Virus record (IMG/VR): IMGVR_UViG_2703718812_000024
Strand: one strand, 5' to 3'
Length of the DNA: 4,645 nucleotides
Source: a virus
Taxonomy: Duplodnaviria; Heunggongvirae; Uroviricota; Caudoviricetes
Part shown: one piece after another, positions 1-4,645 of the stretch
Layout of the letters: the number at the start of each line of letters is the position of its first letter
Position numbering within the stretch: position 1 is the stretch's first letter
Program-made: the position numbers and the translations under genes
Notes under the pieces: generated by a model
The model's database searches: none
What the model was told of the DNA's origin: nothing
What the model saw: only the letters and a program-made list of their open reading frames with translations

Positions 1-15
1 CATCCCGGGCCACCA
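1..15 (+). other. Possible 3' terminus of a tRNA gene or integration-site core (window begins ...CCCGGGCCACCA)
   Basis: The first 15 nt end in a GC-rich acceptor-stem-like run followed by CCA, immediately upstream of a P4-type integrase gene, which is the usual tRNA-attL-int layout. Too little sequence is present to name the tRNA; I could not match it to a specific E. coli tRNA from memory. Confidence 0.25.
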
Positions 16-22
16 AATCGAT

Positions 23-51
23 ACAAAGTAAAGACAAGTTACGGAAAGTTA
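23..51. repeat. Three AAGT(A/T)A-containing motifs phased about 10 bp apart (acaAAGTAa / gacAAGTTa / ggaAAGTTa)
   Basis: AAGT recurs at 26-29, 36-39 and 46-49 with one helical turn spacing between the putative tRNA end and int. This is consistent with phased protein-binding sites (Int arm-type or IHF-like) in an att arm. Pattern only. Confidence 0.3.
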
Positions 52-134
52 AACAAAGAAAACCCGCACCAGACAAGGAACGCAGTTTTTTTATTGTTCA
101 GTTTGGGTCAGTTTGATAGCGTATAAGCAAGATT

Positions 135-190
135 AAAAAGGCATACAAAAAGGCATACGCATGAAAAAAACACAGATTTGCATATGCCTT
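135..190. promoter_or_regulatory. Perfect tandem 12-bp direct repeat AAAAAGGCATAC x2 (135-146, 147-158) plus an inverted copy TATGCCTT (183-190), 25-80 bp upstream of the int start
   Basis: Exact repeats seen directly in the sequence. Their position just upstream of int suggests an operator or Int/regulator binding-site cluster overlapping the int promoter. Confidence 0.4.
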
Positions 191-215
191 TAACACGCTT
201 ATTGGAGTTTAACCG

Positions 216-1481
216 GTGACCAAAAAAACTAAGTCCTTATCACCAGCAGCGATAAAAAGCCTCCAGCGAAAAGCCAGCAACGAAAAAAAGGACCTTTTCA
301 TCACTGACGGCGAAGGGCTGGAACTGGTGATTAAGCACAAAAGCGCCTCTTGCTTGTGGCGTTACCGCTACTACAAGCCACACACAAAAAAACGGGCCAT
401 GTTAAGCATTGGCGCATATCCAGAAATAAGCATTGCGGGCGCGCGAAAGATAAAAGACGAATACAGGGCGCTTCTTTCTGGTGGCATTGACCCAAAAGAG
501 CACAGAGAGAAACAGCGCCTTAGTGAAGTGATGAAGAGAGAGAACACCTTCAGGCATGTAGCTACGCTTTGGTTTGAACTTAAAAAAGGGCAAGGACTCG
601 CAGAAGGCACACTACGCGATACATGGCGCTCGCTGGAGCGTAATGTATTCCCGTCAGTCGGCAACAGACCAGTAGCAGACCTGATCGCAAGCAACTTCAT
701 CGAAGCATTAAAACCATTAGCCGCCCAGGGGAAATTAGATACCGTCAGAAGAACGGCGCAGCGAATCAATGAGGTCATGTATTACGCCGTTAATACCGGA
801 ATGATTACCGCGAATGCGGCATCACAGATAAACAAGGCATTTAACGCGCCGAGCGCTAAGAACATGCCAGCAATACGCCCTGAAGAACTCCCCGATTTTA
901 TGCAGAAGCTGGCAACGGCACGAGTGGAACGACAAACGCGGCTGGTTATTGAGTGGCAGTTACTGACAATTTGCCGACCAGGTGAAGCAGCTGGCGCGCG
1001 CTGGTGTGAGATTGATTTTGAGGCGAAGGAATGGCGCATACCAGAGCACAGACTTAAACAACGCAGGGAACACGTAATACCACTCTCGAAGCAGGCGTTA
1101 GCCATTCTGGATGTCATGAAGCCAATAAGCGGGCATCGTGAGTTTATATTTCCACACAACAGCGACCCGCAGCGCCCTATGTGCACACAAACAGCAAACG
1201 CAGCAATAAAACGCATGGGTTTTGGTCGGCGGCTGGTTGCTCATGGCTTGCGCTCAATAGCAAGTACCGCACTTAACGAGCAAGGTTTTGACTCTGACGT
1301 AATCGAGGCGGCATTGTCACACATAGACAAAAACGAGGTTCGCCGCGCGTACAACCGCTCAACCTATCTCGAGCAGCGACGCCCGTTAATGGCGTGGTGG
1401 GGGAATTTTGTAGAGGCAGCCGCAAGCGGGAGCGTAAGCGCCACAGGTGGCTATCGTGGGTTAAAAATGGTTAACGGTTAA
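216..1481 (+). CDS. int: Tyrosine-type site-specific integrase, P4 / CP4-57 IntA-like
   Basis: 421-aa ORF with GTG start 9 nt after GGAG (203-206). The N-terminal region (LFITDGEGLELVIK...WRYRY...LSIGAYPEISIAGARKIKDEY) resembles the DUF4102-type arm-binding domain of P4-family integrases. The C-terminus carries the tyrosine recombinase catalytic pattern (R...HGLRS...RAYNRSTY). It sits next to a putative tRNA 3' end. Confidence 0.93.
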   Translation: MTKKTKSLSPAAIKSLQRKASNEKKDLFITDGEGLELVIKHKSASCLWRYRYYKPHTKKRAMLSIGAYPEISIAGARKIKDEYRALLSGGIDPKEHREKQRLSEVMKRENTFRHVATLWFELKKGQGLAEGTLRDTWRSLERNVFPSVGNRPVADLIASNFIEALKPLAAQGKLDTVRRTAQRINEVMYYAVNTGMITANAASQINKAFNAPSAKNMPAIRPEELPDFMQKLATARVERQTRLVIEWQLLTICRPGEAAGARWCEIDFEAKEWRIPEHRLKQRREHVIPLSKQALAILDVMKPISGHREFIFPHNSDPQRPMCTQTANAAIKRMGFGRRLVAHGLRSIASTALNEQGFDSDVIEAALSHIDKNEVRRAYNRSTYLEQRRPLMAWWGNFVEAAASGSVSATGGYRGLKMVNG

Positions 1482-1485
1482 GGGC

Positions 1486-2382
1486 ATGACAAACAAAAAG
1501 ATAAACCTTCCTGAAAGGGATTATTACCCGTTAGACAAGGCAGCCAGAAGGCTTGGGTGTGACGTTGATGATTTGATTCACTTCATCGCTACAGGGAAGA
1601 TGTGTTTTTGGTACCGTCATCACATAGACGAGGTTTTGACATTACATAATTATAAAAACGCATTTAATAGTGTATCAGCATCAGATTATTATTATGAAAA
1701 TGATGAAGGCGTATTCATCAGAGCAACCGACATATTAAAATTACTTGAATCCTCATCTTTTGGTGAAAAAATAATAACCGATGAAGAACAGCTAACGGAA
1801 AAGATATTTTTTAATTGCTGTGGCGGTTATTCTGAAACAGATATTTTTATATACAACTATCATGGATATAAACAAAGAAAAATCAGAACACAGTTACCAC
1901 ATAAAATCAGGGTTGTGGCTTCAGGACTTTTACAGGTATTTAATACAAGCATTGATATAGAGAATCTATCAAATGACGTCACAGATTGTTATGTGCGACG
2001 CATCGTTATAGCAGATAAAGGAAAAGAACCAAAGATAACAATAAATTTATATGGCAAAACAATAAATATTAGTGACATTTTCATCTCAAAAGAAGAGATA
2101 AAAATAGTAATGAACGGCGGCAGACAACCAGGAGATATGGTAAAGGATTTTTCAGATAAACACGCCTTGTCGCATTCGCAGAGTAAGAAAACAACCAATC
2201 TTCAGGCCAGAGTTATCAAAAGACTAATCACCGCCATAGCCGGAGAAGAAGAGGCAGCAAACCCAAGAAGAGCGCTTGAGAACGGTCACAGCAAGTTAAG
2301 CCGCGCACTAACCAAAGCAGGGGTTGAAATTGGCGCAACCCCTTCATCTGTTGGTAAGTGGCTTGCAGACGTTGACGACTGA
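1486..2382 (+). CDS. Hypothetical protein (298 aa), AT-rich cargo gene between int and alpA; function unknown
   Basis: Long ORF starting 4 nt after the int stop (weak SD AAGGG) and followed 21 nt downstream by a strong rho-independent terminator. The central part (about 1620-2160) is markedly AT-rich (roughly 30% GC by eye) while both ends match the roughly 50% GC of the neighbours. I recognise no family motif. Confidence 0.7.
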   Translation: MTNKKINLPERDYYPLDKAARRLGCDVDDLIHFIATGKMCFWYRHHIDEVLTLHNYKNAFNSVSASDYYYENDEGVFIRATDILKLLESSSFGEKIITDEEQLTEKIFFNCCGGYSETDIFIYNYHGYKQRKIRTQLPHKIRVVASGLLQVFNTSIDIENLSNDVTDCYVRRIVIADKGKEPKITINLYGKTINISDIFISKEEIKIVMNGGRQPGDMVKDFSDKHALSHSQSKKTTNLQARVIKRLITAIAGEEEAANPRRALENGHSKLSRALTKAGVEIGATPSSVGKWLADVDD

Positions 2383-2403
2383 CAGACTTCTGAACACATG
2401 ACC

Positions 2404-2427
2404 GCCCGTAATATTACGGGCTTTTTT
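2404..2427 (+). terminator. Rho-independent terminator closing the int / cargo-gene transcription unit
   Basis: GCCCGTA (2404-2410) and TACGGGC (2415-2421) form a 7-bp GC-rich stem around an ATAT loop, followed by TTTTTT (2422-2427). Unidirectional for the + strand. Confidence 0.75.
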
Positions 2428-2432
2428 CGTAA

Positions 2433-2490
2433 TATTGCGCAATACCGACATTAACCATGTTTGCATATCCTTAAGCAAGTTTAGGCAAGT
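2433..2490. promoter_or_regulatory. Putative alpA control region: 12-bp perfect palindrome TATTGCGCAATA (2433-2444) and tandem 10-bp repeats TTAAGCAAGT / TTAGGCAAGT (2471-2490)
   Basis: Palindrome and tandem repeat seen directly. They lie between the upstream terminator and the alpA SD (AAGGA 2506-2510). I could not identify a clean sigma70 -35/-10 pair here. Confidence 0.3.
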
Positions 2491-2519
2491 TATCGCCTGA
2501 AACAAAAGGAAAGCAAAGC

Positions 2520-2723
2520 ATGAACATCACAGAAAAGAAAATCCTTACAAAACGAGAAGTCGCAAATCTTCTTCGCCTTAGTACAACAAGCATTGACACA
2601 ATGGTTAAGGCTGGTGAGTTTATTCCTGGCTTTAAGCGTGGATTGCGTCGCGTTGGCTGGTTTGAGGATGAGGTGAAATCATGGCTTGAGAAGAAAGTAG
2701 AGGAGCGTTATCAGCAGGAATAA
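2520..2723 (+). CDS. alpA: AlpA-family phage regulatory protein (small HTH DNA-binding regulator, Xis/Vis-like)
   Basis: 67-aa ORF with SD AAGGA 9 nt upstream. The sequence LTKREVANLLRLSTTSIDTMVKAGEFIPGFKRGLRRVGWFEDEVKSWL fits the AlpA pattern (helix-turn-helix followed by a conserved G-R-VGW-EV-W segment). Its position downstream of int is typical for P4-like elements. Confidence 0.85.
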   Translation: MNITEKKILTKREVANLLRLSTTSIDTMVKAGEFIPGFKRGLRRVGWFEDEVKSWLEKKVEERYQQE

Positions 2724-2975
2724 TAAATTTCCATGTGTGACATATAAAAGCCACCAGCGCAGAAAATAAAACGCCTCACGTTATGCAAAACGGGTTAACC
2801 ATCGTGATGCCTTGCCGCATTCAATTAACGGCAGGTAAAAAAATACCCGCAATGCAATAACACTACGGGCCATTAACGTAATATAAGGAGTTAACCGATG
2901 TGTATTGTATACAGTCGTGTGCATATTGTCACAGGCAACAGGCATCCGCGCCAAATACCCGCCAGAGAAAATCAG

Positions 2976-3005
2976 TTGATCGCCAGTATCAAAAATGGCT
3001 ATGAT
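2976..3005 (+). promoter_or_regulatory. Candidate sigma70 promoter of Icd-like module A: TTGATC (2976-2981), 18-nt spacer, TATGAT (3000-3005)
   Basis: The -10 is a 5/6 match to TATAAT and the -35 a 4/6 match to TTGACA. The same two hexamers with the same 18-nt spacing recur at 3451-3480, and both lie exactly 279 nt upstream of the respective Icd-like ATG. Confidence 0.45.
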
Positions 3006-3066
3006 TCCCGCGCACCTTATAAAACGGGTGTCGGGATTGGAACCCCGCTGGAGATAAAGGCGATAC

Positions 3067-3089
3067 AGACGCCGAACGCGTCTTTTTTT
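3067..3089 (+). terminator. Hairpin plus T7 run (terminator or attenuator-like) in the module A leader
   Basis: AGACGC (3067-3072) and GCGTCT (3078-3083) form a 6-bp stem around a CGAAC loop, followed by seven T (3083-3089). It lies about 62 nt after the candidate -10, so a short RNA of about 78 nt (roughly 3012-3089) is possible. Confidence 0.55.
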
Positions 3090-3155
3090 GTATCGGCGCA
3101 CACGCACACCTTATCAATGGTGGGCTGTATGGGGCTGACTTCGGTCAGGCTGGTT

Positions 3156-3165
3156 TCCTTTATCG
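3156..3165 (+). promoter_or_regulatory. Anti-Shine-Dalgarno element of module A (TCCTTTATCG), perfectly complementary to CGATAAAGGA at 3235-3244
   Basis: 10-nt perfect complement to the sequence overlapping the SD of the Icd-like gene. It is also complementary over 8 nt to an upstream SD-mimic GATAAAGG at 3053-3060. The orthologous element in module B covaries (see 3634-3643). Confidence 0.45.
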
Positions 3166-3254
3166 CCAGTAGTTCCAACTCCGTGCAGTCCACCGCCAGC
3201 GAGATTGGAACCTCCAGCGGTGGGTATATCCCAACGATAAAGGAGGCTGCCATC

Positions 3255-3443
3255 ATGGCTACTACCCCTGCCCTCGTACATTCTCAGACTGCCTTTATCT
3301 GGCGTTTTATCACCTTCGGCACGTCAGAACGTCAAATTATCCACGTAACCGCCTGGACGGAACGCGAAGCGCGTAACCGTTGCCCGTCCGGTTGTGTCGC
3401 TGTATTCGCTGCCCGTATTCGTCAGGGGGTGAGTCATGCTTAA
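3255..3443 (+). CDS. Icd-like small protein, copy A (62 aa; host cell division inhibitor Icd-like family of P1 / P4-like elements)
   Basis: ATG at 3255 preceded by a strong SD AGGAGG (3241-3246, 8-nt spacer). The protein MATTPALVHSQTAFIWRF...TEREAR...FAARIRQGVSHA shares WRF, TERE(A/T)R and ARIRQGV(S/R)HA motifs with copy B. It is in frame with a longer open frame from 2898; I consider the short form more likely, but this is unresolved. Confidence 0.6.
   Translation: MATTPALVHSQTAFIWRFITFGTSERQIIHVTAWTEREARNRCPSGCVAVFAARIRQGVSHA
3411..3430 (+). repeat. 20-bp exact direct repeat GCCCGTATTCGTCAGGGGGT (partner at 3868-3887) at the 3' ends of the two Icd-like genes
   Basis: Exact 20-mer in both copies, followed in each by GTCATGC, while the rest of the duplicated modules is much more diverged. 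Confidence 0.8.
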
Positions 3444-3450
3444 AAACATG

Positions 3451-3480
3451 TTGATCGCCTCTTCTTTCGGGCTGTATGAT
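3451..3480 (+). promoter_or_regulatory. Candidate sigma70 promoter of Icd-like module B: TTGATC (3451-3456), 18-nt spacer, TATGAT (3475-3480)
   Basis: Same hexamers and spacing as module A. The 9-mer TTGATCGCC is identical in both copies. It begins 8 nt after the stop of Icd-like copy A. Confidence 0.45.
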
Positions 3481-3535
3481 GCCGGAGTCGCCCACATGGC
3501 GACCGGGTTTAGCAGCCTGAATACTACAGCGGACA

Positions 3536-3565
3536 GCCGCTTACATTCCGATATGCGGTTTTTTT
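3536..3565 (+). terminator. Weak hairpin plus T7 run in the module B leader (degenerate counterpart of 3067-3089)
   Basis: GCCGC (3536-3540) pairs with GCGGT (3555-3559), with one G-U pair and a large loop, followed by seven T (3559-3565). The T-run sits at the same offset from the promoter as in module A (108 vs 107 nt). Confidence 0.3.
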
Positions 3566-3633
3566 GCGTCCGTAAACCTACCCATACCCGCATTATGGCG
3601 GGGCGTAACGGGGGAGCCTTTGCGCTCGCTGGT

Positions 3634-3643
3634 TCCTGTAGTG
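3634..3643 (+). promoter_or_regulatory. Anti-Shine-Dalgarno element of module B (TCCTGTAGTG), perfectly complementary to CACTACAGGA at 3711-3720
   Basis: 10-nt perfect complement overlapping the SD (AGGAG 3717-3721) of Icd-like copy B. It is also complementary to an upstream SD-mimic ACTACAG at 3523-3529. The sequence differs from module A, but complementarity is preserved in all three elements. Confidence 0.45.
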
Positions 3644-3729
3644 CCAGTCTGCTAACCCCGTTACGTCTCGCCACCATGTTTAGCAGCGTAGTAGCGAGAC
3701 TCCTTAATTTCACTACAGGAGCCTTTCAC

Positions 3730-3900
3730 ATGGCTGTATCCGCACGCCCTTACTTTGTCTGGCGCTTTATGCAGTGCCATGAAAAACAAACCTCACCCTT
3801 TACCGCCACGGCAGCAACAGAACGCGAAACCCGCGCACAACTTCCGCATACCCATCTGATTTTTGTCGCCCGTATTCGTCAGGGGGTACGTCATGCGTGA
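3730..3900 (+). CDS. Icd-like small protein, copy B (56 aa)
   Basis: ATG at 3730 preceded by AGGAG (3717-3721, 8-nt spacer). The protein MAVSARPYFVWRF...TERETR...FVARIRQGVRHA is paralogous to copy A. Its stop overlaps the start of the next gene (ATGCGTGA). Confidence 0.6.
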   Translation: MAVSARPYFVWRFMQCHEKQTSPFTATAATERETRAQLPHTHLIFVARIRQGVRHA

Positions 3901-4207
3901 TGTGTGTAACACCAGAATACTTGAACAACTGGTTACAACCATAAAAGCAGCTGACGCACGGGAAGCGAGAGCGATGTTTGATGATGCTGACTTCTACGCC
4001 CGCAAATTGCTTGAAGGGCTGGCTATCACAGGGCGCTTACTTTCTGGCATGAGTGACAGCATTGATCCTGACATGGACGAACTGCGCAGCCTGGGCGATT
4101 CCATCGCTGTTACGGCTGAACTTGTGGCCGGATTCAGTGAGGTTGTGGAGGTGTACAACTGGCGTTGCCGTAACGGAGATATCAGTACTGATTATCGCCA
4201 TTCGTGA
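3893..4207 (+). CDS. Hypothetical protein (104 aa) translationally coupled to Icd-like copy B; possibly the Ash-family partner usually found after icd-like genes in P4-like elements
   Basis: The ATG at 3893 overlaps the Icd-like stop (ATGCGTGA, stop 3898-3900). The ORF track gives an alternative in-frame start at 3863. The Ash-family label comes from recalled synteny only; I do not recognise the sequence. Confidence 0.55.
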   Translation: MRDVCNTRILEQLVTTIKAADAREARAMFDDADFYARKLLEGLAITGRLLSGMSDSIDPDMDELRSLGDSIAVTAELVAGFSEVVEVYNWRCRNGDISTDYRHS

Positions 4208-4280
4208 TAAGGCAACGACAGTCACAGCTAACCGCATTTATGCAGCAACGGCGTAACTGACCAGAACAAAGGATAAAAAA

Positions 4281-4580
4281 ATGAACATGAAAAAAACTGG
4301 CTTAACTGCCAGCGGCAAGCCTCGCCCTGAATTTAAGCGCGGTGATATTTACCGCGACCAGTACGGCGGCACGGTAATGATTAAGGGCGTGGCGGGGCGG
4401 TGCGTCACCTACCGCCGTAAAGGCTACGAATATGATTGCGTGATGCCTGTTTATCAGTTTTCCCGTGATTTTTCTCTGGTGCAGGCGGTACCGCGTAACG
4501 TGCCCACCAGCAACGTAAAGGCACTGGCAAAAATACAGAAGATGAAAAAGATGATTAACGCATTCAGGGGCAAGAAATGA
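4281..4580 (+). CDS. Hypothetical small basic protein (99 aa)
   Basis: ATG at 4281 with SD AAGGA 7 nt upstream. The stop overlaps the next ATG (ATGA at 4577-4580). No recognisable family motif. Confidence 0.65.
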   Translation: MNMKKTGLTASGKPRPEFKRGDIYRDQYGGTVMIKGVAGRCVTYRRKGYEYDCVMPVYQFSRDFSLVQAVPRNVPTSNVKALAKIQKMKKMINAFRGKK

Positions 4581-4645
4581 AAAGCGCACCGAACTTAAAA
4601 AAACAGCCTTACGACAAAATGACCGAGGTCATTATTTTTGCGGGT
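4577..4645 (+). CDS. 5' end of a further coupled gene (partial, runs off the window; begins MKSAPNLKKQPYDKMTEVIIFAG)
   Basis: ATG overlapping the preceding stop codon in an ATGA arrangement, open to the window edge. By synteny it could begin the replication/primase module of the element, but this is inference only. Confidence 0.35.
   Translation, partial: MKSAPNLKKQPYDKMTEVIIFAG

Follow-up and report, generated by a model that had tools for sequence, protein, structure and literature searches.

Positions 1–215 of the window, by which we mean the whole 4,645-nt stretch of viral DNA analysed here, probably represent the int-proximal (P′) arm of the attL site of an 8.35-kb P4-family satellite-like island, which sits in the gene mdtP and carries a relic of the tRNA gene ileX. 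The island truncates mdtP, an outer-membrane channel (efflux) gene. Att/int control regions of the P4 type are already well known and the general picture of site-specific recombination is left unchanged by our findings; what is new is a modest twist, namely an apparent natural replacement of ileX by mdtP as the target, in which a piece of the tRNA gene was left behind. For genome annotation, the case means that a CCA-terminated, G+C-rich end located beside an integrase gene does not prove a tRNA target.

The island within mdtP and its tRNA relic

In order to place the window in its genomic context, we compared it with near-identical copies and with more distant relatives. Near-identical copies are found in the loci L016 (99.98% identity) and L013 and L015 (99.96% each), and in the best complete-genome matches (98%) the island lies inside mdtP. 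The gene is split, with its N-terminal part running to window position 10 and its C-terminal part located 8.4 kb away, and is labelled 'missing C-terminus' by PGAP. The truncated mdtP frame of 364 codons, shorter than the full-length gene, is ended by a TAA stop at positions 29–31 (+ strand); in L007 a gene call of the OEP family (8722–9816) terminates at window position 31. Since the window begins at the attachment core, its own placement in mdtP was deduced from positions 1–6 (CATCCC), which are mdtP sequence where ileX has CAGCAG, and from the near-identical copies. In 12/12 copies of the window lineage mdtP is located upstream.

The att core is the 9-bp sequence CATCCCGGG at positions 1–9, which belongs to mdtP and recurs as a direct repeat at attR; it contains the crossover region, the two copies marking the two ends of the island. 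The left junction reads ...CAGTTCAACTT CATCCCGGG CCACCAAATCGA..., the right junction ...TTCAGTTCAAAGA CATCCCGGG TCTGAAATTG..., and the core-to-core distance is 8352 bp. When the left flank, a single CATCCCGGG and the right flank are joined, an uninterrupted mdtP is obtained with 100% identity (12 mdtP-inserted copies compared), and the empty mdtP site is present in 5416 of 5426 complete E. coli genomes. In the literature searched we found no report linking mdtP to an integrase or a satellite, and PMC10111431 and its text supplements do not yield mdtP as a target.

The first 15 nucleotides, CATCCCGGGCCACCA, do form the G+C-rich, CCA-terminated end that had been noticed in the sequence, and within them positions 7–15 (+ strand), GGGCCACCA, are identical to the last 9 nt of ileX, that is, to the 3′ strand of the acceptor stem followed by ACCA. 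The 3′ end of the gene for tRNA-Ile2 (ileX, anticodon CAU) is occupied by sister islands with ∼95% identity across the window (L002, L003 and four others) and also by a second group in which the arm is ∼75% identical (L005, L006 and 16 others); the empty ileX site was confirmed. In the ileX-inserted copies attL reads ...GGTTCAAGTCCAGCAGGGGCCACCA|AATCGA, and the sequence resembles the window from position 7 onwards. The tRNA gene is rebuilt at attL in L002, L003, L005 and L006, but not in the window lineage. Judging from these junctions, positions 7–15 correspond to the ileX end that is carried by attP to rebuild the tRNA, so that the CCACCA of the window belongs to the island, as a relic of an ancestral tRNA target. 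The integrase of a Gilliamella locus (L017), which is 50% identical to that of the window, is also encoded downstream of a tRNA(CAU) gene, suggesting that ileX is the ancestral target of this integrase clade.

The original prediction went further in taking the CCA end for the 3′ end of an intact tRNA gene abutting the arm, with the island ending in a repeat of the last 15–25 nt of that tRNA. The identity of positions 7–15 with the end of ileX speaks for this arrangement, as does the insertion of both groups of sister islands exactly at that place. However, positions 1–6 derive from mdtP, and matches to ileX-inserted copies begin only at position 7. A tRNA gene directly upstream is absent: the contigs with an identical Int carry the mdtP/mdtNOP locus in 10/10 cases among the matches listed, and ARAGORN detected no tRNA in either the window or L016. 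A far-end direct repeat does exist, 8352 bp away, but it is the 9-bp mdtP segment CATCCCGGG and not the tRNA end that was expected. The tRNA-like end is thus genuine as an island-borne relic without a host tRNA gene, and a tRNA gene adjoining the window is very improbable.

A further trace of the former target may be the hairpin predicted by RNA folding at positions 60–92 (+ strand), which includes a T7 run at 86–92 (reported initially at 85–91). In the window the hairpin is weak (−6.2 kcal/mol, z −1.7), with the T7 run present, whereas in ileX-inserted relatives it is intact and accompanied by T6 (−15.5 kcal/mol, z −3.8 in L002; −17.2 kcal/mol, z −3.4 in L006). This fits a hairpin and T-run that would be placed to terminate the ileX transcript in the ileX copies and would be decaying, as an intrinsic terminator, in the mdtP copies, the latter being few and related sequences.

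Repeats of the attachment arm and their likely ligands

The repeats described earlier in positions 1–215 are all present, with coordinates accurate to within 1–3 bp. Three AAGT(A/T)A motifs follow each other with an exact 10-bp period, their AAGT occupying 26–29, 36–39 and 46–49 (+ strand) inside the segment 23–51 originally noted. The 8-bp direct repeat at 98–105 and 108–115 is TCAGTTTG, and the perfect tandem placed at 135–190 together with its inverted partner consists of AAAAAGGCATAC at 135–146 and 147–158 and of an inverted copy at 179–191. The latter is 13 nt long and 92% complementary (100% over a 9-nt core). In shuffled versions of the 21-kb locus L016 such motifs are rare. The pattern AAGT-N6-AAGT-N6-AAGT has one match in the locus versus 0.00 expected (100 shuffles), TCAGTTTG has four versus 0.75 expected, and AAGGCATA has five versus 0.70 expected; counts of four and five, respectively, were reached in 0/100 shuffles. 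All five matches to AAGGCATA in the locus fall within the two att arms. In L005 and L006 the motifs of 1–215 are kept in surroundings that are only ∼75% identical. Taken together, the shuffle counts and the retention in these relatives indicate that the motif density is genuine and clearly exceeds chance.

Short repeats are common in A/T-rich DNA such as positions 1–215, and the repeats could in principle have arisen by chance in A-rich intergenic DNA or represent iterons of a replication origin. Chance is rejected by the shuffle controls for AAGGCATA, TCAGTTTG and the AAGT triplet, and both versions are at odds with the conservation of the motifs across diverged relatives and with their mirroring in the opposite att arm. 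The mirroring led us to reject iterons in 1–215; moreover, a separate iteron-like cluster of GTGAAA repeats is located elsewhere in the island (L001, 21765–21830). We therefore regard this explanation as practically dismissed. A search of positions 1–260 against Rfam returned nothing meaningful at E values up to 10.

Immediately next to the core, on the island side, CCACCAAATCGA (10–21, + strand) is a candidate core-type half-site. Its AAATCG and the CAGTT of the attR half-site TTCAGTTCAAAGACA are approximately inverted partners, the segment is kept as CCACCAAAT(C/T)GA in all relatives compared, and in L005 the symmetry CAATT...AATTG is exact. The AAGT triplet that follows (26–49, + strand) is a candidate for sites of an accessory factor, the recombination directionality factor (RDF), or for a bending segment of the arm; its positions are retained in L005 and L006 as CGGTTA / CAGATA / CAGTTA. 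The second phased element, TCAGTTTG-GG-TCAGTTTG (98–115, + strand), again with a 10-bp period, could be a site for the RDF (Vis/AlpA-like) or a core-like Int site. It is kept as CCAGTTTTGGCCAGTTTG in L005 and L006 and resembles the attR half-site TCAGTTCAA, with which the phased repeats have a (C/A)AGTT core in common. The Gilliamella locus L017 contains an analogous 10-bp-phased pair of ACCTCA at the equivalent relative place. According to PMC7498355, an RDF typically recognizes direct repeats with a spacing of one helical turn; both the AAGT triplet and the TCAGTTTG pair have a 10-bp period, and a Vis/AlpA homologue is encoded at 2520–2723. For the phased repeats we rank binding of the Vis/AlpA-like protein first, as the most likely function, and weak core-like binding of Int second.

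The doubled AAAAAGGCATAC has a 12-bp period (135–158, + strand). The inverted copy TGCATATGCCTTT (179–191, − strand) follows the doubled site at a distance of 21 bp and precedes the start codon of int by 25 bp. In the opposite arm an identical and co-oriented doubled motif was found at 18052–18075 of L016, 62 bp to the left of the attR core, so that the doubled motifs of the two arms start at distances of 90 bp (upstream) and 130 bp (downstream, in the window) from the core centre. The sites persist, as AGGCATAC and AGGCATAT, in L005 and L006, whose arms are ∼75% identical, and the inverted copy is kept in both as GTATGCCTTAAAC. To look beyond these close relatives, genome contigs were scanned with an Int alignment, which returned three loci, one of them (Gilliamella L017) informative. 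Its layout is alike and its motif different: TTTAGTTATACG occurs twice and is joined by three inverted copies, and TAGTTATA has 5/5 of its matches in that locus at 9936–10001. With an equal layout, a different motif and an Int of 50% identity, this locus indicates that the arm motif co-varies with Int. The presence on both arms, the fixed geometry, the co-variation with Int and the arm-binding domain of Int make arm-type Int sites the best reading, and the doubled AAAAAGGCATAC together with its inverted copy is most likely to be bound by the N-terminal domain of the integrase.

The same repeats might instead be operators for the Vis/AlpA-like protein, for the product of a 298-aa open reading frame or for another regulator. 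For the doubled motif of helper-embedded PICIs (HE-PICIs), PMC10111431 leaves the arm domain of Int, AlpA or another protein as possible ligands; the 298-aa frame is positionally conserved as far as Gilliamella; and the AlpA-like protein diverges about as fast as Int between lineages (73% versus 72% identity), so that co-variation does not discriminate between the two proteins. On the other hand, co-oriented copies on both arms, held at fixed distances from the crossover and combined with an arm-binding domain in Int, constitute the classic geometry of arm-type sites, and the equivalent repeats of P4 are annotated as attP arm repeats. In addition, P4 Int is reported to bind near its own transcription start (PMC2951348). 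Operators are on this evidence a rather improbable identity for the doubled motif, and we continue to treat it as a pair of arm-type Int sites.

Integrase, its expression and known relatives of the arm

The int gene (216–1481, + strand) starts with GTG and encodes a 421-aa tyrosine integrase of the P4 family that has an N-terminal arm-DNA-binding domain. The Pfam domains Arm-DNA-bind_3, Phage_int_M and Phage_integrase were recognized, the score against NCBIfam NF007246 is 525 bits, and the protein shares 34% identity with P4 Int over 396 aa (E = 1e-77). Further downstream, at 2520–2723 (+ strand), lies the gene for a 67-aa Vis/AlpA-like HTH protein (Pfam Phage_AlpA and HTH_17), the candidate RDF for the arm, which shares 32% identity with P4 Vis (ORF88, 'excisionase and transcriptional regulator'; E = 3e-13). 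The window covers the left 4.6 kb of the small island, in which all genes are on the + strand. The 298-aa frame downstream of int belongs to no Pfam or NCBIfam family and is not similar to cII, its positional counterpart in P4, while the ash / icd-like region in fact holds two C4 antisense RNAs and isrK. Other genes of the island include DUF4222 and, beyond the window, those for a RepA-type helicase, SSB, PerC and Mor, as well as tRNA-like genes. The island thus combines Int with an AlpA/Vis-like regulator, a replication module and RNA immunity of the P4 type, as P4-like satellites and PICIs do; unlike in P4, none of the capsid-redirection genes sid, psu and delta is annotated in it. Judged by this gene content, the element is a P4-family satellite-like island of 8.35 kb.

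A Shine-Dalgarno sequence, GGAG (204–207, + strand), precedes the GTG start of int by 8 nt. The candidate −10 hexamer of the int promoter is TATAAG (122–127, + strand), and the repeat at 98–115 occupies the −35 position relative to it. The surrounding GTATAAGC(A/C)AGATT is common to the window and to L005 and L006, where the arms are 75% identical; since the hexamer comes without a good −35, we assign it with low confidence. A scan of positions 1–400 for the sigma-70 consensus gave no sites. The promoter layout of P4, in which, as read from the P4 record, the −10 lies inside the doubled repeat, proved not to be transferable, CATACA being a poor −10. No IHF site within one mismatch of WATCAANNNNTTR is present in 1–215.

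In KplE1 the int promoter overlaps attL, resulting in negative autoregulation by Int and the RDF (PMC2951348). Regulation of int by Int and Vis is likewise reported for P4 in PMC2951348, where it is attributed to Piazzolla et al. 2006. By analogy, Int tetramers in the island may link the core to the doubled sites in the two arms, while the phased sites and the factor bound to them would bend the arm. Int bound to its arm sites would then both assemble the recombination complex and repress int (negative autoregulation), probably together with the Vis-like factor. Since the P′ sites are positioned between the probable promoter and the start of int, Int would be expected to keep its own expression low.

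The arrangement suggested at the outset, an attL arm with candidate arm-type Int sites and accessory-factor sites upstream of int, agrees well with the annotated attP of P4 (NC_001609), whose Int and Vis belong to the same families. In the P4 record, 'attP arm sequence repeats' of 12 bp are listed as a tandem pair, ATTGGGGGCATA and ATTGGGGGCATC, with an inverted copy on the int side, and as a tandem pair on the other arm. The doubled, co-oriented 12-bp repeat with a GGCATA core is accordingly found on both arms in P4 as well as in the island. Its distance from the core centre is 90 bp on the upstream arm and 130 bp on the int-side arm of the island, compared to 86 and 123 bp in P4, for which we set the core centre 10 nt upstream of the CCA end by analogy. 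Further likenesses are the inverted copy adjoining the start of int, direct repeats in helical phase, the T-run ∼65–75 nt after CCA (preceded by a hairpin in the islands) and a core that originates from a tRNA gene's 3′ end. P4 differs in its target, which is leuX, whereas the island family uses ileX and the window lineage mdtP, without restoring the gene; in its repeat, which is ATTGGGGGCATA instead of AAAAAGGCATAC; and in the inverted copy, which overlaps the int ATG in P4 and ends 25 bp before the GTG here.

The attL/intS region of KplE1 (argW) is similar in combining IntS arm-type sites and phased sites for the RDF TorI in one arm (PMC2951348). In both elements int reads away from the attachment core, and attL consequently overlaps the int promoter. 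The integrase clade and the motifs are different, and binding and regulation are demonstrated for KplE1, whereas here they are deduced from sequence.

The PICIs and HE-PICIs of Enterobacteriaceae resemble the island in that a 12-bp motif is doubled and present in two co-oriented copies whose spacing from the attP centre is fixed, in HE-PICIs at 81 ± 2 bp upstream and 132 ± 2 bp downstream (PMC10111431). They also share an integration module of int and AlpA/HTH_17, integration of some PICIs at tRNA-Ile2, and sporadic insertion into a protein-coding gene that receives no replacement sequence. The motif of HE-PICIs is TGTATTGC, stated to be unique to them (PMC10111431), and is thus not that of the island.

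A probable change of target from ileX to mdtP

The mdtP site mimics the T-loop/acceptor region of ileX, GTTCAAnnnCAnnnnGGG being common to both (13/18 positions). A pseudo-site pattern, GTTCAANNNCANNNNGGG, is expected by simple arithmetic about twice per 4.6-Mb genome. The integrases of the mdtP type and the ileX type differ in 17/421 residues (96% identity), and the use of the two sites follows the clade of the element, mdtP being occupied by one clade and ileX by others. Between the shared CA and GGG of the core, the mdtP sequence TCCC is present at both junctions in 12/12 copies. Based on these junctions and on the site use by clade, the attP overlap of the mdtP lineage has most likely been exchanged from GCAG to TCCC.

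The attP that is re-specified in this way would read ...AAAGACATCCCGGGCCACCAAAT (overlap CATCCCGGG), and an unchanged attP of the ileX type would instead read ...AAAGACAGCAGGGGCCACCAAAT (ileX overlap CAGCAGGGG). Searches of viral and metagenome contig collections for free attP with the pattern CAGTTCAAAGACA-N3-14-CCACCAAATCGA gave 0 matches, so that the re-specified overlap is inferred from the integrated junctions.

The mechanism has a precedent in phage lambda. A change of the attP overlap alone is enough for a tyrosine integrase to use a new site whose overlap matches, as seen in the site-affinity (saf) variants of lambda. These variants, reportedly described by Weisberg and colleagues in 1983, are said to arise after integration at secondary sites and to have been made in the laboratory. 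An overlap-only change is also what we propose for the step from ileX to mdtP; the difference is that here the lineage would be natural and widespread and that its attP is deduced from junctions.

In order to find out whether mdtP was entered once or repeatedly, the divergence of the elements was compared with that of their flanks. The elements in L015 and L016 are 0.0% diverged, and their flanks differ by 3.2% on the left and 2.5% on the right, with SNPs as close as 50 bp to the left junction and ∼66 bp to the right one. Conversely, L001, L014 and L007 have nearly identical flanks and elements differing by ∼3–3.7%. Identical elements in diverged alleles, and the incongruence of element and flank distances, indicate that mdtP has been used repeatedly, in several independent site-specific insertions.

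A simpler history would be a single off-target insertion by an unchanged, ileX-specific attP, followed by vertical inheritance or homologous recombination. Most mdtP flanks are indeed closely related, the match between mdtP and the ileX core region extends to only 13/18 positions, and off-target integrations of satellites are known (PMC10111431). A single event is nevertheless unlikely, given that undiverged elements reside in alleles with flanks 3.2% and 2.5% apart and with SNPs near both junctions, and that identical flanks carry elements ∼3–3.7% apart. Mismatched overlaps, moreover, would not predict TCCC at both junctions of all 12 copies, and site use follows the clade of the element. Returning to the re-specified attP, we see about even chances that a natural, tRNA-Ile2-specific lineage of the P4 family was re-targeted to mdtP by a change confined to the attP overlap, that it kept its arms, the CCACCA fragment and a decaying terminator, and that damage at attR results from the integrase reaction.

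The islands in ileX and mdtP constitute a natural pair, with equal arms, integrases that are 96% identical and one or the other target, and can be used to test the role of the overlap in target choice within the P4 family. The same pair can also serve to test the doubled 12-bp motifs as arm sites and to tell whether the attR 'damage' is mechanistic or adaptive.

At attR, variable deletions of 0–4 nt are located just after ...CCCGG(G) in the mdtP copies and after ...CAGCAGGG in the ileX copies, whereas attL is intact in every copy compared. Similar 'damage' of displaced tRNA fragments has been described for PICIs, including those at tRNA-Ile2 (Williams 2002, NAR 30:866; PMC10111431), where small, variable attR deletions likewise extend from a fixed site after GGG; here, in contrast, the target is not a tRNA gene. 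The deletions at mdtP occur among elements that are 0.0–0.1% diverged. Their presence at a non-tRNA site and among such closely related elements points to the chemistry of integration, not to tRNA-specific selection, as the source of the attR damage.

Variable deletions at the right junction

Right junctions (attR) were compared in islands inserted in the efflux gene mdtP (L001, 22450-22470; L004, about 14346; L007-L016, about 17948-18225) and in the sister islands residing at the tRNA-Ile2 gene ileX (L002, about 14340; L005, about 22313; L006, about 22027). In the mdtP copies 0-4 nt are variably missing, starting directly 3' of ...CCCGG(G), and in the ileX copies an equally sized variable loss (0-4 nt) begins directly after ...CAGCAGGG. 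The deletion state differs even between elements that have diverged by 0.0-0.1%. Unlike attR, the left junction (attL) is intact in every copy. These deletions match what the literature describes as 'damage' by PICIs to the tRNA fragments they displace (PMC10111431); however, here they are also found at a target, mdtP, that is not a tRNA gene.

Just inside the right end, outside the window, two to three tRNA-like units are arranged in tandem (17813-17894 in L016; 21900-22210 in L001). They are annotated by PGAP as tRNA-OTHER and tRNA-Tyr, and one unit scored 35 bits with the Rfam tRNA model; ARAGORN called no tRNA among them. Also beyond the window, at 21765-21830 in L001, repeats containing GTGAAA (GTGAAAGAAG GTGAAAGAAG GTGATTTTTGTGAAAT...) form an iteron-like array 3' of the Mor-like gene; this cluster may represent an origin or serve a regulatory role.

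The putative terminator hairpin in the attL arm

The hairpin located 5' of the T-run (window 60-92) is intact in the ileX-inserted islands (compared at 6050-6090 in L002 and 14050-14092 in L006), and point changes weaken it in most of the mdtP-inserted copies. Such weakening is consistent with relaxed selection, there being no tRNA transcript left to terminate in mdtP, and could also allow transcription of the efflux locus mdtNOP to run into the integrase gene, int.

Genes downstream of int and a second arm match

The 298-aa ORF directly 3' of int (window 1486-2382) matched no Pfam or NCBIfam family and displayed no similarity to cII, which occupies the equivalent position in satellite phage P4. 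A 267-aa ORF is found downstream of the 50%-identical int of Gilliamella (L017, 11437-12240), and the N-termini of the two products are alike (LLGCEVSDLIHW versus RLGCDVDDLIHF), suggesting that the ORF encodes an uncharacterised partner of the integrase, conserved within this clade.

Further downstream, hits at window positions 3012-3088, 3113-3200 and 3591-3678 and a weaker one at 3487-3565 represent two C4 antisense RNAs, both full-length (77.6 and 73.5 bits), and isrK, which scored 61.5 bits and has a second copy below threshold. Together, the two C4 RNAs and the isrK copies constitute a duplicated RNA immunity module of the P4 type. Since the C4/isrK RNAs fall within the 'ash family' (2898-3443) and 'Icd-like' (3436-3900) ORFs, these protein calls may in part be RNA genes.

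The attL arm (window 1-215) has two matches in NZ_AP045179.1 (strain JNEC-KY203), one of them in mdtP; given the second match, two related islands may co-reside in this genome.

Follow-up and report, generated by a model that had tools for sequence, protein, structure and literature searches.

Conserved Operator-Like Palindromes and Putative AlpA Sites in the alpA Control Region of a P4-Like Satellite of Escherichia coli

INTRODUCTION

The means by which helper phages activate alpA in Gram-negative satellites is not yet understood, and published work describes both the inducer and any repressor as unknown (PMC6092414). AlpA is known to control both its own promoter and the excision of PICIs (PMC6092414; PMC11773190), and in EcCICFT073 and EcCIMP1 it has been described as positively autoregulated, with helper-dependent induction by a factor that was not identified (PMC6092414; PMC11773190). 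No AlpA binding site or repressor is known for these two PICIs. The DNA studied here, a stretch of 4,645 nt that we refer to in its full length as the window, carries an alpA gene preceded by both palindromic and tandemly repeated motifs, and raises the question of which proteins read them. The original prediction for this locus was that a perfect 12-bp palindrome and a pair of tandem 10-bp repeats are operator sites for a dimeric regulator, be it AlpA itself, a helper-phage repressor or a host factor, and that they could form the induction switch of the element. Here, we compare this region with its counterparts in related loci, and weigh the candidate ligands of each motif against each other.

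RESULTS AND DISCUSSION

The Window as the Left End of a P4-Like/PICI-Like Satellite

The window matches a segment of the E. coli STEC17-183 chromosome with 100% identity, and there forms the left half of an element of ∼8.4 kb inserted within mdtP, and a 95% variant of the same element is integrated at tRNA-Ile, beside mug/rpoD. The gene order is int, ORF298, alpA, two isrK/C4/icd-like immunity modules, and then replication genes (Table 1), with two copies each of isrK and C4 being identified in the window by Rfam and arranged as two tandem isrK + C4 + icd-like modules. Past these modules, the window contains an ORF of unknown function and DUF4222, while the part of the element beyond the window carries a RepA-type helicase, SSB, PerC, Mor, and two tRNA genes. 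The product of alpA scores 23.0 bits against Pfam PF05930 (cut-off 21), matches PHROG 66 (“excisionase and transcriptional regulator”) with E = 4.7e-12, and shares 32% identity with P4 Vis over 62 aa. Based on these AlpA-family and Vis matches, the isrK/C4 modules and the gene order, the element is, to judge from its gene content, a small P4-like/PICI-like integrative satellite of E. coli, of which the window is the left end. Both the gene order and the presence of PerC fit the Gram-negative PICIs, P4-type immunity RNAs are present as well, and no packaging genes were found in the 8.4-kb element. While the element is previously undescribed, the kind of system is an ordinary one, with nothing categorically new about it. 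We note that scanning genome contigs with a single back-translated AlpA returned only one unrelated Bacteroidota locus, and that back-translated scans gave no matches among viral contigs and only identical copies among metagenome contigs.

The AlpA of Pseudomonas aeruginosa, a Q-like antiterminator, was considered as a relative and rejected, as it shares only the name with the 67-aa excisionase-type winged helix encoded here. By its published description, it comprises eight helices with a C-terminal HTH at approximately residues 128−142, forms a ring in the RNA exit channel, and recognizes one GGGACG element that lies between −35 and −10, such that the likeness is limited to its also acting at a promoter-embedded DNA element.

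Table 1. Coordinates of the Genes and Sequence Motifs Discussed in This Work, as Positions in the Window
Feature	Position	Strand	Description
S1 AAGACAAGTT, S2 ACGGAAAGTT	31−50	+	attL arm; tandem, 10-bp period; R1/R2 motif
S3 TTGTTCAGTT, S4 TGGGTCAGTT	94−113	+	attL arm; tandem, 10-bp period; the window's other tandem 10-mer
S5 TAAGCAAGAT	124−133	+	attL arm
Arm-type Int sites	139−189		AGGCATAC at 139−146 and 151−158; inverted copy ATATGCCT at 182−189
int	216−1481	+	P4-type tyrosine integrase with arm-binding domain
ORF298	1486−2382	+	hypothetical 298-aa protein; conserved N- and C-terminal regions, variable middle
O1 CGTAATATTACG	2407−2418		copy 1; halves CGTAAT and ATTACG, perfect palindrome; unchanged in L003, L025 and L027
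O2 CGTAATATTGCG	2428−2439		copy 2; halves CGTAAT and ATTGCG, five of six pairs; 21 bp from O1
TATTGCGCAATA	2433−2444		12-bp palindrome of the original prediction; overlaps the right part of O2
Conserved box TGTTTGCATATCCT	2458−2471	+	only positionally conserved −10-like hexamer: CATATC (2464−2469) or TATCCT (2466−2471)
R1 TAAGCAAGTT, R2 TAGGCAAGTT	2472−2491	+	direct repeats in best register, 10-bp period; putative AlpA sites
alpA	2520−2723	+	67-aa winged-helix protein; AlpA/excisionase family (PF05930, PHROG 66)

Conservation of the Palindromic Motifs Upstream of alpA

The 12-bp palindrome that was singled out originally, TATTGCGCAATA, is indeed found at 2433−2444 and is fully symmetric. However, the window contains three perfect 12-bp palindromes, compared to a mean of 1.36 in dinucleotide shuffles (74% of which contain at least one), and therefore TATTGCGCAATA alone is not significant. 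The sister elements with 95% identity, L003, L025 and L027, instead have TATTCCGCAATG as the 12-mer, with only four of the six pairs remaining, as both substitutions that separate it from the window's 12-mer sit inside it and break its symmetry; unlike this adjacent 12-mer, CGTAATATT is intact in both of its copies in the same three elements. More distant relatives contain no counterpart of TATTGCGCAATA at all, although two copies of CGTAATATTRCG, or their class equivalents (see below), are retained. We judge from these comparisons that TATTGCGCAATA is a chance by-product, overlapping accidentally with O2, rather than a functional unit, and that it is highly improbable, perfect as the palindrome is in the window, that it is itself the operator of a dimeric regulator. 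The broader expectation of an operator ahead of alpA fares better, in that the region 2404−2519 is a conserved alpA control region, for which a role as an induction switch is plausible.

The motif that is retained is the pair O1/O2, which a repeat finder identifies as two copies of one CGTAATATTRCG palindrome, 21 bp apart. O1 sits in a hairpin, GCCCGTAATATTACGGGC (2404−2421), that is followed by T6 (2422−2427) and scores as an intrinsic terminator. Thus, while a terminator does score upstream of TATTGCGCAATA, as had been proposed, its stem is in fact the first copy of the conserved palindrome pair. Scanning the related loci for two similar 10-bp palindromes 18−23 bp apart gave exactly one match per locus in 9 of the 13 loci, with a spacing of 20−21 bp and always 84−92 nt before the alpA ATG, and none elsewhere in the 8−28 kb scanned, against a shuffle background of 0.014 matches per 8 kb. 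The palindromes fall into four sequence classes (GTAATATTAC, CGAATATTCG, GGAATATTCC and GGACATGTCC), between which all four half-sites have changed together with both spacing and position being retained, and the distance from the center of O2 to the −10-like box is 30.5 bp both in the window and in L008. The pair therefore has the self-complementary sites, the presence of at least two copies at integral helical turns, and the fixed position of palindromic operator pairs, and O1/O2 is, on this comparative evidence, a real and conserved operator-like feature. We consider it likely to be the operator of an element-specific dimeric regulator, for which ORF298 is the best candidate, as discussed in the next section.

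Two further occurrences of these sequences were examined and set aside. A third CGTAATAT, at 2877−2884, was considered as an additional operator, but is mutated in L003 and L025 within a stretch that is 98% identical, as expected of a chance occurrence, and the CGAATATTCG pair in L056 is unrelated, being located ahead of an XRE-type repressor. Most matches to the twin-palindrome pattern in IMG/VR were coding repeats or hairpins without relation to it, with L042 being the only informative match.

A feature of this kind could also act at the RNA level only, as a hairpin that terminates or stabilizes the int−ORF298 transcript without any protein reader. O1 and its T-run score as a terminator, two copies of a palindrome can also pair with each other into a 12−14-bp RNA hairpin of −12 to −21 kcal mol–1, a strong two-copy hairpin of this type is possible just 3′ of the ORF298 stop codon in every relative (z of −2.5 to −8), and elements of the L004 type carry a single long inverted repeat in place of two clean palindromes. 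However, the T-run follows O1 only in the E. coli lineage and is absent from L021, L014, L016 and L042, and as these relatives carry the same or equivalent palindromes without it, termination is not the conserved function. Furthermore, such a hairpin requires complementarity between its first and second arms but not self-complementary arms, yet at least one arm is a perfect 10−12-bp palindrome in each of four independent sequence classes, and neither the spacing held at 20−21 bp nor the fixed distance of the O2 center from the −10-like box would be called for. We thus regard an RNA-level role alone as improbable, and less likely than recognition by either ORF298 or a helper-phage or Mor-type ligand, with termination being at most a local, secondary role of O1 in the E. 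coli lineage.

Co-inheritance of ORF298 and the Palindromes

The class to which the palindromes of an element belong follows its ORF298 family, and neither its AlpA nor its integrase. This is seen in three comparisons. The Salmonella elements L021 and L023 are integrated at ssrA, have a Salmonella-type AlpA with GGCCAG-type repeats, and carry downstream genes that are entirely different from those of the window; their ORF298 is nevertheless the closest non-E. coli relative of that in the window (36−37% identical, with a near-identical N-terminal CDVDDLIHFIA), and their palindromes, CGTAATATTGCA and TGTAATATTACG, 20 bp apart, are of the window's class. L016, in turn, has the same Int as L021 (97%) but a different ORF298 and a different palindrome, TGGAATATTCCA, with the identity between these two elements being 88−100% through int, dropping to 32−48% from the exact int/ORF298 junction, and recovering at the CTTTCATAT box, after the palindromes. 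Finally, in the IMG/VR contig L042, where Int is only 34% identical and AlpA belongs to another subfamily, there is again an ORF298-family gene (34% identity over the C-terminal 68 aa, E = 6e-7), the stop codon of which overlaps a twin TGTAATATTACA, 20 bp apart, followed by a TTTTGTATATTCC box and alpA. On this evidence, ORF298 and the palindromes behave as a regulator−operator cassette, and their co-inheritance makes ORF298 the best candidate for the ligand of O1/O2, although we hold this assignment only tentatively, at somewhat below even chances.

The palindromes also physically adjoin ORF298, such that co-inheritance could be mere linkage.

As to the protein itself, ORF298 has no match in Pfam, PHROGs or NCBIfam and no recognizable DNA-binding domain. 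Profile comparison with AlpA (hhalign) gave a probability of 0.6%, Foldseek found no match in the PDB at E ≤ 0.001, and there is no similarity to P4 cII. The AF2 model is of moderate confidence (pLDDT 65.6), and comprises a beta-alpha-alpha-beta N-terminus, modeled at a pLDDT of about 83, and a helical C-terminus. The putative recognition helix is acidic, and neither the N- nor the C-terminal helix has residues that sort cleanly with palindrome class.

A host factor, which was among the ligands suggested originally, is unlikely, given that the Salmonella elements L004, L016 and L021, all from the same species, carry three different palindrome classes. The main rival to ORF298 is instead another phage or element protein, that is, a helper-phage regulator, either activator or repressor, or the element's own activator of the Mor or PerC family. 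In P4, the vis promoter PLL is preceded by dyad and tandem sites at which the helper proteins Ogr/delta and Cox act, and dimers of the Mor family bind dyads centered near −43.5. The element encodes both Mor and PerC proteins, ORF298 has no DNA-binding domain that we can recognize, and helper phages induce alpA transcription in the E. coli PICIs (PMC6092414). However, the window and L021/L023 share a palindrome class despite their different downstream genes, with ORF298 being the sole element gene that tracks this class, the pairing of ORF298 with palindromes is repeated in L042 at an Int identity of 34%, and the IMG/VR search revealed no phage that has an O1/O2 operator in a similar setting. 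Taking both sides into account, we consider such a ligand rather unlikely, though still the strongest competitor of ORF298.

The arrangement around ORF298 can be compared with the lambdoid cI/operator and SaPI Stl systems, which likewise have phased palindromic operators beside a regulator gene next to int, and in which the regulator and its operators also move as a unit between elements that are alike in other respects. In addition, the variable middle of ORF298 is reminiscent of the sensor domains of Stl. In contrast to these systems, ORF298 is not divergent but has the same orientation as int and alpA, belongs to no detectable HTH family, and is a putative regulator only. By extension, ORF298 and the twin operator might form an exchangeable, immunity-like cassette in which the conserved termini of the protein bind O1/O2 (at about −42 and −63) and its hypervariable middle senses a helper-phage protein, as a counterpart of Stl; we regard this fuller scenario as speculative, and as less likely than DNA binding by ORF298 as such.

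Tandem Repeats Ahead of alpA and in the attL Arm

The tandem 10-bp repeats proposed at 2471−2490, TTAAGCAAGT and TTAGGCAAGT, are present and match at 9 of 10 positions, and in their best register correspond to R1 and R2 (Table 1). Rather than lying about 30 bp before the SD, they end, depending on the register, 14−15 nt before it (AAGGA, 2506−2510) and 28−29 nt before the ATG. The window contains tandem 10-mers with no more than one mismatch at two places (96−115 and 2471−2490), compared to a shuffle mean of 0.116, and the repeats upstream of alpA are kept at the same position in all 12 relatives examined, as ACGGCCAGnn / nnGGCCAnnn.

The attL arm contains five helically phased copies of the same motif, which lie between the att core and the arm-type Int sites, the order by alignment being the att core, S1/S2, a terminator, S3/S4, S5, and then two arm-type sites and their inverted copy. 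In the window alone, the likeness of R1/R2 to these attL sites is modest (8 matches, compared to 3.0 expected). We also constructed a leave-one-out weight matrix, using for each locus the repeats that precede alpA in the others. When the region ahead of alpA is set aside, its best matches fall, in 7 of 7 relatives, within the attL arm, which spans the ∼200 bp from the tRNA end to int, and take the form ACGGCCAGTT. The two sets of sites also vary together, with CCAG being changed to CAAG at S1, S2, S5, R1 and R2 alike in the E. coli type, and the motif variant tracks AlpA clades and not Int clades. Specifically, L016 and L021 have the most divergent Int (65%), yet carry CCAG sites and a Salmonella-type AlpA that is 81−94% identical to the other Salmonella-type AlpAs, while the AlpA of the window, which is 67−74% identical to all others, pairs with CAAG.

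The binding sites of RDFs are described as directly repeated sequences at a spacing of one helical turn, and 186 Apl, P2 Cox and P4 Vis as proteins that serve a dual purpose (PMC7498355); RdfS similarly binds both attP and its own promoter, and autorepresses (PMC11963761). The present sites share these features, as direct repeats approximately one helical turn apart with a motif shared with the att arm, in an element that encodes a winged-helix RDF. By analogy with these proteins, direct repeats one turn apart are the signature of RDF monomers bound head to tail, and not of a dimeric regulator. Thus, of the initial reading of the repeats as sites for a dimeric regulator, what holds is that AlpA itself is a likely ligand, given the motif shared with the attL arm, while the dimeric mode of binding does not agree with direct repeats one helical turn apart that recur in this arm. 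We infer that R1/R2 are AlpA sites, and as such a new example of RDF sites located both at att and at the RDF's own promoter. This sharing is not found in CP4-57 of E. coli K-12, where the tandem AACCAA repeats before the SD of alpA do not match the motif of its attL, and sharing of a motif between att and promoter is therefore not general for alpA genes.

Two other readers of the 10-bp motif have to be weighed against AlpA. The first is the integrase, as the motif is concentrated beside the att core, and P4 Int represses its own promoter (PMC7286903). However, separate, classical arm-type sites, AGGCATAC, are present at both ends of the element, in the P4 arrangement. This sequence occurs exactly four times in 28.5 kb, as two copies per element end with the same 12-bp spacing (the attR copies being at positions 19989 and 20001 of L001), and P4 has the same layout with GGGGGCAYA, as two direct and one inverted copy beside int and two in the other arm. 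The element thus has the arm-type repeats in both arms that characterize P4-type attachment sites, and from this distribution and the P4 layout it follows that AGGCATAC is the Int arm-type site and the 10-bp motif something else. In addition, the variant of the motif follows AlpA clades, and the ssrA-type Int of L016/L021 is an outgroup, at 65% identity, and yet goes with a Salmonella-type motif. We therefore consider recognition of R1/R2 and S1−S5 by the integrase to be very unlikely.

The second is a Cox- or Xis-like protein of a helper phage that would transactivate alpA, instead of or alongside AlpA. P4 has three tandem 10-bp repeats upstream of vis (TTGCTTTAAG, TGGCTTTAAA and TGACTTTAAG), which we take to match the P2 cox-box, and P2 Cox transactivates at PLL of P4. 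Cross-talk between the excisionases of satellites and helpers has also been reported (PMC11773190). In the present element, however, the attL arm is itself filled with the motif, the variant of which changes along with the clade of the element's own AlpA, and the cognate reader is therefore element-encoded; the sites also lie at or after the −10-like box and not upstream of it. A helper-encoded reader accordingly appears distinctly unlikely to us.

Comparison with P4 and Other Excision Systems

The closest parallel to the tandem repeats is P4 Vis, itself a small AlpA-family winged-helix protein (32% identical) encoded downstream of a P4-type int. Work attributed to Polo (1996), Cali (2004) and Piazzolla (2006) reportedly places Vis as the first gene of an operon whose promoter is regulated by Vis. 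Vis is needed for excision and represses Pint (PMC6092414; PMC7286903). The attP arms of P4 likewise contain two direct and one inverted arm-type repeat beside int and two in the other arm, and a C4/CI-type immunity RNA is also found downstream. The two systems differ in the sequence of the site (RGCAAGTT in this element), in what separates int from alpA, which here is a 298-aa gene with the twin palindromes (P4 having the non-homologous cII in a different layout), and in that this element is without sid/delta/psu and replicates by a RepA-type helicase.

186 Apl, P2 Cox and RdfS of ICEMlSymR7A also use direct repeats one turn apart, with the motif present at both att and a promoter, and these proteins bind cooperatively head to tail and regulate their own or a neighboring promoter (PMC7498355; PMC11963761). 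Compared to Apl, there are two promoter sites in this element rather than seven, and AlpA belongs to a different protein subfamily. The PICIs EcCICFT073 and EcCIMP1 resemble the element in the order int ... alpA ... replication genes and in carrying PerC, and their AlpA regulates the promoter of its own gene and is needed for excision. In these PICIs, however, AlpA autoactivates, and in EcCICFT073 it does so without an effect on Pint (PMC6092414), while in the present element the putative sites lie over the inferred start. This element also differs from the PICIs in having P4-type isrK/C4 RNAs and no packaging or capsid-redirection genes in its 8.4 kb, and EcCIMP1 has a small, unrelated ORF in the place between its int and alpA.

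Promoter Region and Proposed Mechanism

The −35 and −10 hexamers of a σ70 promoter, with their spacer of 16−18 bp, were not found upstream of alpA. No site in 2383−2519 passes a consensus scan for such a promoter, with all matrix scores falling below 8 bits, and no −35 hexamer is recognizable upstream of the −10-like box, the equivalent of which in L042, TTTTGTATATTCC, contains the −10-like hexamer TATATT. Since no good σ70 promoter is predicted, we infer all positions relative to the start from this box. If it is the −10, alpA transcription would start near 2476−2478, such that R1/R2 would cover about −4 to +16, with O2 centered at about −42/−45 and O1 at about −63/−66. Structure in the alpA leader RNA is not supported (z = −1.06).

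The overall best explanation, which we hold to be moderately probable, is that AlpA acts at both attL and its own promoter, and that O1/O2 is the operator of an element-specific dimeric regulator. The region 2404−2519 would then be an alpA control region that holds two separate protein-binding modules. At the first, AlpA would bind as monomers arranged head to tail, with each helical turn accommodating one of them, both at the five attL-arm sites, where they would direct Int-mediated excision, and at R1/R2 in the alpA promoter, resulting in autoregulation. As R1/R2 abut the −10-like box and would cover the inferred start, this predicts autorepression, in the manner of P4 Vis at PLL and RdfS at PrdfS. 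At the second, a dimer of dimers, that is, a tetramerizing regulator, at O1/O2 could either substitute for the missing −35 (activation) or occlude the −35 (repression). The most likely ligand there would be the adjacent ORF298, exchanged together with the palindromes as a cassette. In the E. coli lineage, O1, with its GC clamp and T-run, may also terminate int−ORF298 transcripts.

The sign of AlpA autoregulation may differ between elements, as that of EcCICFT073 and EcCIMP1 AlpA is reported to be positive. We note that autoactivation by EcCICFT073 AlpA fits poorly with sites that lie over the start.

CONCLUSIONS

The present analysis provides a testable map of one alpA control region, comprising a pair of AlpA-type sites that have counterparts in attL, a weak promoter in which a −10-like box is the only element, and two phased operators that travel with a variable neighboring gene. 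In either case described below, the annotation of the terminator and of the palindrome is corrected. If ORF298 does not bind O1/O2, the locus would still be a clean example of an excision factor that autoregulates through att-like repeats. If it does, it would provide a candidate sensor or repressor for this element family, which would be of real interest for satellite induction. Were the fuller, Stl-like scenario to be true, ORF298 would be the missing master switch of the AlpA-controlled Gram-negative satellites and a functional counterpart of SaPI Stl, and its family would represent regulators without a recognizable DNA-binding domain.

Immunity Region and a Candidate Leftward Transcript

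The window carries a P4-type RNA immunity region in duplicate, with both tandem modules being built alike (see the table below). The two modules match isrK at 61.5 and 36.6 bits and the C4 antisense RNA at 77.6 and 73.5 bits, and the icd-like ORF of each ends in ARIRQGVxHA. Between alpA and this region, the minus strand holds a sigma-70-like promoter match that is the joint best in the window, tying with one other site, and a terminator facing it. This interval (2835-2932) is a candidate, on the basis of these sequence signals, for a leftward small RNA of ~60 nt; its Rfam match to isrL is weak (E = 0.009).

Coordinates and composition of the features discussed in this section
Feature	Location	Strand	Sequence or composition
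Terminator immediately inside attL	window 62-92		CCCGCG...CGCGGG followed by a T-run (L003 and every relative)
Sigma-70-like promoter match	window 2932->2904	minus	GTGACA-17-TACAAT, 10/12
Terminator facing the leftward promoter match	window 2870->2845	minus	followed by T-run
Tandem immunity modules (n = 2)	window 3012-3443 and 3487-3900		each isrK + C4 antisense RNA + icd-like ORF
Short direct repeats in series, close to the element's right end and beyond the window	L001 19370-19450		GTGAAAGAAG GTGAAAGAAG GTGATTTTT GTGAAATTAA ... GTGAAATCA GGTGAAATAA
P4 'ori type 2 repeats', three tandem 10-bp, upstream of vis	L019 9176-9205		TTGCTTTAAG / TGGCTTTAAA / TGACTTTAAG

Repeats and Operator-Like Motifs

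The tandem 10-mers ahead of the vis/alpA gene are paralleled in P4 by the 'ori type 2 repeats' before vis, which match the P2 cox-box consensus. The series near the right end of our element, in turn, looks from its sequence like replication-origin iterons. We note that a third CGTAATAT is present at 2877-2884, with a flank resembling O1, the first of the twin palindromes before alpA (repeat D1), and had the look of a further operator. As such, however, this copy was rejected: it is probably due to chance, because the sister elements L003 and L025 carry it in mutated form although the surrounding stretch is 98% identical.

The TTTGCATATCC box ahead of alpA (2460-2470) is similar to the inverted copy of the arm-type Int site that precedes int, TTTGCATATGCC (177-189), and in Serratia L007 the two have diverged the same way (GTATACC, GTATTCC). 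Int might also contact the alpA promoter.

ORF298 and the Integration Site

ORF298 (1486-2382), the hypothetical gene between int and alpA, shares only ~54% overall identity with its L003 counterpart (9104-10000), while the N-terminal ~45 and C-terminal ~90 residues of these E. coli variants are almost identical, and thus the middle has been replaced, as would be expected of a diversifying sensor domain.

The stem of the attL-side terminator is damaged in the window copy. In STEC17-183, the element interrupts mdtP, and CATCCCGGG is duplicated, with one copy at each end (window 1-20; L001 11625-11640 and 20060-20075). The target sites of the 95%-identical variant and of all relatives are tRNA-Ile or ssrA. 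The mdtP insertion looks like a secondary-site integration that inactivates an efflux-pump gene.

Follow-up and report, generated by a model that had tools for sequence, protein, structure and literature searches.

The window, that is, the whole 4,645-nucleotide stretch of caudovirus DNA analysed here (IMG/VR record IMGVR_UViG_2703718812_000024), carries two short Icd/Kil-like genes, and each of them lies at the end of a much longer frame that is free of stop codons and runs through DNA with the appearance of a regulatory RNA leader. The question raised by this locus is whether the extension upstream of each short gene encodes an RNA, a protein or both. A sequence-only reading of the window held that the open frames conflict with the leader-RNA interpretation, and offered three ways out, namely that the true Icd-like products have lengths of 181 and 154 aa, that the leaders are translated, or that the open frames are relics.

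Extension A runs from ATG 2898 to ATG 3255 (119 codons) with an in-frame TAA at 2892 just before it, and extension B runs from ATG 3436 to ATG 3730 (98 codons) with an in-frame TGA at 3430 upstream; all coordinates and both run lengths reported by the sequence-only reading hold. The ORF listing accordingly contains two long ORFs on the plus strand, both eta-like: ORF A (2898–3443; 181 aa) and ORF B (3436–3900; 154 aa). The start of ORF A (2885–2900, plus strand) consists of the ribosome-binding site (RBS) AAGGAG at 2885–2890 and ATG 2898, and is located 78 nt 5′ of an internal −35 hexamer at 2976; in an Escherichia coli locus that is 95.6% identical, the ‘ash family protein’ annotated by PGAP starts at the position matching ATG 2898. 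The start of ORF B, ATG 3436, lies within ATGCTTAA in the final codons of Icd-like A (CAT GCT TAA), overlapping the stop of this gene (TAA 3441–3443), and precedes the −35 hexamer at 3451 by 15 nt. This ATG is conserved among the aligned loci, and its site is where other loci begin the next, coupled gene.

From 5000 dinucleotide-preserving shuffles, the probability that the frame lacks a stop was estimated at 0.009 (extension A) and 0.020 (extension B), which bears out the earlier estimate of a percent-level chance for each open run. The remaining two forward frames contain four and three stops over extension A, and five and eight stops over extension B.

RNA immunity modules within the open frames

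Upstream of ORF A, the plus strand encodes a 67-aa helix–turn–helix protein of the AlpA/Vis type (2520–2723; Pfam Phage_AlpA and HTH_17), the counterpart of P4 ORF88/vis. ORF A then passes successively through a promoter, an IsrK-like leader, a terminator, the C4-A RNA and its target sites, as predicted, before entering Icd-like A. Promoter-like site A (2976–3005, plus strand), the counterpart of P4 PLE, is predicted from the hexamers TTGATC-18-TATGAT, and promoter-like site B (3451–3480, plus strand), predicted likewise, has hexamers identical to those of module A. The consensus-like hexamers occupy conserved positions directly 5′ of the start of the IsrK model, which in module A falls at 3012, 7 nt 3′ of the promoter-like site, and the −10 box is kept in 31 of 32 aligned leaders.

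The IsrK/seqA-like leader A (3012–3090, plus strand) scored 61.5 bits with the Rfam isrK model (cut-off, 50). It contains the a1 sequence (3037–3043) in the loop of hairpin 2 and the b1 sequence (3053–3060), and the terminator scan identified an intrinsic terminator with a stem at 3067–3083 followed by a T7 run to 3090. The IsrK/seqA-like leader B (3487–3565, plus strand) contains a1 (3509–3515) and b1 (3523–3529) sequences complementary to the loops of C4-B, and its three-hairpin fold is that of module A; a weak terminator hairpin precedes its T7 run at 3559–3565. Leader B scored 36.6 bits with the isrK model and 32.4 bits with the c4-a1b1 model, below the cut-offs of 50 and 46.7, respectively. 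The promoter-like hexamers inside both frames and the hairpin with its T7 run, both pointed out in the sequence-only reading, were thus recovered at the positions given here. Further Rfam matches, to a tmRNA fragment and, on the minus strand, to isrL, scored far under their cut-offs and were dismissed as chance.

The Rfam C4 model (cut-off, 45 bits) identified a C4/CI-type antisense RNA on the plus strand of each extension, C4-A at 3113–3200 (77.6 bits) and C4-B at 3591–3678 (73.5 bits); P4 CI scored 74.9 bits with the same model. In the C4 fold, 96.6% of cells were paired, compared with 35–47% in slid controls, and 14 of 27 pairs had changed on both sides. The recognition loops b′ and a′ are located at 3156–3165 and 3172–3178 in C4-A, and at 3634–3643 and 3649–3655 in C4-B. 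Downstream of C4-A, the predicted targets (3205–3246, plus strand) comprise a2 (3205–3211) and b2 (3235–3244), which are perfect complements of 7–10 nt, and b2 overlaps the RBS AAGGAGG (3240–3246) of Icd-like A. The predicted targets of C4-B (3680–3721, plus strand), recognised by their complementarity to the loops, comprise a2 (3680–3686) and b2 (3711–3720), the latter overlapping the RBS CAGGAG (3716–3721) of Icd-like B. Furthermore, positions 3217–3223 pair with the 3′ arm of C4-A (3190–3196) in an alternative hairpin in the predicted fold, and positions 3694–3700 pair with the 3′ arm of C4-B.

Over 32 leaders, a1, a′ and a2, as well as b1, b′ and b2, co-vary in a three-way manner. Loop–target pairing was scored by exact complement searches confined to the loops, and these gave no 7-nt match between a loop of one module and a target of its neighbour; modules A and B are therefore predicted to be orthogonal. 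Whole-molecule duplex energies were also considered and set aside; they did not separate cognate from non-cognate C4–target pairs, because the calculation unfolds the whole C4. The two modules are only approximately 46% identical overall, with identity peaking at the −35 and −10 hexamers, the T-run, the C4 arms and the Icd C-terminus, in agreement with the earlier observation that conservation between the copies is concentrated on regulatory parts. Because each extension includes a predicted promoter, an IsrK/seqA-type leader with a terminator, a C4 RNA and targets covering the RBS, the leader-RNA reading is right, and each extension, as judged from its sequence, carries a complete RNA immunity module of the P1/P4 type.

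The genes that these modules precede are short. Icd-like A (3255–3443, plus strand; 62 aa) and Icd-like B (3730–3900, plus strand; 56 aa) scored 55.9 and 43.5 bits, respectively, with the NCBIfam model phage_ICD_like (NF033153), compared with 76.1 bits for P4 Kil and 49.8 bits for the Icd of a P1-like phage; Icd-like A aligns with both of these proteins. The short form corresponds to P4 Kil (65 aa) and to the annotated Icd of the P1-like phage (73 aa), and every lineage compared retains the short start, with its RBS lying under the antisense target.

Relatives in P4, P1/P7 and Gifsy-1

The immunity region of P4 reportedly consists of PLE, seqA, the CI RNA, seqC and kil nested in eta. In P4, this frame runs for 217 codons without a stop and ends in the 65-aa Kil; the ATGs of the long frame (8767, 8764 and 8761) are located at the vis stop, 5′ of the promoter, and kil corresponds to the last 65 codons of this frame, after ACAGGAGGCTGCCATC-ATG. 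The passages of PMC10111431 that treat the work of Forti et al. (1999; J Bacteriol 181:5225) place the promoter within eta and regard Kil as a truncated form of Eta; according to them, only transcription from an upstream promoter gives full Eta, and translation of Eta prevents termination. Eta and kil are a published nested pair, in which eta translation reportedly overrides both termination and immunity.

The window shares with P4, in the same order, first the alpA/vis-type gene, the long-frame start, the internal promoter-like site and the IsrK-type leader with its terminator, and then the C4-type RNA, the target covering the RBS and the in-frame short gene of the Icd/Kil family, ahead of which GGAGGCTGCCATC-ATG-GCT-AC is common to both. 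Unlike P4, the window has two tandem modules with different recognition loops. ORF A starts 177 nt after the stop of the alpA-like gene with its own RBS, whereas the long frame of P4-like loci begins at the vis stop or overlaps it, and ORF B, again unlike P4, begins on the stop of the first short gene, Icd-like A. The host element also differs from P4 in carrying a RepA-type helicase, SSB, PerC and DUF4222, and no sid, delta or psu was seen in it.

The immI operon of P1 and P7 is said to contain the c4 antisense RNA gene, icd and ant. In these phages, the C4 RNA is cut from the very transcript that it controls. The window resembles P1/P7 in having a C4 RNA with a′ and b′ loops, a1/b1 and a2/b2 targets, and a b2 located over the icd RBS, and in the order of an Icd-family gene followed by a coupled gene. 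Unlike P1/P7, the gene after Icd-like B (3893–4207, plus strand; 104 aa) has no Ant, Rha or KilA domain; searches of Pfam, NCBIfam and PHROG returned no family match for it, and neither Ant, Rha, KilA nor Bro was found. Its ATG overlaps the stop of Icd-like B in ATGCGTGA, mirroring the overlap of ATG 3436 with the stop of Icd-like A. The P1 family was represented by D6 and 673R5, and megablast with a P1-like leader yielded a few relatives only. In these P1-family phages, unlike in the window, the frame 5′ of icd is closed, with 6 open codons in D6 and 65 in 673R5, where the stop lies inside the IsrK region.

In the isrK-orf45-anrP region of Gifsy-1 of Salmonella, orf45 lies on a read-through transcript and undergoes translation, with coupling to the gene that follows; its nucleotide sequence is conserved and its amino-acid sequence variable (Hershko-Shalev et al., 2016; PMC4825925). 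The window resembles Gifsy-1 in the IsrK small RNA with its terminator and in an AUG at the 5′ end of C4 that may start an ORF. The first AUG of orf45 (+107 relative to the IsrK start, at 34210) maps to the AUGG near the 5′ end of C4, which is invariant in 33 of 33 sequences and is found at 3117–3120 in C4-A and from 3595 in C4-B. ATG 3117 thus lies at approximately +106 and a second in-frame ATG of module A, at 3129, lies at approximately +118, with ATG 3595 as the module B counterpart; ATG 3117 and ATG 3595 are located 46 and 45 codons, respectively, before the short-gene starts in the same frame. The orf45 of Gifsy-1 stops on the next start codon (AUGA), whereas the frame of the window is fused to the next gene, and the next gene in Gifsy-1 is an antirepressor, not Icd.

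A frame kept open and a peptide not conserved

The homologue set comprised 76 distinct leaders in nine clusters, from loci found mainly in viral contigs and GenBank phages; a scan of genome contigs, run with a closer alignment, returned three loci only. Frame 0 was open for at least 85 codons in 70 of the 76 leaders, compared with seven for frame 1 and one for frame 2, and these counts are not independent trials because the leaders share ancestry and a strongly conserved RNA. The B-type leaders, 13 distinct sequences, each have 99 or more open codons. In A-type leaders, the only stop triplets in frame 0 were four, all within two sequences that a 1-nt deletion throws out of frame, versus 27 sites in the other two frames; the corresponding numbers were 0 versus 21 for B-type leaders and 2 versus 15 for P4-type leaders, both of the former being in exceptional sequences. 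The frame-0 stops were thus limited to four exceptional sequences, including the two shifted ones, versus a total of 63 stop-triplet sites in the other frames. In lambdoid phages with leaders 68–73% identical, the frame was open for 105, 202, 182 and 116 codons. Chance does not explain the open frame; on these comparisons, frame 0 is held free of stops across most homologous lineages.

The amino acids encoded by the same stretch are not conserved. The codon-aware substitution analysis suggested in the sequence-only reading was run and gave pN/pS values of 0.7–1.3 for the leaders versus 0.05–0.41 for the short genes, namely 0.81 versus 0.35 for A-type loci, 1.31 versus 0.41 for B-type loci and 0.68 versus 0.05 for P4-type loci. 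The long frame of P4 thus resembles those of the window in being open without amino-acid conservation.

This absence of purifying selection on the leader amino acids is what would be seen if the frames were by-products or relics, open through RNA conservation and descent from a stop-free ancestor, with neither translation nor selection. The loss of the frame from several lineages with intact RNAs also fits such an origin: the RNAs, though not the long frame, are kept in D6, in 673R5, in the Stx2 phage F039 (71 codons open) and in loci L007, L003/L088, L148 and L165. These lineages suggest that the long frame is dispensable in some settings, and openness of the proximal 45–46 codons alone has a chance probability of 0.13–0.20 in the shuffles. 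However, stops come and go at the 63 sites in the other frames and reach frame 0 only in the four exceptional sequences. The hypervariable recognition blocks have changed repeatedly without ever creating an in-frame stop, and the frame is still open 5′ of the promoter, where it lies outside the constraint of the RNA. Moreover, D6 indicates that the RNAs alone do not force the frame to be open, and the homologous frames of P4 and Gifsy-1 are reported to be translated and important, for P4 in the passages of PMC10111431 cited above. Because stops are avoided only in this frame, we consider the relic option of the sequence-only reading unlikely.

A shorter ORF could alternatively start at the AUG of C4 (3117 or 3129 in module A; 3595 in module B) on read-through transcripts from the internal promoter, with the distal part of the frame open by chance. 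The invariant AUGG coincides with the experimentally used first start codon of orf45, and in the P1-like phage and the Stx2 phage F039 the frame is open from this AUG and no further upstream than the IsrK region. Against this stands the extent of the frame, which in the 70 of 76 leaders runs well beyond the AUG, through the terminator and the promoter. Upstream of the AUG, 13 stop-triplet sites occur in the other frames and none in frame 0 when the shifted sequences are excluded. ATG 3117 also has no RBS, and the AUGG may be conserved for reasons of the RNA alone, since the closing stem of C4 begins with the two G's of this motif. As the only use of the frame, such a proximal ORF has a small probability, though it can be compatible with the nested arrangement proposed below.

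The remaining option is that of long products of 181 and 154 aa in which a functional ‘Ash’ domain is fused to Icd. Phage_ASH (PF10554) matched ORF A at 51.2 bits (cut-off, 26) over residues 35–129 (nt 3000–3284), phrog_29966 spans ORF A over its full length and ORF B over residues 3–154, and more than 100 database clusters of 140–317 aa cover 78–100% of the long ORF. However, the matching region is the translated stretch of IsrK, C4 and target sites; in P4, PF10554 matches the obsolete ‘cI protein’ ORF over CI, a molecule known to function as RNA. The Pfam profile search found no Phage_ASH match in ORF B. In E. coli genomes, PGAP labels the same stretch ‘ash family protein’, a family also represented by PHROG 29966, and the variation within Ash sits in blocks that co-vary with their RNA partners. 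The Pfam ‘Ash’ domain is the translation of an IsrK/C4 immunity-RNA leader, and it is the RNA, not a protein fold, that accounts for its conservation. In RefSeq, these stretches are marked as truncated pseudogenes and the RNAs are unannotated. Previous studies have treated Ash as a domain of unknown function in the Rha proteins of Stx phages (PMC8951638) and as a conserved PICI protein (PMC11773190), and have used it as a marker for P4 epsilon (PMC8628076); in the present analysis, P4 epsilon matched PF25738, not PF10554.

Structure prediction gave block-mean pLDDT values of 21–30 over residues 1–120 of ORF A, with none before residue 131 reaching 50, and 64–67 for the Icd part of the long ORF; this is weak evidence, as a low-confidence model does not prove that a fold is absent. 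The phage_ICD_like model also spans only the short part, with its matches confined to residues 133–176 of ORF A and residues 107–149 of ORF B. With the leader pN/pS values, the short start and RBS conserved in every lineage, and phage D6 carrying the short gene alone, it is very improbable that the short-gene call is wrong, and the evidence does not support the 181- and 154-aa proteins as sole products.

Satellites and some lambdoid phages have the frame open, and D6 and the P1-like phage have it closed. Use of the long frame as a marker separating satellites from phages was rejected, the long frame being also present in phiP27, SfV, Stx1_699 and Stx2_EH1910. Open runs of 380–500 codons at some loci were likewise rejected as large proteins; no strong family match was obtained for the N-terminal parts, the runs contain remnants of earlier Icd-like copies, and one very long run, at L005, overlaps a real gene on the opposite strand.

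A proposed nested gene pair over an RNA switch

Considering these results, we propose the following scenario for the two extensions, to which we assign a probability of approximately 0.68: in each module, the extension forms the 5′ portion of a nested gene pair superimposed on an RNA immunity switch, as in eta/kil of P4. The promoters, the upstream transcript and the translation of the long frames in this element are inferred by analogy. Against the scenario speak the start of ORF A, which lacks the coupling to the alpA-like gene that eta has in P4, and the lineages that retain the RNAs and have lost the frame. By comparison with P4 and Gifsy-1, transcripts from the internal promoters would yield the small RNAs and would mostly be terminated or blocked by C4 at the RBS, and Icd and the following genes would thereby stay off. 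Transcripts from upstream would carry the start of the long frame, with ATG 2898 used through its own RBS and ATG 3436 through coupling to the stop of Icd-like A. Ribosomes on this frame would cross the terminator hairpin, the C4 RNA and the target sites, so that termination would not occur and expression would be insensitive to C4. Judging from the experiments on P4 and Gifsy-1, it may be the act of translation that matters, not the peptide. A third nested start may be provided by the AUG that is invariant near the beginning of C4 (3117 and 3595), comparable to that of the translated orf45 of Gifsy-1.

Contrary to the sequence-only reading, the open frames and the leader RNAs are therefore not in conflict; the C4 and IsrK genes are real and the frame is kept open. 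Its option of translated or coupled leaders fits best, given a frame kept open without conservation of its peptide, the translated orf45 (PMC4825925) and the account of P4 eta/kil in the passages of PMC10111431 already mentioned. Because the nested eta/kil pair has been described for P4, the present locus would represent a known design seen again in another satellite. Here the design takes the form of two tandem modules with different specificities.

The tandem arrangement invites a more speculative extension, which we hold at rather long odds, in which the two modules form a serial lock, with possible cross-talk between satellites and phages through the recognition loops. Ribosomes would gain access to the frame of module B only directly after completing Icd-like A, and the downstream replication genes would be turned on only once lock A opens, through loss of C4-A or translation from upstream, while each C4 would separately guard against the transcripts of its own internal promoter. 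The recognition loops are hypervariable and reassorting, and those of satellite L006 are identical to the loops of an Stx2 phage; through shared loops, a satellite could sense or silence the switch of a phage in trans, and vice versa. Generalised, this scenario would have the frame kept open over RNA genes purely for the sake of translation through them.

The apparent contradiction at this locus is thus settled in that one stretch of DNA can hold a promoter, a terminator and a small-RNA gene and, at the same time, be read as a translated frame; the P4 eta/kil model accounts for this coincidence of RNA genes and open frame. The Ash family (PF10554, PGAP and several PHROGs labelled repressor or regulator), which is widely used, is the translated IsrK/C4 leader. 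A frame that is open or closed according to lineage and that encodes an unconserved peptide may offer a clean and testable case of selection for translation as such.

Long open frames and RNA immunity modules

ORF A (2898-3443, 181 aa) opens at ATG 2898 behind AAGGAG (2885-2890), with an in-frame TAA directly before it at 2892, and runs 119 codons without a stop to the first short Icd-like gene at ATG 3255. The ATG of ORF B (3436-3900, 154 aa) lies at 3436 within ATGCTTAA, overlapping the stop of that first gene, with an in-frame TGA at 3430, and 98 stop-free codons lead to the second short gene at ATG 3730. The sequence agrees with the sequence-only reading on these starts, the Shine-Dalgarno motif, the codon counts and the overlap, and the percent-level chance assigned there to each open run was borne out by 5000 dinucleotide-preserving shuffles, in which that one frame came out stop-free with probabilities of 0.009 (first extension) and 0.020 (second). 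The remaining two forward frames of the extensions contain 3-8 stops each. The promoter-like hexamers and the hairpin plus T7 reported inside the frames were located at 2976-3005 and 3451-3480 and at 3067-3090, respectively. The two tandem C4-Icd modules, A and B, are only about 46% identical, and their identity clusters, as had been noted, at regulatory-looking nucleotides (-35/-10 hexamers and T-run), but also at the RNA arms and the Icd C-terminus.

Each extension carries a C4 antisense RNA, at 3113-3200 in module A (Rfam 77.6 bits, cut-off 45) and 3591-3678 in module B (73.5 bits, cut-off 45), with an IsrK-type leader 5' of it, at 3012-3088 (61.5 bits, cut-off 50) and 3487-3565 (36.6 bits, below the cut-off of 50), respectively. 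The C4 fold is well supported: among 33 diverse sequences, 96.6% of cells were paired and 14 of 27 pairs showed both-sided changes, with slid controls at 35-47%. Each C4 has single-stranded parts whose exact complements occur at four sites, two upstream and two downstream. In module A, recognition loop b' (3156-3165) complements 3053-3060 and 3235-3244, and loop a' (3172-3178) complements 3037-3043 and 3205-3211; in module B, b' (3634-3643) complements 3523-3529 and 3711-3720, and a' (3649-3655) complements 3509-3515 and 3680-3686. In both modules, the ribosome-binding site of the Icd-like gene falls under the last target site. Because the loops of either module have no such complementary match in the targets of the other, modules A and B are orthogonal. 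When 32 distinct homologous leaders were aligned, the stems, terminator and -10 box were almost invariant, and the variation fell in six recognition blocks that co-vary three ways and are reassorted between loci, which is the signature of multi-specificity antisense-RNA immunity. The leader-RNA interpretation, with which the open frames had been thought to conflict, is therefore correct.

Among E. coli satellites (L004-L041, leaders about 250 nt upstream of the Icd-like ATG), the recognition blocks (window 3037-3060, 3153-3178 and 3203-3244) are hypervariable, with at least six a-types (upstream target a1, loop a', downstream target a2) and about seven b-types (b1/b'/b2), each co-varying; the reassortment of these types points to many immunity specificities and recombination between them. 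The C4 of one satellite (L006:1359-1446) and that of the Stx2-converting phage F039 (L084:1616-1703) have identical recognition loops, GGTTCCCTTGATTGCC and AGTCCTAAC, through which this satellite and this phage could cross-regulate their switches. The a' loop of the window is that of phage phiP27, and the b' loops differ. The C4 3' arm can also pair with sequence just downstream (3190-3196/3217-3223 and 3665-3671/3694-3700), forming an alternative hairpin with a2 displayed in its loop. Modules A and B and other leader types retain this pairing through differing sequences, and it resembles a switch in which the C4 fold alternates with one presenting the target.

An open frame without amino-acid constraint

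Homologous loci were selected through similarity to the short Icd/Kil protein or to leader DNA, never through the translated extension, and single linkage at 85% placed the 76 distinct leaders in nine clusters. The frame of the short gene (frame 0) was open for at least 85 codons, across the whole leader, in 70 of the 76, and the other two frames in 7 and 1. Four groups have the open frame. It is present in the A type, in all 13 distinct B-type leaders, in P4-like satellites, where 58 of the 60 distinct loci of the first screen had 124-160 open codons, and in four lambdoid phages. Leaders of the latter are only 68-73% identical to those of the window and have 105, 202, 182 and 116 open codons, and the depositors' single genes span the leader, with Rha domains behind. 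Stop-triplet sites vary freely in the other two frames (27 in A-type, 21 in B-type and 15 in P4-type leaders). In frame 0, stop triplets were absent from the B type, confined in the A type to L003 and L007, both frame-shifted by a 1-nt deletion, and confined in the P4 type to L148 and L165.

The codon-aware substitution analysis proposed in the sequence-only reading separated the two parts of the frame. The pN/pS of the leader was 0.81 (A), 1.31 (B) and 0.68 (P4 type), with other frames across the same stretch at about 0.8-1.1, showing no purifying selection on leader amino acids by pN/pS in the three types, whereas the short gene is constrained (0.35, 0.41 and 0.05, respectively). Block-mean pLDDT values from AlphaFold were 21-30 over residues 1-120 and 64-67 over residues 131-170, inside the Icd-like part. 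As stops are avoided in frame 0 and the amino acids of the leader part are unconstrained, what is kept there is the open frame, not its peptide.

Homologues with stops or frameshifts in the extension and the RNAs kept, which had been put forward as evidence against a long protein, do exist, though only as a minority. Phage D6 has IsrK (59 bits), C4 (76 bits), icd and ant, and all three of its frames close 6-11 codons before the icd start. A stop within the IsrK region leaves 65 open codons in a P1-like phage and 71 in F039; L007 has its deletion inside an IsrK hairpin; and L003 (E. coli) and L088 (E. albertii) have a common 1-nt deletion right before the ATG, so that the long frame is no longer fused. 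The RNA elements by themselves thus do not force an open frame, and the long frame is dispensable in some settings. In L003:1268-1927 (strain 537-20) and L088:1019-1678, the long frame, off the Icd frame, stays open for 59 codons more and ends near the Icd stop. The hypothetical CDS orf84 annotated in D6 (L175, 561-860, minus strand) lies opposite the IsrK and C4 RNA genes (651-729 and 774-861) and is probably a spurious call.

Comparison with P4 and Gifsy-1 and a proposed scenario

In P4, Rfam matches C4 to the CI immunity RNA (8507-8420, minus strand, 74.9 bits) and isrK to the seqA region (8692-8615). The frame through both has 217 open codons, from a stop at 8824 to TAA 8168, with ATGs at 8767, 8764 and 8761 at the ORF88/vis stop, upstream of the promoter, and an invariant AUG at the C4 5' end (8503). 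ATG 8365, after ACAGGAGGCTGCCATC, leaves 65 codons, and this product scores 76 bits against the Icd-like family model and aligns with the window proteins. These two frames are the nested genes already published, eta and, within it, kil (65 aa). The P4 reference (L086, NC_001609) still has, over the CI RNA, a CDS of 137 aa (8168-8584, minus strand) named 'cI gene product / transcriptional repressor', and kil and eta are unannotated. In the passage of PMC10111431 summarising Forti et al. (1999), eta contains a constitutive promoter whose transcript is soon terminated via CI/seqA interactions and processed to CI, Kil is a truncated Eta from occasional read-through, full-length Eta comes only from the upstream late promoter, translationally coupled to the alpA homologue, and translating Eta prevents termination.

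The window shares with P4 all sequence-level defining features of the eta/kil arrangement bar one. The exception is the start of ORF A, which, unlike that of P4 eta, lies 177 nt from the alpA stop, uncoupled from it, and has a ribosome-binding site of its own. Moreover, the window differs from P4 in three respects: it has two modules, tandem and orthogonal; its second long frame is tied to the stop codon of the preceding short gene; and its satellite is PICI-like, not P4-like. Judging from sequence, the arrangement appears to be that already known from P4, with the promoter and termination features of the window being predicted ones. The 1999 abstract of Forti and colleagues is reportedly in line with the later summary.

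In Gifsy-1, isrK (34316-34240) and a C4 match (34214-34131) are followed by an antirepressor gene. The experimentally studied orf45 begins at +107, where the C4 5' end has its invariant AUGG; another AUG follows at +119, and the orf45 stop overlaps the next start codon (AUGA). Tagging has shown that orf45 is translated and that the next gene needs this translation; the nucleotide sequence of orf45 has also been shown to be conserved and its amino-acid sequence to be variable (Hershko-Shalev et al., PMC4825925). Counterparts of these AUGs stand in the window at 3117 and 3129 (about +106 and about +118) in module A and at 3595 in module B. In the window the frame does not abut the next gene but is fused to it, at a distance of 46 and 45 codons. 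Unlike P1/D6, the window has the long frame and is without an ant gene.

We propose the following as the most likely scenario, in which the first two steps draw on sequence evidence and the others on P4 and Gifsy-1. The predicted internal promoters may make short IsrK-like RNAs, with read-through and processing yielding C4, whose pairing with a2/b2 would hide the ribosome-binding site of the Icd-like gene. The untranslated transcript would be terminated, leaving Icd and the replication genes silent. Transcripts from upstream, presumably of the alpA operon, would carry ATG 2898 and its strong ribosome-binding site; ribosomes starting there would traverse the terminator hairpin, C4 and targets, prevent the RNA from folding while keeping it coupled to the polymerase, and yield a long Icd form. 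Restart at ATG 3436 after the Icd A stop may take this override through module B, and a further restart at ATG 3893 into the next gene.

The satellite and the Ash family

The nearest E. coli locus, 95.6% identical to the window, adjoins a tRNA-Ile gene and encodes, in order, an integrase, a 298-aa gene, an AlpA-type regulator, two C4-Icd modules, a 104-aa gene, DUF4222, a RepA-type helicase, SSB and PerC, a PICI-like phage-satellite layout. In the window, neither the visibly AT-rich 298-aa gene between integrase and alpA (1486-2382) nor the 104-aa gene (3893-4207), coupled to the Icd-like B stop in the position of P1 ant, matched Pfam, NCBIfam or PHROGs. The gap between alpA and ORF A (2724-2897) holds two leftward terminator-like hairpins with T-runs (minus strand, 2870-2845 and 2792-2772), for which no minus-strand gene accounts. 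Rfam matches to isrL (20.3 bits) and a tmRNA fragment (22.5 bits) were weak, far below cut-offs, and 4194-4258 (minus strand) was also flagged.

In many loci (L008:661; L009, L015, L016, L017, L020, L023, L031 and L033:1132; L027 and L028:1078), the start of the long frame comes from an earlier Icd-like copy, whose ribosome-binding site, ATG and initial 24-45 codons lead in frame straight into the promoter region of the next module, giving ORFs of 184-204 aa; these are remnants of tandem modules collapsed by recombination. Frames of 414-517 codons ending in Icd occur at L004:442-1683, L010:445-1686, L006:376-1686, L013:289-1686 and L005:136-1689, with no strong family match in their first 210-370 residues. 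Those of L004 and L010 begin 13 nt past an alpA-like stop, and that of L005 is antisense to a real gene (phrog_6522).

RefSeq labels the first extension of the E. coli locus an 'ash family protein' pseudogene that is 'missing C-terminus', lists the 62-aa Icd-like gene in the same frame as a distinct gene, and annotates none of the RNA genes. Ash has been described as a domain of unknown function (PMC8951638) and a conserved PICI protein (PMC11773190), and PF10554 has served as the epsilon profile for detecting P4-like satellites (PMC8628076). Pfam Phage_ASH (PF10554) matches ORF A residues 35-129 (nt 3000-3284), a stretch that takes in the -10 box, the IsrK and C4 RNAs and the targets, together with ten codons at the start of Icd. 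On the P4 genome, the profile's match is to the obsolete 'cI gene product (AA 1-137)' ORF over the CI RNA and not to epsilon (7888-8175, minus strand), which matches PF25738. Given the frame, pN/pS and RNA tests on the leader, the conservation of Ash is RNA conservation read in the eta frame.

Follow-up and report, generated by a model that had tools for sequence, protein, structure and literature searches.

Organization of the locus

The window, by which we mean the whole 4,645-nucleotide stretch of IMG/VR record IMGVR_UViG_2703718812_000024, encodes an integrase and an AlpA/HTH_17 protein, both identified by Pfam search. It belongs to an 8.4-kb island with the gene order int, hypothetical gene, alpA, two modules, orf104, DUF4222 and RepA helicase, in which no recognizable packaging genes were found. 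AlpA is the controller usually named for Gram-negative PICIs, and the basis of their silence is poorly understood. Downstream of alpA, two tandem modules, A and B, carry the following elements.

Module A

2898–3443 (+), long nested ORF A, eta-like, 181 aa; SD TAAGGAG at 2884–2890, ATG at 2898
2976–3005 (+), promoter A, analog of PLE/P1c4; TTGATC (2976), N18, TATGAT (3000)
3012–3088 (+), IsrK/seqA-like leader A; Rfam isrK, 61.5 bits
3037–3043 (+), a1, in the hairpin loop of leader A; exact complement of C4-A
3053–3060 (+), b1, GATAAAGG; exact complement of C4-A
3067–3089 (+), intrinsic terminator A; hairpin 3067–3083, T run to 3089
3113–3200 (+), C4-A antisense RNA; Rfam C4, 77.6 bits, E 1.3e-14, model positions 1–87 of 87
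3156–3165 (+), b′ of C4-A, in the hairpin-2 loop
3172–3178 (+), a′ of C4-A (GTTCCAA), in the single-stranded junction
3205–3211 (+), a2, downstream target of C4-A
3235–3244 (+), b2, downstream target of C4-A; overlaps the SD AAGGAGG
3255–3443 (+), Icd-A, Icd/Kil-like small protein, 62 aa; NCBIfam NF033153, 58.9 bits

Module B and the adjoining gene

3436–3900 (+), long nested ORF B, 154 aa; ATG at 3436 overlaps the Icd-A stop (ATGCTTAA), SD-like AGGGGG upstream
3451–3480 (+), promoter B; TTGATC (3451), N18, TATGAT (3475)
3487–3565 (+), IsrK/a1b1-like leader B
3509–3515 (+), a1; exact complement of C4-B
3523–3529 (+), b1 (ACTACAG); exact complement of C4-B
3536–3565 (+), hairpin B with T7, P1-like and weak, 14-nt loop
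3591–3678 (+), C4-B antisense RNA; Rfam C4, 73.5 bits, E 1.4e-13, model positions 1–87 of 87
3634–3643 (+), b′ of C4-B, in the hairpin-2 loop
3649–3655 (+), a′ of C4-B (CTGCTAA), in the junction
3680–3686 (+), a2, downstream target of C4-B
3711–3720 (+), b2, downstream target of C4-B; overlaps the SD AGGAG
3730–3900 (+), Icd-B, Icd-like small protein, 56 aa; NCBIfam NF033153, 47.3 bits
3893–4207 (+), orf104, first gene 3′ of the array, 104 aa; ATG overlaps the Icd-B stop (ATGCGTGA)

Every coordinate and string that the original prediction had given for the two modules was exact. Both promoters have an 18-nt spacer and were recovered by a sigma-70 scan, and the distance from hexamer to ATG is 279 nt in A and in B. 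Transcription is predicted to start near 3012 and 3487, respectively; the isrK model match also begins at 3012. Related modules keep the hexamers at the position of promoter A and vary in the spacer, and most related scaffold-2 modules carry TTGCAA-N18-TATGCT at the position of promoter B. A hairpin with a run of seven T residues had been proposed for each module: a terminator scan recovers that of A, and that of B lies at the place proposed but goes unflagged because of its 14-nt loop. No family match was found for the 104-residue product of orf104, which is followed by DUF4222 and then the RepA helicase.

Both modules belong to the C4 antisense RNA family

The Rfam C4 model (RF01695, gathering score 45 bits) matches both leaders above its gathering score, in line with the c4/CI-type immunity architecture proposed originally. 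Leader A also passes the gathering score of isrK (RF01394, 50 bits) and reaches only 18 bits on the c4-a1b1 model (RF03163, gathering score 46.7 bits). Leader B shares about 75% identity with the leader of P1, a member of the c4-a1b1 seed, and scores 36.6 bits with isrK and 32.4 bits with c4-a1b1, both below the respective gathering scores (E about 2e-05). The CI RNA of P4 scored 74.9 bits against C4, and the P4 seqA region 60.8 bits against isrK. Because these P4 elements match the same Rfam models, each module can be assigned to the P4/P1 type of immunity unit. In a cross-check on 20 loci, a covariance model of our own, built from five sequences, missed none of the Rfam hits.

The minimum-free-energy folds of C4-A (−41.5 kcal/mol, z −5.9) and C4-B (−47.5 kcal/mol, z −5.4) both reproduce a long closing stem around two hairpins. 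In both modules b′ is looped out in hairpin 2, the exposed position in which the anti-SD had been expected, and a′ is unpaired. The closing stem is followed by a 3′ GCCA in C4-A and ACCA in C4-B, a conserved feature that gives an indirect sign of the predicted excision of C4 from the leader, and hairpin-1 and closing-stem variants among the relatives remain paired. The location of the anti-SD elements inside Rfam C4 matches with E-values of 1e-14 and 1e-13, together with the z-scores of the folds, bears out the view that they form part of a selected RNA structure and did not arise by chance.

The small ORFs had been described as Icd-like, and both match the NCBIfam Icd-like model NF033153 (cut-off 25 bits), as do P4 Kil (76.1 bits) and P1 Icd (52.6 bits). 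The SD-to-ATG string of Icd-A, AGGAGGCTGCCATCATGGCTAC, is almost identical to that of P4 kil. We also considered whether a C4 RNA accompanies every Icd-like gene; this was rejected, since 39 Icd-like loci lack any C4. A profile search of genome contigs with the Icd alignment yielded a single locus, in Shigella; the species range sampled in this analysis is thus E. coli and Shigella.

Two recognition systems co-vary in each module

Each module contains two recognition systems, a1/a′/a2 and b1/b′/b2, which co-vary in the same manner; the complementary stretches, exact over 7 to 10 nt, are found where expected in both units. The elements previously called SD-mimics were placed correctly and are complementary as claimed; the label itself needs revision, as they correspond to what is named b1 in P1 and stand beside the parallel a1/a′/a2 system. 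The two anti-SD elements are perfect 10-nt reverse complements of their SD regions (3156–3165 with 3235–3244, and 3634–3643 with 3711–3720), as originally reported. When G-U pairs are counted, b′ and b2 form duplexes of 14 nt in A and 13 nt in B that take in the entire SD in both. The positions of a2 and b2 in module A agree with those annotated in P1.

Across 37 distinct related modules, a1:a′ and a′:a2 are each paired in 222 of 222 cells, and four of the six a positions show double-sided changes; as the compared sequences share descent, neither these paired-cell counts nor the open-frame counts given below are independent events. None of 500 shuffles reached the observed pairing of the a triple, and slid controls were paired in 10–50% of cells. 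In all 51 unique modules, cognate duplexes are 7 nt or longer at a1, a2 and b1 and 9 nt or longer at b2; the median for non-cognate ones is 5 nt. Homologous loci show no independent variation of anti-SD and SD, as expected from the proposed covariation. This pairing was assessed with a loop-restricted measure, used in place of full-length duplex energies between C4 and leader; the latter ignore intramolecular structure and gave no discrimination between cognate and non-cognate pairs.

The related modules comprise 10 a-types and 16 b-types in 24 combinations, carried on two nearly invariant RNA scaffolds. Units A and B have no a or b specificity in common, and cross-pairing between them is at most 7 nt and rich in G-U pairs, so that, judged by sequence complementarity, the two specificities are predicted not to cross-react, as had been suggested.

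Each RNA unit lies within an open frame

No stop interrupts the Icd frame in module A, against 4 and 3 in the remaining two frames, or in module B, against 5 and 8. Long ORF A spans promoter A, leader A and C4-A and terminates at the Icd-A stop; long ORF B spans promoter B, leader B and C4-B and continues into Icd-B. Among unique related modules with a detected Icd ORF, 49 of 50 keep the Icd frame open for at least 99 codons upstream, and the other frames of those modules contain 1 to 32 stops each, with at least 3 in nearly every module. A start of the long ORF B type, overlapping the upstream Icd stop, is present in all scaffold-2 modules examined. Upstream, a gap of 175 nt separates alpA from long ORF A, leaving the two uncoupled, and a simple promoter scan found no plus-strand promoter between alpA and position 2898. 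The open Icd frame through the modules, like the a1/a′/a2 triple and the G-U extension of b′:b2, is additional to the original prediction.

PGAP labels 2898–3224 an ‘ash family protein’ and 3436–3900 ‘Icd-like’, and Pfam PF10554 (Phage_ASH) matches residues 35–118 of long ORF A, equivalent to nt 3000–3251 (E 1.1e-10); long ORF B has no Pfam match. Taken with the open frames, these annotations could be read as a locus that encodes only Ash-family and Icd-like proteins, the RNA motifs being incidental. We regard this reading as highly improbable given covariance-model E-values near 1e-14 and compensatory changes in the stems. The variable positions are exactly the loops and their targets, with concerted changes at three places 80–170 nt apart, a pattern that protein constraint does not predict. 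Furthermore, P4 CI, a proven RNA, occupies the same ‘Ash’ region. The Pfam Ash domain is the translated RNA region in the island and in P4 alike, covering seqA–CI within the P4 eta ORF; coding and RNA functions thus overlap here and are not mutually exclusive.

Modules recur in arrays whose members differ in specificity

The junction between an Icd gene and a module B is present in at least 114 of 5426 complete E. coli genomes. We distinguished 13 arrays with a period of 477–479 nt, whose members differ in both a and b in every case, and one sister island, L002, carries a three-module array with a 457-nt period. In some arrays the first Icd-like gene lacks any C4. Sister loci carry RepA helicase and SSB and are inserted at mdtP or beside tRNA-Ile; capsid-forming islands also house related arrays.

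A second sister island, L001, is 98.1% identical to the window, and 77 of the 92 differing positions fall within 3001–3900. These differences include three concerted switches of whole triples, namely a of unit A, b of unit A and a of unit B. The a/b code of unit A in this 98%-identical island is exactly that of an Stx2 phage and of O111 STEC prophages. The window’s own unit-A code occurs in seven complete E. coli genomes, in islands only, and no phage carrying it was found in IMG/VR.

A 29-nt direct repeat (3411–3439 (+), with a copy at 3868–3896, 27 of 29 positions identical) brackets module B and is a likely recombination substrate for the gain and loss of cassettes. Such repeats, together with the third copy in one strain, would also fit an origin of unit B as a neutral, functionless by-product of unequal recombination between islands. 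We consider a functionless unit B quite unlikely: many arrays retain its promoter, a1, b1, C4, a2, b2, SD, ORF and open frame, and seven b-types and two a-types are still matched to their targets. Its scaffold is, moreover, an old lineage, nearer to P1 than to unit A. The pair is not a recent duplication, as the two RNA scaffold lineages are old, B being closest to P1 c4 (78.6%) and A sharing its RBS and start with P4 kil.

Comparison with known immunity systems

The P4 immunity region, with PLE, seqA, the CI RNA with seqB, seqC and the nested genes kil and eta, shares with the island the order of vis/alpA, immunity unit and replication genes. In both, a long ORF that begins before the internal promoter runs through the RNA region, contains the Ash domain and stays in frame with a small ORF, toxic in P4, whose stop it shares. 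The RBS and start of P4 kil resemble those of Icd-A, and both proteins begin MATT. The mechanism of P4 eta/kil and CI is summarized in PMC10111431. Several features set the two apart: P4 has one unit, whereas this island has two and its relatives up to three; sid, delta and psu are absent from the island; and a RepA helicase replaces the P4 alpha primase. In P4 the long ORF is coupled to alpA, unlike long ORF A, and the interval between terminator and CI is about 85 nt longer than in the island.

The immI region of P1/P7, which also includes the P1c4 promoter and ant1/2, has a1, b1, c4, a2, b2 and icd in the same order and with the same spacing as both modules. Leader and C4 of unit B are together 75.5% identical to P1, C4 alone being 78.6% identical, and 22 of 49 residues are common to Icd-B and P1 Icd. 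The a′ 13-mer of P1 is that of module B in sister islands L001 and L002. The small ORF of P1 is likewise joined to the next gene by an overlapping stop and start. P1, however, has no long nested ORF, its frame being open for only 11 codons, and immI is a single unit, regulated by C1, that governs an antirepressor. C4-A has 75% identity with P1 and 63% with P4; the resemblance of unit A to P4 lies mainly in the RBS, the start codon and the Ash ORF. A clean division into a P4-like A and a P1-like B is therefore only partial, with B clearly nearest to P1.

In Gifsy-1 of Salmonella (IsrK, STnc1160, orf45 and anrP), a single promoter gives rise to the short, terminated IsrK and, farther downstream, to a processed RNA some 80 nt long, and IsrK activates translation in trans (PMC4825925). 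Unit A passes the isrK gathering score, and the small ORF of Gifsy-1 is translationally coupled to the next gene, as predicted for the island. There, by contrast, the small ORF overlaps the C4-like RNA, the output is an antirepressor, and neither an Icd-like ORF nor a tandem is present. The isrK–C4 units of Stx-converting lambdoid phages (for example F039, LC710660) carry isrK and C4 annotations and are 83% identical to leader and C4 of unit A. The a/b specificity of F039 is exactly that of unit A of L001. The downstream protein begins MATIPAL, compared with MATTPAL in Icd-A; there is a single unit, and the downstream gene encodes a 215-aa Rha-like regulator, not Icd.

Among satellites, Rfam C4 and isrK profiles match several GN-PICIs and HE-PICIs within eta-like genes (Mageeney et al. 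2023, PMC10111431). The immunity RNAs of the GN-PICI ‘Bro zone’ are of the same class and occupy the same place, between alpA and the replication zone. The portion of that article considered here makes no mention of several units per island, a repertoire of specificities or stop/start chaining. Our literature search found no description of tandem C4 arrays, which does not prove their absence. The switch itself is ordinary, being known from P4 and P1, and only the stacking and the fast switching of codes are newly described. Three observations appear to be new: recurrent arrays of two or three modules whose members are never of the same specificity; an Icd-frame long ORF through each RNA unit, with units chained by overlapping stop and start codons; and a 98%-identical island in which entire recognition triples have switched in concert.

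A working model for the tandem units

Taking these observations together, we conclude with a probability of about 0.8 that the region 2976–3900 represents the immunity zone in a small PICI-like E. coli satellite island and consists of two autonomous P4/P1-type RNA immunity units of differing specificities. The elements themselves, their homology and covariation, the open frames and the repeated occurrence of arrays are direct observations; we infer transcription, processing, Rho termination, coupling and induction by transferring the functional steps from P4, P1 and Gifsy-1. By homology, the constitutive promoter of each unit (2976–3005 and 3451–3480) would transcribe an untranslated leader. 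Some transcripts would end at the hairpin and T run, giving a short IsrK/seqA-like RNA with a1 and b1; from read-through RNA, C4 would be excised by RNase P and 3′ trimming, as in P1 and P4. Pairing of a′ in the junction and b′ in the hairpin-2 loop with a2 and b2 would then cover the Icd SD and block translation. The untranslated RNA would be subject to Rho termination, keeping off the downstream replication genes and the possibly toxic Icd/Kil-like peptide. The a1 and b1 sites may compete for C4, either in cis or as part of the short RNA in trans.

Upon induction, a promoter farther upstream that probably depends on AlpA or a helper phage would produce a transcript that includes the SD and ATG of long ORF A at 2898. 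Ribosomes on this ORF would cross leader A and C4-A and render such transcripts insensitive to C4, in the manner of P4 eta. The ATGCTTAA stop/start would hand the ribosomes to long ORF B and through module B, and ATGCGTGA would pass them on to the replication operon. From this geometry, coupling is predicted to override C4-B. Unit B would then serve mainly as a second trans-acting immunity specificity and silence the output of its own promoter; a role as a second lock on induced transcripts seems less likely.

The serial arrangement nevertheless raises the question of a double lock, or AND gate, in which both C4 RNAs must be neutralized before transcripts reach the replication genes. The tandem would then tighten repression or demand two different inducing signals. 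The units do lie in series upstream of one operon, each has its own SD-blocking pair, and specificities never coincide within an array. Because a P4-eta-like long ORF is nested in each module, however, the logic of the tandem is likely altered. The start of long ORF B overlaps the Icd-A stop, as its counterparts do in all scaffold-2 modules examined, an arrangement suggesting that ribosomes continue from unit A into the translation of B. Comparable translation in P4 makes transcripts insensitive to the immunity RNA (PMC10111431), and arrays exist whose first Icd-like gene has no C4. We therefore treat the double lock as a tentative and somewhat unlikely alternative to two autonomous units.

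Alternatively, each unit might act mainly as a stabilization cassette resembling a type I toxin–antitoxin system, with control of the replication genes secondary. P4 Kil is established to be lethal and P1 Icd to block division (covered in part by PMC10111431), both fall in one NCBIfam family with Icd-A and Icd-B, and pairing with the RNA would block the SD. This seems unlikely, as the units always head the replication operon, with predicted translational coupling into it, and the same RNA unit in lambdoid phages controls Rha or antirepressor genes rather than Icd.

Implications for satellite immunity

The locus also bears on annotation. The ‘ash family protein’ pseudogenes and over-long ‘Icd-like’ proteins of hundreds of E. 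coli genomes are translated IsrK/C4 RNA genes inside eta-like ORFs.

The stacked units and hypervariable a′/b′ loops may further constitute an RNA ‘recognition code’ common to satellites and helper phages. We offer this idea as speculative and rather doubtful; it is hinted at by the Stx2 phage and O111 STEC prophages that carry the unit-A a/b code of the sister island. If true, islands would collect cassettes both to repress rival islands with the same target code and to sense the IsrK-like decoy RNA made by one given helper prophage. Once induced, the helper would in that case unlock the satellite by RNA–RNA titration and not by a protein antirepressor.

More broadly, the locus shows that Gram-negative PICIs include a whole class with P4/P1-type RNA immunity, whose units are often stacked in twos or threes and differ in code. 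The codes switch as complete triples between otherwise near-identical islands. The locus thereby provides a concrete and readily testable system for heteroimmunity, satellite competition and RNA cross-talk that may take place with Stx and P1-like helper phages.

Two C4-type units in tandem

The original prediction placed two tandem Icd-like modules, here called units A and B, in the window, and all of its strings and coordinates proved exact on re-check. The elements of the two units are as follows.

Features of units A and B (all on the + strand)
2898-3443, long ORF A; strong SD and ATG upstream of promoter A
2976-3005, promoter A, TTGATC-N18-TATGAT; recovered by consensus scan
3012-3088, leader A; Rfam isrK, 61.5 bits (gathering score 50)
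3037-3043, a1 of A, in the leader; complementary to a'
3053-3060, b1 of A ("SD-mimic"), GATAAAGG
3067-3089, hairpin plus T7 of A; found independently by consensus scan
3113-3200, C4-A; Rfam C4 antisense RNA, 77.6 bits (gathering score 45)
3172-3178, a' of A, unpaired C4 junction; exact complement to a1 and a2
3205-3211, a2 of A, just 3' of C4; complementary to a'
3255-3443, Icd-A, 62 aa; matches NCBIfam Icd-like model
3436-3900, long ORF B; ATG overlapping the Icd-A stop (ATGCTTAA)
3451-3480, promoter B, TTGATC-N18-TATGAT; recovered by consensus scan
3487-3565, leader B; Rfam isrK, 36.6 bits (gathering score 50)
3509-3515, a1 of B, in the leader; complementary to a'
3523-3529, b1 of B ("SD-mimic"), ACTACAG
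3536-3565, hairpin plus T7 of B; 14-nt loop, not flagged by consensus scan
3591-3678, C4-B; Rfam C4 antisense RNA, 73.5 bits (gathering score 45)
3649-3655, a' of B, unpaired C4 junction; exact complement to a1 and a2
3680-3686, a2 of B, just 3' of C4; complementary to a'
3730-3900, Icd-B, 56 aa; matches NCBIfam Icd-like model

The three elements per module that had been recognized correspond to the b1, b' and b2 sites of P1 nomenclature. The 10-mer at 3156-3165 (b' of unit A) is the perfect reverse complement of 3235-3244 (b2), as is 3634-3643 of 3711-3720 in unit B, and 279 nt separate the first hexamer from the ATG in both units. With G-U pairs included, b':b2 pairing grows to 14 nt (A) and 13 nt (B), taking in the entire Shine-Dalgarno sequence. 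Both units also contain a second triple, a1/a'/a2, which the first reading had missed.

Both units scored above the gathering score in the proposed Rfam C4 covariance scan. The predicted folds of C4-A and C4-B reproduce the family structure (z-scores -5.9 and -5.4), with the anti-SD (b') exposed in the loop of the second hairpin in each; a c4-a1b1 match in unit B (3474-3523) stayed under its gathering score (32.4 bits against 46.7). Together with the co-variation described below, the matches and folds support the C4/CI-type immunity interpretation, and the underlying observation is confirmed. The two specificities are indeed separate, as non-cognate cross-pairing between A and B is G-U-rich and no longer than 5-7 nt. 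A recent duplication was rejected, the units being only ~46-68% identical, depending on the alignment.

A GATC Dam site lies inside the TTGATC -35 hexamers of both units (2976-2981, 3451-3456). Most modules on scaffold 1, the RNA backbone lineage of unit A, keep this site, while most relatives on scaffold 2, that of unit B, carry TTGCAA-N18-TATGCT.

Co-variation among related modules

We located C4 genes by covariance model and nhmmer in 106 IMG/VR loci and in E. coli loci, obtaining 52 unique modules, which fall on two nearly invariant scaffolds and vary almost solely in the junction and the loop of hairpin 2. The upstream and downstream sites of each module match its own RNA at fixed positions. 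With G-U counted, a1, a2 and b1 each pair with their cognate RNA over 7 nt or more and b2 over 9 nt or more; the median for non-cognate pairing is 5 nt. Anti-SD and SD thus co-vary, and independent variation was not seen among the related modules.

In an alignment of 37 distinct modules, a1:a' and a':a2 were each paired in 222 of 222 cells, values reached by none of 500 shuffles; slid controls gave 10-50% paired cells. Four of the six a-pairs had changed on both sides. The repertoire comprises 10 a-types and 16 b-types in 24 combinations. Between the window and its 98%-identical sister island (L001), 77 of the 92 differences fall within 3001-3900, and among them are whole-triple switches made in concert: a and b in unit A, a in unit B.

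Organization of tandem arrays

Thirteen distinct arrays were found, comprising twelve doubles and a single triple. Their units repeat every 477-479 nt, except that the third unit has a period of 457 nt. Scaffold 1 always occupies position 1 and scaffold 2 the later positions; scaffold-2 cassettes also occur 3' of Icd-like genes that lack any C4. Module B is flanked by 29-nt direct repeats, which could mediate cassette gain and loss, and the junction of Icd gene and module B is present in at least 114 of 5426 complete E. coli genomes. Our literature search found no published account of tandem C4 arrays.

Within each of the 13 arrays, every member differs from the others in both a-type and b-type. 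Unit B would provide a second trans-acting specificity; a double lock, with unit B as the second lock, seems to us the less likely alternative.

In many islands (L045-L086, L006; for example L045 2484-3177), a close homologue of Icd-A opens the same operon, and no C4 or isrK was detected there. These islands have in its place a small ORF transcribed divergently, together with a promoter and a GC-rich hairpin that immediately precedes the SD, which looks like a protein-based alternative front end.

Nested long ORFs and the Ash annotation

The Icd frame has no stops across either module, against 4 and 3 stops in the other frames of A and 5 and 8 in those of B. Of the 50 unique related modules in which an Icd ORF was detected, 49 keep this frame open for at least 99 codons upstream; the other frames hold 1 to 32 stops each, and at least 3 in nearly every module. 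An overlapping stop/start is present in every B-type module, and the ATG of the gene after Icd-B likewise overlaps the Icd-B stop (ATGCGTGA). P4 has the same nested layout in its eta/kil gene pair, whereas P1 lacks an open long nested frame. PMC10111431 cites Forti et al. 1999 for translation of P4 eta from an upstream promoter, yielding transcripts insensitive to CI.

The Pfam "Ash protein family" (PF10554) matches the translation of nt 3000-3251, that is, the IsrK-like leader and C4 region, and also the seqA-CI region of P4 (L005 8330-8704). Because the Ash match is a translated RNA region, it explains the PGAP "ash family protein" pseudogene and 154-aa "Icd-like protein" annotated here; such pseudogenes and over-long "Icd-like" proteins occur across E. 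coli. A large share of Ash conservation may be owed to RNA constraints.

In several relatives (L004 5121-6476; L008 1564-3189; L027 1459-3192) the open frame that terminates with Icd reaches back 350-510 codons before the Icd start, well past the Ash region. The extra upstream part has no Pfam match, and in L004 it is antisense to a YlcI/YnfO gene. On the minus strand of the window, within 2835-2932, we noted a candidate antisense promoter (GTGACA-17-TACAAT, 10/12 matches) followed 3' by a strong hairpin and T7 run. The predicted RNA of ~60 nt (from 2897 to 2835; -19.2 kcal/mol, z -3.5) has complementarity to the SD and the start of long ORF A and overlaps a weak Rfam isrL match (20.3 bits; gathering score 35). 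It might add another layer of antisense control over the eta-like ORF.

Relationship to P4, P1 and other phages

The C4 model scores P4 CI RNA at 74.9 bits and the isrK model scores the P4 seqA region at 60.8 bits, equivalences already stated in PMC3632133. P4 Kil and P1 Icd both match the Icd-like model, as do Icd-A and Icd-B. Unit A resembles P4 chiefly in its ribosome-binding site, start and long ORF; the SD-ATG string at the kil start is almost identical to that of Icd-A. Unit B is nearest to P1 (leader plus C4 75.5% identity, C4 alone 78.6%; 22 of 49 residues in common between Icd-B and P1 Icd), whose record shows the same order of a1, b1, c4, a2, b2 and icd at nearly equal spacing.

Codes are also shared with phages. 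The P1 a' 13-mer is identical to a' of module B in L001 and in L002, the triple-array island. Stx-converting phages carry isrK-C4 units with 83% identity to the unit A leader and C4, and the Stx2 phage F039 (LC710660; L114 2516-3405) carries exactly the a'/b' code of L001 unit A, TTAGGAC / CAATCAAGG, which also occurs in O111 STEC prophages (H80-H85, E. coli genomes). The F039-type unit precedes a Rha-like gene in lambdoid Stx phages and O111 prophages. Across IMG/VR and complete E. coli genomes, islands were the only place where the window's own A code turned up, and we therefore regard helper-satellite RNA cross-talk as a lead rather than a result.

Genomic setting

An 8.4-kb island of E. 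coli STEC17-183, 98% identical to the window, carries in order int, a hypothetical gene, an AlpA-type HTH gene, the two modules, orf104, DUF4222 and a RepA helicase, together with SSB, PerC and Mor; capsid and small-terminase genes also occur in islands bearing related arrays. This is the Gram-negative PICI layout. PMC10111431 had earlier reported C4 and isrK profile matches in several Gram-negative PICIs; the matched eta-like genes lie between alpA and the replication zone.

Neither the ORF at 1486-2382 (298 aa, AT-rich) nor that at 3893-4207 (104 aa) matches any Pfam or NCBIfam family. The former, hypothetical ORF contains GATAAAGGAAA (2014-2024), an 11-nt perfect complement to the C4-A b' loop, with a rough chance expectation of ~0.1 per window. 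At the end of the L001 island (22014-22209), a "tRNA-OTHER" and a tRNA-Tyr gene lie just within a split mdtP. A fragmentary Rfam beta_tmRNA match (4194-4258, minus strand; 22.5 bits, gathering score 84) is almost certainly due to chance.

Proposed mechanism

The sequence comparisons themselves establish the elements and the families they belong to, along with co-variation, open frames, overlapping starts and recurrent arrays. By analogy with P4, P1 and Gifsy-1, constitutive internal promoters would transcribe the leader, and partial termination would release a short IsrK-like RNA. Read-through transcripts would be processed to C4, which would pair with a2/b2 to block Icd translation and thereby cause Rho-dependent termination before the replication genes, with a1/b1 as competitors for C4. 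Transcripts begun upstream of 2884 would be translated through the units and escape immunity, the overlapping stop/start codons passing ribosomes from unit to unit.

Each unit belongs to an extensively studied family, and PICIs have already been reported to carry such units. New, as far as we found, are the stacking of units of different specificity, the chaining of their nested ORFs and the triple-wise switching of their codes.

Follow-up and report, generated by a model that had tools for sequence, protein, structure and literature searches.

A probable IsrK-type leader RNA in one of two tandem P4/P1-type RNA immunity modules of a predicted phage satellite

Gene content and satellite context of the locus

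We analysed a stretch of 4,645 nucleotides (the window) from a virus assigned to Caudoviricetes (IMG/VR record IMGVR_UViG_2703718812_000024). A P4-type integrase and an AlpA-type gene precede two modules of one kind, repeated in tandem, which we call modules A and B. The genes and the promoter of module A are listed here; the RNA features are given below, where they are discussed.

216-1481: P4-type tyrosine integrase, in the left part of a small integrative element
1486-2382: ORF without a known family, following the integrase
2520-2723: AlpA/HTH_17-type gene
2898-3443, + strand: eta-like ORF A, 181 aa, with its own Shine-Dalgarno (SD) sequence TAAGGAG (2884-2890); in frame with icd-A and enclosing the promoter, the IsrK-type RNA, the C4-type RNA and the mRNA leader
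about 2976-3443: module A, first of the two tandem repeats
2976-3005, + strand: sigma-70-type promoter of module A, with TTGATC (2976-2981), an 18-nt spacer and TATGAT (3000-3005), inside eta-like ORF A
3255-3443, + strand: icd/kil-like gene A, 62 aa, the proposed translationally controlled target
3436-3900, + strand: eta-like ORF B, whose ATG overlaps the stop codon of icd-A and in which icd-like gene B is nested
3451-3900: module B, second of the two tandem repeats
after module B: a 104-aa ORF, then a DUF4222 gene

The product of icd/kil-like gene A, named "host cell division inhibitor Icd-like protein" in RefSeq, is 37% identical to P1 Icd and can be aligned with the kil portion of the P4 "cI ORF". 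The longer ORF (2898-3443), which contains icd (3255-3443) in frame, likewise aligns with this old P4 "cI ORF", across the RNA region and into kil. The P4 eta/kil arrangement occurs twice in the window, chained by overlapping stop and start codons in a manner suited to translational coupling. Beyond the two modules, an ORF at 3893-4207 overlaps the stop codon of icd-B.

A first-pass annotation, made from the sequence alone, had placed a -10 element at 3000-3005 and a transcription start near 3012. TATGAT is indeed found at these positions, and the predicted start falls on the first position of the Rfam isrK model. Both promoter hexamers of module A are kept in about 28 related loci, with a variable spacer between them, and they reappear identically before module B (3451-3480). 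The module A promoter is the counterpart of the constitutive promoter inside the P4 immunity region.

A relative in E. coli OkiPb01678, 95.6% identical over the two-module query (2900-3950), adjoins a tRNA-Ile gene. This element continues with genes for a RepA-type helicase, SSB, PerC and Mor, and spans about 8 kb. Judged by its gene order, it is a predicted PICI/P4-like satellite, and the window module is assigned to a roughly 8-kb PICI/P4-like satellite beside an E. coli tRNA-Ile gene.

The leader RNA at 3012-3089 and its C4-type partner

Downstream of the module A promoter, inside eta-like ORF A, we found a candidate leader RNA with the following parts.

3012-3089, + strand: IsrK-family leader RNA (Rfam RF01394), the predicted equivalent of P4 seqA plus t1 and of the P1 a1/b1 leader
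3012-3031, + strand: hairpin 1, in which 3012-3017 pairs with 3026-3031
3032-3047, + strand: hairpin 2, in which 3032-3035 pairs with 3044-3047 and the loop displays a1 (3037-3043, TTGGAAC)
3053-3060, + strand: b1 (GATAAAGG), which repeats the word of the SD region and is complementary to b' in the C4 loop; it lies 6 nt 5' of the terminator stem
3067-3089, + strand: intrinsic terminator, equivalent to P4 t1, with stem 3067-3072/3078-3083 and a T-run to 3089

In an Rfam covariance scan, isrK (RF01394) matched 3012-3088 over the whole model (positions 1-77 of 77) with 61.5 bits and E = 7.2e-12, against a gathering score of 50. For comparison, the same model scores 60.8 bits in P4 (8615-8692, minus strand, comprising seqA, a GC hairpin and a U6 run), 79.3 bits in Gifsy-1 and 61.8 bits in the Stx phage TL-2011c. 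The isrK architecture is present in the interval: two hairpins at the 5' end, then a linker and, last, an intrinsic terminator. The structure line of the cmscan match is the same as the minimum free energy (MFE) fold. The folding energy of the 78-mer alone is unremarkable (z = -0.87); the MFE fold nonetheless reproduces the family structure. Taken alone, the terminator hairpin has a predicted energy of -7.4 kcal/mol, and it is present in 97% of the ensemble. The hairpin and T-run that had been noted at 3067-3089 are in place, and the full-length, above-threshold match agrees with the proposal of a promoter-to-terminator RNA of about 78 nt.

The leader lies directly upstream of a complementary C4-type RNA on the same strand, as members of the isrK family do. 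As in a P4-type leader, it stands between an eta-internal promoter and a CI-type RNA and carries a complement to the pairing words of the latter, called seqB in P4. We consider it very likely that 3012-3088/89 is an IsrK-type leader RNA of a P4/P1-type RNA immunity module, which would serve both as a site for C4 and as a target mimic. For the 78-nt species itself, its stability and any Hfq binding in the host of the window, we infer from homologues what would be expected.

The partner RNA and its targets in the downstream mRNA are as follows.

3113-3200, + strand: C4/CI-type antisense RNA of module A (Rfam RF01695, 77.6 bits against a gathering score of 45)
3205-3211, + strand: a2 target (TTGGAAC) in the mRNA leader
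3235-3246, + strand: b2 target over the SD sequence (CGATAAAGGAGG) of the icd/kil-like gene; the b2 match covers 3235-3244 and runs into GGAGG, with the ATG at 3255

The C4 RNA of module A starts 24 nt downstream of the isrK match, and its internal helices co-vary. Its word b' lies in a hairpin loop (3154-3165; pairing word 3157-3164) and a' in the adjoining junction (3172-3178). Complementarity in module A is exact over 7 nt for each of a1, a' and a2, over 8 nt for b1-b' and over 10 nt for b2-b'. A second downstream target of the seqC type is present, with a2 at 3205-3211 and b2/SD at 3235-3246 at the icd/kil ribosome-binding site. The first-pass annotation had recognised that GATAAAGG occurs identically at 3053-3060 and 3236-3243 and that both copies are complementary to 3156-3165; the upstream copy is b1, and the second word, a1, had been missed.

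Which segment corresponds to the functional antisense RNA had been left open, and the size of the 78-nt RNA had been likened to that of the 77-nt P1 c4 RNA. Since the C4 model matches at 3113-3200, this question is settled: C4 is 3113-3200, and 3012-3089 is its partner and target mimic. The closeness in size is a coincidence, and the similar length is the only point in favour of the 78-nt RNA being itself a c4-type antisense repressor. The C4 model does not match 3012-3089, which carries sense words like those of the SD region and not antisense words, and we give this identity almost no credence.

We also considered the Rfam model c4-a1b1 (RF03163, gathering score 46.7 bits), which scores 51 bits in P1. 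In the window its matches stay below the gathering score, with 18.0 bits at 2999-3051 and 32.4 bits at 3474-3523. In P1, P4 and Gifsy-1 the c4-a1b1 motif overlaps the 5' two thirds of the isrK matches, so the two models describe one element.

Two further pairings were considered and set aside. One is an 11-nt perfect complement of the C4-A loop at 2014-2024, within the ORF at 1486-2382, which might have been an additional trans target. This complement is missing in the closest relative (L001) despite an identical C4 loop, and we treat it as chance. Seven other distinct loop types from A-type loci found their own b1/b2 sites or nothing, with no extra target. The other is a long-range helix between 3044-3053 and 3215-3223, which appears in the MFE fold of the read-through RNA. 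By inspection of the alignment, it is not kept in loci with other sequences.

Covariation of the pairing words and the second module

To compare related modules, we collected 80 IMG/VR loci via the Icd-like protein, of which about 28 carry an A-type module (22 distinct sequences). A scan of genome contigs with the same protein had given two loci only, and we relied on the IMG/VR loci. Modules A and B, aligned from two sequences, gave alignments too poor for models, and no covariance model was built.

Among the A-type relatives the scaffold, with its promoter hexamers and T-run, is kept, and the words vary, with at least six a words and at least seven b words. The a and b words assort independently between loci, and so they have probably been exchanged by recombination. 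The T-run is invariant, and one terminator stem pair changes from CG to GC in 9 sequences. Helices of the isrK region are 93-100% paired in the 22 distinct relatives; hairpin 1 is 100% paired in all 22, with one pair altered on both sides (UG to AU). Pairing between the words in the 22 distinct A-type sequences is listed here; the covariation counts are of sequences and not of independent events.

a1-a' helix: 7 positions, 100% paired, 5 changed on both sides
b1-b' helix: 8 positions, 97.2% paired, 6 changed on both sides
a'-a2 helix: 7 positions, 100% paired, 5 changed on both sides
b'-b2 helix: 10 positions, 93.6% paired, 7 changed on both sides

As a control, we slid the partners by 1-3 columns, which reduced pairing of the whole tested structure to 35-48%. 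The Stx phage TL-2011c has the module (isrK as above, C4 77.4 bits) with different words that are again matched. The three-way match, maintained through many word types, is strong comparative evidence that the leader pairs with C4. We also performed RNAduplex on whole leader and C4 sequences in cognate and non-cognate combinations; the cognate combination was best, but random shuffles overlapped it, and we give the result no weight. In none of the 22 sequences is the b2 match shorter than the b1 match, and in 15 it is the longer of the two. The leader is therefore predicted to be the weaker partner of C4, and a decoy RNA would need to be in excess.

These comparisons bear on the possibility that the interval is simply a piece of the eta-like or "Ash family" ORF (2898-3443), conserved on account of the protein. 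In nearly all A-type loci, no stop codon interrupts the icd frame over at least the 360 nt that precede the icd ATG, and the open stretch often exceeds 1000 nt, whereas stops close both other frames after tens to a few hundred nt. Pfam Phage_ASH matches residues 35-118 of eta-like ORF A, which is the RNA region, and RefSeq annotates the region as "ash family protein". However, the covariation of the helices and the three-way matching of a1/a'/a2 and b1/b'/b2 lack a protein-level explanation, the Rfam models match at E values of about 1e-12 to 1e-14, and the promoter and T-run are conserved inside the ORF. In addition, the P4 precedent is one of dual use, not of either/or (PMC10111431). A purely protein-coding role is, in our judgement, very improbable.

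The second module offers a comparison within the window itself, with the following features.

3451-3565, + strand: module B promoter (3451-3480) and IsrK-like leader (3487-3565), with a1 at 3509-3515 (TTAGCAG) and b1 at 3523-3529 (ACTACAG)
3591-3678, + strand: C4-type RNA of module B (RF01695, 73.5 bits), with b' at 3634-3643 and a' at 3649-3655
3680-3900, + strand: targets a2 (3680-3686) and b2/SD (3711-3720), followed by icd-like gene B (3730-3900)

Module B has the same geometry as module A with different words, which again match three ways, and these two C4-type RNAs are the only matches of RF01695 in the window. Its leader scores 36.6 bits with the isrK model, under the gathering score, and 32.4 bits with c4-a1b1. 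Pairing across 13 B-type modules amounts to 100% for a1-a' and 95.6% for b1-b'. Relative L001, otherwise near-identical to the window, differs in the a word of module B at all three sites. A P1-type hairpin, GCGG-ACAN-CCGC, is present in module B, and the P1 a word TTGACAG was found among the relatives of this module.

We next asked how the leaders might fold with and without access to a1/b1, using the predicted probability of the terminator as a thermodynamic proxy. In module B, a predicted anti-terminator hairpin (AGCGG/CCGCU) shares nucleotides with b1 and is incompatible with the terminator, whose probability rises from 0.04 to 0.98 when a1/b1 is blocked. The closing pair of this anti-terminator shifts from AU to GC together with the b word. 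Some A-type variants also switch on blocking of a1/b1, with terminator probabilities going from 0.02 to 0.99 in one locus (L006) and from 0.15 to 1.00 in another (L013). For module A of the window the proxy gives 0.97 free and 1.00 blocked, and a C4-dependent anti-terminator in this module accordingly has no thermodynamic support. The t1 terminator of P4 reportedly needs CI and seqA and autoregulates CI, a result ascribed to Briani and co-workers (Mol Microbiol, 2000). In silico, P4's own t1 folds constitutively too, and the folding proxy therefore does not discriminate.

Relation to known systems and a proposed mechanism

Among the closest known systems is the P4 immunity leader (Deho/Ghisotti laboratory), with which module A shares an eta-internal promoter, an isrK-type leader with seqA (a1 and b1), a Rho-independent terminator, a CI RNA, seqC and a kil gene ("MATT...") in the eta frame. 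In P4 the C4 model matches CI at 8420-8507, followed by a2, by b2 over the SD and then by the "GGAGGCUGCCAUCAUGGCUAC" start region, as in the window. The window also has an AlpA-type gene and a P4-type integrase upstream. The two differ in the gap between leader and C4 (24 nt in the window, about 107 nt in P4), in their replication genes (RepA-type helicase and SSB in the window, alpha primase in P4) and in the duplication of the module with a second specificity. IsrK and C4 have been described as structural homologues of P4 seqA and CI (Barquist et al., PMC3632133), and isrK and C4 profiles match Gram-negative PICIs (Mageeney et al., PMC10111431). In P4, a constitutive promoter lies inside eta, interactions of CI and seqA cause quick termination, and read-through yields Kil; full-length Eta is translated only when a late promoter further upstream is used, and this translation keeps termination from occurring (PMC10111431).

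The immI operon of P1 and P7 (Citron & Schuster 1990) has the same order of promoter, a1, b1, c4, a2, b2 (over the ribosome-binding site) and icd. The P1 leader gives an isrK-like match of 35 bits that contains the annotated a1/b1 and ends in a hairpin and U-run. Unlike in the window, ant follows icd in P1 and the promoters carry a C1 operator, and module A reaches only the 18 bits given above on the c4-a1b1 model.

In Salmonella Gifsy-1, IsrK (Padalon-Brauch 2008) was detected experimentally as a 77-nt sRNA (PMC4825925). The Gifsy-1 and window RNAs belong to the same RF01394 family and share three hairpins with a terminal terminator, with a C4-type RNA (STnc1160, "orf45") following at about equal distance and a1 in the loop of hairpin 2 pairing with a'. 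We mapped nt 26-32 of Gifsy-1 IsrK (UUGGCGU) to a1 and nt 158-164 of the transcript (ACGCCAA) to a', and the compensatory pairs G28A/C162U and G31A/C159U reported there (Hershko-Shalev 2016, PMC4825925) therefore lie in the a1-a' helix. The "orf45" AUG, located at position 107, is that of the conserved AUGG found at the C4 5' end. The systems differ in several respects: the window element is an integrase/AlpA/RepA-helicase satellite, while Gifsy-1 is a lambdoid prophage; the downstream gene is icd/kil-like in the window and anrP in Gifsy-1; the a and b words differ; and the window has two tandem modules and an RNA region inside an eta-like ORF. In Gifsy-1, short IsrK supplied in trans raises downstream translation 114-171-fold, and IsrK mutants lose the effect (PMC4825925). 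Co-expression of STnc1160 with IsrK left toxicity unrelieved, unlike what a simple titration model would give (PMC4825925).

Drawing on these systems, we propose the following mechanism for module A. The promoter would fire inside the eta-like ORF, with transcription beginning near 3012. The terminator at 3067-3089 would stop some transcripts, giving the leader of about 78 nt, and the rest would read through to give C4 (3113-3200) and the icd/kil-like mRNA. The b' and a' words of C4 would bind the mRNA leader at a2 and b2 and cover the icd/kil SD, so that the downstream satellite genes stay silent. The a1/b1 words of the leader would bind the same C4 surfaces: when C4 meets the nascent transcript, this may boost termination and autoregulate C4, as in P4. 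The released leader could act as a weaker target mimic that titrates C4 or opens the C4 fold of the read-through RNA, as Gifsy-1 IsrK does. Finally, the whole RNA switch would be overridden when an upstream promoter leads to translation through the eta-like ORF. The main role of the leader may be in cis, where C4 would control termination on it; the balance between cis and trans action and the processing of C4 are inferred.

A stricter version would make the leader a cis-only attenuator, in which C4 pairs with the nascent a1/b1, raises termination at 3089, autoregulates itself and blocks read-through, and the released 78-nt RNA is an inert by-product. The layout is that of P4 (seqA, terminator, CI), and the predicted switch of module B, with its co-varying closing pair, and of some A-type variants would fit such a device. 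On the other hand, no such switch is predicted for module A of the window, the short RNA of Gifsy-1 is strong in trans and its mutants are inactive, and roles in cis and in trans are compatible with each other. We hold the cis-only version to be a real possibility, though we lean against it. The earlier suggestion that the 78-nt RNA could compete for the anti-SD element is a reasonable one: the more than 100-fold effect in trans in Gifsy-1 and the compensatory pairs in a1-a' are a precedent for it, but in the window the leader may act mainly in cis and not as a free competitor.

With two such modules in series, one could imagine modules A and B as a two-lock gate before the replication genes, the leaders as diffusible anti-immunity signals and the independent shuffling of a and b words as a code that sets immunity combinatorially among PICI-like satellites and Stx-type prophages. 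We think this extension unlikely. Were the two-lock reading true, a co-resident element transcribing the same a/b words could titrate the C4s and induce the satellite. The a'/b' combination of module A is absent from all phage records, and a specificity shared with a helper phage was rejected, as no phage record carries the module A words and those of TL-2011c differ.

These results may be of use in annotation. An RNA immunity switch underlies the "ash family protein" and long "Icd-like" ORF calls of RefSeq, and the models tell the repressor RNA from the mimic RNA. The diversity of specificities, recombining in appearance, could help to predict cross-immune satellites and prophages. As the leader belongs to the known IsrK family with a published mechanism, its novelty is low; the RNA family, partner, pairing, P4 equivalence and presence in PICIs are already published. 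Less documented points may be that the tandem modules differ in specificity, that a and b words assort freely and that the word combination is rare. The combination in module A was found in 7 of 5426 complete E. coli genomes.

An open frame across the RNA region

The Pfam family Phage_ASH (PF10554) matched the translation of the region that holds the promoter, the IsrK-type leader, the C4-type RNA and the mRNA leader of module A, and the same region has been called an "ash family protein" pseudogene in RefSeq. The overlap with the RNA region was found in the window and in related loci:
2898-3254, window: Phage_ASH / ash family protein over the RNA region
7999-8325, L001 (the closest relative): the same overlap
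upstream of position 1501 in the related loci L004, L005, L018, L024 and L036: the same overlap

Because almost all of the related loci keep the frame in phase with icd open across the RNA region, and the open stretch often exceeds 1000 nt, the ash-annotated region looks, from its sequence, like an eta-like gene, that is, one resembling P4 eta in enclosing the promoter and embedded RNA genes, and thus like a case of dual use rather than simple mis-annotation.

Tandem modules and a predicted switch in module B

Two tandem immunity modules, each with its own a and b words, are present:
2976-3443: module A
3451-3900: module B

They are joined by a stop/start overlap (ATG at 3436, stop at 3441-3443), and a second such overlap lies at the downstream end of module B (ATG at 3893, stop at 3898-3900). 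The latter ATG, overlapping the icd-B stop codon, starts a 104-aa ORF (3893-4207) in the same position as ant in P1; neither this ORF nor the 298-aa ORF at 1486-2382 matched a Pfam family. Three consecutive Icd-like genes are present in other E. coli genomes, and in L001, which is 95.6% identical, the module B a word differs from that of the window at all three sites.

The module A a'/b' combination (3140-3185) is rare: of 5426 complete E. coli genomes, 7 contain it as an exact match (two copies in one of them), and no phage record does. A query of 2900-3950, which covers both modules and their icd-like genes, gave megablast matches in about 1050 genomes.

Two hairpins in module B are predicted to be mutually exclusive:
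3528-3541: anti-terminator hairpin, AGCGG-ACAG-CCGCU, overlapping the leader word b1
3536-3559: terminator, GCCGC...GCGGU plus U7

The predicted probability of the terminator rises from 0.04 in the free RNA to 0.98 when a1/b1 are blocked. Among relatives, the closing pair of the anti-terminator hairpin co-varies from AU to GC, and P1 has the same arrangement (GCGG-ACAA-CCGC).

Possible alternative pairings of C4-A

In the closing stem of C4-A, the 3' strand could instead form another helix:
3190-3196 with 3217-3223: CCACCGC with downstream GCGGTGG

The target word a2 would then lie within a loop of 20 nt. Across 22 sequences this helix is 100% paired, with two pairs changed on both sides in 5 of these, and the unprocessed read-through RNA may adopt it as an alternative fold.

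An 11-nt perfect complement of the C4-A loop, GATAAAGGAAA, occurs at 2014-2024 within the 298-aa ORF. This match is probably due to chance, since the closest relative shares the C4-A loop but lacks the complement.

Other icd-like genes and neighboring elements

A second group of icd-like genes (L042, L063, L067, L075, L078 and L002) had no isrK or C4 match at E ≤ 0.01 upstream of position 1501. Directly 5' of their SD lies a conserved GC-rich hairpin (…AACGCCCCGCAGTGC…ACGGGGCGTCTAACC…), which may be a different control element. Separately, Stx phage TL-2011c (L086) carries an Rfam sRNA-Xcc1 match (3539-3622, 79.6 bits) about 135 nt 3' of the stop of a Rha-family gene (2758-3405), itself downstream of the phage's isrK-C4 module.

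Follow-up and report, generated by a model that had tools for sequence, protein, structure and literature searches.

The systems closest to the locus described here are the immunity region of P4, the immI region of P1 and P7 (c4, icd, ant1/ant2) and the isrK-orf45-anrP region of Salmonella Gifsy-1. According to the part of PMC10111431 that summarises Forti 1999, eta of P4 is a long open reading frame (ORF) that contains PLE, seqA, CI and a nested kil, and its translation prevents termination; kil contains the Rho-dependent terminator timm (X51522 8365-8209; PMC3177188). Relief of that terminator by translation and the processing of CI by RNase P and PNPase are also known for P4. In the P4 sequence the eta frame is open and overlaps orf88, and kil ends in GGAGGTGTCCCGTGCGTAA, overlapping epsilon. 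The icd gene of P1 ends in CAGGGGGGTTTATGA, which overlaps the start of ant1 (TTATGA), and a GenBank note describes it as 'apparently required for expression of ant'. In Gifsy-1 the stop codon of orf45 overlaps the next start (AUGA), and the coupling of isrK-orf45-anrP has been demonstrated by mutation (PMC4825925).

The window, by which is meant the whole stretch of 4,645 nucleotides analysed, probably contains two tandem P4-type cassettes within a small integrative, satellite-like island of E. coli, a judgement that is held jointly with the mechanism proposed below. The gene order is int, ORF298, an AlpA-like helix-turn-helix (HTH) gene, the two cassettes, ORF104 and DUF4222, with a RepA helicase just beyond the window. 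One strain with the island is STEC17-183 (NZ_CP075652.1 2238430-2243074). To judge from its sequence, each module is a P4-type immunity cassette formed by a promoter, an isrK/seqA-like RNA, a C4/CI-like RNA and an icd/kil gene. The parts of the two modules, and the gene that follows them, are:

2976-3005, plus strand: promoter A, TTGATC-18-TATGAT (promoter scan), internal to the eta-like ORF A, like PLE in P4
3012-3088, plus strand: isrK/seqA-like RNA A (Rfam RF01394, 61.5 bits, gathering score 50), with the a1/b1 targets
3067-3083 and the adjoining T run: intrinsic terminator of isrK-A (terminator scan)
3113-3200, plus strand: C4/CI-like antisense RNA A (Rfam RF01695, 77.6 bits, gathering score 45; covariance model R1, 108 bits)
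3235-3246, plus strand: b2-type target of C4-A, overlapping the Shine-Dalgarno sequence (SD) of icd-A (CGATAAAGGAGG)
3255-3443, plus strand: icd/kil-like gene A, 62 aa (NCBIfam NF033153, 58.9 bits, cut-off 25; annotated by RefSeq in relatives)
3451-3480, plus strand: promoter B, TTGATC-18-TATGAT (promoter scan)
3487-3565, plus strand: isrK/seqA-like RNA B (RF01394, 36.6 bits, E=2e-5, below the gathering score of 50)
3591-3678, plus strand: C4/CI-like antisense RNA B (RF01695, 73.5 bits, gathering score 45), with a loop sequence that differs from that of C4-A
3711-3723, plus strand: b2-type target of C4-B, overlapping the SD of icd-B (CACTACAGGAGCC)
3730-3900, plus strand: icd/kil-like gene B, 56 aa (NCBIfam NF033153, 47.3 bits, cut-off 25)
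3893-4207, plus strand: ORF104, whose start overlaps the icd-B stop (annotated as a CDS by RefSeq in relatives)

The isrK-A match begins 7 nt downstream of promoter A, and promoter B agrees with the initial annotation, which had given module B a promoter of its own. Module B additionally matches the c4-a1b1 family (RF03163) at 3474-3523 with 32.4 bits, and the terminator of isrK-B has a long loop and was missed by the simple terminator scan. Complementarity between each C4 loop and the ribosome-binding site (RBS) of its own icd is present in both modules: in module A, 3156-3165 (TCCTTTATCG) is 100% complementary to 3235-3244 (CGATAAAGGA) over 10 nt (inverted repeat I21), and in module B, 3631-3643 is 92% complementary to 3711-3723 over 13 nt (inverted repeat I12). 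Loop and target covary between the modules of relatives, and B-type cassettes carry at least five loop/target specificities. In BLASTP, Icd-A is 37% identical to P1 Icd (E=5e-7); a tblastn search of the phage collection with Icd-A returned a single weak match and did not detect P1. ORF104 had no match in Pfam, NCBIfam or PHROG, and none among solved structures; it occupies the position of P4 epsilon, though BLASTP gave no alignment between the two, and it does not correspond to the antirepressor (ant) that lies downstream of icd in P1 immI.

The likeness to P4 extends to the arrangement of these parts. P4 has the same Rfam families in the same order (isrK = seqA, C4 = CI; P4 CI scores 74.9 bits with RF01695), a small ORF of the kil/icd type that comes straight after the RNA (its alignment was made by eye and is also contained in the BLASTP alignment with Eta), a Phage_ASH ORF (eta), to which ORF A described below corresponds, in frame with kil that contains the promoter and both RNAs, a next gene that starts 8 nt before the stop codon behind an SD made of the last codons, and an AlpA-like gene upstream. 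P1/P7 immI, as the window, has a C4 RNA with a1/b1 and a2/b2 targets, of which b2 lies over the icd RBS. In Gifsy-1, isrK has a leaky terminator, and the small ORF behind it starts at two in-frame AUGs 12 nt apart, the counterpart of which in module A is ATGgtgggctgtATG at 3118-3132; its conserved nucleotide sequence and non-conserved amino-acid sequence can also be likened to the window locus.

The 3' ends of the two icd genes carry the repeat that first drew attention to the locus, together with a second conserved block inside each gene:

3411-3443, plus strand: 3' connector A, with the 20-mer at 3411-3430 (codons A R I R Q G V), the SD AGGGGGTGA at 3424-3432, the ATG at 3436-3438 that starts the eta-like ORF B, and the icd-A stop TAA at 3441-3443
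3868-3900, plus strand: 3' connector B, with the 20-mer at 3868-3887, the SD AGGGGGTA at 3881-3888, the ATG at 3893-3895 that starts ORF104, and the icd-B stop TGA at 3898-3900
3293-3310, plus strand: second conserved block (codons F-I-W-R-F), which recurs at 3753-3770 with 16/18 identical positions (direct repeat D5)

The exact 20-mer GCCCGTATTCGTCAGGGGGT occurs twice in the window, which contains no further match at up to three mismatches; none of 200 shuffles contained any match. The repeat extends to 29 nt with 27/29 identical positions (family D2), since the 20-mer is followed by GA in one copy and AC in the other and then by GTCATGC in both, and the genes end in ATGCTTAA at 3436-3443 (copy A) and ATGCGTGA at 3893-3900 (copy B). 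Aligned with MAFFT, the modules as wholes share only 226/466 positions (48.5%); no exact run is longer than the 20-mer, and the next in length, GTTGATCGCC, spans 10 nt in the -35 region. The initial annotation was thus right that the 20-mer and GTCATGC are shared by modules otherwise heavily diverged, and that the block encodes a conserved C-terminus, ARIRQGV. The exact identity of copies A and B is not itself a conserved property: in the two closest relatives of the window (98% and 95% overall identity) the last copy reads ACCCTTATTCGTGAGGGGGT, with three mismatches to the 20-mer. The repeat is real but largely ordinary, an RBS and an overlapping start codon at the end of icd/kil; comparison with homologues shows it to be the consensus 3' end of the icd/kil-like gene family and not peculiar to the window.

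At both window connectors an SD lies inside the upstream ORF and a start codon overlaps its stop, and the same design (CAGGRGGT, encoding Q-G/E-V, followed by a start that overlaps the icd stop) is present at 82/82 distinct homologous gene ends. Start and stop overlap by 8 nt in 51 of these junctions, by 11 nt in 28, by 4 nt in two and by 1 nt in one; in 79/82 the distance from the SD to the start codon downstream is 10-11 nt, and all 82 starts open an ORF of at least 40 codons. The His codon that precedes the icd stop is CAT in 64/64 cases and CAC in none. The genes behind the connector are mutually unrelated, with at least nine unrelated genes following the same connector and one gene found behind three different icd types. 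These results, with icd-ant1 of P1 and kil-epsilon of P4, bear out the earlier suggestion that the block is a putative coupling or re-initiation signal, and the start of a downstream gene at the copy B ATG, also proposed then, is that of ORF104, annotated identically by RefSeq. With an SD of this strength, initiation at the block could also occur independently of icd translation. The initial annotation had further expected homologues to conserve the block itself; P4 and P1 do without ARIRQG, yet the SD and overlapping start are kept there. The connector is not tied to the RNA immunity system, because covariance-model and Rfam searches show neither C4 nor isrK in front of the majority of icd-like genes in viral contigs. 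In that survey sequence-only nhmmer, with matches in 21 loci, was too insensitive and was replaced by covariance model R1; at the Rfam gathering score, eight single-icd loci matched no RNA family.

Mean entropy at synonymous sites is 0.23 bits in the block and 0.93 bits in codons for invariant residues just upstream. The synonymous sites of GCCCGTATTCGT, which precedes the SD, are conserved in a way that the SD itself does not explain, with modest statistical support (p=0.05 when all invariant columns are taken for comparison, p=0.008 when the adjacent ones are). These sites might point to some other nucleotide-level element, such as an RBS-masking hairpin, a C4 RNA target or a protein-binding site, an idea that we regard as very improbable given that P4 and P1 lack the sequence and still keep the SD/start design. 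Two specific forms of it were examined and rejected: folding of the junctions gave z-scores of -0.7, +0.8, -1.3 and +0.75 against shuffles, and the duplex energies of C4-A and C4-B with the block were no better than with shuffled junctions (z +0.8 to +1.9).

The perfect match of the two window copies could instead go back to a recent gene-conversion event within this element that involved copies A and B, as the three mismatches in the last copy of L002 (98%) and L001 (95%), absent from the window, would allow, and as would a patch at module positions 345-396 in which the window icd-B differs from L002, a sign of recent exchange. The same 20-mer is nevertheless found in B-type cassettes of unrelated contigs (L052, L054, L063, L094, L111, L120), and as the family consensus it requires no conversion from copy A; moreover, the variant in the relatives seems a derived form, with three amino-acid replacements (A to T, R to L, Q to E), and the flanks of the 20-mer (GA or AC after it, different codons before it) have not been converted. 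Conversion is therefore judged improbable, and the preferred account of the repeat remains the family consensus with its RBS and start codon.

More weight attaches to the view that the block is identical mainly because it is a recombination joint, at which cassettes and cargo are exchanged and which is homogenised by that exchange, with SD and coupling secondary. This is compatible with our preferred explanation and does not exclude it; as the main cause of the identity it is possible but doubtful. Boundaries in the mosaic of different elements fall at the block. In a comparison of 106 distinct junctions, 1506 pairs are at least 90% identical in the 60 nt upstream and less than 50% identical downstream; counted from the block start, their homology gives out between +16 and +60, in nearly all of them no later than +44 and most often at +28. 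Conversely, 169 pairs are less than 70% identical upstream and at least 90% downstream, with homology beginning at -11 to 0 in 160 and at +43 to +46 in nine. Neither set of pairs represents independent events, and the change-point result alone is not proof of crossovers in the block, because any universally conserved functional block will edge mosaic homology. In about 900 complete E. coli genomes that match the window only in part, homology often ends, in the rows sampled, at query positions 54-61, the icd stop. The recurrence of one downstream gene behind three icd types and the almost invariant synonymous sites of GCC CGT ATT CGT, outside the SD, also favour a joint. The FIWRF block is a 5' fusion point in other elements: in L036 and L052, cassettes are joined to icd N-termini that break off after IWRF or VWRF.

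Copy number does vary, as it should if the 20-mer were the substrate for recombination that the initial annotation had seen in it: three modules are present in L001 (three also being the number given for strain 48), against two in L002 and the window. That part of the claim stands, but the sole copy-number event that could be mapped, between L001 and L002, crossed over at module positions 362-401 (window 3797-3836), 30-70 nt upstream of the block, in relatives whose 20-mer copies differ. A length of 20 bp is, besides, at the lower limit for efficient RecA-dependent exchange, which counts against the joint. A scan of genome contigs for the tandem-junction pattern gave 13 chance matches in unrelated taxa, none of them with an Icd match.

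The reading that we prefer, in which the connector hands translation to the next frame, draws attention to what lies behind copy A. The initial annotation held that the ATG at 3436 is followed directly by the promoter of module B and not by a gene; this proved wrong, for the ATG opens a frame of 154 codons that runs from 3436 to 3900. Two long frames thus traverse the cassettes:

2898-3443, plus strand: eta-like long ORF A, 181 aa, with ATG at 2898 behind the SD TAAGGAG (ORF list)
3436-3900, plus strand: eta-like long ORF B, 154 aa, starting at the ATG that overlaps icd-A (ORF list)

Each of the two encloses the promoter, the isrK RNA and the C4 RNA of its own module, and the icd gene of that module is nested within it in the same frame. 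ORF A matches Pfam Phage_ASH (PF10554) over aa 35-129 (E=1.9e-13, 51.2 bits, cut-off 26) and P4 Eta in BLASTP (E=3e-6); P4 Eta itself matches Phage_ASH with E=3.8e-23. ORF B has no threshold match to Phage_ASH in Pfam, and its N-terminal 98 aa match the P4-Eta PHROGs weakly (E about 1e-3). An equivalent 154-aa CDS is annotated by RefSeq in relatives, and the frame of ORF B can be read as the predicted counterpart of P4 eta with its nested kil. Because of this nested and overlapping arrangement, labels in the databases are inconsistent ('ash family pseudogene', 62-aa Icd-like, 154-aa Icd-like).

The ATG at 3436 might instead be an unused vestige of cassette duplication, the frame through module B being open by descent or by chance. 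At the amino-acid level the frame lacks conservation, with frameshifted stretches in L063 and L112, so that a protein function of ORF B is doubtful, and the failure of ORF B to match Pfam points the same way. Openness of a frame is also weak evidence by itself, because open frames of 300-800 codons, with no obvious coding function, precede some single icd genes. Against the vestige stands the persistence of the frame: the icd frame across isrK and C4 has no stop in 28/28 cassettes (2-9 and 0-7 stops in the other two frames), and the ATG and open frame are kept in 12/13 inter-icd intervals, with four different junction sequences, the sole exception, L059, having a shorter interval of 383 nt and readthrough of the first icd frame. 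Insertions and deletions of +1 and -1 in L063, L112 and L043 are always compensated (frame lengths 465, 465 and 462 nt), and the homologous region of P1, which has no eta, has two stops in the same frame. With eta of P4 as an experimentally characterised precedent in the account given by PMC10111431, the vestige is considered unlikely. As a separate observation, the stop-to-stop frames of 300-800 codons that end in icd in some single-cassette contigs look like non-coding read-through of the DNA upstream.

Taken as a whole, the explanation that we consider likely, together with the identification of the island, is that in tandem P4-type cassettes the connector passes translation to the next frame. 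Each cassette would comprise a constitutive promoter, an isrK/seqA-like RNA with a terminator, a C4/CI-like RNA, and an icd/kil gene whose RBS complements the loop of the C4 in the same cassette. The last icd codons (CAG GGG GTn) double as a strong SD; 5-6 bases further on, an ATG made of the His codon CAT and a G gives an 8-nt overlap with the end of icd. It is proposed that, with this SD and overlapping ATG, ribosomes that end icd, or that load at the SD, therefore start the next cistron. Behind copy B this cistron would be ORF104, and then the replication genes; behind copy A it would be the 154-codon eta-like frame, which leads through promoter B, isrK-B and C4-B into icd-B. By analogy with P4, C4 RNA would block the icd RBS, untranslated icd would become a target for Rho, and transcription would stop. 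When the long frame is translated from upstream, again as in P4, ribosomes would cover both cassettes and transcription would reach the replication genes; their entry could be at the ATG at 2898 on read-through transcripts, or by hand-over from icd-A. The anatomy, its conservation across the family, the open frames and the complementarity of loop and target are observed; for coupling itself, Rho dependence and RNA processing in the window element, we infer operation from the precedents.

A further, tentative proposal concerns stacking. The 3' block and the 5' cassette edge (TAAAAAC just before the -35 TTGATC) may serve as in-frame connectors for head-to-tail stacking into multi-specificity islands, which is conceivable rather than likely. 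If so, one island with two or three C4 specificities could be immune to, or repress, several satellites or helper phages, and one ribosome relay from an upstream late transcript (eta-A to eta-B to the next gene) could override all locks. Every stacked cassette with an intact junction was seen to keep the relay frame open, and an icd-to-cassette junction is present in 115/5426 complete E. coli genomes. A single short sequence would in any case have three uses, as protein C-terminus, RBS and start codon, and it is reused before many unrelated genes in the regulatory regions of satellites and prophages. If translation is indeed relayed across stacked RNA-immunity cassettes, E. coli satellites would offer a multi-specificity extension of the eta/kil paradigm known from P4. 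Neither the connector nor the tandem arrangement overturns current understanding; the mechanism is a known one, and the tandem, chained cassettes are a modest novelty.

Set against P4, the window has the cassettes twice, with different C4 loop/target sequences, chained by start/stop overlap. Its eta-A has an SD of its own 175 nt after the AlpA-like gene, whereas P4 eta overlaps its upstream gene, and the C-terminus reads ARIRQGVSHA in the window and ARLPVVEVSRA in P4. The island lacks sid, delta and psu, has a RepA-type helicase, and carries a downstream gene unrelated to epsilon. P1 differs in having a single cassette, an antirepressor downstream and a 4-nt overlap where the window has 8 nt; it has two stops in the icd frame across c4, so no eta-like open frame exists, while the window frames are open, and its Icd has about 12 extra residues before the end QGG. 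In Gifsy-1 the upstream ORF has 45 codons, no icd-like domain and no tandem are described, an antirepressor lies downstream, and the short IsrK RNA is an activator in trans. Coupled overlaps in bacteria generally (ATGA, or 3n+2 nt such as 8 and 11) share the embedded SD and a start within 11 nt of the stop; what distinguishes the family of the window from such pairs is that one connector is reused before at least nine unrelated genes and between repeated regulatory cassettes.

Each of the two tandem P4-type immunity cassettes of the window (modules A and B) closes with the same short block. The exact 20-mer GCCCGTATTCGTCAGGGGGT occurs at 3411-3430 and 3868-3887, no third copy is found in the window with up to three mismatches allowed, and a shuffled-sequence control matched in 0 of 200 shuffles. 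The repeat stretches to 29 nt with 27/29 identity, GTCATGC follows both 20-mer copies, and the modules around it are identical at 226 of 466 aligned positions (48.5%). It is by far the longest exact run between them; the runner-up, GTTGATCGCC in the -35 region, has 10 nt. The repeat amid diverged modules described in the initial annotation is thus not a product of chance. Both cassettes share one anatomy.

Features of the two cassettes (A and B)
2976-3005 (A) and 3451-3480 (B): promoters TTGATC-18-TATGAT, just 5' of the isrK matches
Upstream of C4: isrK-type RNA (RF01394), 61.5 bits in A and 36.6 bits, less than the gathering score, in B
Modules A and B: C4 antisense RNA (Rfam RF01695), 77.6 and 73.5 bits
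3156-3165: C4-A loop, complementary to the icd-A SD region at 3235-3244
3631-3643: C4-B loop, complementary to the icd-B SD region at 3711-3723
3255-3443 (icd-A) and 3730-3900 (icd-B): icd-like small ORF after each C4 (NCBIfam NF033153), 58.9 and 47.3 bits

The isrK-type matches overlap weak Rfam matches to c4-a1b1. The C4 loop is 12 nt, its sequence differs between C4-A and C4-B, and among relatives loop and icd-RBS target covary, with at least five loop/target pairs in B-type cassettes (window 3631-3643 / 3711-3723, L001 5540-5625, L063, L043); the array of E. coli strain 48 brings three different C4 specificities together. At the 5' end of C4-A, ATGgtgggctgtATG (3118-3132) carries two ATGs 12 nt apart in frame with icd-A, at which the database 'ash family' proteins P0003 and P0006 (104-108 aa) begin; Gifsy-1 orf45 has a similar pair of start codons.

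Viral contigs were scanned for the amino-acid motif F[AV]ARIRQ with third codon positions free, giving 120 loci, and an Icd HMM then placed 123 gene ends, including those of the window and two RefSeq relatives. Nearly all read GCC CGT ATT CGT/CGC CAG G[GA]G GT. A start codon (78 ATG, 4 GTG) overlaps the icd stop in all 82 distinct junctions, by 8 nt in 51, 11 nt in 28, 4 nt in two and 1 nt in one, and the ORF behind each of these starts is 40 codons long or more. In 79 of these junctions the first base of the SD lies 10-11 nt 5' of the start codon. Both CAGGAGGT and CAGGGGGT match the complement of the anti-SD almost perfectly. The genes downstream of icd belong to at least nine unrelated kinds. 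In P1, which carries a c4-icd-ant version and whose Icd is 37% identical to Icd-A, the icd end CAGGGGGGTTTATGA overlaps ant1, and, according to the P1 record, ant expression apparently requires icd. In P4, kil occupies the icd position and its end GGAGGTGTCCCGTGCGTAA overlaps epsilon by 8 nt. In isrK-orf45-anrP, a homologous operon of Gifsy-1, an AUGA overlap mediates translational coupling, as shown by mutation (PMC4825925). The proposal that the block encodes a conserved C-terminus together with a coupling or re-initiation signal is well supported by this comparison, and the block fits a known mechanism. As to conservation in homologues, the SD-and-overlap design is universal, but the exact ARIRQG is absent from P4 and P1.

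Conservation of the block appears to extend beyond the protein. With E. coli codon usage, six synonymous codons would agree by chance with a probability of about 0.002. Among 80 distinct icd sequences, mean third-position entropy is 0.23 bits over the codons for A R I R Q in the block, against 0.93 bits for invariant-residue codons just 5' of the block (p=0.008) and 0.69 bits for all invariant columns (p=0.05). The SD accounts for conservation of CAG GRG GT and the ATG for that of CAT. CAC is never used for the penultimate His, which is written CAT in 64 of 64 sequences, since the overlapping ATG takes its AT from this codon. SD and ATG do not explain the conservation of GCCCGTATTCGT. Two other candidates were rejected: no significant RNA structure was detected at the block, nor any complementarity of it to C4-A or C4-B. 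Most icd-like genes of viral contigs keep the 3' connector without a detectable upstream C4 or isrK; eight loci (L029, L009, L011, L004, L018, L013, L003 and L058) gave no Rfam family at gathering score and no match to covariance model R1.

The ATG of copy A had been thought to lead into the module B promoter rather than a gene. This is contradicted, since ATG 3436 opens a 154-codon frame, ORF B (3436-3900), which runs through promoter B, isrK-B and C4-B in frame with icd-B and whose equivalents are annotated as CDSs by RefSeq in relatives. Its counterpart ORF A (2898-3443, 181 aa, SD TAAGGAG upstream) matches Phage_ASH (E=1.9e-13) and aligns with P4 Eta (E=3e-6), itself a Phage_ASH match (E=3.8e-23); this Pfam family is essentially the translated isrK/C4 RNA region. 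A Pfam search of ORF B gave no match; its N-terminal 98 residues alone match P4 Eta PHROGs weakly (E ~1e-3), and its N-terminus, M-L-K-N-M-L-I-A, shares its frame with the xKNxLIA motif of first-cassette eta ORFs. PGAP splits the first long ORF into a pseudogene labelled 'ash family protein' (C-terminus missing) and an Icd-like protein of 62 aa, and calls the second and third 154-aa 'Icd-like proteins', an inconsistency that covers window 2898-3443 and 3436-3900, L001 (strain 48) 4389-5848, L126 and L127.

In each of 28 C4-containing cassettes (about 20 distinct sequences), the 243 nt between the start of isrK and icd are free of stops in the icd frame; stops in the other two frames number 2-9 and 0-7 and vary among cassettes. 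P1 lacks eta, and its homologous region holds two stops in the icd frame. Of 13 inter-icd intervals, 12 keep the overlapping ATG; among them are four different junction sequences, and the period is 457 nt (454 nt once). In the exception, L059, the interval is 383 nt and the first icd frame runs beyond its usual stop. Paired indels (-1 and +1, 88 nt apart, in L063 and L112; +1/-1 in L043) alter amino acids and leave the long ORF open and of unchanged length. They displace the reading frame over at most 88 nt and sit in the loops of the isrK terminator and of C4, at module positions of about 92, 112 and 199 (L063 2960-3424; L112 and L043 on the minus strand). The pattern argues that selection may act on translation of the long frame, not on its product, and reports on P4 eta and Gifsy-1 orf45 agree.

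Recombination between the copies had also been anticipated. Copy number does vary, strain 48 (95% identical) having three cassettes with the same 457-nt period, but the mapped crossover lies outside the 20-mer. Up to module position 401 the second cassette of L002, the other close RefSeq relative, equals the second of L001, and from position 362 it equals the third, so one homologous crossover relates the three-copy and two-copy forms; it falls in 40 nt of identical icd sequence (window 3797-3836), 30-70 nt 5' of the 20-mer. The 20-mer copies in L001/L002 differ at 3-5 positions. Recent gene conversion within the element could have made the two 20-mers of the window identical, but is not needed, as the same consensus 20-mer is already present in B-type cassettes of unrelated contigs, the L001/L002 variant carrying three non-synonymous changes; retention of the family consensus by both copies best explains the identity.

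Between elements, mosaic boundaries coincide with the block. Homology stops +16 to +60 from the block start in pairs alike upstream, nearly all by +44, and starts at -11 to 0 in 160 of 169 pairs alike downstream. The icd 3' end is matched in 1026 of 5426 complete E. coli genomes, only 115 of which run across the junction into the cassette; in sampled partial matches homology stops at the icd stop. These edges are compatible with a block that acts as a recombination joint, although the same edges would be expected around any block that is universally conserved. First-cassette eta-like ORFs often open with 18-30 codons of the icd N-terminus fused in frame (L036 about 4850-5410, L014, L052 2759-3386, L126 2403-2976), as though an icd gene had taken up the cassette; in L036 and L052 the fusion reaches the F-I/V-W-R-F block (window 3293-3310 / 3753-3770), which there appears to be a second joint.

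The window is 98% identical to an island of about 8 kb in E. coli STEC17-183, inserted in mdtP, with the order int, 298-aa ORF, AlpA-like HTH, two cassettes, ORF104 (the gene after icd-B), DUF4222, RepA helicase, SSB, PerC and Mor. It starts with CATCCCGGGCCACCA, as in STEC17-183, where the island splits mdtP; tRNA-Tyr and a 'tRNA-OTHER' lie at the far end of that island. The strain 48 island adjoins a tRNA (Ile per RefSeq, Met with anticodon CAT per ARAGORN), so the same integrase type appears at two different sites (regions compared: window 1-215, L001 1434-1509, L002 6001-6010 and 14014-14855). A further start/stop overlap within the operon is seen where the DUF4222 gene ends in ...AAATGA (4577-4580) and the RepA-helicase ATG overlaps the stop by 4 nt (ATGA). 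On the minus strand, a promoter-like GTGACA-17-TACAAT (2932-2904) has two hairpins resembling terminators downstream of it (2870-2845 and 2792-2772), and a weak isrL match (RF01395, 2839-2925, E=0.0086) is below gathering; these signals may mark a small antisense RNA that is transcribed between the AlpA-like gene and ORF A and overlaps ATG 2898. A minus-strand beta_tmRNA match at 4194-4258 (22.5 bits, well under the gathering score of 84; E=3e-4) is probably spurious.

The anatomy of the cassettes and its conservation are established by the sequences, whereas P4, P1 and Gifsy-1 are the models from which coupling, dependence on Rho and processing of the RNAs are inferred. By analogy with them, the internal promoters would yield isrK and C4 RNAs in the immune state. 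Each C4 would mask the RBS of its own icd, and untranslated icd would be open to Rho, ending transcription 5' of ORF104 and the replication genes. Ribosomes entering from upstream, either on read-through transcripts at ATG 2898 or at icd-A when that is not blocked, would be passed by the 3' connectors from eta-A/icd-A to eta-B/icd-B and on to ORF104, and with ribosomes over both cassettes transcription would go on.

In P4, a Rho-dependent terminator, timm, lies inside kil. Eta, as summarised in PMC10111431 from Forti et al. 1999, is a long Phage_ASH ORF enclosing the constitutive promoter PLE, seqA and CI, with kil as its nested C-terminal part; according to the same summary, full-length eta is translated only when transcription comes from a late promoter further upstream, in coupling with the alpA homologue, and its translation prevents termination and permits readthrough. 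In the P4 sequence the orf88 stop overlaps an ATG (ATGATGA) whose frame runs uninterrupted over 200 codons as far as the stop of kil. A limited literature search found no description of tandem cassettes of different specificities chained by overlap. The repeat is therefore real and well explained, and the tandem chaining is a modest novelty: SD-plus-overlap coupling after icd/kil, the nested eta/kil frame and C4/CI immunity are already documented, and the layout of ORF B with icd-B follows the published eta/kil arrangement of P4.
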